Positions 1 to 64,000 of a stretch of 64,000 nt of DNA are shown piece after piece; positions within the stretch are counted from its first letter, which is position 1, and the number at the start of each line of letters is the position of its first letter. Made by a program: the position numbers and the translations under genes. Below the pieces are notes generated by a model that was given only the letters and a program-made list of their open reading frames with translations, did no database searches and was not told the origin of the DNA. Location of the stretch: positions 480,001 to 544,000 of the forward strand of contig OY729427.2 of NCBI GenBank assembly GCA_963422375.2, given 5' to 3'. This DNA is from Bryobacterales bacterium. Its GTDB lineage: Bacteria > Acidobacteriota > Terriglobia > Bryobacterales > UBA6623.

Positions 1-264
1 ACGGTCATGAAGGTCAACGAGGGGCGCCCTAACGCCCTCGACCTGATCGCCAACCGCAAGGTCGACCTGATTGTGAACACCCCGGCGGGGCCCTACGCGT
101 TCGATGACGAAAAGAAGATCCGGAGCGCGGCGATCCAGCACGGCATCCCGAGCATGACCACTCTGAGCGCGGCGAAGGCCGCAGTCAACGGAATCGCGGC
201 CCGCAGGGCGGAGCGCGCCCGCGTGCGGGCGCTGCAGGACTTGCACGCCGCGGCACCGGCATAG
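1..264 (+). CDS. carB: Carbamoyl-phosphate synthase large subunit, C-terminal MGS-like domain (runs off window start)
   Basis: KVNEGRPNALDLIANRKVDLIVNTP...DEKKIRSAAIQHGIPSMTTL matches the CarB C-terminus. Confidence 0.9.
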   Translation, partial: TVMKVNEGRPNALDLIANRKVDLIVNTPAGPYAFDDEKKIRSAAIQHGIPSMTTLSAAKAAVNGIAARRAERARVRALQDLHAAAPA

Positions 265-1618
265 CCGCACGTCCGCTCGAACCGGGCACGCCGCTCTAAG
301 CGAGGCCTCCCTCGGGGATCGCCTGATGGCAACCCGGTCCATTCGGATGCCTCCCGGGCGCGGCCGCACTCGGCGAAACCCATCCGGCCCGGAGAGACTC
401 GCCTAGATCACCATTCGCCGTCCCCTGCCAGCACCTGCTAGGCGGCAACCAATGCTCATGAGCGGGCGGCACCCCATCCGGGCCAGCAACCGGGGTCGCC
501 TGACGACCGAGCCGGGCACCCCCGCTCGATACGGCCCGAGGCAAGCCCCGAGCAACGGGCGCGCCCGAGGCACTCCGCGCGCGGCTGCAACCGGGTCAGC
601 CGAGCCGGTAGCGGCTCGCCATCAGATCTCGTGGCAGCCCGAGTGGCTAGGTCATTCGCTAGCGCGACGGACGGTTGCAATGGCCCTCAAACCGTGACGC
701 CGGTCCCTCGGCAGCGCCGCGACACCGAACGCCTCTGATGGCATTTCTCTAAGTTGACGAGCAGCAGGCCCCGGTCAGGGACACTTCGAAGTATGCGAAT
801 GTTGCTTCGGCGTTCATCGGTCGCGCTCTGTAGTCGGGCATTGGCTTGCTGGGCGGTAGCGACCCGCCACTTGTTGCGTCTTCGCCCATTCGCTAGTCCG
901 GGCTCCATCTCGCCTTGTGGAAGCCCGTTGTCGCGCTAGGTCCCCCTCGAAGGGCGGTGGAGAATACCGGATCCCGACTTGGCCGACTGTCGGCCGGGCA
1001 ATTGCGAGACCAACCTGAACTGAATCCGCGCCGCCGCCATCAAGTCCGGATTGCGCAGCCGCGCCAAGCCCACTTGCCGAGCCTGTAGGACGGGGTCGAG
1101 ACCGGCGACGTCCAGCGCACGCAACCCAACCTTGGCAGGGCTCCGTAGATCTCACGCCGAATCCGCGGGGTCCGGCCCGCGACCGCGGCGGACGAGTTCA
1201 ATCCGCGGTGGCCGATGGCACCCGCCGTCACGGTATAAGCCCTTTCTGCCTAGTCCGTTGACAGACGTCGGAGGCGGCCGTGACTGGCAGCCGCCGGGCG
1301 AGCCGCACGAGGTCGTCGCCGCTTTCTGCGAGGAGCCGTCTCATACGCTCGGATCGGCCTACACAGTCGGTCCTATCGGAAGGCAGGGAACCGAGGGCGT
1401 GCAGGCCAGAACGCAAGACGCCCGCCACGCCGCTGCCCCAGACCGACAGGCAGCGGGAAGGTCTGTCTCTGACCTATCCGAAGCCCGAGCGCGGATTGCG
1501 GAACCGTCCCGAGGGGCGAGGCTGGCGGCGATTAGGACGCGCAGTCAGGGACGGTCCAAGCAACGCCTTCCAAGGCGCGCCAACAGTCAGCGGCGCCAAA
1601 GCGGCCGAAGGGGGCCCG

Positions 1619-1624
1619 TACAAT
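1619..1624 (+). promoter_or_regulatory. -10 box (TACAAT) 8 nt upstream of purH ATG; leaderless or very short leader
   Basis: TACAAT-ggtcgttc-ATG, no Shine-Dalgarno. Confidence 0.55.
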
Positions 1625-1632
1625 GGTCGTTC

Positions 1633-3183
1633 ATGGCAAGGATCCGGCGGGCACTACTGAGCGTCACGGACAAGACCGGGCTAGCGGACTTCGCTCGCCA
1701 GCTTACCGCGAGCGGACTCGAGCTGGTTTCCACCGGAGGCACGGCGCGGATCCTGCGCGAGGCGGGTTTGCCCGTGGAGGACGTCTCGGATGTGACGGGC
1801 TTCCCGGAAATGCTGGACGGGCGAGTGAAGACCCTTCACCCGCGCATCGCCGGCGGGATCCTCGCCGTTCGGTCGAACGCCGAGCATGCGAGCGCCCTGG
1901 AACGCCACGGAATCACGCCCATCGACATGGTGGTGGTGAACCTGTACGCCTTTGAGTCAACCGCCGCCCGCGAGGGAGCGACATTCCACGAGCTCATCGA
2001 GAAGATCGACATCGGGGGGCCTTCGCTGATCCGCGCTTCCGCGAAGAACTTCACGGACGTGGCCGTCGTCACGGACCCGGCGGACTACCCGGCAGTCGGG
2101 AAGGAGCTGGCCTCGGACGGCACGCTTTCGACCGCCACCCGGTGGCGACTGGCACAGAAGGCATTCCGCGTGACCGCTGCCTACGACAGGGCGATCAGCG
2201 CCACGCTCGCCACGCTCGAGCCCGGGCAGCCTCCGGGCGGCGAGGCGGACAGCCCGTTGCCCGCGCAGCTGGACTTGCACGTCCCGCGCGCGCGGGCGCT
2301 GCGATACGGGGAAAACCCCCACCAGCAGGCCGCGCTGTATGCCGAAGGGCGCGACGGCGTCGGCGGGGCCCGCCAGCTCCACGGCAAGGAGCCTTCGTAC
2401 AACAACCTAGTCGACTTGGACGCCTCGTGGCAGCTCGCCCTCGAATTCGACCGGCCGGCCGTGGCGATCATCAAGCACACCAACCCGTGCGGTTGCGCGG
2501 AGGGGGCCTCGCTGGCCGAGGCATACCTAAAGGCCTTGGCCTGCGACCCCGTCTCGGCGTTCGGCTCGGTGATCGCTACCAGCCGCCTGGTGGATCCGGA
2601 GACCGCCCGGGAAATGTCGAAGCTGTTCGTCGAGGCCGTAGCGGCGCCAGGCTACGAGCCGGAGGCGCTGGCCCTGCTCCGGAGGAAGAAGAACACCCGC
2701 CTCATGGAAATCGGCAGGACCGCGGCGGGCACGCTCGTGCGCAGCATTTCGGGAGGTTTCCTCGTCCAGACCGAAGACCGCGCCGAGAGCGGTCCTGAGC
2801 GGTTTGACGTTGTAACCGAGCGGAGGCCTACCGAGGCCGAGGAGGCATCCCTGCGCTTCGCGTGGAAGGTGGTCAAGCACGTCAAGTCCAACGCGATCCT
2901 GTACGCCCGGGACGGCCAGACGGTCGGGGTGGGCGCGGGCCAGATGAGCAGGATCGATTCGGCCCGGCTTGGGGCGCTAAAGGCGGCGCTGCCGTTGGCC
3001 GGCAGTGTGGTGGCCTCGGATGCCTTCTTCCCGTTCGCCGACGGGATTGAGGAGCTCGCGAGCCACGGGGCGACGGCCGTGATCCAGCCGGGAGGCTCGA
3101 GACGAGACGGTGAAGTCATAGATGCCGCGAACCGCCTGGGCTTGGCGATGGTCTGCACCGGGACGCGGCACTTCCGCCATTGA
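1633..3183 (+). CDS. purH: Bifunctional AICAR transformylase/IMP cyclohydrolase
   Basis: MARIRRALLSVTDKTG, GRVKTLHP, IDIGGPS, LRYGENPHQ, ASDAFFPF, TGTRHFRH; start refined from ORF-track 1051 to ATG 1633. Confidence 0.97.
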   Translation: MARIRRALLSVTDKTGLADFARQLTASGLELVSTGGTARILREAGLPVEDVSDVTGFPEMLDGRVKTLHPRIAGGILAVRSNAEHASALERHGITPIDMVVVNLYAFESTAAREGATFHELIEKIDIGGPSLIRASAKNFTDVAVVTDPADYPAVGKELASDGTLSTATRWRLAQKAFRVTAAYDRAISATLATLEPGQPPGGEADSPLPAQLDLHVPRARALRYGENPHQQAALYAEGRDGVGGARQLHGKEPSYNNLVDLDASWQLALEFDRPAVAIIKHTNPCGCAEGASLAEAYLKALACDPVSAFGSVIATSRLVDPETAREMSKLFVEAVAAPGYEPEALALLRRKKNTRLMEIGRTAAGTLVRSISGGFLVQTEDRAESGPERFDVVTERRPTEAEEASLRFAWKVVKHVKSNAILYARDGQTVGVGAGQMSRIDSARLGALKAALPLAGSVVASDAFFPFADGIEELASHGATAVIQPGGSRRDGEVIDAANRLGLAMVCTGTRHFRH

Positions 3184-3299
3184 CGCCCGGCGCGCCGTGA
3201 CCGTGGCGGGCGCGGCTCGAGCAGCGAGGAGTGCTCGAGGGGACGCTTGCCGAAGCCCGGCGCCTGCCTTGCGGTCGCATGCCTGGGTCACGCGTGCGG

Positions 3300-3938
3300 A
3301 CGGAAGCAACCAGTCCGGGGTCATCCTCGCTAACCGGCTGCACCAGCGGCCCGCATCCTGCACTTCAAACCTAGCCGCGCCCGCATCCAGGACCACCACC
3401 CGGACCTCGTCGCCCGACCGGACGCCGAGCTCGGAATGCGGACCGCTTGCGTAGCCTTGGGTCGAGCCGCTTAGGGATCCCAGCCGCAGCTGCACGGAGA
3501 GAGGACGACAGCGGCAGGATCTTCGATGCGAACGCGACAGCTGCCGCCAGGAGGGCAGCCGAGCGCGACCGCGAGCTCGAACGGAGCCAACGTCACGCTG
3601 CACCCTGACAAGTAGCGCCCCAAGGCTGTACAAGTCCAGTACGGTTCGCCTGCGCCAGTCCGACCGTCGATAGCCTCGTCGAACGGGCGAAGCCGAATGG
3701 ACGAAGCGTCGGCTACGCTGGCGAGGCCGTCTCGCAGCTTGAACTTCGGTGTTGCAAGATACGCTCGAACGGTGCTAGGATAGACACCACACCTTGCTGG
3801 AATCTCTTCGATAAGTACGTCGACAGAAGCGACGCCGTCGCCCTCTTCAATTTGCCGAATGATCTCGCCCAAGGTTCAGTCGTACGGAGCGGCAATCCAT
3901 TCCTACAGCCCCCAGCGCATCTTATCGGCCTTGATTAT
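3300..3938 (-). pseudogene. Degraded 3' part of a large hypothetical protein, truncated at its 5' side by IS1595
   Basis: Coding-like frame 3471-3872 continues upstream through two in-frame stops to the IS end and shifts frame near 3510; resembles C-termini of sigma-70 region 4-like hypothetical proteins (weak). Confidence 0.45.
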
Positions 3939-4023
3939 GGGAATTATATATCTGAGTGCCGAGGGAATCAAGTCGGAAAATTATCAAGCCATAATAAGAT
4001 TTCATGTTTCTTCCGAATTTCCG

Positions 4024-4053
4024 TTGACATTCTGTGGTGTTTCTTGGTAGAAT
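4024..4053 (+). promoter_or_regulatory. Near-consensus sigma70 promoter inside the IS1595 left end
   Basis: TTGACA-18 nt-TAGAAT with TG extension; same in copy 2, TTGATA-18-TAGAAT in copy 3. Confidence 0.7.
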
Positions 4054-4076
4054 AGTTCCAGTAGGGGATACTGTAA

Positions 4077-5033
4077 ATGAAGAAATCAGGTCCCGGAAAG
4101 TGGTTCCGTAAAGGCATCACATTGATGGAAGTGATCGCCATGTTCCCCGATGACGAATCCGCGGAAAAGTGGTTCGCCTCCATGCGCTGGCCGGACGGTC
4201 CCGCGTGCCCCCGCTGCCGCGGCTCCAGCGTGCAGTCCGGCGCGGCCCACCCTTCGATGCCGTACCGTTGCCGCGGCTGCGGCAAGCGCTTTTCCGTGCG
4301 CACCGGCAGCGTGACGGCCGACACCAAGCTCGGCTACCGCGTCCGGGGCGTGGCCCTGTTCCTGCTGACCACCGGCCTCAAGGGCGTCTCCGGCATGAAG
4401 CTGCATCGCGACCCGGGCATCAGCCGGAAGTCGGCCTGGCACCTCGCGCACCGCATCCGCGCGTGCCGGGAGCGGGATCGGGGCCTGTTCGCCGGCCCGG
4501 TGGAAGTGGACGAGACCTACGTCGGCGGCAAGGAACGCAACCAGCACGAGAGGAAGAAGGCCCGTGCCGGGCGCGGGCCCGTCGGCAAGACGCCCGTGGC
4601 GGGGGCGCGGGACCGCGCCACGAACGCAGTGGCCGCGCGGCCGCTGCCGGGCACCGCCAAGGGCGACCTGCAGGGCTTCGCGCGCGCCCGCGTCGCGCCG
4701 GGCGCGCAGGTCCGCTCCGACGAGGCGGCGGCCTGCGCCGGCATGGCGGAGTTCGCGCACGAAGCCGTCAGGCACTCCGGCGGCGAGTACGTGCGCGGGG
4801 CGGCGCATGCGAACGGCATCGAATCGTTTTGGCCCCTGTTCAAGCGCGGCCTGTACGGAACCTATCACCGGATGAGCGTCCGTCATCTCGGCCGCTACCT
4901 CACGGAGTTCGCGGGACGGTGCAACGACCGCGACTGCAACACGGCGGAACGGATGCGGCGCATGGCGCGGGGCTTGGTCGGCCGGACGCTGACCTGCCGG
5001 CAGCTGACCGGCAAGGCCGCGGTCGCGGCCTGA
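4077..5033 (+). CDS. IS1595-family (ISXO2-like) DDE transposase with N-terminal Zn ribbon
   Basis: CPRC...CRGC Zn ribbon, VEVDETYVGG, SDE, NGIESFW, GTYHRMS.RHL.RYL.EF. Confidence 0.92.
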   Translation: MKKSGPGKWFRKGITLMEVIAMFPDDESAEKWFASMRWPDGPACPRCRGSSVQSGAAHPSMPYRCRGCGKRFSVRTGSVTADTKLGYRVRGVALFLLTTGLKGVSGMKLHRDPGISRKSAWHLAHRIRACRERDRGLFAGPVEVDETYVGGKERNQHERKKARAGRGPVGKTPVAGARDRATNAVAARPLPGTAKGDLQGFARARVAPGAQVRSDEAAACAGMAEFAHEAVRHSGGEYVRGAAHANGIESFWPLFKRGLYGTYHRMSVRHLGRYLTEFAGRCNDRDCNTAERMRRMARGLVGRTLTCRQLTGKAAVAA

Positions 5034-5471
5034 GCGGCGCCCGCCGCGCTGAGCGCGGCAGCCCGCTGCGGGCGCGCTCTTCACGCTCGGTGCGCTTCAC
5101 GCTCGGTGCGAGGGGCGCACCGGATGCGGAATGCCCCGGCGCGACCCCGGTCCGGCCCGGACCGTCCATGCAGGCCGTCGAGCGCCGGGGATCCGCTGTC
5201 TTCGGCCCTCGCAGGGCCTGCAAGCGGCTTGCAAGGGGTGCCCTGCCACCGCCAACCGGGTTCCACCGGGGCAACCGGGGCAGGCGAGGCGGCCTCTCTA
5301 GTCCCTGCCTCGTCCAATCCGCTGGCAGGCTCGAGTCAGATACGATCCCACTCCCCACCCCTCTGTGCCCGCCGCGGCCGCACTCGAATGAACCCAGCTC
5401 GACACCGACCTCCCTGCTCACAGCAGTTCTAGTCGGACATGGCGTTGTCGGCACTCAGATATATAATTCCC

Positions 5472-6380
5472 TTTCTTTACGTCGCGCTGACGGCTCCCCA
5501 CACCCCTACCAGCCCCAGCCCGGAGTTTGAAGGCACCAGCGACTTGGGCTTGTACGGGGACTTTGTCGAGGAGACCGACGCCACGGTGGGGCGCGTCCTA
5601 CGCGCTCTGGAATTGCACGGCCTGAGCGACAGCACGCTCGTGATCGCCACATCCGATCACGGCGCCGCACCGTATGCAGGCAATCTCCGCAAGGCGACGC
5701 CGAACCTCATTCGAGAGCTTGAGAAGCTCGGCCACTACTCGAGCGGCATCTACCGCGGTTACAAGTTCACAGTGTTCGAGGGCGGCCTGCGAGTGCCCTT
5801 GCTTGCGCGATGGCCGGGTGCGGTCCCGCCCGGGTCTCGCTGCAACCGATTAGTGGGGCTGAATGACCTTGCAGCCACGGTCGCCGACGTCGCGGGCATC
5901 GACTTGGATCAAGGAGACCTCCCGGACTCGGTGAGCCTCGCGCCTCTCCTGAGGAATCCGACAGATCAAAGCGTGCGAACGCACCTAGTGATGCAGTCGC
6001 CGCTGGCATTCGCAATCCGCCACGACCGTTGGAAGCTCGCCCTCACCCCCGGGAGCGGTTCCCGGGGCATGTGGGGAACGTCGCCGGCACCCGAGGAAGC
6101 ATGGGGCGATGCCTTGGAATCGTTCGAATCGATTCCGTCCCCTGCGGACTTGCGGAAGGCACCGTTCGTGCAGCTGTTTGACCTCGTCGACGACGCGCGC
6201 GAAACCAAGAACCTAGCCGCCGACCGACCGGCAAGGGTTGACGCGCTGAATTCCCTCTTCGACTCGATCATCGAGCGCGGACGCAGCACGCCCGGGCCCG
6301 CACTTGCCAACGACGTCGCATCCGTCGATCTCCACAGGAATGCCCGCCCGTGGATCCGGCAACTCGGCACGGCGCGCTGA
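5472..6380 (+). pseudogene. Arylsulfatase, C-terminal part only (5' half lost at IS1595 junction)
   Basis: FLYVALTAPHTP, TSDHG, RGYKFTVFEGGLRVP, QLFDL..D..E..NL; the frame begins inside the IS end and there is no CxPxR motif. Confidence 0.85.
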
Positions 6381-7570
6381 GGCGCATCGCAACGGCGCGC
6401 GCATCCAGCCAGCGTGCCCGCACTGCCGTCCGTCCCGCAGGCAGGCAGGCGCTCGCATCCGGCTCCGTAGCGAGGGGTCGAGCCGCCACCGGCCTGATCC
6501 GCCGGCACCACGAGCCTCACGAGCCTACTGAGCGGGTCGGCTTGGTCAAGGGTGCCGGCCGAATTCCAGGCCCGCGCCGCCAAGAATGCTGAGCGGGACC
6601 TTCCGTGTGCCGATACGCTGCTGGGTGCGCGGCCGCTGCGGCACGAAAATCTTGCCCGGCGCGGTCTCCGAGGCGGTCGAATCGACAGGTTTGCGCTGGC
6701 GGCCGAGCCCAGGCGCCGGGCTTCGTTGCACCACTGGCATCGCGTCGGAGGGCCGCTCGGTCAGCACCTGCAGGAATGGTCGCGAAACTCCATCAATCGC
6801 ACACCTCCAGTCCTAGTTTGAGGGCCTGCGACCCGCGCCCGAGAGACTAGGTGAGAGGATGATGGGGCCACGGAGGCCGAGCTAGGCAGGCATCGTGCGC
6901 TCTCGGAAATTGCTGCCAGGCCGTCCGCCGCCGTGTTCGCGCTTGCCTGCATGCTGCTTGGTTCCGGCGGGCGGCCGCCCAGACCCTCGACGACTTCCAG
7001 CCCCCGGCCCCGTCGAGCCCGCTCGGAATGGTGAGTGAGATCCGCTACGACGCGGGCCGGATCGAATTGCCAGCCGGCTTCCTCGCGAACCCCCTCCCGG
7101 AATCGAGCGCCTGTTCCGCTTCAACGAGGCTCTGTGGATCCTTGCCTACGAGACGTCGATTCATGACGGGGGGCGAGCCAACCGGGAACTATGTCTGCCG
7201 CACCTTCCTCGGCGACAAGGCGTTCACCGAGAAACGGGGCGCGCGGATAGCTACCCTCTAGTCGGCCTCCTTCACGAAGGAAGTGCAGCTGCCCGAGGGA
7301 CTCGAGCTGTTCGTGCCGGCCGGCCGAGGGCGGCACTGGCTGCCGCTGCGCAACAATCCGTCCGGCGGCGACGCTGAGGTCGGCATGGGAATCGAGTGCC
7401 GGGACCTCCGGCGAGCATGCGGGGGTCGCGTTCCGCATCGGATTCGCGGAGTCCCTCAGCGGCGCGCGGAGAGCGATGACATCGGCGACGGACAGGGATG
7501 GGAACTGCCGTTTGGACGGCACGAAGTTGGTCCGTCCGGGCGGTCAGTGGCCCGCTGCGTGCGCATCGCT

Positions 7571-8728
7571 TCAGACGAGGACTTCCCCGATACGCCGCCC
7601 TTGCATCCCTTCGGCGGGCACGCCCAGCGTCGCGGCCGCGGTGGCGGCCACGTCCACGTGCGAGATGGGGCGGTCCGTCTCGCCCATTTCGAGCCCCGCG
7701 CCCAAGGCCAGCAGCCACACGTGCCGGCACGACGGATCCCCGCTGCGATGGTTCAGGAAGCCGTTCGCGGTGTTCAGGTCCCCGTCCCGCCCCAGCTCCG
7801 GCAGGATCAGGACGGTGGTCTTGTCCCTGTAGTCCGGATTCGACTGGACCTCGTCCCAAAGCAAGCCGCAGAGGCGATCAGTCTTCGTGATCGCCTGGAG
7901 ATACAGCGAGTACGCGCCCCAATGCGCCACGTCCATGTCCCAGAAGTTGACGAGCAACAGCCGCGGCGCAAACTCCCGCATCACCTCCCTCGTCACGAAG
8001 AAAGTCAGCTCGTCGCCCGAGTTGGGCGCTTCCGGGCCGTAGATGTACTGCACCAAGCCGCGCTTGAGCGTGTCCTTGACCTGCCTGTCCAGCTGTTTGC
8101 CGCCGCGGAAGATCGTCCATCCTATGCCCTCGTAGCCGGCGTTGAGGATGCCCTCCAGCTGGTGGAGCACGTTTTCGCGGTCCGCGACCCCCTGGTCAAG
8201 GTCCCGCTTGATCACTTCGTCTACCGCTTCCAGCAGCAACAGCTTCGGCAGGACGACGTTCGCGCCTACATCCTCACCGTACCCCCGCACCCGCGTCGCG
8301 CCCATCGAGGCGAAGCTCTTGTTCGTGCAGATGGCCCAGGCGTCGGTGGCGGGCTTGCGCCGCGACTTGCGGTAGCGCTCGAAGATCGTGGGGCTGGCGG
8401 CCGACTGGAACCCGAAGTCGTCGACTCGCTGCCAGTTCCCCGTCACGATGCTGGACGTCGAGTTGTAATGGGACAGCACTCCACTGTTGACGCAATTCGA
8501 GAAGAACCGGCCCTGGCTCTTCAACGCGGACAGACGCGGAATGTTCCTCAGTCCCTCTCGGGCGAATGTCTCCCGGTAGCGGCACCCGCCGCCGAACGTC
8601 ACCACGATCAGCTTGCGGTCGTCGTGCGGACGCGCTTCCCGTTGCGCCCGGAGGCCCGGCGGCACGAGCTTCTCGGCAATCGCCAAGCCCGCCAGTTTGA
8701 GAAAATCGCGCTTGGGCAGTCGCAGCAT
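7571..8728 (-). CDS. Alkaline-phosphatase-superfamily-like hypothetical protein with Tat-like signal
   Basis: KRDFLK signal; LLLVNFWDMDVAH, TTVLILPELGRD, SHVDVAAT motifs; start overlaps upstream stop (TGATG). Confidence 0.65.
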   Translation of the reverse strand: MLRLPKRDFLKLAGLAIAEKLVPPGLRAQREARPHDDRKLIVVTFGGGCRYRETFAREGLRNIPRLSALKSQGRFFSNCVNSGVLSHYNSTSSIVTGNWQRVDDFGFQSAASPTIFERYRKSRRKPATDAWAICTNKSFASMGATRVRGYGEDVGANVVLPKLLLLEAVDEVIKRDLDQGVADRENVLHQLEGILNAGYEGIGWTIFRGGKQLDRQVKDTLKRGLVQYIYGPEAPNSGDELTFFVTREVMREFAPRLLLVNFWDMDVAHWGAYSLYLQAITKTDRLCGLLWDEVQSNPDYRDKTTVLILPELGRDGDLNTANGFLNHRSGDPSCRHVWLLALGAGLEMGETDRPISHVDVAATAAATLGVPAEGMQGRRIGEVLV

Positions 8729-9411
8729 CAGTAGTCGACGATTTCCCCGCCCGGAATCTTCCTCCGCATTCCCGCACCCAAATCCAGCGGATGGTCGTAT
8801 CCGGCGAGGATCTCGCCTGAGGGGGAGTAATAGGGCCCGATGTCGCAGGCCATGGACCCGCCTCCCTCATCGACGAAGGTAATCTTGGTCACCAGCTTTG
8901 CGGACTTGTAGCCGTACTTCGAAGGCGCCAAGAGGCGCAGCGGTGCCCCGTGCGGGTCCGTGAGCGGCTGGCCGGCCATCTCCAGGCAGAGCATCACCCC
9001 GGGCTGGGCCATTTCCTCCAGCGACATGTACTCGTACCACTTGTCCGCGCAGTCGATGCGAACGGCCTTCGCGCCGGAGAGCGGCTTGACGTCCTCGAGA
9101 AGCTCGTCAAAGCGAAAGCCGCCCCAAGTAGTCCGGGCGGACCAGCACTGCACGCACTTGAGGCGCGAGGACTGCTCGACACGCGGATACGCCTTCAACT
9201 CCTCCACGGGCAGCGAGGCGGGATTGGCGACGAGCCCGCCGATCTCCAGACGGTACGAGCTCTTGTCGACCGGCGGCACGGGGTTGTACCACATGATTCG
9301 AAACCCGAGCTCGTCGGGCGTGTCCGTCGGGAGCATCACCCGGCGGCGTTCCGCGGCCCAAGCCGCCCCTCCGCCTGCGGCGGCGGAGGCAAGAAATCGC
9401 CGACGATCCAT
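8728..9411 (-). CDS. Molybdopterin-dependent oxidoreductase (sulfite oxidase/MsrP-like catalytic domain), Tat signal
   Basis: RRRFL signal; RLKCVQCWSA, HGAPLRLLAP.KYGYKSAK.V.KI. Confidence 0.85.
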   Translation of the reverse strand: MDRRRFLASAAAGGGAAWAAERRRVMLPTDTPDELGFRIMWYNPVPPVDKSSYRLEIGGLVANPASLPVEELKAYPRVEQSSRLKCVQCWSARTTWGGFRFDELLEDVKPLSGAKAVRIDCADKWYEYMSLEEMAQPGVMLCLEMAGQPLTDPHGAPLRLLAPSKYGYKSAKLVTKITFVDEGGGSMACDIGPYYSPSGEILAGYDHPLDLGAGMRRKIPGGEIVDY

Positions 9412-9444
9412 CAGTGCTTTGAGTTTACCAGCACTTCCGCGAGC

Positions 9445-10124
9445 CTATTGGGGAATGAACCGGTAGCCGATCCCGTGATGCGTGACGATCCACCGCGGCC
9501 TCTTCGGATTCGCCTCGATCTTCTGCCGCAACGATCCCACATGCACATCAACCGTGCGCGTTCCGGCCGACGCCTCGCCCTTTCTCCAGACCTCACGCAG
9601 CAGCACTGCGCGTGTCAGAGTCTCCCTAGGATGCCGCAGGAAGTACTCCAGCAGCTGGTACTCCAGCGCCGACAGGCGCAGCTGCGTCCCCCCCCCCGCA
9701 GCGGGTCGACCCGCACTTCCCCGAAGCGATATCTGGGAATGTCGGCCCGCGCGACGCTCCGCTGGTCGCGGCGCAGAACCGCCTCGACCCGCGCCAGAAG
9801 TTCCGCCATCTCGAACGGCTTGGGAAGGTAGTCGTCCGCACCTGTCTTCAATCCCCTGACGCGGTCCGTCACGTGGTCCTTCGCGGTCAGCATGAGCACA
9901 GGAGTAGAGACGCCGGCGTCCCTCAATTCCTTGCAGACATCCATGCCCGACTTCTTGGGCAGCATCAGGTCAAGCACGATTAGGTCGATCCCGCCGCGGC
10001 GGGCGCGATCGAAACCCGCCATGCCGTCCGTCGCGAATTCGACTTCGTAACCCTCGGACTGGAACCGGTCCTCCATCGTCATGCCGATTCCGGCCTCGTC
10101 TTGGATCAGCAAGACGCGAGGCAT
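9445..10124 (-). pseudogene. OmpR-family response regulator, frameshifted at a G10 tract
   Basis: Receiver domain (LDLMLP, MLTAK, GADDYL.KPF); after G10 (9688-9697) the winged-helix domain (LSALEYQLL...TRTVDVHVGSLRQKIE...GIGYRF) is in another frame, ending TAG at 9445. Confidence 0.88.
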
Positions 10125-10143
10125 CGCAGCACGGCTCCTCGTG

Positions 10144-11256
10144 CTAGGTGGCCTTCCCCGGCAGGCTGAGGGTGAAGGCGCTTCCCTGCCCAGGCTCGCT
10201 ACGGACCGAGAGGCTGCCGCCCATGGCCCGCGCCAGATCGCGCGCCAGCTTCAAACCCAGGCCGGCGCCTTGCACGTTCAGCTGGCTGGCTGCCGCGCCG
10301 CGAAAGTACGCGTCGAAGATTCGCTTCCTGTCCTTGTCGGAAATGCCCCGGCCCCCATCGGAGACACGCAGCCAGACCCGGACGCGACCGCGGCGCTCGA
10401 CGGATCCGGCCTCGACCCGAACCCAACGGCCCGGCTTGCCGTACTCAGGTTCGAGAGGATCTGCCTCACCGCCTGCGGGTCGGCGACGACCGCAGGAAGC
10501 GGCCCCCGCTCCGATCGGTCAAGCGAGAAGCCGGCTTGCTCGATCATCGGTCGCGCCTCGTTGACTGCGTCCGTCACCAGCTGCGCCGCATCCAGCGGCA
10601 GGGAGCGCATCTCGCGCTGGCCGGACTCGATCGCCGCGAATTGCAGCGTCTGCTCCACCATTCCGCCGATGCGAAGGCCTTGGTCCAGAATGAGCCTGCC
10701 GTACTGGCGGATCCGCCCGTCGGAGGCGACAATCCCGTCGGCTATGTTCTCGCCAACCGAGCGAATCACCGATATCGGCGTCCGGAGCTCATGGGTCACG
10801 CCGGCGATGAACTGCATCTGCATCCCAGCCAGATGCTTGGCGCGCCGCGCTGATAATACGACGAGCACCATCGCGCTCGCGAGCACCACCAGCACGCCCA
10901 GCCCAGTCCCCAGGCGCCGGTCCCTCTGCCTCGCAACGACGGCCGCGAGGGGTCCCCTAACGTGCCTAGCCGCGAGCTCGACCGCGACGGGCGAGTTGCT
11001 CCCGGCTAGAACGACCCGGGGAGGGCCCACCGTCGGAAGACCACGTCGGTGGGGCGGCGGACCGGGCGGTCGGGCACTAGGCCAAGCGAGCAGGGGCGGG
11101 CCGACGGCGCCTCCCGGCGCAGGGCCGCCGGGGAGAGAGCCTGGGGGCGCTCGAAAGAAACGGAGGCGCCTGCGGCGCTCTGCCGTTGCAAGCCATGCCG
11201 CGCCGAGCTCGGGACTCGACCGATACAGGAACGGATGGCCGTCACCGGTAACCAAG
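10144..11256 (-). pseudogene. Sensor histidine kinase, 3' part (TM2, HisKA, HATPase) with internal frameshift
   Basis: FIAGVTHELRTP H-box; frame break at ~10445 in the N-box; G-boxes VSDGGRGI and GAGLGL are in the second frame. Confidence 0.88.
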
Positions 11257-12796
11257 GAGCCTTTTGCAAAATTCAGAAAAGAGGGCTGACCGCCCCATGA
11301 ACGACTAGTTTCCGGGCTGTTATTCTCGCCGAAAAAGACCCCCTTCAGCTGGGCTTGCTCCGCTTCGGGGCGCTCCTGCGGGGATCGGCCCCGTGCAGGC
11401 GCAGCTCTCCCGGCCCGGCCCGGCGGGCGGGCGCTCTGCCCGGCCGTCCCGGCGGCCCGGGCTCTCGGAGCGCCAGGCGCAGGAGCTGCGCGACCGTCAG
11501 CGCGAGCACGCCGAACATGAGGTGGCACAGCACCTTGCCATGGCCGCGGACGCGCACGTGGCGCCCGCCGCAATCGTCCTTCAGGCGGCCGTTGACACGC
11601 TCCACCGTCGAGCGCTCGCGGTAGTGCAGCTTGGCGGGATTCGCCCGGCGCTGCGCAGCGCCTTGGCCTCCCGTTCCAGATCCGCCTTCAGCTCCGTCCG
11701 GCCGCGCGGGTTGACATCGATGAGCGGCACGTGCCCGAGCCGCTCGCTGAAGGCCCCGATCCCGGCCGCGTCGTACGCGCTGTCCATCAGGTCGTACAGG
11801 TTGTCGACGCGGCCCGCGGTCCGCGTCGCCAGCGGGATCGCGGCCTGGCTGTCGTGCAGCGAAGCCGAGGTGAGCAGGCAGCTGACCGGGATCCCGCCGT
11901 CGATCGCGTCGATAGGCAGCTTGTAGCCGCGCCAGCTGACGGTACGGCCCTTGGCGTTGCGCTTGGTGCCGGTATCGCAGCCCTTCGGCAGGTCGTGCAG
12001 CATTGCTTCGAGATTCATGTCCGGCTGCCGCGCCAGTCGGCGCGGAGCGGGCGGCCGCTGCTCGCCCTTGCGAGGGCGCCCGCGCTTGCGTTTCGGCTTG
12101 CGTTCCGGCGCGGGCTTCCCGGCGGGCCGCTCGCGGCCCTCGATGGCGGTCGAGTCGCGCGAGACGTGCCCTGCCAAGCGGCCGTCGAGCGTCCGCGCGA
12201 GCAGCGCCTGGTGCAAGCGTCCGGGCAGTTCGCCGGCGGCGAACTCGGCGCAGGCGCGCGAGAAGGTTGCCTCGCCGGGCACGGCCCCGGCCAGGTCCCG
12301 GCCGCACAGTCGGCGCAGGGTGCGATCGGTCTGCAGGCGCTCGACCGGCGAGCGCGTAGCGGGCTGGTCGAAGACGGCCTTGGCGATGCAGGCGCGCGCC
12401 ATGGCGGCGCGGCTTGCGAGGGGGCGGCCGCGGCCGCCCTGCCCGACGGGCAGGCAGTCCTCGACCTGCGCCGGTTCCACCGCTTGGACGAAGCTGCGGC
12501 AGCGCTCGCCGAGGGGGCCGAGTTCCTGCTCGAGCCAGGGGAACAGCCCCTGCTGGAACGTGAACCAGTACGCGGATACGGTTTCTATCAAGGACATATT
12601 CGTTTGATCCTGCCAGCTGTTTACTAGGCTTGCATTACAATAATAGCACACATGGCAAGAGATTGCCAGGAAACTCAAAACGCAGACAAGCCATTAAAAC
12701 TACATTTACTACAGTCCTATTCCATTGATTATATCGAATACTTAATAGACTAACTAAATGATAATGCTATTAGCGCGGGATTCTTGCAAAAGGCTC
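11257..12796 (-). mobile_element. IS5/IS1182-type insertion sequence (full length, transposase frameshifted)
   Basis: IRs GAGCCTTTTGCAA (11257) / TTGCAAAAGGCTC (ends 12796); DDE-type transposase inside. Confidence 0.85.
11345..12597 (-). pseudogene. IS5/IS1182-family transposase (DUF772 + DDE_Tnp_1 type), frameshift near 11640
   Basis: GRP, EATFSRA, SRDSTAIE, WRGYKL.ID, SASLHDSQ, LMDSAYD; C-terminal YRERSTVERVNGRLK is in a second frame. Confidence 0.85.
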
Positions 12797-13361
12797 ATGC
12801 TGAACGACCTGCCGAAGGACTGCGATACCGGCACCAAGCGCAACGCCAAGGGCCATACCGTCAGCTGGTGCGGCTACAGGCTGCATGGCTACAAGCTGCA
12901 TGGCTACAAGCTGCATATCGACGCGATCGACGGCGGGATCCCGGTCAGCTGCCTGCTCACCGCGGCTGCGCCGCACGACAGCCAGGCCGCGGTCCCGCTG
13001 GCGACACGGACCGCGGGCCGCGTCGACAACCTGTACGACCTGATGGACAGCGCGTACGACGCGGCCGGCATCCGGGCCTTCAGCGAGCGGCTCGGGCACG
13101 TGCCGCTCATCGCTGTCAACCCGCGCGGCCGTCGCGCAGCTCCTGCGCCTGGCGCTCCGAGAGCCCGGGCCGCCGGGACAGCCGGGAAGAGCGCCCGCCC
13201 GCAGGGCCGGGCCGGGAGAGCTGCGCCTGCACGGGGCCGCTCCTCGCAGGAGCGCCCCGCAGCGGAGCAAGCCCAGCTGAAGGGGGTCTTTTTCGGCGAG
13301 AATAACAGCCCGGAAACTAGTCGTTCGTGGGGCGGTCAGCCTTTTTTCTGAATTTTGCAAA
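12797..13361 (+). mobile_element. Partial inverted second copy of the IS5/IS1182-type element
   Basis: Near-identical to the reverse complement of ~11263-12003 with an internal deletion; terminal AGGCTC missing where IS1595 abuts. Confidence 0.85.
12872..12916 (+). repeat. 15-bp tandem triplication GGCTACA(G/A)GCTGCAT
   Basis: Encodes GYRLH-GYKLH-GYKLH; a single unit in the other copy. Confidence 0.9.
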
Positions 13362-14878
13362 GGGAATTATATATCTGAGTGCCGACAACGCCATATCCGA
13401 CGAGAACTGCTGTGAGCCGGGAGGTGGGTGTCGAGCTGGGGTCATTCGAGTGCGGCCGCGGCAGGCACGGAGGGGTGGGATCGTATCTGAATCGAGCCTG
13501 CCAGCGGATTGGACGAGGAAGGGACTAGAGAGGCCGCCTCGCATGCCCCGGTGGAACCCGGTTGGCGGTGGCAGGGCACCCCTTGCAAGCCGCTTGCAGG
13601 CCCTGCGAGGGGCGAAGACAGCGGATCCCCGGCGCTCGACGGCCTGCATGGACGGTCCGGGCCGGACCGGGGTCGCACCGGGGCATGCCGGATCCGGTGC
13701 GCCCCTCGCACCGAGCGTGCAGCGCACCGAGCGTGAAGAGCGCGCCCGCAGCGGGCTGCCGCGCTCGGCGCGGCGGGCGCCGCTCGGGCCGCGACCGCGG
13801 CCTTGCCGGTCAGCTGCCGGTAGGTCAGCGTCCGGCCGACCAAGCCCCGCGCCATGCGCCGCATCCGTTCCGCCGTGTCGCAGTCGCGGTCGTTGCGCCG
13901 TCCCGCGAACTCCGTGAGGTAGCGGCCGAGATGACGGACGCTCATCCGGTGATAGGTTCCGTACAGGCCGCGCTTGAACAGGGACCGGAACGATTCGATG
14001 CCGTTCGTATGCGCTGCCCCGCGCACGTACTCGCCGCCGGAGCGCCTGACGGCTTCGTGCGGGAACTCCTCCATGCCGGCGCAGGCCGCCGCCTCGTCGG
14101 AGTAGAGCTGCGCCCCCGGCGCGACGCGGGCGCGCACGAAGCCCTGCAGGTCGCCCTTGGCGGTGCCCGCCAGCGGCCGCGCGGCCACTGCGTTCGTGGC
14201 GCGGTCCCGCGCCCCCGCCACGGGGGTCTTGCCGACCGGCCCGCGCCCGGCACGGGCCTTCTTGCTCTCGTGCTGGTTGCGTTCCTTGCCGCCGACGTAG
14301 GTCTCGTCCACTTCCACCGGGCCGGCGAACAGGCCCCGATCCCGCTCCCGGCACGCGCGGATGCGGTGCGCCAGGTGCCAGGCCGACTTCCGGGTGATAC
14401 CCGGGTCGCGGTGCAGCTTCATGCTCGAGACGCCCTTGATGCCGGTGGTCAGCAGGAACAGGGCGACGGCCCGGGTGCGGTAGCCGAGCTCGGTGTCGGC
14501 CGTCACGCTGCCGGTGCGCACCGAAAAGCGCTTGCCGCAGCCGCGGCAACGGTACGGCATCGAAGGGTGGGCCGCGTCGGACTGCACGCTGGAGCCGCGG
14601 CAGCGGGGGCACGCGGGACCGTCCGGCCAGCGCATGGAGGCGAACCACTTTTCCGCGGATTCGTCATCGGGGAACATGGCGATCACTTCGATCAATGTGA
14701 TGCCTTTACGGAACCACTTTCCGGGACCTTATTTCTTCATTTACGGTATCCCCTACTGGAACTATTCTACCAAGAAATACCACAGAATGTCAACGGAAAG
14801 TCGGAAGAAATATGAAATCTTATTATGGCTTGATAATTTGCCGAATCGATTCCCTCGGCACTCAGATATATAATTCCC
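13362..14878 (-). mobile_element. IS1595-family insertion sequence, copy 2 (transposase with TAA at codon 4)
   Basis: Same 24-bp IRs; ATG AAG AAA TAA at 14740-14729 versus TCA in copy 1; the stop TGA of copy 1 is CGA here. Confidence 0.93.
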
Positions 14879-15578
14879 TAACCAAGGCCACTTGGTACAG
14901 CAGCTCGCCGTCGGGGCCGCAGAACAAGCGGCCCACTACTTCGGGGAGCAGCGTATCGGATACGTATCGCCAGTCCAATACCAGAATGACGAATCCTCCC
15001 CACTTCAGCTCGGAGCGCCTGTCGGGCCCGGGGGGCGGTACCCGAATGTCCGGCTCCCGTCGCACGAGCGCGCGAGCGGAGGGGAAGAGCATCCACAGGA
15101 AGACTCGGAGACCTCGCCGCCTCGGCGGCTCGCGGGCAAGGGTGTCGAGATGGTCCCGGATCTCCTCGGTTTCGCCGTTCCACCCCGTCAGCCGCGGTGG
15201 GCTTCCGCCGAGCGGCAACTCCCAGAGCTGGGTCGCCCCAGCCGGTCCGACCGAATAGAAGAGAAGGCGCCGGACCAACCGAGGGAACGGAGTGGTCTGT
15301 GCCCAGTGGGCATACTTCTCTGCGTACCCGCCCCACGCCTCCGGCCCTGCGCCACCCTCCGGCGTCTGGAACCTCGAAAGCAGGGATGTCAGTTCCCGTC
15401 CAAGCACTTGCTCGAGCTGTCGAATTGAATTCGACAGTGCATTCTGCATCATTGCTGCCTGGGCCCGACTCGCCTGGGCGGTCCATGCGCATTGCAGCCG
15501 CCCCAAGATCAGGAGCATGATCACGCAAACGATGATCGCCAGCGCGGCCCAAGTCCTCTGAAGGTCGCCAAGAGGCAC
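14879..15578 (-). pseudogene. Sensor histidine kinase, 5' part (TM1 + periplasmic domain)
   Basis: N-terminal TM helix; ...YQVALV rejoins TGDGHPFLY at 11248 across the duplicated TAACCAAG. Confidence 0.82.
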
Positions 15579-15843
15579 CGAGTTAAGAGTAATGGGTCAT
15601 CCGCGAAAGCGAGCACACGGGCAGCGAGACGCCAAGCGGGCGCTTGGAATCCACCCGCGCCGGTCCCCCACAGATACGCCTGCCCAAGTGCGTCAGGCAC
15701 CGCGGTGACACCCCGCACCTCCAAGAGATCTCCGCAACCCCGATCGGCTTCGGCGGCGCACCGACGGTGCATCCACCCGGACGGTGCTCGACGCCTAGCC
15801 CGCTCGCGCCGACGCCAAGACTCTATCTGCTAGGGAGAAGCTA

Positions 15844-16098
15844 GTGCCTGTGACAAAACTCGTATCCCCTTGATAACAAGGACGTTAGGTCCAATCTCTC
15901 AAGGCGAAGATTTCACTGGAATGCTACGACTAGTCCGAAATCCTGCCAATTCTGGGTAGAGCGCGGAAATCTTCGCGATTGGCGTCTGAGCAACTTCCGA
16001 CCTTGGGCCCTATATGTTGTATTTGGAGATCCATCCGACATCAGGATGTAGTATGAAATGCTGATCAGGCCAGAATTCAGGGGTTTTGTCACAAGCAC
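15844..16098. mobile_element. MITE-like non-autonomous element, 255 bp
   Basis: TIRs GTGCCTGTGACAAAAC / GTTTTGTCACAAGCAC (15/16 match), flanked by direct repeat AAGCTA (15838-15843, 16099-16104); AT-richer interior, no transposase. Confidence 0.8.
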
Positions 16099-16503
16099 AA
16101 GCTACCGGCGCATGACCCTGAGTTTGGGAGCGCGACTCGTGAGCGAGGCCCTCAATCCCGGCGTCCCGCCCGTCCGAGGGCCTCGCCGCTCGTTCGCTTC
16201 GCTCCACCCCGCGACGGACTCTACCTAGGGCCAATCCCGGACGAATCCAATTCAGATTGCACGGAAGGCTCACGCTTTGCACGGCGAGGCTCCCTGCGGG
16301 CAGCCCGCTATCAAACAGCGCTCCATTCTTCGCTCCGTTCTATGCACGTCGCTCCCGACTCCGACACCCTAGCTCCACACGAACCGGCTAGGGCGAGACT
16401 CCCAACCGAGGTCCGTGCCTACATACATTGAATTGGCTCAAGATATCCCAAATCATGTCGACTTCTTCAATGAGCAAAGATCCAGTCGGATGGGCACGGC
16501 ACG

Positions 16504-17465
16504 CTACGGACTCTCGAGACTCCCTTCCCATTCCTTTGGAACGAGGAGTTTCTTGCCGTTGTAATGAATGAGATGACCGGGTTTCTCGCAGATCCACACA
16601 TGAGAATCCCATGCCACATCATTGACATGTCTCCGAAACTCAGCAAAGTCAGGAAACGCACTGACATAGACGCATTTTGTGGAGGATCTCGACAAGAGTA
16701 GGTCCAATTCTACAATTCTCTTCTCTGACATCGGCCCGTGTGATGTAACTGCTTCTACAAGGAATATCCAATTTCTACCTCCGTCGAATAACTGATATCC
16801 GGTAACTTATCATGCTCAGTGATTCTTATGCTTAGAGTGTCGAGTCGATCATTGTCTACCACTAAGCTCTTACTTGCTGTGTCTCCGAGGTAAAGCAATT
16901 CAGACCCCGGCGCAAATTGCGGACCGAATTCTTCAACGACAGCCCTCTGAAGATCATTATGCCTGCCCGGAGAGAGCCGGATCTCCTGATCATCTGGAAG
17001 CCTTACCGGAACAAGATTATGATTCCTTTCCCTGCTATAGACTTCTTGCAAGATCGGCCGAGTGTGACGGAATTGTCGAATCGATTCATCCCATCTATCC
17101 GTTTTATACTTTCTTATCAAGTCCAGTACATCCTTGGTAATTGCGTAATGCGTATGCGGGCTATTGGTCGCCAGATCAGGGCCAAATGGATTGCGATCAC
17201 AAATCCGGCCCTGAACAAACTGGTGAAGCACTTGACGTCGGACTGTTTCACGCGTATTGGGAGCATAATTCTTGTCATAGTGTTGCCTCAAGTAGTCCAT
17301 GATCCCCTTTGTAACTGTGCAGGATCGACGCTCGGAATCGGACCAAGATGACCGCGGTGTTAGCCCGCACAATGCAAGGAGTGTCATACCAGAGATTTCG
17401 TTCTGTTGAGACTTCGGCATGCCCAAGGATCTGAGGATTCCTCGTGCCTCTTCAACTGTCGCCAT
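16504..17465 (-). pseudogene. BsuBI/PstI-family type II restriction endonuclease, frameshifted
   Basis: YAPNTRETVRRQVLHQF, LSPGRHN.LQ.AVVEEFGP.F, HDKLPDI, then a frame break at ~16792, then LFDGGRNWIFLVEAVTSHGPM. Confidence 0.88.
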
Positions 17466-19113
17466 GATACGATACCTCCATGTAGTTGGAATACACCAGT
17501 CGTTGTGCTAAGGCATCTAATTCCATCAATGGGTCGGATACATTTTGAATCCGCCTGCCCAAAGCAACAATATCTTCAACTTCAGGTAGGGGCATAAGCC
17601 TCAACTCTGTGGCACTGACTTGCGTGTTTCCGTTGATGGTCCGGAAGTAGATGTCAAGAATCTGACTGTTGTATAGGGCGGCCAAACCCCAAGCTTCGTC
17701 TTCGGTTAGGCTGTCACAGGGTCGATAAATATAGTTTAAATGGTTCTCTAGACCGACCTCCGGAATCTGAAAGTTCGAAGCGATATACGGGGCTGCTGTA
17801 AGGCGTCTTGATTCTTCCTTGGCGCTAAAGCGACGCAACAGCACGTAGTTTCTATTCGGCACAAGGAGCTTTCGCCCTGCCTTGCGGCTGATATATTCAG
17901 CTTTGTACCGGTTAATCGGCCATCTTGCCTGCATGGGGCGCACGTGGTTCATCCATAAGAGCGGCACATGACTCTGAGGCGTCTTGCCGATTCGTGCTAT
18001 AAGATTTGTCGCACGAAAGGGAATTACTGGTCCAGTAGAGATTCTTAGACCTAGGCTTTCTAGAGTGTTGGGCCAGGAATCGACTAGCGCAAGTACTTGA
18101 TCATCTCTATCGGTCAGCGGGAGCCTCAGTACTTTGTTGATTGACCTTGAGTCCAAGGCGGAATCAATTGCGATCTCGCGACTGGTCAAGCGGAAGATAT
18201 CGCTAGAGCCACGACTAGTCGAAACGACCATCTGTCCATTCAACTGATGTGAATTCCATTGGTCACTGCGAGTTCCAGTGAAAATAATATTTTCCTGCAG
18301 GACTGCATCTCTTCCAAACGTATCACGTCTAGACTCAAATACATGCACGGCAGCTGGTTGGACCTTATCAAATAGATACTCGCGGAATTTTTTGAAATAC
18401 GGTCCAGAACAAAAACTGCGAGGAGTAATGAATATCAGATCGCCATTGTCACGCAATAAGGCGACTCCAACGGCCATGAATAGCGAGTAGATGTTTGGCT
18501 GTCCATGCACTACCGAAGAAACGGCTACGGCACGAGGATCCGATTTATTGACCTTGAAATAAGGCGGATTCGAAATGACAGCGTCATGGGATGGCTCCCA
18601 AATCGGTCGTGCATCAATGAAACGATTGTTTTCCAAGATATTCGAGTGAAGCAATATGAAGTCGCCTACCCTCAACTTGAATGTTACTTGTACATCGTGC
18701 AGATGCCTGCTCCACGATGAAAGGTAGTCTAACACTGCGTGAAGTGGCTCCCTCAGGTTGGGGTCGACTTCATACACATCCAAGCTAACTTGAAGCGGAC
18801 TTGATTGATGTCCGAGGAGTGCTTCGACTGCGGCACAGCAGAGTATGCCGCTGCCGGCTGCCGGATCTAGAATTCTTGGGTTCTCTCGGCCTGTCTTGAT
18901 TTGTAATGCCATGAATCGTGCGACGGTGACGGGAGTCAGGTACAGACCGAATTTCCGGCGGCGTGCTTCAGACTTTCCTGCAACGTACCACTCGCCTACT
19001 CTATCGGCATAGACTGTAGGTGATTCCATCGTCTCGGGCACCGGTATTGTGGAACTAGAGCAACGAACAGCGCCGAATTCTTCTTCGACATGGAATGCGT
19101 TCCTAGCGCCCAT
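17452..19113 (-). CDS. N6-adenine DNA methyltransferase (gamma class, BsuBI/PstI/Eco57I-like)
   Basis: ILDPAAGSG motif I, ISNPPY motif IV, FITPRSFCSG.YF, ENHLNY, INGNTQVSATELR; GAGGAGG RBS; lower GC than flanks. Confidence 0.92.
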   Translation of the reverse strand: MGARNAFHVEEEFGAVRCSSSTIPVPETMESPTVYADRVGEWYVAGKSEARRRKFGLYLTPVTVARFMALQIKTGRENPRILDPAAGSGILCCAAVEALLGHQSSPLQVSLDVYEVDPNLREPLHAVLDYLSSWSRHLHDVQVTFKLRVGDFILLHSNILENNRFIDARPIWEPSHDAVISNPPYFKVNKSDPRAVAVSSVVHGQPNIYSLFMAVGVALLRDNGDLIFITPRSFCSGPYFKKFREYLFDKVQPAAVHVFESRRDTFGRDAVLQENIIFTGTRSDQWNSHQLNGQMVVSTSRGSSDIFRLTSREIAIDSALDSRSINKVLRLPLTDRDDQVLALVDSWPNTLESLGLRISTGPVIPFRATNLIARIGKTPQSHVPLLWMNHVRPMQARWPINRYKAEYISRKAGRKLLVPNRNYVLLRRFSAKEESRRLTAAPYIASNFQIPEVGLENHLNYIYRPCDSLTEDEAWGLAALYNSQILDIYFRTINGNTQVSATELRLMPLPEVEDIVALGRRIQNVSDPLMELDALAQRLVYSNYMEVSYHGDS

Positions 19114-19766
19114 AATTCCTCCTCAGTACATTAGATGACCTAGCGCTCGGCCTCCATTAAGAAGGCGAAAATCGTGCTTCTGCGACTTCAAGAATGAGGA
19201 AGTCGCTTCGAAACTCTCGTCGTGACGGAGGCGCAGATCCAAGTTGTCACGGGATAGCCGCTTGACTGGACCGGACACCGGGCGGTCGAGGTGCGACGCT
19301 GCACCGATCACAGTGTACCATTCGAGGGCGATGCCGGCGCACCGAGACGCCTAATCCAGTGGGGCCAGGCCGCGTTGACTCGTTGCACCCGCCGCTGACG
19401 CAGTCTGCGCGCCTTTGGCCAGCCCGGAGACCGATGTCGCCGCGGGCAGGAGACTTGCTCGACGCCCACGCATCGCAAGCCCCCTGCGGCAGGAACAAGT
19501 GGCGGCGCAGCCGATCCAGACGCGAGCGACGGGGCCGAGACCGCGCTCGGGGCGGGGGCACGCGTGCCTCGGGACCGCGACTTCCGGCTCTGCATCCCAG
19601 GGTGCGCGGCCGCGAGAGCGAGCAGGCGCCTGGCCAGCCCCGGCCGGGATCGCGATTCCGGCCACGCACGACACGGGGTGACGGTCGCAGCCAAGCGGGA
19701 AGCACAGGCTGCGCCAACCAAATGCCTCCTTGACGAGCGCCGCGCTCGGAGGCTCTACTAGAGCTA

Positions 19767-20999
19767 ATGCAGTCCGTTCCCCGCTCACAGCAGCGGTCCC
19801 TCACCGACCGGCTGATGCACCTAGCCGGCGGCAGCTACACGCCCGAACAGCGTCGGAAGTATTACATCAGCGGTCCCCAGTGGGCCGGCGCCTACGAGGG
19901 GCAGGCGCTCTTCCACGCACCGACTCGCCAGCCGGTCGAATTCGAGGAAGTGATCCGGAATCTCGGCGAGATCGGAATTCCCTGCTGGACCACTCACGAC
20001 AGCGACGTGATTCCCACGGACGCCCTGCTCACGGACCGGCAATGGGAGATCGTCGAGCGCATTAACACCGCACTGGACGCCCACGGCGTCCGCTGCTCCA
20101 TGGTTACCTGCGAGACGTTCTTCCACCCGGTGTTCGCGGCCAGCGCTGCAGCGGAATCTCCCGAAGTCCGGCGCTACGCGTCGCGACGTCTTCGGAACAC
20201 GGTCGATATCGGTCACGAGCTGGGGGCGCACTTCGCCGTCTACTGGCCAGGGACCCTAGGCTACATGGTGCAAGGGGCCATCGACGAGACCGATACCCTC
20301 CGGTGGTTCGCCGAAGGCCTCAACGCCGCCTGCGAGAGGGATATCGAGGTAGCCGCCGGGAAGGGCCGGGATACCCTCAAGCACTGCCTCGAAGCCAAGC
20401 CGTTCGAACCGCAGGCGCAGATCATCCTTCCTACCAGCGACGCCATGCTGGCGTTCATTTCCAGCGGGGTGCTGACCCACCCCGAGATGGTCGGCCTGAA
20501 CCCGGAATACTTGCACGAGTTGATGTGGGGCGGCGCCACCCGCGCCGTGCTGGCCCGCGCGTTGCTATGCGGGAAGCTGTTTCACTTCGACATCAACGAC
20601 GGATACCCGCTCAAGCACGACGTCGACCTAGGCATCGGCGTCGTCAACCCGCTCGACTGGCTCAACGTGCTGGTGCTGCTGAGGTCGCACGGCTACGATG
20701 GCCCGTTCAACCTCGACTTCAAGCCGCCAAGGACCACCTCGAACTACGGCGTCTGGAAAGTCAGCTTCCCGTCTGCCGTGGACCGCTTCATCACCCTGTG
20801 GAACATCGCGGGCGAGGTCATCGAGGATCCCGTCATGAAGGAAGCGACTGCGGCGCTAAGGAGTGGCGGCGGCGGGTCCGACGCCCTAGGCGATATCGTG
20901 GAGGCCAACCGGGAGCTCCTGACGCTCCACGAGCTCATGGCGCACCGGCTGTTTCAGCTCCTGGTCGGACAGCACCGAGGGCGCGTGTTCAGCGCCTAG
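19767..20999 (+). CDS. Xylose isomerase-like TIM-barrel sugar isomerase
   Basis: THDSD, LEAKPFEP, GLNPEYLHE, FHFDINDG..KHDVDL, DFKP metal and catalytic motifs. Confidence 0.8.
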   Translation: MQSVPRSQQRSLTDRLMHLAGGSYTPEQRRKYYISGPQWAGAYEGQALFHAPTRQPVEFEEVIRNLGEIGIPCWTTHDSDVIPTDALLTDRQWEIVERINTALDAHGVRCSMVTCETFFHPVFAASAAAESPEVRRYASRRLRNTVDIGHELGAHFAVYWPGTLGYMVQGAIDETDTLRWFAEGLNAACERDIEVAAGKGRDTLKHCLEAKPFEPQAQIILPTSDAMLAFISSGVLTHPEMVGLNPEYLHELMWGGATRAVLARALLCGKLFHFDINDGYPLKHDVDLGIGVVNPLDWLNVLVLLRSHGYDGPFNLDFKPPRTTSNYGVWKVSFPSAVDRFITLWNIAGEVIEDPVMKEATAALRSGGGGSDALGDIVEANRELLTLHELMAHRLFQLLVGQHRGRVFSA

Positions 21000-21060
21000 C
21001 ACACGCAGGCTCGTCAACCGGGGGACCGGGAGTAAAGCAAGACCCGCGGCGGCCGGGACG

Positions 21061-21137
21061 TGGCGCGCTCGGGAGGATTCGAACCCCCGGCCTTCTGGTC
21101 CGTAGCCAGACGCTCTATCCAGCTGAGCTACGAGCGC
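21061..21137 (-). tRNA. tRNA-Arg(ACG)
   Basis: GCGCTCGTAGCTCAGCTGGATAGAGCG TCTGG-CTACGGA-CCAGA ... GGTTCGAATCC ... CGAGCGCGCCA; cloverleaf with encoded CCA. Confidence 0.96.
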
Positions 21138-21232
21138 GCTTCCTTCACCCAGAATACACTCGCTGAACGTGCAAGGCAACCCGTCGGCTCGCGCCATACA
21201 CGACAGCCGCGGCATGCGCCACACTAGGGGCT

Positions 21233-22420
21233 ATGCGAGAAGCTGTCATCGTCGACTCCCTGAGGACCCCGCTGGCGAAGTCATTTCGGGGCTCGCTAAA
21301 TCTCACCCGCCCGGACGACCAAGTCGCCCACTGCATCCGCGCCCTGCTCGGGAAATTCCCCCAGGTCGACCCGAACGAGATCGGGGATGTCATCCTCGGC
21401 TGCGGCCAGCCGCACGGCGCCTCGGGCCACAACGTCGCGCGCGTGTCCGCCCTGCTGGCGGGCCTGCCCAGTTCCGTGGGCGGCACCACGGTCAACCGGT
21501 TCTGCTCTTCCGGGCTCCAGTCGATCGCCATGGCAGCCCACCAGATCATGGCCGAAGGCGAGGACGTCATGCTGGCCGGCGGCGTGGAGTCCATCACCAT
21601 GATGGTTCCCGACCGGTCGCCCCATCCGACGCTCAAGGAATCGAAGCCGGGCGTCTACATGGTCATGGGGGTCACGGCGGAAGTCGTGGCCAAGCGCTAT
21701 GGCGTGAGCCGCGAGTCGCAGGACGAATACGCGCTCCAGAGCCAGCAGCGCACGGCCAAGGCGCAGCGGGAGGGGTTCTTCGAGGAGGAATTGGCTCCGA
21801 TGCCCGTGACTCGGGGCGTGTTCGACCGCAAGACCAAGTCCATCGTCGGCCAGGAAGACCACCTCCTCGCGGGCGACGAGTGCAACCGCCCCGGCACCAC
21901 GCTGGATGGCCTGGCGGGCCTGCCGCCCTACTTCGACCGCGATTCGGGCCGCGGCTCGGTGACCGCCGGGAACTCGTCGCAGCTCTCCGACGGCGCCTCG
22001 GTCACCCTCCTCATGTCCCGGCAGCGCGCGGACCAGCTCGGCGTCCCCTACAAGCTGGTCTTCCGGGGCTTCGCCACGACGGGCTGCGAGCCGGACGAGA
22101 TGGGCATCGGACCGGTCTTCGCCGTGCCCAAGCTCCTCGAGAAGCACGGCAAGAGCATCGAAGACATCGACGCCTGGGAACTGAACGAGGCCTTCGCCGT
22201 CCAAGTGGTCTACTGCCGGGACCGTCTGGGCCTGCCCGACGACAGGCTGAACGTCAACGGCGGCTCGATCTCCATCGGCCACCCCTTCGGGATGACCGGC
22301 TCGCGCCTAGTCGGCACTCTCGCGAACGAAATGCAGCGCCGCAAGGCCTCCCTTGGCGTCGTCACCATGTGCGTCGGGGGCGGCCAAGGCGCGGCCGGCC
22401 TGTTCGAGGGAGGGTGGTAA
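21233..22420 (+). CDS. Acetyl-CoA C-acyltransferase (thiolase)
   Basis: NRFCSSG, NEAF, GHPFG, CVGGGQG motifs. Confidence 0.95.
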
Positions 22421-22482
22421 GGGCCGCTCGCCCGGCCCGCCGGGCAAGCTAGAAGTCGGCCGGGGCGGCCCGTTCCCCCTGT

Positions 22483-22998
22483 CTAGAGCTTGCTGCAAGC
22501 GCTCGCCGCGCCGGCCGGATCGATGGCGTCCGAGCCGCTCTCCACGTGCGCGATCTTGCCGTCCTTGCCGACTACGAAGGTCGTGCGACTGGCCATCTTG
22601 CGCTCCGCCATCAGCACGTCGTACTTCTTCGCCACGGCGCCGTCCGCGTCGCTGAGAATCGCGAAATCGAGGCTCAGGGACTCGGCGAACTTCGTGTTCG
22701 TGTCGAGGGTGTCAGTGCTCACGCCGTAGACGACCGAGTCGCTGTCGAGGAACTGCTGGATACCAGCCTGGTATCCCTTCATCTCGCGCGTTCAACCGCC
22801 GGTGAAGGCCTTGGGGAAGAACGCCAGCACGACGTTCTTGTTGCCGCGGAACGACGACAGCTGCGCGTCCTTGCCGTCCGACCCCGGCAAGGTGAAGTCA
22901 GGTGCCGCGTCGCCTACCGCAAGGGCCGCGACCGCCCGCCGGGACACCGCCGCGACCGCTCCGGTCAGGAGGACCGCTCGTCTCGAGAGAGTGCTCAT
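22483..22998 (-). CDS. Peroxiredoxin (AhpC/TSA, BCP-like), probable selenoprotein with Sec at TGA 22794-22792
   Basis: Two ORF-track pieces are in one frame: [10 protein letters not shown]...[19 protein letters not shown]...YGVS.D...[13 protein letters not shown]; the TGA occupies the PxxxTxxC peroxidatic Cys. Confidence 0.88.
22758..22776 (-). promoter_or_regulatory. Putative bacterial SECIS hairpin
   Basis: GGATACC-AGGCT-GGTATCC perfect stem starting 16 nt 3' of the in-frame UGA, with G in the apical loop. Confidence 0.7.
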
Positions 22999-23246
22999 GG
23001 AATCGCCTTTCTTGATGCGGGCCGCGTCGATTCGCGTCCCGCCCGAGATTCTAGCAGGTCGGGGGTCACGCCATGCCCGCCGAACGGGTCGCTGCGTTGA
23101 CCAAGCCCCTGTCCGCCCTATACAATAGTAGCTAGTGTCCGTCCGGGCGGCGTGGCGCGACGGCCCGCCCCCCTAGTTCCCCGATCGCTCGCGCGGGACC
23201 GCGCCCGGTTCGCCGAATCGCGGGCGGGGCCCTCGGCTCCATCTCG

Positions 23247-24662
23247 ATGTTCGACAACCTCTCAGATAAGCTGCAGCGCGCATTCAAGAACCTGCGCGGA
23301 CAGGGGACCCTGACGGAGCAGCACGTCGAGGAAGGGCTGCGCGAGATCCGCCTGGCCCTGCTGGACGCAGACGTCAATTTCAGGGTCGTCACGCAGCTCA
23401 TCGCGGCCATCCGCGAGAAGGCGCTCGGCAAGCGGGTCATGACGGCGCTCTCGCCGGCCGAGCACATCGTCAAGATCGTCAGGGACGAGCTGGTCGAGCT
23501 GCTGGGCTCTCGTCCGACCAAGCTCAAGCGCGGGGCGACGCCGCCTTCCGTCTACTTCGTCGTCGGCCTGCAGGGCTCCGGCAAGACTACCTCGACCGGC
23601 AAGCTGGCTCTGTGGCTGTCCAAGCAGGGGCGCAAGCCGCTGCTGGTCTCCGTGGATGTCCACCGACCGGCCGCGCGCGAGCAGCTGGCGATCGTTGCCG
23701 GCCAGATCGCGCAGCCGGTCTATCGGGGGGCGGACGGCGAGAATCGGCCCGCGGAGCTGGCCATGGGCGCGCTTCGCGAGGCTCGCCAGGCCGGGCGGGA
23801 CACGGTCTTGATTGACACCGCCGGGCGGCTGCACATCGACGATGCGCTGATGGCCGAGCTGGAGGATCTCAAGGCCAGGCTCAGTCCGGTCGAGACGCTG
23901 TTCGTCGCCGACGCGATGACCGGCCAGGACGCGGTCAAGTCGGCAGCCGAGTTCCACGAGCGCATCGCGCTCACCGGCGTCGTGCTCAGCAAGATGGACG
24001 GCGACGCGCGCGGCGGCGCCGCGCTCTCGATCCGCCAGGCCACGGGGTGCCCGATCAAGTTTCTCGGGATCGGCGAGAAGCCGAGCGCCTTCGAGGTGTT
24101 CCATCCGGACCGCATCGTGTCGCGGCTGCTGGGCATGGGTGACATGCTCACCCTGATCGAGAAGGTCGAAGAGGAGGTGGACCAGAAGCATTCGCTCGAT
24201 ATCCAGGAGCGCCTGCTGAAGGACCGCTTCACGCTGGCCGACTTCCTCGCGCAGCTGCGCCAAGTCCGCAAGCTCGGGTCGCTGAAGTCGATTCTGGACA
24301 TGCTTCCCAACGCGGGCCCGTTCCAAGGGGTCCAGGAGGCGGACATCGACCCCAAGGCGCTCGCGCGCACCGAAGCGATCATCAATTCCATGACCGCCGA
24401 GGAGCGCGCCGACGACAGCCTCCTCAACGGGAGCCGGAGACAGCGGGTCGCGGCCGGCAGCGGGACGACGGTGCAGCAGGTCAACGAAGTGCTCAAGCAA
24501 TACCGCCATGCCAAGCAGGCGATGCGCGGCATGGTGGCGTCGGCGACCGGACCCAAGCACGGCGGCGGCAGCCGCAAGCGCAAGAAGAACCGGAAGGTCA
24601 AGCGCAGGAAGAGAGCCCGGGCGCGTGGTGCCGGTGCGAGGGCGACGGCCCCGGCAACATGA
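23247..24662 (+). CDS. ffh: Signal recognition particle protein
   Basis: GLQGSGKTT, DTAGR, KMDGDARGGAALS, M domain with SRRQRVAAGSG. Confidence 0.97.
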   Translation: MFDNLSDKLQRAFKNLRGQGTLTEQHVEEGLREIRLALLDADVNFRVVTQLIAAIREKALGKRVMTALSPAEHIVKIVRDELVELLGSRPTKLKRGATPPSVYFVVGLQGSGKTTSTGKLALWLSKQGRKPLLVSVDVHRPAAREQLAIVAGQIAQPVYRGADGENRPAELAMGALREARQAGRDTVLIDTAGRLHIDDALMAELEDLKARLSPVETLFVADAMTGQDAVKSAAEFHERIALTGVVLSKMDGDARGGAALSIRQATGCPIKFLGIGEKPSAFEVFHPDRIVSRLLGMGDMLTLIEKVEEEVDQKHSLDIQERLLKDRFTLADFLAQLRQVRKLGSLKSILDMLPNAGPFQGVQEADIDPKALARTEAIINSMTAEERADDSLLNGSRRQRVAAGSGTTVQQVNEVLKQYRHAKQAMRGMVASATGPKHGGGSRKRKKNRKVKRRKRARARGAGARATAPAT

Positions 24663-24721
24663 GTCTGGGCGGGCTGCTAGGTCGCTAACGCCGCCAGGGT
24701 TGGATAGTTTCGGAGGAATGG

Positions 24722-25147
24722 ATGGTTGCAATACGCCTGTCACGGACCGGGGCGAAGAAGAGGCCCAGCTATCGCGTCGTGGTGATCGACAATCGTCGCG
24801 CGCGGGATAGCAGGAACATCGAGATCGTGGGCCACTACAATCCCCGGCCCGACCCGATCGAAATCGTGCTGAAGCGCGACAGGATCGACTACTGGCTCGG
24901 GGTCGGCGCACAGCCGTCCAAGACCGTCAAGCGCCTTGTCGAGCACTTCGACCTGCGCTTCCCGCCCGTTGCGGAGGAATCCCCCGAGGAAGCTGCCGAG
25001 GCCGTCGCCGAAGTAGCAGAGCCGGAGACCCCGTCGAGGGTGGCGGCCCAGGCGGTGCCGCTGCAGCCCGGACAGCCTACCGACGGCGAACAGGGCGAGG
25101 ACTGGCCGGACGACGAGGACATCGAAATCCCGGAGGACGCCGGCTGA
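24722..25147 (+). CDS. rpsP: 30S ribosomal protein S16 with acidic C-terminal extension
   Basis: MVAIRLSRTGAKKRPSYRVVVID.R..RD, WLGVGAQPS.TV; conserved operon position. Confidence 0.96.
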   Translation: MVAIRLSRTGAKKRPSYRVVVIDNRRARDSRNIEIVGHYNPRPDPIEIVLKRDRIDYWLGVGAQPSKTVKRLVEHFDLRFPPVAEESPEEAAEAVAEVAEPETPSRVAAQAVPLQPGQPTDGEQGEDWPDDEDIEIPEDAG

Positions 25148-25268
25148 GCGAGGGAACCACGACTCGGCGCGAGCGAGCGGGGCCTCCGGTCACGAACCGC
25201 TCGGGAGCAAGCGCGCGGCGAGGCAGACCCGATTCGCATGGTATCGGAACGCAATGGAGGAACGAGTC

Positions 25269-25526
25269 ATGGGCCAAGACACGGATTCGGTGCTCGAGCT
25301 GGTAGAGGTGATCGCGAAGTCCTTGGTCGACGTGCCGGGCGAGGTTGCCGTGGAGGCCGTCGACGGCAACCAGAGCTGCGTCGTGGAGCTTTCGGTGCAT
25401 CCTTCGGATCTCGGCAAGATCATCGGCAAGAAGGGCAGGACGGCCAAGTCAATCCGCACGCTCCTAGGAGCCGTGAGCATGAAGCAAAACCACCGTTACA
25501 CCCTGGAGATTCTCGAGGAGCGGTGA
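25269..25526 (+). CDS. khpA: KH-domain RNA-binding protein (KhpA/UPF0109)
   Basis: DLGKIIGKKGRTAKSIRTLL; lies between rpsP and rimM; GGAGG RBS before ATG 25269. Confidence 0.9.
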   Translation: MGQDTDSVLELVEVIAKSLVDVPGEVAVEAVDGNQSCVVELSVHPSDLGKIIGKKGRTAKSIRTLLGAVSMKQNHRYTLEILEER

Positions 25527-25553
25527 CGGACGGGCCTCTGGCGAGACGCTGCC

Positions 25554-26096
25554 GTGCCGAAGAAGGAGGAGTCGGAGTACATTACGCTGGCTAGGATCAT
25601 CCGCCCGCGCGGCAACAAGGGCGAAGTGGCCGCGGAGAATCTCGCTGCAGACCTCCGCTGCTTCAAGCCGGGACGCAAGGTTCACGTGGTCCTGCCGGGC
25701 CGGGCTAGGCTCGAACTCGAGATCAGCCGAGCTTGGAGGCACAAGGGCCGCCTGATCCTAGGTTTCGCCGGGCTCTCGACGATCTCGGAGGCGGAACTCT
25801 TGCGGCAGGCAGATGTGCAAATCGCGAAGGAGGCATTGGGACCTCCGCCGGACGGCCAGTTCCTCTTCGACGACTTGACAGGCTGCAAGGTAGTTGACGA
25901 GGTAACCGGGGGCATGCATGGACTGGTCGCGAACATCTACGAGCCCCCGGGCGGAGTGCTGCTCTTCTCGGTGGTTGACAGTGACGGCAAGGAGCTCCTC
26001 GTGCCGTTCGCGAACGAAATCTGCAGGGACGTGGACATCGAGGGGAAGCGGATTCTGGTGCGCCTGCCCGAGGGAATGGAAGAGCTGAAGGCTTGA
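25554..26096 (+). CDS. rimM: 16S rRNA processing protein RimM
   Basis: ARIIRPRGNKGEV, DDLTGCKV, ELLVPF, LPEG; operon context. Confidence 0.93.
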   Translation: MPKKEESEYITLARIIRPRGNKGEVAAENLAADLRCFKPGRKVHVVLPGRARLELEISRAWRHKGRLILGFAGLSTISEAELLRQADVQIAKEALGPPPDGQFLFDDLTGCKVVDEVTGGMHGLVANIYEPPGGVLLFSVVDSDGKELLVPFANEICRDVDIEGKRILVRLPEGMEELKA

Positions 26097-26097
26097 C

Positions 26098-26841
26098 GTG
26101 CGATTCCATATCGTCACGATCTTCCCGGAATTCTTCCGGGGGCCGTTCTCGTGCGGCCTGCTGGCGCGCGCACGGAGGTCCGGCTTGGTGGAGATCGCCG
26201 TTCACGACCTGAGGGACTGGACTACGGACATGCATCGCACGGTGGACGACAGGCCCTTCGGGGGCGACGAGGGCATGGTTCTTAAGGTCGGGCCGATCGA
26301 CGCGGCGCTCAGGGCCGTCTCGGAGCAGTTCTGCGAGGGACCGCCGCGGACGATCCTGCTCTCGGCTCAGGGCCGACTGTTCGACCAGTCCGTCGCCGCA
26401 CGGCTGGCCCGGCTGGACGAGGTGGTGCTTGTCTGCGGACGGTACGAGGGAGTCGACGAGAGAGTGGCGCAGCATCTTGCCGACGAAGAGCTTTCGATAG
26501 GCAGCTACGTGCTAAGCGGAGGCGAGTGGGCGGCCGGCGTGGTGGTGGACAGCGTGTCCAGGCTGTGCCCCGGCTTCGTGGGCAACGCGGCATCGACGGT
26601 GCGCGAGTCCTTCGCGCCGCTGGACCGCGGAGTTGGAATCCTCGATTGCCCGCAATACACGCGCCCCGCCAGTTACGAATCGGCGTCGACGGAAGGGGCT
26701 TCCTGGGACGTTCCCGAGGTGCTGCTGAGCGGGCATCACGAGCGGGTCGCGCAGTGGCGCCACGAGGCGGCGATGAACAAGACGCGCGCCAACCGGCCGG
26801 ACCTCTTGCCCGGGCAGGCGGCGCGGCGCGCGAAGGCTTAG
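26098..26841 (+). CDS. trmD: tRNA (guanine-N1)-methyltransferase
   Basis: VDDRPFGG, CGRYEGVDERV, SIGSYVLSGGE, PQYTRP, VPEVLLSGHH. Confidence 0.97.
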   Translation: MRFHIVTIFPEFFRGPFSCGLLARARRSGLVEIAVHDLRDWTTDMHRTVDDRPFGGDEGMVLKVGPIDAALRAVSEQFCEGPPRTILLSAQGRLFDQSVAARLARLDEVVLVCGRYEGVDERVAQHLADEELSIGSYVLSGGEWAAGVVVDSVSRLCPGFVGNAASTVRESFAPLDRGVGILDCPQYTRPASYESASTEGASWDVPEVLLSGHHERVAQWRHEAAMNKTRANRPDLLPGQAARRAKA

Positions 26842-26892
26842 AGGCGCATTCCGGTAGCGGAGAGCGGCAGCGGAACAATTGGAGAGTCGATC

Positions 26893-27246
26893 ATGCAGAA
26901 CGCACTTATCGAAAGGGTCGAACAGGCCTATCGCAAGCCCTCCGTGGCGCAGCTGGAGCCGGGCGACCAGATCAGGGTTCACGTCAAGATCAAGGAAGGC
27001 GAGAAGGAGCGCATCCAGATCTTCGAGGGCATCCTGCTGGCACGCAACAATCCGGGCATCCGGGAAACGATCACCGTGCGCAAGGTCAGCTTCGGGCTAG
27101 GCGTGGAGCGCATCTTCCCGCTGCACTCGCCGATTATCGACAAGATCGAGGTGGTCAAGCGCAACAAGGTGCGGCGGGCCAAGCTGTACTACCTGCGCAA
27201 GCTGAGAGGCAAGGCAGCCCGGCTCAAGGAACGGTCCCGGCGATAG
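26893..27246 (+). CDS. rplS: 50S ribosomal protein L19
   Basis: [33 protein letters not shown]. Confidence 0.98.
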
Positions 27247-27863
27247 CGGGACGACTGGGCGCGGGCGAGGCTTCGCGCAGCCCCCGCCGGATCGTTCCCC
27301 AATGGACCTCGCGGGCGGCCGCCCCGCGCCACGAGCGCTCTTCCAGCGCTAGAGCTCATTCCGCATCCAGGCGCGCCCCGGGGGACTGGAAGTACGAATG
27401 GACTCGAAGGACCACCGATCACCCGCCAACTGCGTGGCGCAGCGTCGGAGCCACCGGGAACCGCGCACAGGAGCCGGCGAGCCATGCCCGAGTGGCGGAC
27501 GGACTCCCTTGCAGCTGCCGTTGGCCGCCAACCCAGCTCCGGGTGCGGGCCGGGGCCTCTGCACCTAGTGTCCGCACCTTCGCCGAAGATGCCTCCACGT
27601 AGCTCATCATCCTGCTGGACTCGTCGCAACAGGCACTCGCGCTACATCCCCTATGAGCTGATTACGGCAAGCCCGAACCCGAATTTCGACCAGACGCCGC
27701 AACACGTTACAACATGCGCTCAACGGGCGCTGGGTCGCGAGCGCCCAAGGTCTGTTGCATGATCGCTCCGAGGCCAGCGCACTGGCCTGCGCCTAATCAT
27801 TCGCTAGCGCTCATCCGACGTGGACGCCCAAGCGCGACACAGGGACGGCATGGCGACAAGCGT

Positions 27864-28643
27864 CTATAGACTGCGCAGGCTGAAGCCCCCGTCCACGCCG
27901 AGAACCTGACCGGCCGAGTAGTCCAGACCGCCGTCGGCGATCGCTCGAACAGCCCTAGCAACGTCCTCCGGCCTGCCGAGGCGCTCCTGGGGCAGCAGTC
28001 CGTCCGCGGCCAGCCTTCTGTATCTCGCAAGAACCGGCGCGACCATGTCGGTCTCTATGATCCCGGGCCGGATCTCGAACACGCCAAGGCCCTCGCCCGC
28101 CAGCCGAGTCGCGAACAACTGCGCCGCCATGCTCAGACCGGCCTTGGACACGCAGTACTCGCCGCGGTTCGTCGAAGCCGTGTAGGACGAAATCGAGGTG
28201 ATGAACACGATGCGTCCGGCCTTTTGCTTCAGCATCGCGTTCGCCACGGCCTGCGTCAGGAAGTAGGGCCCGCGGAGATTGGTCTCCATCACCTCGTCGA
28301 AGCTCCGCTCGGTTGCGAAGAGGATATCGTTCCTTTCGCGGGGAGCTATGCCGGCGTTGTTGATAAGCAGGTCAATCCGTCCGTATTCGCCCAGGACGTG
28401 TTCCACGAGCGCTTCGCGATCAGATCCGGCCCTGACGTCCAGACGGAAGATCGCGGCGCCGCACTGCTCGCGCAGGCTCTCGGCCGCCCGCAGGTTCCCT
28501 CTGTACGTGCCTAGCACGCGGTGGGTCCGCGCCAAGTCAATCGCGATCGCCCGGCCGATGCCGCGGCTGGCGCCCGTCACTATGGCGACGGGCCTGGCGT
28601 CATTCGCGGCTGCGCGGCCGGATCGTCCGTCCGCGGTCGGCAT
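27864..28643 (-). CDS. SDR-family oxidoreductase (3-ketoacyl-ACP reductase-like)
   Basis: TGASRGIG, NNAG, YCVSK; start uncertain (28643-28682). Confidence 0.9.
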   Translation of the reverse strand: MPTADGRSGRAAANDARPVAIVTGASRGIGRAIAIDLARTHRVLGTYRGNLRAAESLREQCGAAIFRLDVRAGSDREALVEHVLGEYGRIDLLINNAGIAPRERNDILFATERSFDEVMETNLRGPYFLTQAVANAMLKQKAGRIVFITSISSYTASTNRGEYCVSKAGLSMAAQLFATRLAGEGLGVFEIRPGIIETDMVAPVLARYRRLAADGLLPQERLGRPEDVARAVRAIADGGLDYSAGQVLGVDGGFSLRSL

Positions 28644-28678
28644 CGAGGTTGCTCCCATGCAAGCGGTCATGCGCCCTG

Positions 28679-30109
28679 TCACGCTAGGACGGAATCCACG
28701 ATCTCGCCGTGGACGTCCGTCAAGCGGAAGTGACGTCCCTGATACTTGAACGTCAGCTTCTTGTGATCCACCCCCATGAGGTGCAGGATCGTCGCGTGCA
28801 GGTCAGGCACGCTCACCGGATTCTCGGCGATGTTGTAGGAAAAGTCGTCCGTCGAGCCGTGCGTGACCCCGCCGCGGATCCCCCCGCCGGCAAGCCAGAT
28901 CGAAAAGCATCTCGGATGATGGTCCCGACCGTAATCCTCGGCAGTCAGCTTGCCCTGGCAGTACACGGTCCGGCCAAATTCCCCGCCCCACACCACAAGC
29001 GTGTCGTCGAGCAGTCCCCGCTGCTCTAGATCCTTCACCAAGGCGGCCGACGCCTGATCGGTCTGGCCGCATTTCTCTGCCAGCCGGTTCGGCAGGTTGC
29101 CGTGATGGTCCCAGCCGCGATGGAAGAGCTGCACGCAGCGGACGCCTCGCTCGACCAGCCGCCTCGCCAGAAGGCAATTGCTGGCATAGGAACCAGGCTT
29201 GCGCGAGTCCTCGCCGTACATCTCGAACACGTGATCGGGCTCGGACGAGAGGTCGGTAAGCTCCGGCACAGACGCCTGCATCCGGTAAGCCATCTCGTAC
29301 TGCGCGATCCGATTCTCGATTTCCGGATCCCCGTACTCGCCCAAGCGGACCCTGTTCATCGCCGCGAGGCTGTCGAGATAGTGCCGGCGGTCCTCTCGCG
29401 TGAATCCGCCCGGGTCGTTCAGGTACAGTACGGGCTCGCGGCCCGCGCGGAACTTCACCGCTTGGTAGCGCGTCGGGAGGAACCCGCTTCCCCACAGCCG
29501 CGAGTAGAGCGGCTGGCCGCCGCTGCCTTGCGAAACCATCACGACGAAGGCGGGCAGGCTCTTGCTCTCGCTGCCGAGCCCGTAGGACAGCCAAGAACCG
29601 AGGCTCGGGCGCCCGGCCAGCTGATGGCCCGTCTGGAGATAGGTGATCGCGGGGTCGTGGTTGATCTGCTCCGTATGCATCGAGCGGATCACGGCGATCC
29701 TGTCGGCGATCGAAGCGATCTGCGGGATTAGCTCGCTGAATTCCTGGCCGGAGTCGGTCCGCGAGAACCGGAAGCGCGACGGAGCCACAGGGAAGTTCGC
29801 CTGCGCCGCCGTCATCCCTGTCAGGCGTTGGCCGCCTCGGACCGAATCGGGCAGCTCCGTCCCTTGGCGCTCCCGCAGGCCGGGCTTGGGGTCGTACAGG
29901 TCCATCTGCGACGGGCCACCCGACTGGAAGAGATAGATGACCCGCTTCGCCCGCGGCGAGCGGTGCGGCAGCCCGGGCAAGCCCGGCTGCCCCTGCGCCG
30001 CGCCGAGGTCCTCGGCCAGCAGGCCGGCTAGGGCGGCCGCTCCAAGTCCGCCGGCAGAGCGCGAGAGCAGCTGCCTGCGCGTCAGACCGAGCTGGTCTTC
30101 GAAGGTCAT
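28679..30109 (-). CDS. DUF1501-family protein, Tat signal
   Basis: TRRQLL, AKRVIYLFQSGGPSQMDLYDPK, GWDHH, WGGEFGRT, GRDHHP. Confidence 0.92.
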   Translation of the reverse strand: MTFEDQLGLTRRQLLSRSAGGLGAAALAGLLAEDLGAAQGQPGLPGLPHRSPRAKRVIYLFQSGGPSQMDLYDPKPGLRERQGTELPDSVRGGQRLTGMTAAQANFPVAPSRFRFSRTDSGQEFSELIPQIASIADRIAVIRSMHTEQINHDPAITYLQTGHQLAGRPSLGSWLSYGLGSESKSLPAFVVMVSQGSGGQPLYSRLWGSGFLPTRYQAVKFRAGREPVLYLNDPGGFTREDRRHYLDSLAAMNRVRLGEYGDPEIENRIAQYEMAYRMQASVPELTDLSSEPDHVFEMYGEDSRKPGSYASNCLLARRLVERGVRCVQLFHRGWDHHGNLPNRLAEKCGQTDQASAALVKDLEQRGLLDDTLVVWGGEFGRTVYCQGKLTAEDYGRDHHPRCFSIWLAGGGIRGGVTHGSTDDFSYNIAENPVSVPDLHATILHLMGVDHKKLTFKYQGRHFRLTDVHGEIVDSVLA

Positions 30110-30112
30110 GGT

Positions 30113-33193
<3,081 letters not shown>

Positions 33194-33282
33194 GGCCACA
33201 TTGTACCCGCCGGACGGCGAGGAGAGGCCCGGCCGAACGAGAACAACCAGTCGCAGGGACGGGGCCCGAGCGGCCCAGCCCC

Positions 33283-34149
33283 TCATTTCGGGAAGAACGG
33301 GACCAGAGCGCGGATCGCGGCCTCGTCCGGCTGCATGCCGTACTCGGTGATTTCGAAGGCCTCCGCGCTGCCAATGCCGTCGGCGGCATCGCCGTAGCGG
33401 GCCCTAGCCGCTTCCCGCCACTCGTCGCGGATCGAGAAGTTCCGGGCGGACCTGAGCCATGCCAGCCGGCCCGCGGGATCCTTGGGCACCTGGTCCAGAA
33501 TCCCCGCGTGCCACGGCAGCCACTCGTAGAACTGCGAGACATGCGCGTCCAATGCCTGGTATTTCTTCTCGAGCACGTCGTCGATCGCGACCACGATGTC
33601 CGGACGGAACGCCTGGGGCCGCCGGAACCGGTCGGAGAAGTACAGGAACAGCGGGTTCTTGCGGATCGCCGGCGTGTCGCTGGCAATGTTCGGCACGGTG
33701 ACCATGTAGGACGCGTCCTGAACCAGGATCCCCGTGTAGCGGTGATCCGGATGGTAGTCGTTCGGGCGCGGGCCGACCACGATGTCGGCGTTCCAATCGC
33801 GGATCTGGCGGATGATCTGGAGGCGCACGTCCAAGCTGGGGACGAGCTCGCCGTCGTGGTTGTCGAGCACCTCGTACTCGATGCCTAGGCGCCGGCCGGA
33901 TTCCTGCGCCTCCGCGCGGCGGCGCGCAGCCAGCATGCCGCCTCCCTCGGCCTGATGGCCCGCGTCACCGTTCGTCACGGACACGAACTTGACCAAGTGC
34001 CCGGCGGCGGCGTACTTGGCGGCTATGCCTCCCGCCTTGATGTCGCAGTCGTCGGGGTGCGCGCCGAAGGCGATCACTCGTACGGGCTCGGCAGCGAGGG
34101 GCGCGGCGGAGGTCATGGAAGCGGCGACGAGAAAGCTGGCGATGCGCAT
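33283..34149 (-). CDS. PIG-L family deacetylase
   Basis: GAHPDD, YHPDH, signal peptide. Confidence 0.9.
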   Translation of the reverse strand: MRIASFLVAASMTSAAPLAAEPVRVIAFGAHPDDCDIKAGGIAAKYAAAGHLVKFVSVTNGDAGHQAEGGGMLAARRRAEAQESGRRLGIEYEVLDNHDGELVPSLDVRLQIIRQIRDWNADIVVGPRPNDYHPDHRYTGILVQDASYMVTVPNIASDTPAIRKNPLFLYFSDRFRRPQAFRPDIVVAIDDVLEKKYQALDAHVSQFYEWLPWHAGILDQVPKDPAGRLAWLRSARNFSIRDEWREAARARYGDAADGIGSAEAFEITEYGMQPDEAAIRALVPFFPK

Positions 34150-34164
34150 GGCGTGAGTGACGCC

Positions 34165-35511
34165 CTACTGGCCTCCGGCTCGAGCGGCGAACGGCCACTC
34201 CCCCTGCCTGCGCGCGATCACGAGGTAGACGACAGTACCAAGCAGCAGAGTGCCGACGCCGAACAGGACGAACGACAGCCCGAGCGACACGAAGACATAA
34301 CTATACCCCGCCAGCGACACGATGGCGGGAAGCGGGTAGGCCCACATGCTGAAGGGTCTCTCGGCCGAGCCGCCACGGGCCCGGATCAGGAAGAGCGCGA
34401 CGGTATGGCCGATGAACTGGACCAAGATCCGCGCCGCCATCAGGGCCTTGATGACGCTGTCGAGACTGAAGAAGCTCGCGGCGGCGGCACCGGCACCGAT
34501 GAGCAGCAGGGAGCGGTGCGGGAATTCCCCGGTCGGGTGCAGGGCGGCCAGCTGGCGGAAGAAGACGCCGTCGCGAGCGGCGGCGTACGGCACCCTCGAG
34601 TAGCCCAGCAGCAGCGCGAAGATCGAGCCGAAGGCTGTAACCACGATCATGCCCGCGAGCAGCTTCCCGGCCCAAGGCCCGTACACGCGCTCGATAAACA
34701 GGGCGCCGAGGAATTGCGACTCCATGGCCTCCCGCCACGGCACGACGCCGATGAAGCTCAACGAGATCGCGATGTCGATCACCGCCACGCCGAGAATCGA
34801 ATAGAGCACCGCCCGCGGGATCACGCGCCCGGGGTCCTTGACCTCGGCTCCCAAGTAGCAGACTTGGTAGTAGCCGAGGAACAGGTAGAGCACCTCGGCA
34901 GAACCCTCCCCGAGGCTGCGCAGGAATCCCAGGTCCAAGCGGACCGCGTCGGGTGGCAGGTCGAAGGCGAGCGCGGGATCGAAGTGCAGGACGCCCGTGA
35001 CGATCACCCAGCCGGTGGTCAGCAGCATGACCGACCACAGGCAGAACATCAGCTTGGCAATGTCGTCGATGCGCCGGTACAGGGCGTAGACGAGCACCAC
35101 GCAGATGCCCGCGGCCAAGAACCTGCCTTGGATGTCTCCTAGGTCGGGTAGGAACACGCGCAGGTACTGGACGAGGCCGATGTTGCCGCTGGCGATCTCG
35201 AGGGGGCCGGCGAACAGAATCTGCCACACGAACAGGAAGGCGAGCAGACGGCCCCAGGTGCGCGATCCGAACCCCTTGCGCAGGAAGACGTAGGTGCCGC
35301 CCGCCGCCGGGGTCGCGGCGCCCAATTCGGCGACGACCAATCCGTCGGCAAGCGCAATCACGGTGCCAACCACCCAGGCGAGGTAGGCCTGCGGGCCGCC
35401 CAAGGTCTTGAGAATCAGGGCGATCGCGATGAATGGCCCGATCCCGACCATGTTGGACATGTTGATGGTCGTGGCATTGAGGAGCCCGAGCCGCCGCTGC
35501 ATGTTCGACAT
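34165..35511 (-). CDS. APC-family amino acid permease
   Basis: NMVGIGPF, GGTYVFL, AEVKDPGRVIPRA; about 12 hydrophobic segments. Confidence 0.9.
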   Translation of the reverse strand: MSNMQRRLGLLNATTINMSNMVGIGPFIAIALILKTLGGPQAYLAWVVGTVIALADGLVVAELGAATPAAGGTYVFLRKGFGSRTWGRLLAFLFVWQILFAGPLEIASGNIGLVQYLRVFLPDLGDIQGRFLAAGICVVLVYALYRRIDDIAKLMFCLWSVMLLTTGWVIVTGVLHFDPALAFDLPPDAVRLDLGFLRSLGEGSAEVLYLFLGYYQVCYLGAEVKDPGRVIPRAVLYSILGVAVIDIAISLSFIGVVPWREAMESQFLGALFIERVYGPWAGKLLAGMIVVTAFGSIFALLLGYSRVPYAAARDGVFFRQLAALHPTGEFPHRSLLLIGAGAAAASFFSLDSVIKALMAARILVQFIGHTVALFLIRARGGSAERPFSMWAYPLPAIVSLAGYSYVFVSLGLSFVLFGVGTLLLGTVVYLVIARRQGEWPFAARAGGQ

Positions 35512-35731
35512 TTGGCCGTCAGCAGGGTAGCACCGAACCTGTCGGCAGCCGGCCCGCCCCGTTCCGGCACCGCCGGCGCGGTGCCGGCGAGGCCAGTCTC
35601 CCCCGTGCCGGGGCTGTTGCTACGCTGAAGGGAGAGCGGTTGGCCGCGGCCTTCTCGCCGCTCGAGCGCGTGAGCAAGCTCGAGCCGCGGGGGCGCGAGC
35701 GATCTGCGCCGGATTCGTTCGCGGCTCGAGT

Positions 35732-35807
35732 GGGGCGATAGCTCAGCTGGCAGAGCAACGGCCTTTTAAGCCGTGGGTCCTGGGTTCGAGTCCCAGTCGC
35801 CTCACCA
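35732..35807 (+). tRNA. tRNA-Lys(TTT)
   Basis: GGGGCGATAGCTCAGCTGGCAGAGCA ACGGC-CTTTTAA-GCCGT ... GGTTCGAGTCC ... TCGCCTCACCA. Confidence 0.96.
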
Positions 35808-35935
35808 CTCCGGCCCGCGGGAGCGTTGAGGCCTGGCTCCCGGAGCCGCCGGCCCGAACTCGAGGCAGCAGCCCCCGCACGATGCATGCGCAGTCGCCGT
35901 GCATTCGCGGCCCCTCCCGCCGGGACCGGTCGAGA

Positions 35936-37390
35936 TCACTGGCCGGGACGATGCCACGTCGTGCCCGGAGGGAACGGGTACTCGATCTCGGCACGCACGG
36001 CTCGCCCGGGGCGGGCATCGGCTACCCGCTCCCCGTCGTCCAGCACGAGCACGCCGTTCACCAGCACGTGGCAGATGCCCTCCGGCCTCCGCGCGGGGTC
36101 GGAATACGTGCCCCGGTCGATCACGGTCCCCGGGTCGAACACGACAATGTCGGCGTCGGCCCCAGGCCGGATGCGCCCCTTGTTGCGCATCGCGGGTACG
36201 CGCCGCTCCAAGCGCCGCGCGGGCATGAGGGTCATCTTGCGGATCGCTTCGGGCAGCGTCAGCGCTCCCGTCTCCCGCACGAAGCGGCCGAGAACTCTCG
36301 AAAACGTCCCGAATGATCGCGGATGCGCGCGGCCGCCGCTGAGCCACATCCCATCGCTGGCGATCATTACCAAGGGGCTGGCGATCGCGTGCCGGACGCT
36401 CCGCTCGCTGTACAGGGGCGGCAGGACGATGGTCCCGCCCATGCGCCGACGCGCCGCGAACACCTCCCGGGAAAGCGTCTCGCCCGTCCGGACCCAGATG
36501 AATTGCGCGAGCTCCTCGTCGGTGTACCTCTCCCACTCGTTGAAGAGGTGGGACTGGATCAGCGTCGACCCGCGATTGTAAGGATACGCCTCCGTTGTGA
36601 TGTCGACCCCGGACGCCCGGGCCTTCTCGATCAAGGCGAGATAGTCGAGCAGGCGGTCCCGCGCGCTGCTGTTGAGATGCACGACGTGCGCCTGGGCACC
36701 CGTCTCGCGAGCCGCGTCGAGCACCTCCTCCAGATTCGCGAGTGTCTCGTGGTCGGTTCGCATATGCACGTGACAGCTCGCACCCCAGCGGGCCGCGATC
36801 CGAAACATCTCGACAACCTCCTCGCGGGTCGCCCCCGGCGTGTAGGCGAGACCGAAGCCGACGGCCACGGCCCCCTGCTCCAGGCCCCGCCGTATCCGCC
36901 TGCGCAGCAGGGCCATTTGACCCTCGGTCAGCTTGGCGGCGAGCGACTCGCCCGCCAGCCCGGGATTATGGCCCAGCATCGCCATCTGGCGGGAGTACGG
37001 GTGCGAAATGCTGGCGCCGTAGTTCACCAGCGCCTTGCCCTGACGGTCGCGGTACCAAGCGTCGATGTCCTCCACGCCGATCTCCAGCTCCAGCGCCGTG
37101 GTAATGCCATCCCGGACTTGGGCGTCGTAGTTGGCCAAGCTCTGCCCGTGCTGGTGCAGGTCGATGAATCCGGGCGCCACCACCAAGCCCGTGGCGTCGA
37201 CGACCCGCGCGGACTCGAGCGGCTCCTCGCTGACCGCGGCCACGCGACCGGCGATCACTCCGACGTTGCGCACCGCGTCCAGCCCCGATTCCGGGTCGAT
37301 CACTCGCCCGCCGAGGATGACGGTGTCGTAGCCGCCCTGCGCCGCCAGCGACCCAGCGCATGCGAAAGCCAATGCTGCGACTTGCCTCAC
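35936..37390 (-). CDS. Amidohydrolase (D-aminoacylase / D-glutamate deacylase-like), secreted
   Basis: APGFIDLHQH, IASDG, HPRSFGTF, GADADIVVFDP; GTG start 7 nt after CATAAT. Confidence 0.88.
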   Translation of the reverse strand: MRQVAALAFACAGSLAAQGGYDTVILGGRVIDPESGLDAVRNVGVIAGRVAAVSEEPLESARVVDATGLVVAPGFIDLHQHGQSLANYDAQVRDGITTALELEIGVEDIDAWYRDRQGKALVNYGASISHPYSRQMAMLGHNPGLAGESLAAKLTEGQMALLRRRIRRGLEQGAVAVGFGLAYTPGATREEVVEMFRIAARWGASCHVHMRTDHETLANLEEVLDAARETGAQAHVVHLNSSARDRLLDYLALIEKARASGVDITTEAYPYNRGSTLIQSHLFNEWERYTDEELAQFIWVRTGETLSREVFAARRRMGGTIVLPPLYSERSVRHAIASPLVMIASDGMWLSGGRAHPRSFGTFSRVLGRFVRETGALTLPEAIRKMTLMPARRLERRVPAMRNKGRIRPGADADIVVFDPGTVIDRGTYSDPARRPEGICHVLVNGVLVLDDGERVADARPGRAVRAEIEYPFPPGTTWHRPGQ

Positions 37391-37730
37391 GAGAGCGATT
37401 ATGGCACCCGGCACCCGCACGATCTGCCCGCGCGAGCGAAAGTTTGCGTCCCGGGAACAACGGACCTCCGGGCACCCTCGGATGCCGGCGGGAGACGGCG
37501 AGAGCTTCGTCCGCCGCGGATTCCGGGCGGCTCGATCACGGAGCCGAGGTCGACGCTAGGGCAGTTCCCGTGCTCGCCAAGGCGCCCAGTGAGTTACCCT
37601 AGCTTGCGAACAGTAGTGGCGGGTGCCTTCAGCGCACCAGTCGCGGTTCGCGGAAAGACATTCCGGGCGATGCAACCGGACGGGACTCCCGGCCGTCTAA
37701 CGCCCCGCCAAGGTGTCTCGGCAGGAGGTA

Positions 37731-40127
37731 ATGACCATGCGCACATTGCTGGGGATAGCCGCCCTGATTGGCGGAGCGATTCTGTTCGCGCCGTCGGCCA
37801 CCGCCGAGGTCGACGCAGGCCCTGCCTTGGGGGTGGCGCGGATGAGTGTGGCGAACGGCGACATCTCGGTCATGCGGAGCGATTCCGGCGACTGGATCGC
37901 GGCCACGGTCAACATGCCCGTCGTCGAGGGCGACATGGTGCGTGCGACCGGCGGGTCGCATGCCGAGCTGCAGCTGGACGACGGCAACTTCGTGAGGATC
38001 ACGACGGACACCGAGGTCCATCTGGCCGATCTGGCGAGCAATCGGTTTCGCGTCGGCGTGCTGCAAGGGACAGCCCTGTACAGCGAACTGCCGCGTAGCG
38101 AGGCCGACGTGGACATCGAAACACCGTACGCGGTGGTGCGCCCAATGAAGGACGGACGGTACCGGGTCTCGGTGGCCCCGGGCAAGACGGTCATCGGCGT
38201 GGCGCGCGGACGGGCGGAGGTGGCGTTCCAATCCGCCTCGCACGTGCTCGAGAGTGGCAGGAAGATGATCGTGACGAGGGGCCCGGCGGGACTTGTCTTC
38301 GAGACCAAGCGCTACGGGCCGAAGGACGAACTTGACCAGTGGGCCACCAACCGGGACGAGGAACTCCGGCGAGCGCGGTCCTACAAGCACGTCAGCGGGA
38401 CGATCTCGGGGGCCGCCGAGCTGGATCATTACGGCGAGTGGCGCACCGTGGCCGGGACAGGCTTCACCTGGTTCCCCTACGTGACGGCTTCCTGGTCGCC
38501 CTACCGCCACGGGCGCTGGCTGTGGGTGAGCCATTTCGGCTGGACTTGGGTCGGGTCGGAGCCGTGGGGATGGGCACCCTACCACTGGGGGCGGTGGTAC
38601 CGGCACAGCGTCTACGGATGGGGCTGGATGCCGGGATCCCCCGCCACCCGCCATGTCTGGCGGCCTGCGCTGGTTGCGTTTTTCGGCCTAGGCCGATCCC
38701 ACGGTTCGCCTCCCGCCCCAGGCAGCTTCTCGGGCGTCGCTTGGTGTCCGCTGGCTCCGGGAGAGAGGTACGTGCCGTGGTACGGGCGCCATCACCCCGG
38801 GCAGAGGCCGGAGCGGATCATCGCGGACCGCAGCGTGCGCATCTACAACTCCTACAGCAACGCACGGCAGTCTGCCGGCGGAATCTCGTACGTCGCATCC
38901 AACACACTCGAGCGCGGTGCGCACCACACGCCGCGCGCGCTGCGCACGGCCGGCGCCGGCACGCCGGTGGCTATCCGCGGGCCACTGCCGATCGTGCCGA
39001 ACCGGGCGAGCCAAGGCCGGCTCGTGCAGGTCCCTGCCGGCGCCCGCAGCCGGGCGAAGCTGACCACGCTGCGCCGGGGAGCGGCCTCCGCATTGAGAGA
39101 CGGCACCTCGCGGGCGCCCTTTGACGCCCAGCGAGATCGGATTCAGGCTTCGGTTAGCGAATTCCGCAATTCGTACAGGCCCGGCGCCGCGAACCTCGAC
39201 TCGAACAGCACGGTTCGCGCACGTACCGGGCCGGCCGCGGGCAGCCCGGCGGGAACCACCCGGCCCGCGGCGGGCGCGACGGCGGCGCGGGGGGTCTCGC
39301 GGCAGGCGCGCGTAGCGGCATTCGCCGGCGCTACCGCCGGGGCCCCAAGAACTCCGGGGGCCCGGGTGGCATCGACGACCTCCCCGTACGCCGCGAGGAC
39401 ATCCTCGCGGGTCGGCGCGACCGGGGCGAGGACGGCGACAGGCGCGGCGCCCGCGCGACGGCCTCAAGCTGGCACGCGAACGTCGCTCGGGTCAAGCACG
39501 GGCGTCAGATCCTCGGGCGCGATGGTCGGGACGCGAGGCAGCGCAGCCAGATACAGGACCGGCGCGCGCGCCGGGTACGGGAGCACACGCACGAGGTCGG
39601 TGACGAGAAGCAGCCGCACGGCAGCCGGCGCGCGCGGCGGTGTCGCCCGCACCTCCGCGGCCGTCTACGGCCCGAGGCGGAGTGCGCCAGCCAGCACGCC
39701 GTCCAGGAGCGGTTCCTACGGAGGCTACGCGGGCGGCCGGACTTCCTACCCCAGCTCATCGTACGGCAGGTCATCCGCGTACGGCGGATCGTCTTACGGA
39801 AGCTCCTCGAGCGCGAGGTCCGCTTCAAGCGCCAGATCCTCCGCCCGCAGCACCGGATCGTCTTCCAGCGCTCGGGCGTACGGCAGCCGCAGCAACGGAG
39901 GGTCTTCGGCTAGATCCGCCGCAAGCAGCCGCGGCGGATCTTCCGCGTCCGGTAGGAGCAGCTACGGCTCACGCTCCGCGGCAGGCTCACGGGGGTCCTA
40001 CGGCGGCAGCCCCTCGCCCGCCAGCCCGGGCGGGTCCTACGGCGGCAGCTCCGCAGGCAGCGGCGCCGGCGGAACGTACGGCGGCAGCAGCTCGTCGTCC
40101 GCGGGCCCGTACGGCCCGGGTCGGTAG
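37731..40127 (+). CDS. Secreted FecR/DUF6600-type protein with long low-complexity tail
   Basis: Signal peptide, FecR-like beta region, Trp-rich WSPYRHGRW...EPWGWAPYHWGRW, VAWCPLAPGE; Ser/Gly/Arg-rich C-terminus; AGGAGG RBS. Confidence 0.8.
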   Translation: MTMRTLLGIAALIGGAILFAPSATAEVDAGPALGVARMSVANGDISVMRSDSGDWIAATVNMPVVEGDMVRATGGSHAELQLDDGNFVRITTDTEVHLADLASNRFRVGVLQGTALYSELPRSEADVDIETPYAVVRPMKDGRYRVSVAPGKTVIGVARGRAEVAFQSASHVLESGRKMIVTRGPAGLVFETKRYGPKDELDQWATNRDEELRRARSYKHVSGTISGAAELDHYGEWRTVAGTGFTWFPYVTASWSPYRHGRWLWVSHFGWTWVGSEPWGWAPYHWGRWYRHSVYGWGWMPGSPATRHVWRPALVAFFGLGRSHGSPPAPGSFSGVAWCPLAPGERYVPWYGRHHPGQRPERIIADRSVRIYNSYSNARQSAGGISYVASNTLERGAHHTPRALRTAGAGTPVAIRGPLPIVPNRASQGRLVQVPAGARSRAKLTTLRRGAASALRDGTSRAPFDAQRDRIQASVSEFRNSYRPGAANLDSNSTVRARTGPAAGSPAGTTRPAAGATAARGVSRQARVAAFAGATAGAPRTPGARVASTTSPYAARTSSRVGATGARTATGAAPARRPQAGTRTSLGSSTGVRSSGAMVGTRGSAARYRTGARAGYGSTRTRSVTRSSRTAAGARGGVARTSAAVYGPRRSAPASTPSRSGSYGGYAGGRTSYPSSSYGRSSAYGGSSYGSSSSARSASSARSSARSTGSSSSARAYGSRSNGGSSARSAASSRGGSSASGRSSYGSRSAAGSRGSYGGSPSPASPGGSYGGSSAGSGAGGTYGGSSSSSAGPYGPGR

Positions 40128-40230
40128 CGCGGAATCCGACCAGGACCAGATCAAGCGTCTCTGCAGGTACGGCCGCGAGAGCAGCAACCCAGTCTCTCTC
40201 GATTTCTCCGGGGGACGGACAGGCGGCGCC

Positions 40231-41178
40231 ATGCCCACTCCGAAGACGGTTCTCATCGACACGGATCCCGGCTTGGACGACGCCCTGGCACTGGCGCTGG
40301 CCTTCGGTTCGGGGGAATTGAGCGTCCGAGCGGTCACTGTCGTCGCCGGCAACGTCCCGCTTGCGGCCTGCACCGCGAACGCCCTGCGCATCCTCCGGGT
40401 GCTGCGCCCCGATTCGCCCCCTCCCGTCTTCGAAGGCTGCCGCGACCCGCTGAGCCCACGGGTTGCGCGCGCCGAACACGTGCATGGCGGAGACGGCCTA
40501 GGCGGGCTTTCGCGGGAGTATTCCGTCGGCGACCTGCGCCCCGGCAACCTCCACGCAGCCGATGCGATGGCGGCCATGGCGCGACGGCACGGCGACGCCC
40601 TCACGGTGATAGCGCTGGGCCCGCTCACCAACGTGGCGGCGGCGGTCGAGCGCGACGCGGCAGCCATGCGCGGCATTCGTGAACTGATCGTGATGGGAGG
40701 CTCGCGAGACCGCCGGGGCAACGCAACTTCCGCGGCGGAGTTCAACTTCTACTCCGATCCCCTTGCAGCCAGCCGAGTGCTCCGATCCGGCCTCCCGGTG
40801 ACTCTCGTCGGTCTGAACGTCACGCGGCGCGCGCTGCTCCCCAGGGCGCAGTTCGAGGCGCGCTGCGACGCGATGAACCCCGGGCCCCTGCGCTCCTTCC
40901 TGTCCGACGTGGCGGCGCCGTTCTTCGGCATTCACCGCAGCCGGTCGGGGCGCGACGCGTGTTCCCTGCACGATCCCCTGGCAGTCGCGGCGGCCATCGA
41001 CCCGGACATCGTCGGGACGGAGGATCTCGACTGCGACGTCGTCACTGAGCAGGGCCTGACCCGCGGTATGATGATCTGCCGGCCCCCGGTCGCGAGCAGG
41101 TCGCCGGTTCGCGTGGCAGTCAGCGTGGATGCCCAGCGCTTCCTGGAGACGTTTCTCGGCATGGCTTGCGACGCATGA
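40231..41178 (+). CDS. Inosine/uridine-preferring nucleoside hydrolase
   Basis: IDTDPGLDDA, HGGDGLG, LGPLTNVA, AEFNFYSDP, LHDPLA. Confidence 0.93.
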   Translation: MPTPKTVLIDTDPGLDDALALALAFGSGELSVRAVTVVAGNVPLAACTANALRILRVLRPDSPPPVFEGCRDPLSPRVARAEHVHGGDGLGGLSREYSVGDLRPGNLHAADAMAAMARRHGDALTVIALGPLTNVAAAVERDAAAMRGIRELIVMGGSRDRRGNATSAAEFNFYSDPLAASRVLRSGLPVTLVGLNVTRRALLPRAQFEARCDAMNPGPLRSFLSDVAAPFFGIHRSRSGRDACSLHDPLAVAAAIDPDIVGTEDLDCDVVTEQGLTRGMMICRPPVASRSPVRVAVSVDAQRFLETFLGMACDA

Positions 41179-41234
41179 ATCCTTGGGCCGACCAGCCCCT
41201 GGGCTCTCTCGAGCAAGCGAGCCGCCAGCGGTGG

Positions 41235-42155
41235 CTAGCCTTCCAGGCAGCCCACCAACTCCCGCTGGGGCCGAGTGTCGTTGAACAATTCCTGCGCCAA
41301 GGCACCGAAGTCCGTCACGCGGTCCACGCGCTGGGAGCCGATCGAGTCCAGCAGGTCGGCCCCGTCGGGGTGGCTGTCCAAGCCGCCCGAGCGTATCAGG
41401 GCCTCGGTGGAATCGAGGTCGCTGATCGCTCCCAGCGACTCTTGGACGGCCTTGAGCGTCCGAATTGACCGCCGAAGCCCTCCGGCGTAGAGATCGCGAA
41501 ACAATTCCAAGTAGTAGCGAAGGCGCTTGCCATCCAAGCGCAGTGCGTGCAGCCGCTCGGGCGCGGGCTCGCCCGAGGAGACCGCCCGCCCGAGTTCGAA
41601 GTACTCGGCAGCCAGCCCGGGAAGGACGCGTCTGGCGTTGGCCAGCGACGACGCTGTCAGATCCCATCTGGGGTGCCGCACGACGGCACCATTGCGACGC
41701 GACGGTCTCGCGACCGCGGGCGGCCCAGCACCCATCCTGCCCAGCCGCCCAACCCAGCGCTCTTCGAAGCCATGATACCGACCTTGATCGAGACGCTCGC
41801 TGAGGTCGCGGGCAGCGGCGTCTCGCTCCTGTCGAACGGCCAAGAGAACCGCGGAATCGCAAGGTAGGCACGCGTACGCGGCGAACTCCAGCGCGATGTC
41901 CCGGTCCCTGACGGACTGTCCGGCGGACAGCACAATCTTCATCCGCTTCCGCAAGCGCCGCAGCTCGGGCCCATCCAGCATCTGCCGGAAGCAGTCGAGG
42001 GCGTACAGCAATCGACGCGCGGCGACCCGGAGGTGGTGCACGGCGTCGGGCCCTTGGTCTTGCCGAGCCCGCTCCAGGGCCCGGTCAACTGCGGCGATCC
42101 GCCCTGCCGTCATTCGCATGGCGTGCGCGTTCAAGCTGGCCTCGGGATCAGTCAT
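41235..42155 (-). CDS. CHAD domain protein (two repeats; polyphosphate-binding family)
   Basis: VHHLRVAARRL, LHALRLDGKRLRYYLE, QESLGAISD. Confidence 0.85.
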   Translation of the reverse strand: MTDPEASLNAHAMRMTAGRIAAVDRALERARQDQGPDAVHHLRVAARRLLYALDCFRQMLDGPELRRLRKRMKIVLSAGQSVRDRDIALEFAAYACLPCDSAVLLAVRQERDAAARDLSERLDQGRYHGFEERWVGRLGRMGAGPPAVARPSRRNGAVVRHPRWDLTASSLANARRVLPGLAAEYFELGRAVSSGEPAPERLHALRLDGKRLRYYLELFRDLYAGGLRRSIRTLKAVQESLGAISDLDSTEALIRSGGLDSHPDGADLLDSIGSQRVDRVTDFGALAQELFNDTRPQRELVGCLEG

Positions 42156-42244
42156 GGTCTCTCTGCCGCCGGAAAGGACAGGCCGACGCACGGGAGGCCG
42201 GGCGTGGGCCTGAGCCAGGCTCCCGCTCAACGGCCGTCCGCAGG

Positions 42245-42484
42245 CTATGTCGAGACACCGACGATGCCTGCTAGTTCCGGGATGGTCGGATTCCCGTAAT
42301 AGATCCCGTCGATTTCGAAAGTGGGAACGCGGCGCTTGCCGGCGTTCTTCTCGACAACCAACCGCTCGGCGGCCTCATCCTGCTCGATATCGATCTCACT
42401 GAAGCCGATACCGTTCTCCCGAAGGAAGCGCTTCGCTCGCCAGCAGTCGGAGCACCAATGGGTAGTGTAGACCTGAATGCTCAT
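42245..42484 (-). CDS. Glutaredoxin/mycoredoxin-like protein
   Basis: YTTHWCSDCWRAK, GKRRVPT, GNP. Confidence 0.88.
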   Translation of the reverse strand: MSIQVYTTHWCSDCWRAKRFLRENGIGFSEIDIEQDEAAERLVVEKNAGKRRVPTFEIDGIYYGNPTIPELAGIVGVST

Positions 42485-42659
42485 AGCAACTTGCATCGTA
42501 TCACACGCCAAGCCTCGACTCGCGTCGTGCAGTGCCCGCAGGTGTCCGCGCTGAATTGCTGTCCAATCACTGGCGTCGCGAACCACCAACCGTGTCTAGG
42601 CCGTCCACACAGAACTTGCACGGGAATCGATCCCCTGGCTTTCGCTTGACGCTTTCATT

Positions 42660-44139
42660 GGGAATTATATATCTGAGTGCCGAGGCAACCGATTTTGCAA
42701 ATTATCAGTCCATAAATTAATTTCATATTTCTTCCGGAGATCTGTTGATATTTGGTGGAGTGTTTTGATAGAATATTTCCAATATATGAGGTCGTCTATG
42801 AAGCAGAAAAGTCCCGGTAAATGGTTTCGTGAAGGCCTCACTCTGATTGACGTGATCGCCATGTTCCGCGATGACGAATCCGCGGAAAAGTGGTCGCCTC
42901 CATGCGCTGGCCCGACGGTCCGGTATGCCCCCACTGCCGCGGCTGCGGCAAGCGCTTTTCCGTGCGCACCGGCAGCGTGACGGCCGACACCGAGCTCGGC
43001 TACCGCACCCGGGCCGTCGCCCTGTTCCTGCTGACCACCGGCATCAAGGGCGTCTCGAGCATGAAGCTGCACCGCGACCCGGGCGTCAGCCGGAAGTCGC
43101 CCTGGCACCTGGCGCACCGCATCCGCGCGTGCCGGGAGCGGGATCGGGGCCTGTTCGCCGGCCCGGTGGAGGTCGACGAGACCTGCGTCGGCGGCAAGGA
43201 GCGCAACCAGCACGAGAGCAAGAAGGCCCGCGCCGGGCGCGGGCCCGTCGGCAAGACGCCCGTAGCGGGGGCGCGGGACCGCGCCACGAACGCAGCGGCC
43301 GCGCGGCCGCTGCCGGGCACCGCCAAGGGCGACCTGCAGGGCTTCGTGCGCGGCCGGGTCGCGCCGGGGGCGCAGGTCCGCTCCGACGAGGCGGCGGCCT
43401 GCGCCGGCATGGAGCAGTTCCCGCACGAAGCCGTCAAGCACTCCGGCGGCGAGTACGTGCGCGGGGCGGCGCATACGCGCATACGAACGGCATCGAGTCG
43501 TTTTGGTCCCTGTTCAAGCGCGGCCTGTACGGAACCTATCACCGGATGAGCGTCCGTCATCCGGGTCGCTACCTCACGCAGTTCGCGGGACGGTGCAACG
43601 ACCGCGACTGCGACACGGCGGAACAACGGCGGAACAGATGCGGCGCATGGCGCGGGGCCTGGTCGGCCGGACGCTGACCTACCGGCAGCTGACCGGCAAG
43701 GCCGCAGTCGCGGCCCGAGCGGCGCCCTCCGCGCTGAGCGCCGCAGCCCGCTGCCGACGCACTCTTCACGCTCGATGCGCTTCACGCTCGGTGCGAGGGG
43801 CGCGCCGGATCTGGAATCCCCCGGCGCGACCCGAGTCCGGCCCGGACCGTCCATGCAGGCCGTCGAGCGCCGGGGATCCGCTGTCTTCGGCCCTCGCAGG
43901 GCACGCAATCGACTTGCAAGGGGTGCCCTCCACCGCAAACCGGATTCCACCGGGGCATGCGAGGGGGACTCTCTAATCCGTGCCTCGTCAATTCCGCCGG
44001 CAGGTTCGATTCAGATACGATCCCACCTTTCCGTGCCTGCCGCGGCCGCATTCGAATGACCCGAGCCAGACGCCGACCTCCCTGCTCACAGCAGTTCTCG
44101 TCGGACATGGCGTTGTCGGCACTCAGATATATAATTCCC
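42660..44139 (+). mobile_element. IS1595-family insertion sequence, copy 3 (transposase pseudogene)
   Basis: Same 24-bp IRs; frameshift at ~42893, Zn-ribbon deletion, 8-bp and 11-bp tandem duplications; flanks CTTTCATT / TTAAGAAG are not duplicated. Confidence 0.93.
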
Positions 44140-45906
44140 TTAAGAAGGGAGTTCGTCATCTTCGTGTCGGCCACGCCTTCCCGGATGACTGGCGAGTTGA
44201 CCACGTCGGGCAATTGCATGGCGAACCGCACGCGACCGACCGTTGACCTCAGCGGGAATGTGCCCTGGGTGCCCGTGGCGACCGCCACCGCGTCGTGGAT
44301 CTCCTCGGCGCTCAGCCGCCGCACGGGGTGGCGCGCGAAGAAGCGCTCGTGGCCGGGACTCCAAGCGCCATCGTAGGACGCGGACAGCTGGTAGGTCCGC
44401 GAGCTCACGATCTCGCACATGAGCGTCTTGAGATAGAAGCGCCCGGCAATCAAGACGTCGGCTAGGTGCTCGAGCAATGCGAGATGGGACGGCTGGATGG
44501 TCCACGGAGACTCGGGCGGGGCCGCCGGGTCGAGGCGCTTGGGATCGAAGCCATGCTCGGGCTCGACTAGACCACGCGAGAAGAAGGTCCGCCAGACGCG
44601 GTTGACGAGATTGCGAGCGAACTGGCGATCGGCCGTCAGCAGACGTGCCAAGGCCGCCATGGGCCGCTCGCCGGGCCGCGGCGCGCCGCCGCCGAATGGG
44701 TACCGCGGGCTGACCCGGCGAGAGCCGCCGTTGTCGGACCTGTGCCTCTTCGGGCGGTTTCCGTGGGATGTGTCGGCATAATACGCGCCAGACTCGCGAA
44801 TCGACCCGCGTTCTCCGGGCCGCACGACGTTCACGTGCCAGAACGGTGCTTTCGGGCCGCCGGGCCGCCCGGATGGGCTCGGAAGTCTATACGGTGACGG
44901 ATAGATCTCGAGCTGCTGGAAGAATGCCGCCAAGCCCCAGCCGTCGGCCCGACGCGCATCCCTGCCCCACAGGCTTACGGAATCGAGACGGCCCGCTCCG
45001 TCATGGCACAGGATGCAATCCACGACCGCGAGGCCTAGTAGGTCCCGCGCGACGCGCGACGAGGGACGCCAGGCGGTCGAAGGTGTCTTGCACGGGCCCG
45101 CCCGGGTGATAGCCGCCCACTAAGTAGTTGGCCGCCCGCGGCCGTACTCGCTCGTCAGCAAGGAAGACCTGGTATGTGGCGAAGTCGCGGAATGGCGAAG
45201 CTCGCGATGTCGGCGTGGGCCAGTTGCGACCGTCGTTGGTGCCGGAGGCAGTCAGCAGGTTCCTGACAAGGCGGTCAAAAGCCGTGTTGCGGCGTATCGC
45301 GGCGCGAATGTACAAGTGCAAGGAGTCGCGCCCAGCGAAGCGGTTGATCAGCGTCGTCCTCTCCGTGTTGGCAAGCAGGTCGCCGACGAACAGGGTCCAG
45401 CGGTCCGCCCACTGCGGGCTGGCAAGGAGGCGCTCGACGACACGCTCGCGCTTGTCGGAGGACGCATCTTGCAGAAACGAAGTCACTTCGGCGACTGTCG
45501 GAATGCGCCCGGTAAGGTCTAGGCTGACTCGGCGCAGGAACCGTGCGTCGTTGCAGGCGGCGGCAGGCGGTATCCCCTTGCGCTCGAGCTCGGCGAACAC
45601 TAAATCGTCGATCGAGTTCACTTGGGCAGGGCCGCCGGACGAAGCTGAGGCACGGGCCGAGGCCGCGCGAGCCGGCGCCGGAGAGTGCCGCGGACTCGGC
45701 AGCCGGGAGGAAACGGTCGCGTTCAGTTCCGCCTGCCGGCGCGCATCTTGAAGCAGCGGGCCGAGCCCCGCACCTAGGAAGTGCCGGCCGGCGTCGCCCG
45801 AATAGGTGCATTGCGCGTGTTCCAGCCCGTCGCTGGCGCTGGGGGCCGGGGATCCAGCCAAAGCAACCCAGAGCGAGGCTAGAAGCAGTACGGAAGGCCC
45901 AAGCAT
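44140..45906 (-). pseudogene. DUF1549/DUF1553-type protein, frameshifted and 3'-truncated by IS1595
   Basis: FLRRVSLDLTGRIP, CILCH, VNRVW..FFSRGLVEP, RRLSAEEIHDA; 7-bp duplication at 45047-45060 shifts the frame. Confidence 0.85.
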
Positions 45907-46099
45907 GGACCCCAAACTCGGCTGCCGGGCCGACCCCCGGCACAAGGAGGCATTGGCCCGAGGCCCAATCGATCATAACACCCGTTTATCGGCGGCAATC
46001 GAGTTTCTCGTACGCGAGATTCCTAACCTACCCTCCAACGCGAGACGATCCCTGGTTGACGGGCTGGAGGTGACGAGTGTCCCAGCGAGTGCGGCCGCT

Positions 46100-46200
46100 G
46101 CTCGCAACCGGCAAGGCGCAACTGCGGACTCGGTCGGTGTGCCACCGCACCGATGACGCGATCCGGGGCCATTTGTTCTGATCGGTTCTCGCCTCGGATT
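46100..46200 (+). pseudogene. Short remnant of an IS1634-like transposase C-terminus
   Basis: Translates to TGKAQLRTRSVCHRTDDAIRGHLF*SVLA, resembling the family's K..L.TRP.FH......IRGHVFCSFLA motif. Confidence 0.55.
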
Positions 46201-47230
46201 TTCCGAAGTCGACGCGCGGAGCGAGTCCCGAGCCTGTCGAAAGTCACTATTTCACAAGCAGTATCCGGGATCGGTGGAACAGAGTCCGTCTAATTTGTCC
46301 TGTCGAGGTTCTGAGGCGGGTCCACTCGGCTGGAGCCCTCATCCCGGCCTTCGAACTGTCACTGCCGGGCCGAGAGTCCGTGCCGGGGCTGTTGGGCGGG
46401 GCATCACGCGCCTCAGCGGCGGCGCGACCGGTCCGTGCTGATCCTTGCCGGTCCCGCATGCGGCTGGTGCGCTTCTCCCGGCTCGTCGGAGCCATCCCAT
46501 ATTGGGACATCGCTAGGGAGACGCCACGGGATGTCTGAACGTTGGTGCCCAAGCGGGACTTGGGCCGCTTGCTCGAGCCGCTGGCGGAACGACGCGCCGC
46601 GCGCCTGGCGCTGCGCAGGCGGGCGTGAAGGACGGCAGTCCTCTCTATCTGTCCATTCGCCACTTTGCATTGCCGCTCCTCTTGAACCGCCTGATCGAAG
46701 ATCTGCTAACCGCTTGCTTTCGGTCCTGCCAACAACCTCTGCTAGCAGGGAAGAATCGCCTCAACAATATCGCCCCTGAACTTGCTTCATCAATCCCCCA
46801 ATTGTGGGGTCTGCTTGTCTCCATATTTTAGATTCGATTTTCGAAATTCTGCTTCTATTCCTCGATCTGGCCGATCTTGGCGTCTGAGAGGACACGATGA
46901 ATCGTCCCGATCTGTTGTCGCTCGTCACGTGTGGGACAATTGAACGGAACTTCAAAGTTGATCGCCTTCTGCGTCGTGCAGCGTCACGCTTCCGTCGAAG
47001 GGCCGAGGGCCAACCTGATGCGAGACCGGCAATCGACGGAGCTCCGGCAACGTAGATCCTTCGTCGCGCTACCCCGTCCAGCCCTGCGTAGTCGGGCTTG
47101 CCGACCCGGCCAGAGACCCGAGGGCTCGGAAATGGCGACGGCCGCACGGCCGTCCGATGGCGCTCCGGTCGATCCCGAACTCGCCTGATTCGCGCAACCG
47201 ACCAATCATCCGGCTGGCCACGCCGCCGCC

Positions 47231-49690
47231 CTAGGCCCAGCGCCCGAGAATCGGCAGCCAGCCCTTGCGAGCGACCAGCTCCACCAGATTCAGGATGATC
47301 GCCAGAGACAGCAGCAGCGGCCACAGATCCATCCAGCGCGAGACCGTCCGCCCTCCGGTGTCGAAGACGCGCTCCGGTGCCGGGTCCGTCCGACCGCCGG
47401 TCGCCGCCGCAATCGACCGCAGCAGCTCGCTGTCCGCCCCGTAGCGCGACAGCTCCGAGTTCTCTCGATAGTGCCCTGCTTCGGGAAACTCGCGGGAGTC
47501 CTCGGCGGGCCGTACGCGAAACAGGCCGTAGCGGCCCGCGACGGGAAACCGCGCTTCGTACCTTCCACCGCCGGCCGGCCTCGGTCGCGCGACGTGTCGG
47601 TAGCCCTGCGGGCCGATCGCGAACAGATCAGGCAACCCAACGTCGGGGGCGTCGCGAGACGTGCGGTAGCGGACCACGATCTCGTCCGTAGCCGGGTCAA
47701 ACCCGGTCTCCGTGTCGGTCGCAGCCGCTCGGGGCAGGATGTCGCGGAGCGCGTTCGACCAGAACCTGTCGAAACCGTTCCAAGCCACCCAGTTCGTCGC
47801 CCAGCGGTCCTTCGAGTCCGAGGCGAACACGGACGAGCGTCCCAGGCCGTACTGCCAGCGCACGAACAGCGGGTCGTCGTCGGCCGCATGCAGGATCGTT
47901 TCCGCGTCGGGCTTGGCCTCGAACTTCACCCAACCCAAGAGCGGACCCGGCTCGCTCAGGTCTAGGCCCTCCACTATCTCGAATTCGCGGTCCGCGAACG
48001 GCACGAATTCCCTCTCCGTGACGGACGTCCCGGTATGCTCCATCACGTCCTTGAGAACGATTTGCTCGAGGTTCGAAATGTCGATGAGGAAGTAGGACCG
48101 TCCCTCGGCGCTGCGTGCGACGCGCTCCAAGTAGGACCGGTTCACGTCCTGGCCGAGGCCGATGGTCGAGATGGTCACCTCGTTCGACGCCGCCTCGCGG
48201 GCCAGCGCGATGCTGTCGCCTTCCTCGGAAATTCCGTCGGTCAGCAGCAGGATGTGCTTGTATACGGCTTGCTGCTCCCTGATGAGACGGTAGGCCTCGG
48301 CCAGCGCCGGCGCGATCTGAGTGCCCCCGTCAGCGACAATCCCGCTGATCATCTGCTTGGTCCGCGCCGGGTACTCGTTCCGCTCGAGCGGCACCGCCCA
48401 TTCGAAGGAGTTGTCGAAGGCCAGCACCCCCGCGTTGTCGATCGCGCGCAGGTTCTCTATGACGCCGATCGCCGACTGGCGCGCCAAGTGCATCTTCTTG
48501 CCTTCCATCGACGAAGACTTGTCCACGACCAAGACGACCGCCGTGCCTTCGGGTGTCCTCGGCGGCGCGAGGGTCGCAGGCAGCATGCCCCGGAGCGGGT
48601 CGGCACCCGACCCCTCGCGCTCCCGGTACAGGTTTCGCTCGCCGGCGATGAGAAGGAAGCCCCCGCCGTCGCGTACGAAGGCCGCCAGACGCTCCTTGAC
48701 GGCATCGGGCCACGCCTCGAAGTCGGCGTTCGAACACACCACCACGTCGTAATCCAGCAGATCCTGCGCCGACACGGCGAGGGCACTCGCAGCCAGGTCG
48801 AGTTCAAATCCGGCCGCACGCGCGACACTGCCAAGGGGCGCGTTCTGATCGGGAGTGTCCGGAGACACGAGCAAGGCGCGCGGCGTTCGAATCGAGACGG
48901 ATGCCGCAAACCGGAGTTCGCCGCTCTCGCCCGCGTCCAGCCGGCCCTCGAGGAGAGTCGCGCCAGGCGACTCGATCCTGGCGCGGGCCGTGACAGCGTG
49001 CCTGCCCTCGGACAGCCTCGCGTCGCTAGCCCCGATCAAGCGTCCGTCCGCCCGGAGTTCGAGGCGCGCCTGCAGGCTCCCGGGACTGTCTACGTCGAAC
49101 TCGATCGGAAACCGCTCGCCAGCGAAGGCTTGGTCGGGCACGCGGACGCCGGCCAAGCTCATCCGAGGCCTTTCCCTGCCCGCCAAGGGGAGGGTGTCGA
49201 TGGGAACGTTCCTCTTCCACGCTTGGTACACCGCCCGCTCCACCGCCCCTTCATTGGCGAGGCCGTCGCTCGCCAGGACAAGCCGGGGTATGCGGTCGGC
49301 AGGAAGAGCTCCCAAGGCGTTGCGGATCGCGGACTCGATATTCGTCGAGCGAACCGCGCCCGGATCGCTGATCTTGCGGAGGGGCACGGCCGCGAACTCG
49401 AGCTCGCGAAGGGTGTGGCCGGAACTGGATCTCCGGGCCATGCGCAGGAAGTCCTCCTGCTGGCCGCGCTGCTCGTCGGGGATGCTCTGCGAGGCGTCGC
49501 GCAGGACCGCGACCGCGGTGTGCGTCTCGCGGATGCGCCACTGGGGCTGTGCCAAGGCGAGGCAGACGAATGCGAGCGCGAGCGCCTTGAGCAGCAGCCC
49601 GAGGCGCCTCGGGGTCCGCTTCCACTCCCAAGCGCACCAAGCCACCAGCGGAACCAGCAGCAGGAACGCCCAACCCGCCCCGTAGGTCAC
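47231..49690 (-). CDS. Membrane-anchored VWA-domain protein with GATase-like domain
   Basis: VVDKSSSM MIDAS, LLLTDG, WQYGLGRS; N- and C-terminal TM; GTG start overlaps upstream stop. Confidence 0.85.
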   Translation of the reverse strand: MTYGAGWAFLLLVPLVAWCAWEWKRTPRRLGLLLKALALAFVCLALAQPQWRIRETHTAVAVLRDASQSIPDEQRGQQEDFLRMARRSSSGHTLRELEFAAVPLRKISDPGAVRSTNIESAIRNALGALPADRIPRLVLASDGLANEGAVERAVYQAWKRNVPIDTLPLAGRERPRMSLAGVRVPDQAFAGERFPIEFDVDSPGSLQARLELRADGRLIGASDARLSEGRHAVTARARIESPGATLLEGRLDAGESGELRFAASVSIRTPRALLVSPDTPDQNAPLGSVARAAGFELDLAASALAVSAQDLLDYDVVVCSNADFEAWPDAVKERLAAFVRDGGGFLLIAGERNLYREREGSGADPLRGMLPATLAPPRTPEGTAVVLVVDKSSSMEGKKMHLARQSAIGVIENLRAIDNAGVLAFDNSFEWAVPLERNEYPARTKQMISGIVADGGTQIAPALAEAYRLIREQQAVYKHILLLTDGISEEGDSIALAREAASNEVTISTIGLGQDVNRSYLERVARSAEGRSYFLIDISNLEQIVLKDVMEHTGTSVTEREFVPFADREFEIVEGLDLSEPGPLLGWVKFEAKPDAETILHAADDDPLFVRWQYGLGRSSVFASDSKDRWATNWVAWNGFDRFWSNALRDILPRAAATDTETGFDPATDEIVVRYRTSRDAPDVGLPDLFAIGPQGYRHVARPRPAGGGRYEARFPVAGRYGLFRVRPAEDSREFPEAGHYRENSELSRYGADSELLRSIAAATGGRTDPAPERVFDTGGRTVSRWMDLWPLLLSLAIILNLVELVARKGWLPILGRWA

Positions 49691-51603
49691 GCCACCCCCG
49701 CTTCCGGTCGCCGCTCGTCGTCGGGCAGGATTTCCGGCGACGCCCGGCGCCCCCGCCCGAAGCGGCTCCAGTCGTACAGGAGAATCGCGGCGGCAAGCGC
49801 GGCGAGCCACGGCCACGAAATCCACGGCTCGCCGCCGCCCGCGACGCGCGAGGGCACGCCGTGGCGCACCTCGGCAGGGGGATCCCATACCGACGACGCC
49901 ACCTGCGGCTGGCTCAGCGACAGCGTGACGTCGCGGTCAGCCGTCACGACACGGTACTTCCCCGGCCGCCCGGCAAAGAAGCGTACTTTACCTCCCGCCA
50001 GGATCCACGGAACCGCTTCGCCCCGGTCCGTCCGCACGGCGATCTCCTGGCGGGCGGAATTGGGAGCCTCGACCTCCACGATGCCTGCGGGCCGCGCCTC
50101 GACCAGCTCGGCCCGGAAGACGTCGGGGTCGAGCCACGCGACCGCGTTGGCGAAGAGCAGCGGGGCGGCCAGCCGGTTGCGAACGGAATCGCCGGCGAGG
50201 TCGAAGCCGAACGCCACCAGCCTGCTGTCGGCGCTCGCCCGTGCGAGGACAACCGGGCCCTCGTCGGTCCGCGCGACAATCTCATCGTCTTGGCGTGCGT
50301 CGAACACGCGGGCCCTCTCCGGGACTAGGTCGCGGTCCCGCACGCCGCGCGCCAGCGGGTGGGTGACCGACCACTCGCGCACGGCGCGGCCCCGGACCTC
50401 GCGCGACGCGCTGACCGGGGACGCCGTGCCGGGCGGCGCGAGGTAGATGGCCCTTCTCGAGGAGCCGGCCTCCCCGCCCCGCGCCCAGACATGGATCGCG
50501 TCGTCTTCCAGTTCGGCGCGGGAATCCACGAAGCTCGGCTCGAGCCGGGCGCCGGAAGCGAGCAGCGGCTCGAACGACTCCGCCGAGCCGCCGATCACCT
50601 GCAGGCGCGTGCGGCGCACGCTGGGAATCGCGATTCTCGCCGCGTTGTTGCCGGGATAGTCGTCCTGCTCGGCCAGGCGCGCCTCCAGCAGCCCGGGACG
50701 CTCGGTCTGCAGGCTGAATCCCAGCTCGCTGTCCCCGCCTGCCTTGAAGTCGAGCACGCGGTGGCCCAGCGGCTTGTCGTCGAAATAGAAGTCGACGCGG
50801 GCGCTCGCGGGCCCGGAGCCGAGGCTGCGCGCCCCCAGCGAGACGGCCCACTTCCCGGGTACGGCCGGGTCGGCGGCGGCCCGCAAGACCAGCAGGCCGA
50901 AGGCGTCGCGAGGCTCCCCCGTCGCCACGTGGCGCAGCAGCGGCAGGCCGCCCGTGCCGACTGGCCCGCCCTCGTGCAGGCCCGGACCCACGTAGACCGT
51001 CTCGCCGATTCCGGGCCCGCCCGCGGCGAGATCCCCGGAGACGTCGAGGGCCAAGCGAAGAGTGCCTCCCGCCAAGTCGAAGGCGGCATCCAAGTCAAGC
51101 GCCGTCCAGCCGGGCTCGGCCGCGAGGATCGCCTCCCGCAGCCGCTGACGGTCCGAGGTGAAGGGGACTCGCACGGACGGAGCCCCGTCCGCCTCGACCA
51201 AGAGGATGCGGTCGGAACCGGGCACGCTCTCGAGATAGCGCAGAGCGAGCGCCCTGCCTTGGTCCATGAGCGGCGTGCCGTCTGCGTCCGAAAGGGCCAT
51301 CGCGGCCGAGGTGTCGAGCACGACGACGCGATGGCGAGAAGCGCCGCCGCCGCCGGGACGCGGGTCGGCGATCGCCAGCAGCAGCAGGAAGACTGCCGCG
51401 AGCTGGAGCAGCAGCGAGAGAGGGTGCTGGATCCTCTTGTGCCGCTGGCGGACGGCGGGGGCCGGGCGACGGGGCCAGAATTGCAGGGTGGACACGAGGA
51501 CCCTGCGCCGCGACCGGTCGTAGAAGTACAGCGCCACAAGCAAGCCCGCCACCGACAGGAAGAGTCCGAGCAGCTGGCCGAGCGCCAGATTGAGCAGTCC
51601 CAT
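49687..51603 (-). CDS. BatA/VWA-domain membrane protein
   Basis: N-terminal double TM with VSTLQFW and LLLLAIADP, VLDTSAAM, C-terminal TM. Confidence 0.8.
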   Translation of the reverse strand: MGLLNLALGQLLGLFLSVAGLLVALYFYDRSRRRVLVSTLQFWPRRPAPAVRQRHKRIQHPLSLLLQLAAVFLLLLAIADPRPGGGGASRHRVVVLDTSAAMALSDADGTPLMDQGRALALRYLESVPGSDRILLVEADGAPSVRVPFTSDRQRLREAILAAEPGWTALDLDAAFDLAGGTLRLALDVSGDLAAGGPGIGETVYVGPGLHEGGPVGTGGLPLLRHVATGEPRDAFGLLVLRAAADPAVPGKWAVSLGARSLGSGPASARVDFYFDDKPLGHRVLDFKAGGDSELGFSLQTERPGLLEARLAEQDDYPGNNAARIAIPSVRRTRLQVIGGSAESFEPLLASGARLEPSFVDSRAELEDDAIHVWARGGEAGSSRRAIYLAPPGTASPVSASREVRGRAVREWSVTHPLARGVRDRDLVPERARVFDARQDDEIVARTDEGPVVLARASADSRLVAFGFDLAGDSVRNRLAAPLLFANAVAWLDPDVFRAELVEARPAGIVEVEAPNSARQEIAVRTDRGEAVPWILAGGKVRFFAGRPGKYRVVTADRDVTLSLSQPQVASSVWDPPAEVRHGVPSRVAGGGEPWISWPWLAALAAAILLYDWSRFGRGRRASPEILPDDERRPEAGVA

Positions 51604-51607
51604 GGCG

Positions 51608-52525
51608 CTACGCCCGCAATGCCCCTCCCGTGCCCGTGCGGGTCGCCGGCATCTGGCGGAACAAGGCCTGGGCCAGCGGGGTCGAGGTCGAGAGATGGGC
51701 GTAGTGCGTCCGCGAACGCACGGCCTGGCGCTCCAATTCCGCGCAAAACTGGTCGTAGGCCTGGGTGTACTCCCGGGCCGAGCGGGCATCCAAGCTGACT
51801 CGCACCATGGCGCCGGACTCCGCGTCGCAGAGATCCAGATCGCCTCTCCACGGCGGCTCGCGGTCGAAGGGCCCGGCTAGGTGCAGGAGATGCACCTCGT
51901 GGCCCTCGTTCGCCAGGTGCTCGAGCGGCACGTCCTGACCCGCCGGGGCGAGGAAGTCGCTCAGCACGAAGGTCAGGCCGGGAACCCTGTACTTCATCAG
52001 GTAGTCGCGGACCGGTCTCTGGAACGACGTGCCTCCGCCCGTGCTGAGCCCGGAGATATAGCGGGCCGCCTGCGCGAAACGCAGCCTGCCGCCGTGGGCG
52101 CGGAACGAGTCGGCGAGCGCCGACCCGAACGGCTGCAGGACAATGGTCTCTAGGCGAACCAAGCCGACGTAGCAGAGCGCCGCGGCCAGGCGGCAGGCGT
52201 AGGCGAACTTCGCCTCGGACTCGCGGGAGCCCCCGCAAGCCATGGACTCGCTGGTGTCGATCAGGATGCGCACGGGAATGCGCGGCTCGGAGCGGAAGAG
52301 CTTGAGGAACAGCCGCTCGAGCCGCATGTAGGCGCGCCAGTTGACGGCGCGCAGATCGTCGCCGCGCTGGAAGTGCCGGTGGTCGAGGAACTCGTGACCG
52401 ACTCCCGGGTAGCGGGAGACGATGTCACCGCCGATCCGGCCGCGGAACGACTGGCTCCAGCGGATCGTGAGCCGCTCGAGCCGCTCCAGCATCTCCCGGC
52501 TGAGCAGTTCGGCCGGGGCGCGCAT
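51608..52525 (-). CDS. DUF58 domain protein
   Basis: EFLDHRHFQRGDDLRAVNW, LIDTSESM, LSDFL. Confidence 0.9.
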   Translation of the reverse strand: MRAPAELLSREMLERLERLTIRWSQSFRGRIGGDIVSRYPGVGHEFLDHRHFQRGDDLRAVNWRAYMRLERLFLKLFRSEPRIPVRILIDTSESMACGGSRESEAKFAYACRLAAALCYVGLVRLETIVLQPFGSALADSFRAHGGRLRFAQAARYISGLSTGGGTSFQRPVRDYLMKYRVPGLTFVLSDFLAPAGQDVPLEHLANEGHEVHLLHLAGPFDREPPWRGDLDLCDAESGAMVRVSLDARSAREYTQAYDQFCAELERQAVRSRTHYAHLSTSTPLAQALFRQMPATRTGTGGALRA

Positions 52526-52609
52526 CGCTCCAGCGTACCAACGGAGCGAGGGAGCGCCCGCCGGGCGCGCGTGCGGCAGGCATGCGTGCTAGCCTGAGTC
52601 CAGTCGGCG

Positions 52610-53500
52610 ATGCGGATCGGCCAATTGCTCGCGGACGGGCCGCCGACGGTGTCGTTCGAATTCTTCCCGCCCAAGGATGAGAACGGCTTTTCCCGTCTAT
52701 TCAAAGCGATCGCTTCGCTGCAGCCGCTGCGCCCGAGCTTCGTGTCGGTGACCTACGGCGCGGGGGGCAGCACGAGGCGCAAGACCGTCGACCTGGTCGT
52801 GCGCATCAAGCGCGAGACCGGCATCGAGGCGATGGCGCATCTGACCTGCGTCGGCTCGCCCGAGGGCGAGCTGGCCGGCGTGCTCGACGCGCTGGAGCGC
52901 GGGGGCGTGGAAAACGTCCTGGCGCTGCGGGGGGACCCGCCCCGCGGACGCGACCGATTCGAGCCGGTCGAGGGCGGATTCCGCTACGCCAGCGAGCTCG
53001 TCGAATTCGTCAGGGCGCGGTACGGCTTCTGCGTGGGCGGTGCCTGCTACCCGGAAATCCATCCCGAGGCGCCGAGCCCCGAAGCGGACCTCGCCCACCT
53101 CAGGATCAAGGTGGAGGCCGGAGCGGAATTCCTCATAACGCAGCTCTTCTTCGACAACGACGATTTCCTGCGCTTCAGGGACCAAGCGGCAGGCGCGGGG
53201 ATCCGCGCGCCAATCGTGGCCGGGATCATGCCCGTCCGCAGCCTGGAGCAGACGCGGCGCTTCGCGCAGATGTGCGGAGCGAGAATCCCGGCCGGCCTGC
53301 TCTCCCGACTGGAAGCCGCCCAGGACAATCCCCGTGACGTGCGGCGCATCGGTATCGACCACGCGACCATGCAGTGCCGCCAGCTCCTCGAGGCCGGCGT
53401 GGCCGGCCTGCACTTCTACACGCTGAACCACTCGACGGCGACCTTGGCCATCTACGGCGCCGTCCGCGACTTGCTCGGAGCCCAGCGAACGGCTGCCTGA
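52610..53500 (+). CDS. metF: 5,10-methylenetetrahydrofolate reductase
   Basis: SFEFFPPK, SVTYGAGG, AHLTC, LALRGD, ITQLFFD, HFYTLN. Confidence 0.96.
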   Translation: MRIGQLLADGPPTVSFEFFPPKDENGFSRLFKAIASLQPLRPSFVSVTYGAGGSTRRKTVDLVVRIKRETGIEAMAHLTCVGSPEGELAGVLDALERGGVENVLALRGDPPRGRDRFEPVEGGFRYASELVEFVRARYGFCVGGACYPEIHPEAPSPEADLAHLRIKVEAGAEFLITQLFFDNDDFLRFRDQAAGAGIRAPIVAGIMPVRSLEQTRRFAQMCGARIPAGLLSRLEAAQDNPRDVRRIGIDHATMQCRQLLEAGVAGLHFYTLNHSTATLAIYGAVRDLLGAQRTAA

Positions 53501-53502
53501 GC

Positions 53503-54999
53503 TCAGGCCTCGGGGTATTCCATCGTCAGGGGGTCGGGGAGCGGGATCGCCCGGATCCCGGCGTCTCCCGCCATGGACTCGAAGGAGAACTCCGGACGGT
53601 CTGGGTTGCCGACGAGAACCGACTGGCGGTCTCCGACCACCAGCACGACGAGTCTGTCCGGGCGGAGGTGCGCCTGCGCCGCGTCGAGGACGTCGTCCGC
53701 GCTGACCGCCGCAACCCTCTCGCGGTACGTCTTCCAGTAATCCTTCTCGCGGCCGGTGAACTCGTCGGAGGCGAAGGTGCCGGCGACCTGGCCCGCGGTG
53801 GCGAAGAACCGCGGGAAGATCTCGACTGCGTAGTTCTTGGCGGTGTCGAGCTCCTCGCCGGTTACCTTGCCGTCCTGGATGCGCCGCATCTCCTCCATCA
53901 CGATGGCGGCGGCTTGGGCGCAGGTGGCATTGCGCGACTGGAAGCCCGCCTGGAACGTGCCGGGATAGTAGGTGCCGGGCTGGAATCTGGAGTACGCGCT
54001 GTAGGCGAGGCCTTCGTCCGAGCGGACGCGCGTCATGATTCGCGAGGTGAAGCCGCCGCCACCGAGGATGGAGTTCATGATGCGGACCTTGAAGGCGTCG
54101 GGATGGTCTCGCTGGATGCCCAGGTGGCCGAGCGCCACGTGCGACTGGTTCACGTCGCGACCAGTCTTGTCCACGACGTAGACGCCCGGGCGGGGCGCGT
54201 TCTGCGGGGCTGGAATCGCGGCCGGTTCGAGGGTGGCGGGCGGCCAGCCCCCGGCCAGCGCCTCGTCAAGGCGACGCACCATGTCGTCCGTGTCGAAGTC
54301 CCCCGACACGGAAAAGTACATGCGCGACGGATCGAAGCTCCGCGCGTGGAAGCGCTGCATTGCCTCGCGGGAAACCGCCTGGATGGAAGACTCCGTCGAT
54401 TGCACGGTGGTGAAGTGCTCGCCCCGCAGCAGGCGACCGAACTCGCGCGAGAGAATCGATGCTAGGCGATCATTGCGCCGCGGGAGTCCCTGCAGCGTGC
54501 GGGCCCGAGCGACCTCCAAGCGCTCGGCGTCGAAGCCCGGATTCTTGAGCATGTCGAAGAACATGCCGAGAGACTCGTCGAGATTCTGGGCTAGGCAATC
54601 GACGGAACCACCCCCGGAGGTCGAGCCGACGCTGGCCCCGAGCTGCGTGGCGAGGAACGCGGCTTCCTCGTCGAAGTCCCGCGCGCTCCGGGTGGCCGTG
54701 CCCCCAGCGCGCATCTGGCTGCCGGTGAACGATGCCAGGCCGGCGCTCTCGGCCGGCAGCTGGTACGAGCCGGCCCGCAGGGTGAGCGAGACCCGGACCA
54801 AGGGCAGCTGGTGGTCCTCGACGAGGTAGGCGACCGAGCCGGAGGCCAGCTCGCGCCGGAAGGCCGCCGGGTCGGGCGGGTCGTAGCGCAACTGCGGGTA
54901 GACCAGATCCCGGGGGTGCTGCGGGATGCCTTCCTGCGCGCGGGCGGCCGCCGCTAGCGCGCCGCCTCCGACCGTCCTGATCCAGTCGCGCCGCCTCAT
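53503..54999 (-). CDS. M16 family peptidase, non-catalytic subunit, Tat-like signal
   Basis: EDHQLPLV, ILGGGGFTSRI..VRSDEGLAYS; lacks HxxEH. Confidence 0.88.
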   Translation of the reverse strand: MRRRDWIRTVGGGALAAAARAQEGIPQHPRDLVYPQLRYDPPDPAAFRRELASGSVAYLVEDHQLPLVRVSLTLRAGSYQLPAESAGLASFTGSQMRAGGTATRSARDFDEEAAFLATQLGASVGSTSGGGSVDCLAQNLDESLGMFFDMLKNPGFDAERLEVARARTLQGLPRRNDRLASILSREFGRLLRGEHFTTVQSTESSIQAVSREAMQRFHARSFDPSRMYFSVSGDFDTDDMVRRLDEALAGGWPPATLEPAAIPAPQNAPRPGVYVVDKTGRDVNQSHVALGHLGIQRDHPDAFKVRIMNSILGGGGFTSRIMTRVRSDEGLAYSAYSRFQPGTYYPGTFQAGFQSRNATCAQAAAIVMEEMRRIQDGKVTGEELDTAKNYAVEIFPRFFATAGQVAGTFASDEFTGREKDYWKTYRERVAAVSADDVLDAAQAHLRPDRLVVLVVGDRQSVLVGNPDRPEFSFESMAGDAGIRAIPLPDPLTMEYPEA

Positions 55000-56549
55000 C
55001 GCGGGCCTCCTTGCCGACGGGGGCCGCCGGGCGGGGCCGCGCCCTCCTTGGTGTAGTACAGGGCCACGGTCCGGTTCGTCTCACCGAAGTACCGTTGCGC
55101 CACGCGCTGCACCTCCTCCGCGGTGACCGCTTGAATGCGGTCCGAGAACGCGTTGATGTTGCTCCACTCGCCGAGCGCCTCGTAGACGAGCAGCTGGACC
55201 ATCAGCCCGAATTGGGACTGCAGCTTGCGGAAGTCCCCGGCCATCTGCTGGTTCTTGACCTTCTGCAGCTCGCGTTTGCCGACAGGCTCCCGGGCGAGGA
55301 GGTCAAGCTCGCCCAGCAGGGCGGCCTCGACCTCCTCGGGCGTCTTGCCGGGAGCGGCAACCCCTTGCAGCTGAAACGAGCCGTCGTACTTGCGCCCGTT
55401 GACCCCGGCTCCCGCCTGGACGGCCACCTTCTGCTCGAGGACCAGCGACTTGTAGAGGCGGCCCGTGCGCCCGTTCAGAATGGCCGAGAGGACGATGAGA
55501 GGCGGCTCGTCCACGTGCGCGTCTGGCACGGTGTGGAACCGGATGGCGGCCTGCGGCCTCGTCTCGGCATGGCCGACGAGACGCTGCTCCGCCTGTTGCT
55601 CGACCTCGCGCGTGCGCACGGCGCCCGGCGGCTCGGCGCGGCGCTCCAGCCGGCCGAAGTACTTGCGCGCGAGCTGCTTGACGGTCTCCGGGTCGAAGTC
55701 GCCCACCATGGCGGCGACGAGGTTGTTCGGGGAGTAGTACCGGTCGAAGTACTCCATGGCCTCGGCGCGGGTGATCGCGTCCAAGTCGCTCGGCCAGCCG
55801 ATCACGGGCCAGCCGTAGGGGGAGGACTGCCAGAACATCGACTCGACCTGCTCGTCCAGCTTGCCCGTGGGGGTGGAGTCGACGCGCAGGCGGCGCTCCT
55901 CGCGAACGACGTCGCGCTCGCTGTAGAACTGCCGGAAGACCGGGTTGGTCAGCCGGTCGGACTCCATCCAGAACCACAGCTCGAGCTTGTTCGAGGGCAC
56001 GTTGATGAAATAGATCGTGTAGTCGCTCGAGGTCCCAGCGTTCATCCCCGAGCCGCCGTTGGTGGTGTAGATCCGCGAGAATTCATCCTTGACGATCAGC
56101 TGGCGCTGCTCCTCGATCAGCTGGTCGAACCGCTCCAGCAGGGCGGTGTGCTCGGGGCTGCGGCTGGCCGGGTCATTCGGATCATCAATCAGGCCCCGCC
56201 GGTGCTTCTCGAGCAGGGCCGCGCGCTCGCCTTGGATGCGGCCGCGCAGGGAGTCGAGTTCCTCGATTATCTGGGCGTCGCGCTCGATGTCCCGGGTCCC
56301 GATGGTCTGGGTGCCCTTGAACATCATGTGCTCGAAGAGGTGCGCCACCCCGGTCACGCCGGGCCTCTCGTTGACCGAGCCGAACTTGGCGACCCATCCG
56401 GCCGCGACGTTCGGGTCGCCCGAGCGCGGCAGCAGCAGGAACTTCATGCCGTTTTCGAGGACGAACTCCTCGACTTCGACGCGCTGGCCGGAGAGCGAGG
56501 CGGCGAGGAGCAGGGCGCAGGCCAGGGCGATGCGGATTCGACGCGGCAT
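54996..56549 (-). CDS. M16 family zinc peptidase, catalytic subunit
   Basis: GVAHLFEHMMFKG, NAGTS.D.T.Y, ERDVVREERR. Confidence 0.92.
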   Translation of the reverse strand: MPRRIRIALACALLLAASLSGQRVEVEEFVLENGMKFLLLPRSGDPNVAAGWVAKFGSVNERPGVTGVAHLFEHMMFKGTQTIGTRDIERDAQIIEELDSLRGRIQGERAALLEKHRRGLIDDPNDPASRSPEHTALLERFDQLIEEQRQLIVKDEFSRIYTTNGGSGMNAGTSSDYTIYFINVPSNKLELWFWMESDRLTNPVFRQFYSERDVVREERRLRVDSTPTGKLDEQVESMFWQSSPYGWPVIGWPSDLDAITRAEAMEYFDRYYSPNNLVAAMVGDFDPETVKQLARKYFGRLERRAEPPGAVRTREVEQQAEQRLVGHAETRPQAAIRFHTVPDAHVDEPPLIVLSAILNGRTGRLYKSLVLEQKVAVQAGAGVNGRKYDGSFQLQGVAAPGKTPEEVEAALLGELDLLAREPVGKRELQKVKNQQMAGDFRKLQSQFGLMVQLLVYEALGEWSNINAFSDRIQAVTAEEVQRVAQRYFGETNRTVALYYTKEGAAPPGGPRRQGGPR

Positions 56550-56633
56550 GGAACTCCCTCAAGTATGGCCTACCGTCCCGCGTAGGGCCGCGGTCCGCAC
56601 GCGCGGCTCCCGCGGTGATATCCTTGGCGCTCC

Positions 56634-57860
56634 GTGCGGCTGACGGCGATCTCGCGCAGCGCGGCCACTCTAGCGCCCGGCATCTTTATCATCGGCTACG
56701 TCGTCGGAACCGGCAGCGTCACGGCGATGAGTTCCGCGGGAGCGAGCTACGGCATGTCGCTGACTTGGACAGTGGCCCTAGCGTCGCTGTTCACCCACCT
56801 GATGATCATCGGCATCAGCCGACTGACGGTCCTGTCGGGAGAGACGCTGCTGCACCTGTCCCGCAAGCACTTCGGGGCCGCCGTGACGCTGCTGATCATC
56901 CTCTCGCTCGCCGCGACGCAGCTCGCTTCCATCGTGGGCGTGATGGCGATCGTGGCGGACGTGCTGCGCGAATGGACCGGCTCGGCCCTGGGCTGGGAGG
57001 CGGATCCGCTTGCGTCCGCGATCCTACTGACGGCTCTCCTGCTCACGCTCTTCTGGGTCGGCCGCCACGCGTTCTTCCTCAAGGTGCTGGCGTCGTTGGT
57101 GGGCGTGATGGGAGTCGCGTTCTTCTTGACAGCCGGCCTCGTGCTCCCGGATCTGCGGGAGCTGGCGGCGGGGATGGTGCCGGGCCTGCCCCGGACCGGC
57201 AGCCCGCGCCTGCTGATTGCCGGGATGGTCGGCACCACGATGGCTTCGGTGGTGCTATTCACGCGCAGCGTGCTGGTCAAGGAAGAGGGCTGGACGGCGC
57301 GGGACCTCCCGCTGGTGACCCGCGACTCGGCGTTTTCGATGACCGTCTTGTTCTTCGTCAATGCCGCCATCATGGCCTGCGCGGCGGGGACGCTCAATCG
57401 ACAGGGCATGGAAGTCGAGGCGGCCATCGACATGGTCAGGGCCCTGGAGCCGCTGACCGGGGAGCTCGCGGCCGGCGCGTTCGCGCTCGGCATTGTGGCG
57501 GCGGGCCTGTCGTCGCTGTTCCCGAACTACTTGCTTGGCCCTTGGATGGCGGCGGATTTCCTCGGCCTGCCGCGCGACATGGGGCGGGCTGCATTCCGGG
57601 CTATGGTGGTGGGGGCGTCGCTGGTCGGCTTGGCCGTGCCTGTGCTGGGTGGCAGGCCGGTGCAGATCATGGTGGCGTCGCAGGCGCTGAGCCCGGTCGC
57701 GATGCCGCTGCTGGCCCTGTTCGTCCTGATCCTGCTCAACAAGGCGGAAGTGACCGGCAACCGCCGTCCGTCGCTGGCGCTTAACGCGGGGTTGGCCCTC
57801 ACCGTGCTGTTTTCGTTCTACATGTGCTACATCGCGCTCTCGGGCTTCCTAGGAGGCTGA
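56634..57860 (+). CDS. Nramp-like divalent metal transporter family protein
   Basis: APGIF..GY.VGTGSVT.MS.AGA.YG, GMVGTT; about 11 TM segments. Confidence 0.78.
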   Translation: MRLTAISRSAATLAPGIFIIGYVVGTGSVTAMSSAGASYGMSLTWTVALASLFTHLMIIGISRLTVLSGETLLHLSRKHFGAAVTLLIILSLAATQLASIVGVMAIVADVLREWTGSALGWEADPLASAILLTALLLTLFWVGRHAFFLKVLASLVGVMGVAFFLTAGLVLPDLRELAAGMVPGLPRTGSPRLLIAGMVGTTMASVVLFTRSVLVKEEGWTARDLPLVTRDSAFSMTVLFFVNAAIMACAAGTLNRQGMEVEAAIDMVRALEPLTGELAAGAFALGIVAAGLSSLFPNYLLGPWMAADFLGLPRDMGRAAFRAMVVGASLVGLAVPVLGGRPVQIMVASQALSPVAMPLLALFVLILLNKAEVTGNRRPSLALNAGLALTVLFSFYMCYIALSGFLGG

Positions 57861-58537
57861 GCCGGGCCCGGGCGCTGCCCAGCTTCTCGCGCCGCCCGCC
57901 AGCGCTCGACATGGGCGAGGGCCCGCTCCGCGGTTCCCTCGCCGACCATGCCTCGCTCTCGGTAGTAGGAAACCACGTCGCGGATGCGGTAGAGGCTATG
58001 GACGGGATAGCCCTGCGAGCGCAAGCCGAGGTCCCCGCCCTGCTCGCGGTCGACCACCACGAGAATCCGCGTCACGTCCAAGCCCGCTTCGCGAAGGTAG
58101 CGCGTCGACCAGACCTTCGTCCCGCCCGATGCGATCACGTCGTCCACCAAGGTGATTTCCCTGCTCGGATCGCACGTTCCCATGTATGCGCTGGCACCGG
58201 AGTGGCCTCCGGGATACGCCGCCGGCTGCTTCCGCAGCTGCCCGTAGTACAGCGGACGCTGGGTGCCGCGGGACGCGAGGGCCGCAGCTAGGGCCAGCGG
58301 CGTAGCGGTATCGGGTATGCCGATCACCTGCTGCGTTCGAGGGGAACCCCGGGCGAGTTCGACGATCTTGCCGTGAATCCTCCGTCCCAACGCGTGCAGC
58401 AGGTCGAGGTCGTCATAGAGCCCGTGGCGCAGGTCGATGAATATCGGGGTGTTGAGCGCGTACTCTTCCCGGACGCGGTCGCCAAGCAGGATCAGGCCGC
58501 GTTCCCAGAAAGCGTCAAGGAGCCGATCTGGTGCCAT
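57827..58537 (-). CDS. pyrE: Orotate phosphoribosyltransferase-like protein
   Basis: PIFIDLR, LVDDVIASGGT PRPP motif, VVVDREQGG; divergent. Confidence 0.7.
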   Translation of the reverse strand: MAPDRLLDAFWERGLILLGDRVREEYALNTPIFIDLRHGLYDDLDLLHALGRRIHGKIVELARGSPRTQQVIGIPDTATPLALAAALASRGTQRPLYYGQLRKQPAAYPGGHSGASAYMGTCDPSREITLVDDVIASGGTKVWSTRYLREAGLDVTRILVVVDREQGGDLGLRSQGYPVHSLYRIRDVVSYYRERGMVGEGTAERALAHVERWRAAREAGQRPGPAQPPRKPESAM

Positions 58538-59004
58538 GGGGCGTCGGAATCCAAGTGCAGCCTACCAGCGTAGCGACGCGGCGCGCGAGTCCGTAGCAGC
58601 CGCGACTCTGCACGGCGCGGGACCAGCCGGAGCCGGGGCAGCCGCCGTGCTGCGCACGGCTCGCAATTCCGCAGGAGCGTAGCACGAAGCGCGTTCGGAC
58701 GCTCCTTGGGCCCGTACGGGCTCCCGGGGCGGATGGGCATCCGCGCAACTCGCACAATCGCATGGATGGAACGGTCGTTCGGCAGGTCGGCAAGCACGGC
58801 CGGAATCGAACATCCGGTGAAGGAATGTGTTCGGCAGGTCGGCCCGACGAATCGAAGGGCTCCAACGGTCTCCGTTGAAGCGCACGCTCCGGGCTCCGGT
58901 CCCTCGGGCGATCGCACCAAGAGGGTGCTGAGAAGGGTATCGACGGCAGTCTGGCGCAGGCAGGCACTTGTACTCTTGCTAGCGGAATTTGTGAGCTAGG
59001 GTAT

Positions 59005-59947
59005 ATGCCCCATGTCCTGGACTCGCTGCTGAGCGCCTTCCGCGAGACGGACGCCTGCCTGCCCGACCGGCGCGACGGTCGCAACAAGCGCTACGAGGTC
59101 AGCGACGCCGCCGGTTGCGCCCCGGCCTGCTTCTTCACCCAGTGCGAGTCGTTCCTCGCGTTCCAGCGGCGCACGGAGCGGGACGGCTCCCGCTCCAACT
59201 GCCGGACCCTGTTCGGCGCGGGCCGCATCCCCTGCGACAACCGGATCCGCAACTTGCTCGACGACCTCGACCCGGCCGCGCTCGACCCGCTGTTCCGGCC
59301 GTGGCCTCGAAACCGTGGCCGCGCAGGGCGCGCTCGCGCCCTTCCAGCGCCTCGACGGGCGCCTGCCGGCGGCTCCGGACGGCGTCCGGTTCCACCGCTC
59401 CGACACGGTGCATTGCCCGCAGTGCTCGGTGCGGCGCGTCGGTAGCGAGCGCCGACCGCATCACTTCCGCACCATGGTCGCGGCCACCGCGGTGGCCGAG
59501 GGCCACGCTGCGCCCGCAGCAGGACGCGGCCGCGACCCGCGCCGACATGAGCGAGGACGCGCGCAAGCGGGACTGCGAGCGCAACGCCGCCAAGCGCCGG
59601 CTCGCCGCTCACGGCGCCTGGCTGCAGGCCTGCCGCCCCGTCCTGCCGGGCGACGCCTTGTATTGCTGCCAGCCGGTCTGCGAGGCCGCCGCGGCGGCCG
59701 GCATGGACTACATCCGGGTATGCAAGCCCGGATCCCGCAAGCGCTTGTACGAGGTGCTGGAGAGCCGGCGGGCGAGCGGCGCGGTGCGCTCGACCGGCTG
59801 GCTGCCGCGGCGCGGGAAGGGCAAGCGGTCCGAGCGGCACCGTTTCCGCTGGACGGTCGCGGTGCCCCTGCGCCAGGGCCGCGACGCCCTGCGGGGCACT
59901 TGGGTCGTGCAGGGCTTCGCGCGGACGCGGTTTCGCTCGCCAGCTAG
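59005..59947 (+). pseudogene. ISNCY-family transposase remnant (multiple frameshifts)
   Basis: LPDRRDGRNKRYEVSDAA..FFTQCESFLAFQR, IPCDNRIRNLLD, KRDCERNAAKR, GDALYC, CKPGS spread over three frames. Confidence 0.8.
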
Positions 59948-60207
59948 AGCCACTTGGGGAGGCAAGCTTCCACCGTGAGCGAGATCGGAGAACCTGGCTG
60001 ATCTCACGCTGCGATGGAACTCCTCCCGCCTGCCCCAGACTCACTCGGCTGCCCTGAGCTGGCCGCTGTTCAGTAGGCGCCCAAGCATCTAGGCGTGGTC
60101 GCAAGTCAGCTTACGGATAGCGCACGACGACTCCGCCTTACGCCCGGCACGCGAGCAGCGGCCAGGTCGGGTGCGTCGGGCAACTCTTCCCGGCACTGCG
60201 CCGGCAT

Positions 60208-61731
60208 TCAACGGCGCACCGGAATCGCACGAGGCTCCGGCATGTTATCCACGAAGCCCGCGCCGTCCTCCCGCAGTTCCGCGATCGCAAGCTCCCGCAT
60301 TCGCTCGAGCCTAGCGCTGAATTCCGGCTTGATCGCCAGATTGTCAAGTTCGTCGGGGTCGTTCCGGAGATCGTAGAGCTCCTCGAGATCGTGGACCAGA
60401 GGCCGGACGTACTTGTAGCGCCCCTCCACGAGCATCACGTACCACGGGACGTTCGAGTGGATCACCTCGTCCCCTGCGGGGATCGCGTCCGTGTCCGACC
60501 CGTATCGCCTGCCCGTCGCCGTCAGCAGCACCGGATGAGGCCATTCGCGGTCGGGATCCTCTAAAAGGGGCGAGAGGTCCTCGCCGTGCATCGGCCACGG
60601 CAGGTCCAAACCCGCGAATCGGAAGATCGTGGGCACGATGTCCACGCCCGCCACGGGCCTCGGGCAAACGGCCCCTTCCGGGATTCTGCCGGGGAACGAG
60701 ATTACCAGCGGGGAACGGATGCTGGCATCGTACGGCGCCACCTTCTGCCGCATTCCGTGCTGGCCCCAAGCGAATCCCTGATCGGACGTCCATATGACCA
60801 ACGTGTTGTCGCGCTGGCCCGTCTCCTCGAGCGCCTTGAGCACGCGGTCGATGCCCTCGTCGAGGGCCAGAACGCCTTGGTGGTACTGACGGGTCCAAGA
60901 CGTCAGAGAACGGTCGCGGTACATCGGTGTGCCGTCGGGACCGCGCTCCCAGAACGCGATCTTCTGCGCCCAGTCCGGCTTGCCCGGCCGGGGCGGGAAG
61001 ACGTCGGCAGGCGTGTCGAAATCGATGCCCGGGTACTCGTCAAGGTGCCGGTCCGCCGGGGTGAACGGGCCGTGGACGGCGCCGTAGCAAAGCCACAGAT
61101 ACCAAGGCTTGCTCGCGTCCCGGTCCTTGCCATTTATCAGATCCACGGCCCAGTCGGTGTACTGGTCCGAGGAGTACCGCTCCAGCACCTTCGTCTCGCC
61201 GCCGTTGTAGGTGATGGGCTGGTTGTAGTAGTAGTTGCCGCTGGTCTCGGTGTATTTCGGCCGGTTCCACACGATCTGGAAATCCCAGTCGCGCCCGTAG
61301 CCGGTGTCCGTCCCGGTGTGCCACTTGCCGATCTGCGCGGTGAAGTAGCCGTTCTCGCGGAACACCTTGGGCCAGAAGGGAGCTTGGTCGGGGTCGTAGG
61401 TGCTGCCGGGATATGCGCCCACCATCCGCATCGACTCGACGCCGAACTGATGGTGTCCCGTCAGCAGCGTCGCACGCGACGGCATGCACCACGTGCCGAT
61501 GTAGGCGTACTCGAAGCGCACGCCCTGTGAGGCAAGGCGGTCCATGGCAGGCGTCCGCACCCACGGGTACGACTGGGGGTACGCCCCTACCGTGCGGTAC
61601 GAATGGTCGTCCGTGTAGATGAATAGGACGTTGGGGCGATCGGGGGTCGCGGCCGGGAGTCCAGCCGCAGACGCCCAGGCGAGGCACAGGCCTAGGGCTG
61701 CGAGACGGTGACGCAATGAAACTGCTTGCAT
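60208..61731 (-). CDS. Sulfatase (formylglycine-dependent), secreted
   Basis: PNVLFIYTDD, CMPSR (CxPxR), GKWH, TSDQG, ELYDL..DP.E..NL. Confidence 0.93.
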   Translation of the reverse strand: MQAVSLRHRLAALGLCLAWASAAGLPAATPDRPNVLFIYTDDHSYRTVGAYPQSYPWVRTPAMDRLASQGVRFEYAYIGTWCMPSRATLLTGHHQFGVESMRMVGAYPGSTYDPDQAPFWPKVFRENGYFTAQIGKWHTGTDTGYGRDWDFQIVWNRPKYTETSGNYYYNQPITYNGGETKVLERYSSDQYTDWAVDLINGKDRDASKPWYLWLCYGAVHGPFTPADRHLDEYPGIDFDTPADVFPPRPGKPDWAQKIAFWERGPDGTPMYRDRSLTSWTRQYHQGVLALDEGIDRVLKALEETGQRDNTLVIWTSDQGFAWGQHGMRQKVAPYDASIRSPLVISFPGRIPEGAVCPRPVAGVDIVPTIFRFAGLDLPWPMHGEDLSPLLEDPDREWPHPVLLTATGRRYGSDTDAIPAGDEVIHSNVPWYVMLVEGRYKYVRPLVHDLEELYDLRNDPDELDNLAIKPEFSARLERMRELAIAELREDGAGFVDNMPEPRAIPVRR

Positions 61732-61825
61732 GGCGGACTCCTTCCGGGCGCCGTCAAGGGGCTGCCAGATTGTATCGCGCCGGAGAGGATCGAGCGCCCT
61801 CGGGGCGGAGGCGGGGCGCGGCCGC

Positions 61826-63109
61826 TCAGCAGGCCAGGTGCTCGCGCCCGAAGCGGCGGCCCTGGATGTCGCCGAGCACGCTCAGCGCGATGCGGTCCTG
61901 GCGAAACCAGTCTTTGGCCAGATCCCGGACCTGGGTCGCGGTGACCGCTTCGATCAGCCCCTTGATCTCGTCAAGGGAACGAACGCGACCTTGGAGCGTC
62001 TCCTGTCGCGCCAAGTTGGACATGCGGCTGGCTGTCGATTCCAAGGCCAGCATTAGGCTGCCCTTAAGGTGGTCCTTGGCGCGCCGAATCTCCGCCTCAG
62101 GGGCGAGGTTCGCCTTGAGATCCCTGAATTCCTCCGCGATATACTCGAGCACTCTCGGCACAGCGTCAAGGGCCGTGCCCGCCCCCACGAACAGGTGCCC
62201 GGTGTCGGAATACAGGTTGAGGTCGGAAAAGATGCTGTACGCCAGCCCGGCCTCCTCGCGGACCTTCTGGAACAGGCGGGAGCTGAAGCCTCCCCCGAGC
62301 AGCGTGCTGAGAACCAAACCGGCAAAGCGCCGAGGGTCGCGGGCACCGAAGGCCCCCACGCCCAAGGCGAGATGGACCTGCTCCAAGGAGGGCTTGTCGT
62401 GCAACACCACCTCGGGCGTCACCGCCGGGAGAGGACCGGGCGCTCTGGCTCCGGATGAGCGCATGCATCCGAACCTTGCCTCCGCGGCGCGGGCTAGCGA
62501 GTCATGGTCCAAGTTTCCAGCTGCCGTCACCAGGATGTTCGGCGCGCAAAACGTATCGTCGAAGAAGCGTCGCAGCTGGGGGCGCCGGAAGGAACGAATG
62601 GACTCCGGGCAGCCGATGATCGGCCGACCCATGCTTTGGCCACTCCAGAAACTCCGGGCGAAGATGATCCCGAGCAGATAATCGGGGTTGTCTTCGTCCA
62701 TCTTGAGCTCCTCCAGGATGACGCCCTTTTCACGCTCGATGTCCTCGTCCGCCAGCGCCGGCGCGCGCACCATATCGGCCAGAATGTCAAACACTCGCGT
62801 CCAGTGTTCGTCAAGGACCACAGCCGTGAATGCGGTCACCTCCTTACTCGTGAAGGCATCGATGTGGCCGCCCAACGCGTCAATTTCGTAGGCGATTTGG
62901 CGAGCCGAAAAGCGCGCGGTCCCCTTGAAGACCATGTGCTCCGCGAAGTGGGTGATGCCGGTCTCTGCATCCGCCTCGTGCCGGGATCCGGCGTTCAGCC
63001 AGACGCCCAGCGCCACGGACCGGACGGACGGAATGGCCTCGCTCAAAACACGGAGGCCGTTCGCAAGTACGGTCTTGCGAACGTTCGGCGACGGGGATGC
63101 GTGGGGCAA
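61826..63109 (-). CDS. M16 family zinc peptidase (pitrilysin-like)
   Basis: GITHFAEHMVFKG, LGGGFSSRLFQKVREEAGLAYS; start refined to TTG 63109, 5 nt after TACTAT. Confidence 0.92.
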   Translation of the reverse strand: MPHASPSPNVRKTVLANGLRVLSEAIPSVRSVALGVWLNAGSRHEADAETGITHFAEHMVFKGTARFSARQIAYEIDALGGHIDAFTSKEVTAFTAVVLDEHWTRVFDILADMVRAPALADEDIEREKGVILEELKMDEDNPDYLLGIIFARSFWSGQSMGRPIIGCPESIRSFRRPQLRRFFDDTFCAPNILVTAAGNLDHDSLARAAEARFGCMRSSGARAPGPLPAVTPEVVLHDKPSLEQVHLALGVGAFGARDPRRFAGLVLSTLLGGGFSSRLFQKVREEAGLAYSIFSDLNLYSDTGHLFVGAGTALDAVPRVLEYIAEEFRDLKANLAPEAEIRRAKDHLKGSLMLALESTASRMSNLARQETLQGRVRSLDEIKGLIEAVTATQVRDLAKDWFRQDRIALSVLGDIQGRRFGREHLAC

Positions 63110-63366
63110 GATCCATAGTAGCAACGCCAAGGTGGAGCGGAACTCGAGGCCCCGGCCTCCATGCGTGGAACCACGCCCCTCGATTGCGCGCAGGCTCCCG
63201 GCACCCGGGATCCACAAGACTGATCGTCAATCGGGGCCCAGCAACGTTGGTCGCCAGGAGGCCGCGCCGAGCCCGGTCGGGCACAGGGGGGAGGCGGCCT
63301 TCGACGCATGCCGATTGCGCGCGATCTCGCCTGATCGGGCGAGCCGGCCGTGATAGAATCCGGGGG

Positions 63367-63690
63367 ATGAGCGAACTAGCGACGGTCGTCACCGCAGTGC
63401 TCGCAGGGGTACTGTCAGGATTGGGCGTGTGCCTGTGGGAGCTTCACTGGAAGCGTAGGAGAATGCTCGCGGACATGCGGGACATGCGCAGGCAGGTCGA
63501 CGAGTACCTCCAGCGCCAAGCGCAACTGGAACTCCGGATGGACGAGTTCAGGTGGCGGATCGAGCAGTTCGAGAAGCGGATGGACCAGCTGGAGTACCGG
63601 CAGCGGCTGGAGTTCCTCGACCTGCCGAAGGAGTGGCGGGAGGACTTCTACAACTTCGCCAAGCAGATGGCGAGCACGTCGCGAAACTAG
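63367..63690 (+). CDS. Small membrane-anchored coiled-coil hypothetical protein
   Basis: N-terminal hydrophobic helix, heptad-like RMDEFRW/RIEQFEK/RMDQLEY; TGaTAGAAT 7 nt upstream of ATG. Confidence 0.7.
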   Translation: MSELATVVTAVLAGVLSGLGVCLWELHWKRRRMLADMRDMRRQVDEYLQRQAQLELRMDEFRWRIEQFEKRMDQLEYRQRLEFLDLPKEWREDFYNFAKQMASTSRN

Positions 63691-64000
63691 CTCGATATAC
63701 GGCCCGTCTCGACAAGTCCGCGGGTCGCCCGCGACGGATTCCGGATGTCGGACGGGCGCGGCCCGGGATCCAAGCTAGCGCACTGCCCGGACGCCGAGAC
63801 GTGGGGCGGACTCCCTGCGTGAGAGACTACGCATGGCTGCCGGTCCCATCGGCGCGAGGCGCGGTAGCTACCTTGGCCCCGCGACGACTGCCACGCAGAC
63901 CGGGGCGGGCGGCGCTGAAGATGGCGGTGGGGGGCGGGATGGTCCTGACGGAGCGGTCCGCCCTTAGCCGCCACAGGGTCCGGCAGGTCTACGCGGTCCC

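Follow-up and report, generated by a model that had tools for sequence, protein, structure and literature searches.

A peroxiredoxin gene in the window analyzed here, a 64,000-nt stretch of Bryobacterales DNA, is interrupted midway by a TGA codon that is very likely read as selenocysteine (Sec), yielding one predicted exported peroxide-removing enzyme. We hold Sec insertion at this TGA to be close to certain. The features of the gene to which the text refers are as follows, with positions counted in the window.

22483..22998, minus strand: peroxiredoxin gene (PF00578), 171 codons plus TAG, with one TGA read through
23006..23013, minus strand: likely ribosome-binding site AAGAAAGG, purine-rich, 7 nt ahead of the ATG, read from the sequence
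22927..22998, minus strand: predicted signal peptide, residues 1-24, with S-R-R-A-V-L, 12 uncharged residues, a second RR and an A-V-A cleavage motif
22792..22815, minus strand: active-site motif P62-K-A-F-T66-G-G-U69, which aligns with the PxxxTxxC of solved peroxiredoxins
22792..22794, minus strand: in-frame TGA at codon 69, predicted selenocysteine 69 at the peroxidatic position, TGA in 74 of 84 distinct loci
22758..22776, minus strand: SECIS-type hairpin GGATACC-AGGCT-GGTATCC, its loop 22 nt past the UGA, judged by published bacterial SECIS criteria
22585..22587, minus strand: Arg138, the conserved catalytic arginine of peroxiredoxins, in 56 of 56 close loci and all 88 rows of alignment A1
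22495..22497, minus strand: Cys168, predicted resolving cysteine in the last helix (162-170 in the model), in 56 of 56 close loci

The ORF track splits this gene in two, and an earlier note on this DNA had read both parts as one frame. Positions 22998 to 22483 of the minus strand indeed form a single frame of 171 codons from ATG to TAG, and the only interruption is the internal TGA (22794-22792), which falls, as the note had proposed, on the column of the peroxidatic Cys in solved peroxiredoxins. The single Cys that it placed near the C-terminus is Cys168. An in-frame ATG four codons past the TGA lets gene callers report a 99-aa product, and this downstream piece (P0013) is the sole entry for the gene on this contig in the protein collection; the mis-split is therefore real. 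A contig (depth about 303) of public run X4, which may be the origin of this very DNA, is identical across the whole stretch, and a 166-nt contig of run X7 crosses the TGA with zero differences. The mis-annotation is systematic: 53 of 61 sampled genomes of the family, and 30 of another 250 from the phylum, have a match with an internal TGA, which gene callers treat as a stop.

The genome (5.996 Mb in 3 contigs, 96.4% complete) contains the complete set of selA, selB, selC and selD for which the earlier note had proposed a search, each above its curated cut-off: selA at 515.8 bits (cut-off 267.9), selB at 345.6 bits (242.25), selD at 299.7 bits (125) and tRNA-Sec (selC) at 73.9 bits (47). The acceptor stem of the tRNA-Sec is 8 bp long and its discriminator base is G, both marks of a serine-charged tRNA-Sec. 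As a side observation, selD (C1:1374433-1375347(+), L011 in this genome, G000) ends a 779-codon open frame and is probably part of a fusion; its catalytic loop has Cys, not Sec.

A perfect stem had been claimed 16 nt downstream of the TGA and was found there, at 22776-22758, with GGATACC / AGGCT / GGTATCC beginning at the 16th base after the TGA. ViennaRNA also pairs the A and U of the loop, which gives 8 bp and a GGC loop, with a folding energy of -11.5 kcal/mol over the 42 nt following the UGA. The bacterial SECIS model as drawn in Fig. 2 of PMC13188914 combines a 3-9 nt loop, a 4-16 bp stem, a distance of 16-37 nt from the UGA and an energy of at most -7.5 kcal/mol, with a G in the first two loop positions in the form N1-G-[G/U]-N-N2, N1 and N2 being paired. 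With a 7-8 bp stem, an A-G-G-C-U loop and a distance of 22 nt, the hairpin agrees with all four criteria of that figure. On 55 nt its fold has a z of -2.58, and 2 of 200 shuffles fold equally well. By itself, the hairpin is modest evidence for Sec, since a perfect stem of at least 7 Watson-Crick pairs with a G-containing loop 16-37 nt downstream follows 763 of the 49,488 TGA codons of the genome (1.5%), and a loose generic SECIS model accepts 283 of 1,500 random TGAs (19%); conservation decides the case. The frequency of AG[GT]YY loops (184 of 49,488 TGAs) is not usable as a probability, as the pattern was set after seeing the data.

Among 84 distinct homologous loci, the catalytic column holds TGA in 74, Cys in 9 and Arg in 1, with conserved flanks, which is the Cys/TGA alternation that the earlier note had suggested checking. 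DNA of close loci was fetched for 30 loci of the 61-genome sample, 20 further regions and 11 of the 20 loci of the nearest relatives, and duplicate removal left 56 close loci (46 TGA, 9 Cys, 1 CGC). Nine distant loci from outside the family (L062-L070) and the duplicates were set aside before counting, and the tree was built without database homolog P0005. The closest relatives with a name are Bryobacterales genomes, which show 74-80% identity. Of the 61 family genomes, 52 match over nearly the full length with one TGA and 1 matches in part, again with a TGA; 7 have only a stop-free match and 1 only a distant paralog. In the phylum sample, the 30 genomes that match at 1e-33 all do so with one TGA, which was verified at position 69 in 29 of 29 fetched loci.

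The TGA form follows the Sec machinery. A selA match is present in 54 of the 61 family genomes, including all 53 with a TGA-bearing match, and the 7 genomes without one (G005, G016, G025, G026, G034, G035 and G042) are exactly the 7 with a stop-free copy only, in which TGC or TGT was verified in the DNA. These seven genomes, one of them 74% complete, belong to two genera, and a single clade contains all their Cys copies, so that they represent one or two events and not seven. Sec and Cys forms are interleaved in a tree of 152 rows, a quick tree that is unrooted in practice, with 65 of its 149 inner branches open. In G012 (C163:26900-28700, L071), a TGA copy and a TGC copy lie in tandem, both with RR signals and with the stem in the TGA copy only. 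These are natural side-by-side versions of one small enzyme, a pair suited to testing what selenium contributes to peroxide removal within an oxidising compartment, the setting in which withstanding over-oxidation should matter most. Two irregular cases were also seen: a second copy in G027 (L076) has CGC (Arg) at the catalytic codon and is either a dead gene or an assembly error, and in G015 (C14:102160-103486), where the selA match is in two pieces, a TGA copy is retained.

Conservation of the hairpin in relatives, which the earlier note had also put forward as a check, follows the same division, the stem being conserved where a copy has TGA and lost where it has Cys. Among the close loci, 45 of the 46 with TGA preserve the inner four stem pairs, as compared to 0 of the 10 without TGA, and the A..U loop closure is present in 46 of 46 as compared to 0 of 10; in the 29 distant TGA loci of the phylum sample, the inner stem lies in the same register in 21 and is absent at the exact register in 8. 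Over the 74 TGA loci, the third bases of the Ala78 and Gly79 codons are held at T despite a strong G+C bias, Ala78 being GCT in 55 of 56 (99 of 1,050 for other Ala codons) and Gly79 being GGT in 41 of 42 (145 of 986 for other Gly codons). The +21/+29 pair is C-G in 44 of these loci, U-A in 24, U-G in 2 and unpaired in 4, and the switch between C-G and U-A alters Gly to Asp. TAT is used at 27 of 73 other Tyr codons in genes with U at +21 versus 18 of 92 otherwise, so that base composition may account for some of the covariation, which is partly confounded by it and by kinship. A count of structure-pair covariation was not significant, the score being reached by 35 of 500 shuffles, in an underpowered comparison that used 6 of the 74 TGA loci.

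The translated protein is a peroxiredoxin, with an AhpC-TSA domain at residues 28-151 (E 5.9e-36) and a mean pLDDT of 96.7 for the AlphaFold monomer of its mature part. Pro62, Thr66 and Arg138 are kept in 45, 45 and 46 of the 46 close TGA loci, and the combination of a PF00578 domain, PxxxTxxU and a conserved Arg places the protein among the Sec-containing peroxiredoxins (Sec-Prx). It has no Cys in helix 2 or 3, and Cys168 lies three residues from the chain end. A late Cys equivalent to Cys168 is present in 80 of the 84 loci, none of which has a helix-2 Cys, and in every one of the 100 database homologs of full length. The other 4 loci all have a Cys 4 residues after the U and look like one clade. 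This exchange of a late Cys for one next to the active site fits a resolving role of Cys168, and the earlier suggestion that the C-terminal Cys may resolve gains support, albeit indirect. Taken together, the near-invariance of the Cys, the swap and the precedent of a resolving Cys in helix 5 favour a Sec69-Cys168 selenenyl-sulfide. The four loci in question (L115, L127, L128 and L130) make up a sister group of TGA peroxiredoxins that are exported and have U-T-x-E-C; they lack the C-terminal Cys and have no hairpin at this register.

Of the alternatives, the one that survives best accepts Sec insertion and export and denies Cys168 the resolving role. The protein would then be a 1-Cys, AhpE-like enzyme, with a small thiol or a partner to recycle it, or would pass oxidising equivalents on to a client protein, and Cys168 would merely link subunits or shield the selenol. 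We consider this unlikely. In its favor, Mycobacterium tuberculosis AhpE, described in PMC8945050 as a 1-Cys enzyme recycled by mycothiol and mycoredoxin, is among the nearest solved structures (E 4e-18), and Cys168 sits within a confidently predicted helix, distant in sequence from the active site, such that a rearrangement would be needed. This has to be weighed against a Cys that is nearly invariant and is exchanged for one in helix 2. A helix-5 resolving Cys is moreover a recognised, intrasubunit arrangement, reported for some members of the AhpE group in PMC4749874.

Export of the peroxiredoxin is predicted with high probability from its N-terminus, a signal-type extension being present in every homolog with a visible N-terminus. 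The earlier note had called the protein Tat-exported on the strength of SRRAVL plus a hydrophobic stretch. SRRAVL is present as described, at residues 5-10, which agrees with the S/T-R-R-x-hydrophobic motif of a Tat substrate, and TatC is encoded in the genome. The uncharged stretch past the first RR is just 12 residues, cut off by the second RR at residues 20-21; under the TatFind rule, 13 or more uncharged residues should follow the RR. The cleavage site was placed by the A-x-A pattern. The first 40 residues had no match among the Tat signal HMMs of Pfam or NCBIfam, in a search without a positive control. The route in this genome is predicted to be Tat with fair probability, and a Tat route is plausible for this clade only; what remains of the earlier claim is likely export and a Tat motif, in a family whose distant TGA relatives mostly have ordinary signals.

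The comparative data bear on an improbable alternative, in which the protein is a real selenoprotein whose RR peptide is not a working Tat signal here, so that it would leave through the Sec translocon or stay cytoplasmic. The short uncharged stretch with its second RR and the silent Tat HMMs are what such a reading would predict, and the RR is absent from 10 of 46 close TGA loci, with ordinary signal peptides, judged by eye, in the 29 distant TGA loci. Nonetheless, an S/T/D-R-R-x-hydrophobic motif is kept in 36 of the 46 close TGA loci, across several genera, as compared to 1 of 10 non-TGA loci. At least 13 uncharged residues follow the RR in 33 of these 36, and the signal-type extension runs throughout the family. 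A separate idea, that Tat export is a special need of selenoproteins, was rejected on the same absences and on the occurrence of RR in Cys-form database homologs: 19 of 100 full-length homologs carry RR, and 93 of the 100 show Cys in the scored motif, where the codon is not visible.

Decoding of the UGA as Cys or Trp, for example by a suppressor-type tRNA or under an alternative genetic code, is very improbable. Database homolog P0005 is translated with Trp at the site, and UGA-reading tRNA-Cys variants occur in some bacteria. Against this, the canonical tRNA-Sec is the only UCA tRNA at default stringency, ordinary genes also end in TGA here (e.g., an EF-Tu-like frame at C1:1518933), TGA forms follow the presence of selA, and Trp is unable to act as a peroxidatic residue. 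It is scarcely credible that the locus is a pseudogene, reflects a sequencing error or encodes two genuine small proteins (68 and 99 aa). The in-frame ATG after the TGA permits the 99-aa call, but the TGA recurs at this catalytic column in 74 loci, with identity as low as 42%, both halves are conserved with synonymous sites frozen in the hairpin, and the catalytic residue lies in neither half.

We return to a single gene with UGA read as Sec, whose exported product is predicted to reduce peroxide in the periplasm with Cys168 as the resolving residue, a reading that we judge likely as a whole and that can be laid out in five steps. First, and on strong grounds, SelB with Sec-tRNA(Sec) would bind the A-G-G-C-U hairpin 22 nt downstream and insert Sec69. 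The N-terminal peptide would next carry the product over the inner membrane, in this clade probably through Tat, with cleavage following residue 24 or so. Homology then suggests that Pro62, Thr66 and Arg138 hold the Sec69 selenolate, which attacks H2O2 or an organic hydroperoxide and is converted to a selenenic acid. The short C-terminal helix may then fray to allow a Cys168-Sec69 selenenyl-sulfide, either intrachain or across a dimer. Finally, by analogy with PprX of Caulobacter, an exported TlpA-like thioredoxin fed by a DsbD-type membrane protein could reduce the Se-S bond.

Candidate recycling partners in the genome are a 646-aa DsbD-type protein and a pair of small WCxxC thioredoxins (C1 near 954,900 and C2 near 3,634,400), each stand-alone and hydrophobic at its N-terminus. 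The locus itself has no linked partner gene, its neighbors being a thiolase gene and ffh. An operon partner was rejected; the gene points away from ffh and towards the thiolase gene. This neighborhood is kept mostly within the genus and in one other genus, and the only sigma-70-like site found faces ffh. A 10-bp G+C-rich inverted repeat without a T-run lies between the convergent thiolase and peroxiredoxin genes (window 22426-22449) and is a possible shared terminator; it was seen in the sequence and is absent from the output of the scan that gave the sigma-70-like site. Elsewhere in the window, ARAGORN reports a 93-nt tRNA-Ala(CGC) at 6051-6143 that is possibly spurious. Upstream lie what we take, from their ORF sequences, to be an IS1595-like transposase (13442-14695) and a lower-G+C BsuBI/PstI-type methyltransferase/endonuclease pair (16504-19113).

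The genome contains further selenoprotein candidates. Three FG-GAP/ASPIC-UnbV/thioredoxin/TPR genes (C1:580604(+), C1:944698(+) and C2:3299315(-); loci L098-L100 and L131-L150) have an in-frame TGA in D-L-U-S-F-F-W. Across 41 family genomes, 25 of 36 matches have one TGA, the downstream hairpin is conserved, and a paralog has Cys at the TGA position. An FG-GAP propeller selenoprotein is absent from the 119-family table of PMC13188914, as far as the accessible text of that paper goes. A 356-aa fusion of an exported Prx-like U-x-x-C domain and a DsbD N-terminal domain (C2:884406(+), L093) is a possible electron carrier for the peroxiredoxin. The remaining candidates, which came from a coding-potential screen, are a Trx7/PDZ protein that adjoins selA and lies above the NF041199 cut-off (C2:1937374(+), L095), an ArsC-like U-x-x-C protein (C3:336656(+), L096), an AhpD-like C-x-x-U protein (C2:1527603(+), L094), a UGSC protein above the NF041046 cut-off (C2:529782(-), L097) and a rhodanese with an N-terminal lipoprotein-like peptide (C1:1814791(+), L101). 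Loops similar to that of the peroxiredoxin gene occur in other Sec genes of this genome, namely AGGTT (Trx7/PDZ and ArsC-like) and AGTTT (UGSC). No Sec-dependent formate dehydrogenase was among the screen rows listed. A broader reading, which we offer tentatively and at somewhat less than even confidence, is that the gene is the type of a subfamily, so far unrecognised and spread across the Acidobacteriota, whose members are periplasmic selenoperoxidases and form a Sec-Cys bond through a chain-end Cys, and that in Bryobacterales it might serve as the terminal peroxide sink of a selenium-based redox network in the envelope. In that same tentative proposal, the network would also hold the U-x-x-C Prx-like/DsbD-alpha fusion, the Trx7/PDZ protein and the FG-GAP propeller selenoproteins.

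In comparison with known systems, the gene is an added member of the Sec-Prx family catalogued since 2005-2006. Prx (PF00578, TxxU) is listed in Table 1 of PMC13188914 as an experimentally verified bacterial selenoprotein family, and Sec-Prx genes number 43 in the Sargasso Sea survey (PMC1088965) and 12 in PMC1794560. The gene shares with this family PF00578, PxxxTxxU, a SECIS within the ORF and Cys homologs. It differs in its predicted export signal, as family members are described in the accessible text as intracellular H2O2 reducers with no mention of a signal peptide; 'periplasm' has 0 occurrences in the available text of PMC13188914 and 'signal peptide' 0 in that of PMC1088965. No description of an exported Sec-Prx was found in the open-access literature. 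The recoding and the chemistry are textbook. Any surprise is confined to two predicted features, an export signal and a resolving Cys at the chain end, and only for these was no description found in that literature.

A published relative, compared by eye, is peroxiredoxin 2 of Anaeromyxobacter dehalogenans (PMC1794560, supplementary file 4, 2006), which shares with this protein K-A-F-T-x-G-U-T-R-E at the active site and a C-terminal A-I-D-P-A-G-A-x-x-x-C. It comes from another phylum, has other residues in the hairpin region and is printed in that file without its N-terminus, so that no export signal is visible; from its sequence, it very probably belongs to the same subfamily. In its predicted location and recycling, the protein would resemble the periplasmic PrxQ-type peroxiredoxin PprX of Caulobacter crescentus, which according to PMC3322552 is reduced by TlpA and ScsB. 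Both have a signal peptide and a distant second Cys, and this genome has a DsbD-type protein and TlpA-like thioredoxins; PprX has Cys instead of Sec, and the two are likened by description and not by sequence.

PrxU (NF040737) and Prx-SUH (NF045827) are likewise selenoperoxiredoxins with an active-site Sec, but the protein scores far under both cut-offs (46.1 versus 270 bits and 25.2 versus 298 bits). The best solved-structure matches are AhpE and BCP/PrxQ (PDB 1xxu and 5id2; 2ywn, 5epf and 3drn; E 4e-22 to 3e-14), from which this protein differs in lacking a helix-2 or helix-3 Cys and in having a predicted signal peptide and Sec. The AhpE motif PxAF(T/S)xxC with its Ala-Phe dyad, as given in PMC5302317, is present here and in 61 of the 84 loci, whereas the Val/Ile that precedes the peroxidatic residue in the AhpE-assigned set of that paper is replaced by Gly68. 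The BCP/PrxQ motifs P(K/A/R)(D/A)xTxGC and G(V/I)SxD are also present here, and in 61 and 68 of the 84 loci, whereas the NCBIfam BCP equivalog is missed at 81.7 versus 140 bits and the only Cys lies in the last helix and not in helix 2 or 3. By these motifs and scores, the subfamily lies between AhpE and PrxQ, fitting both published motifs and passing no NCBIfam cut-off.
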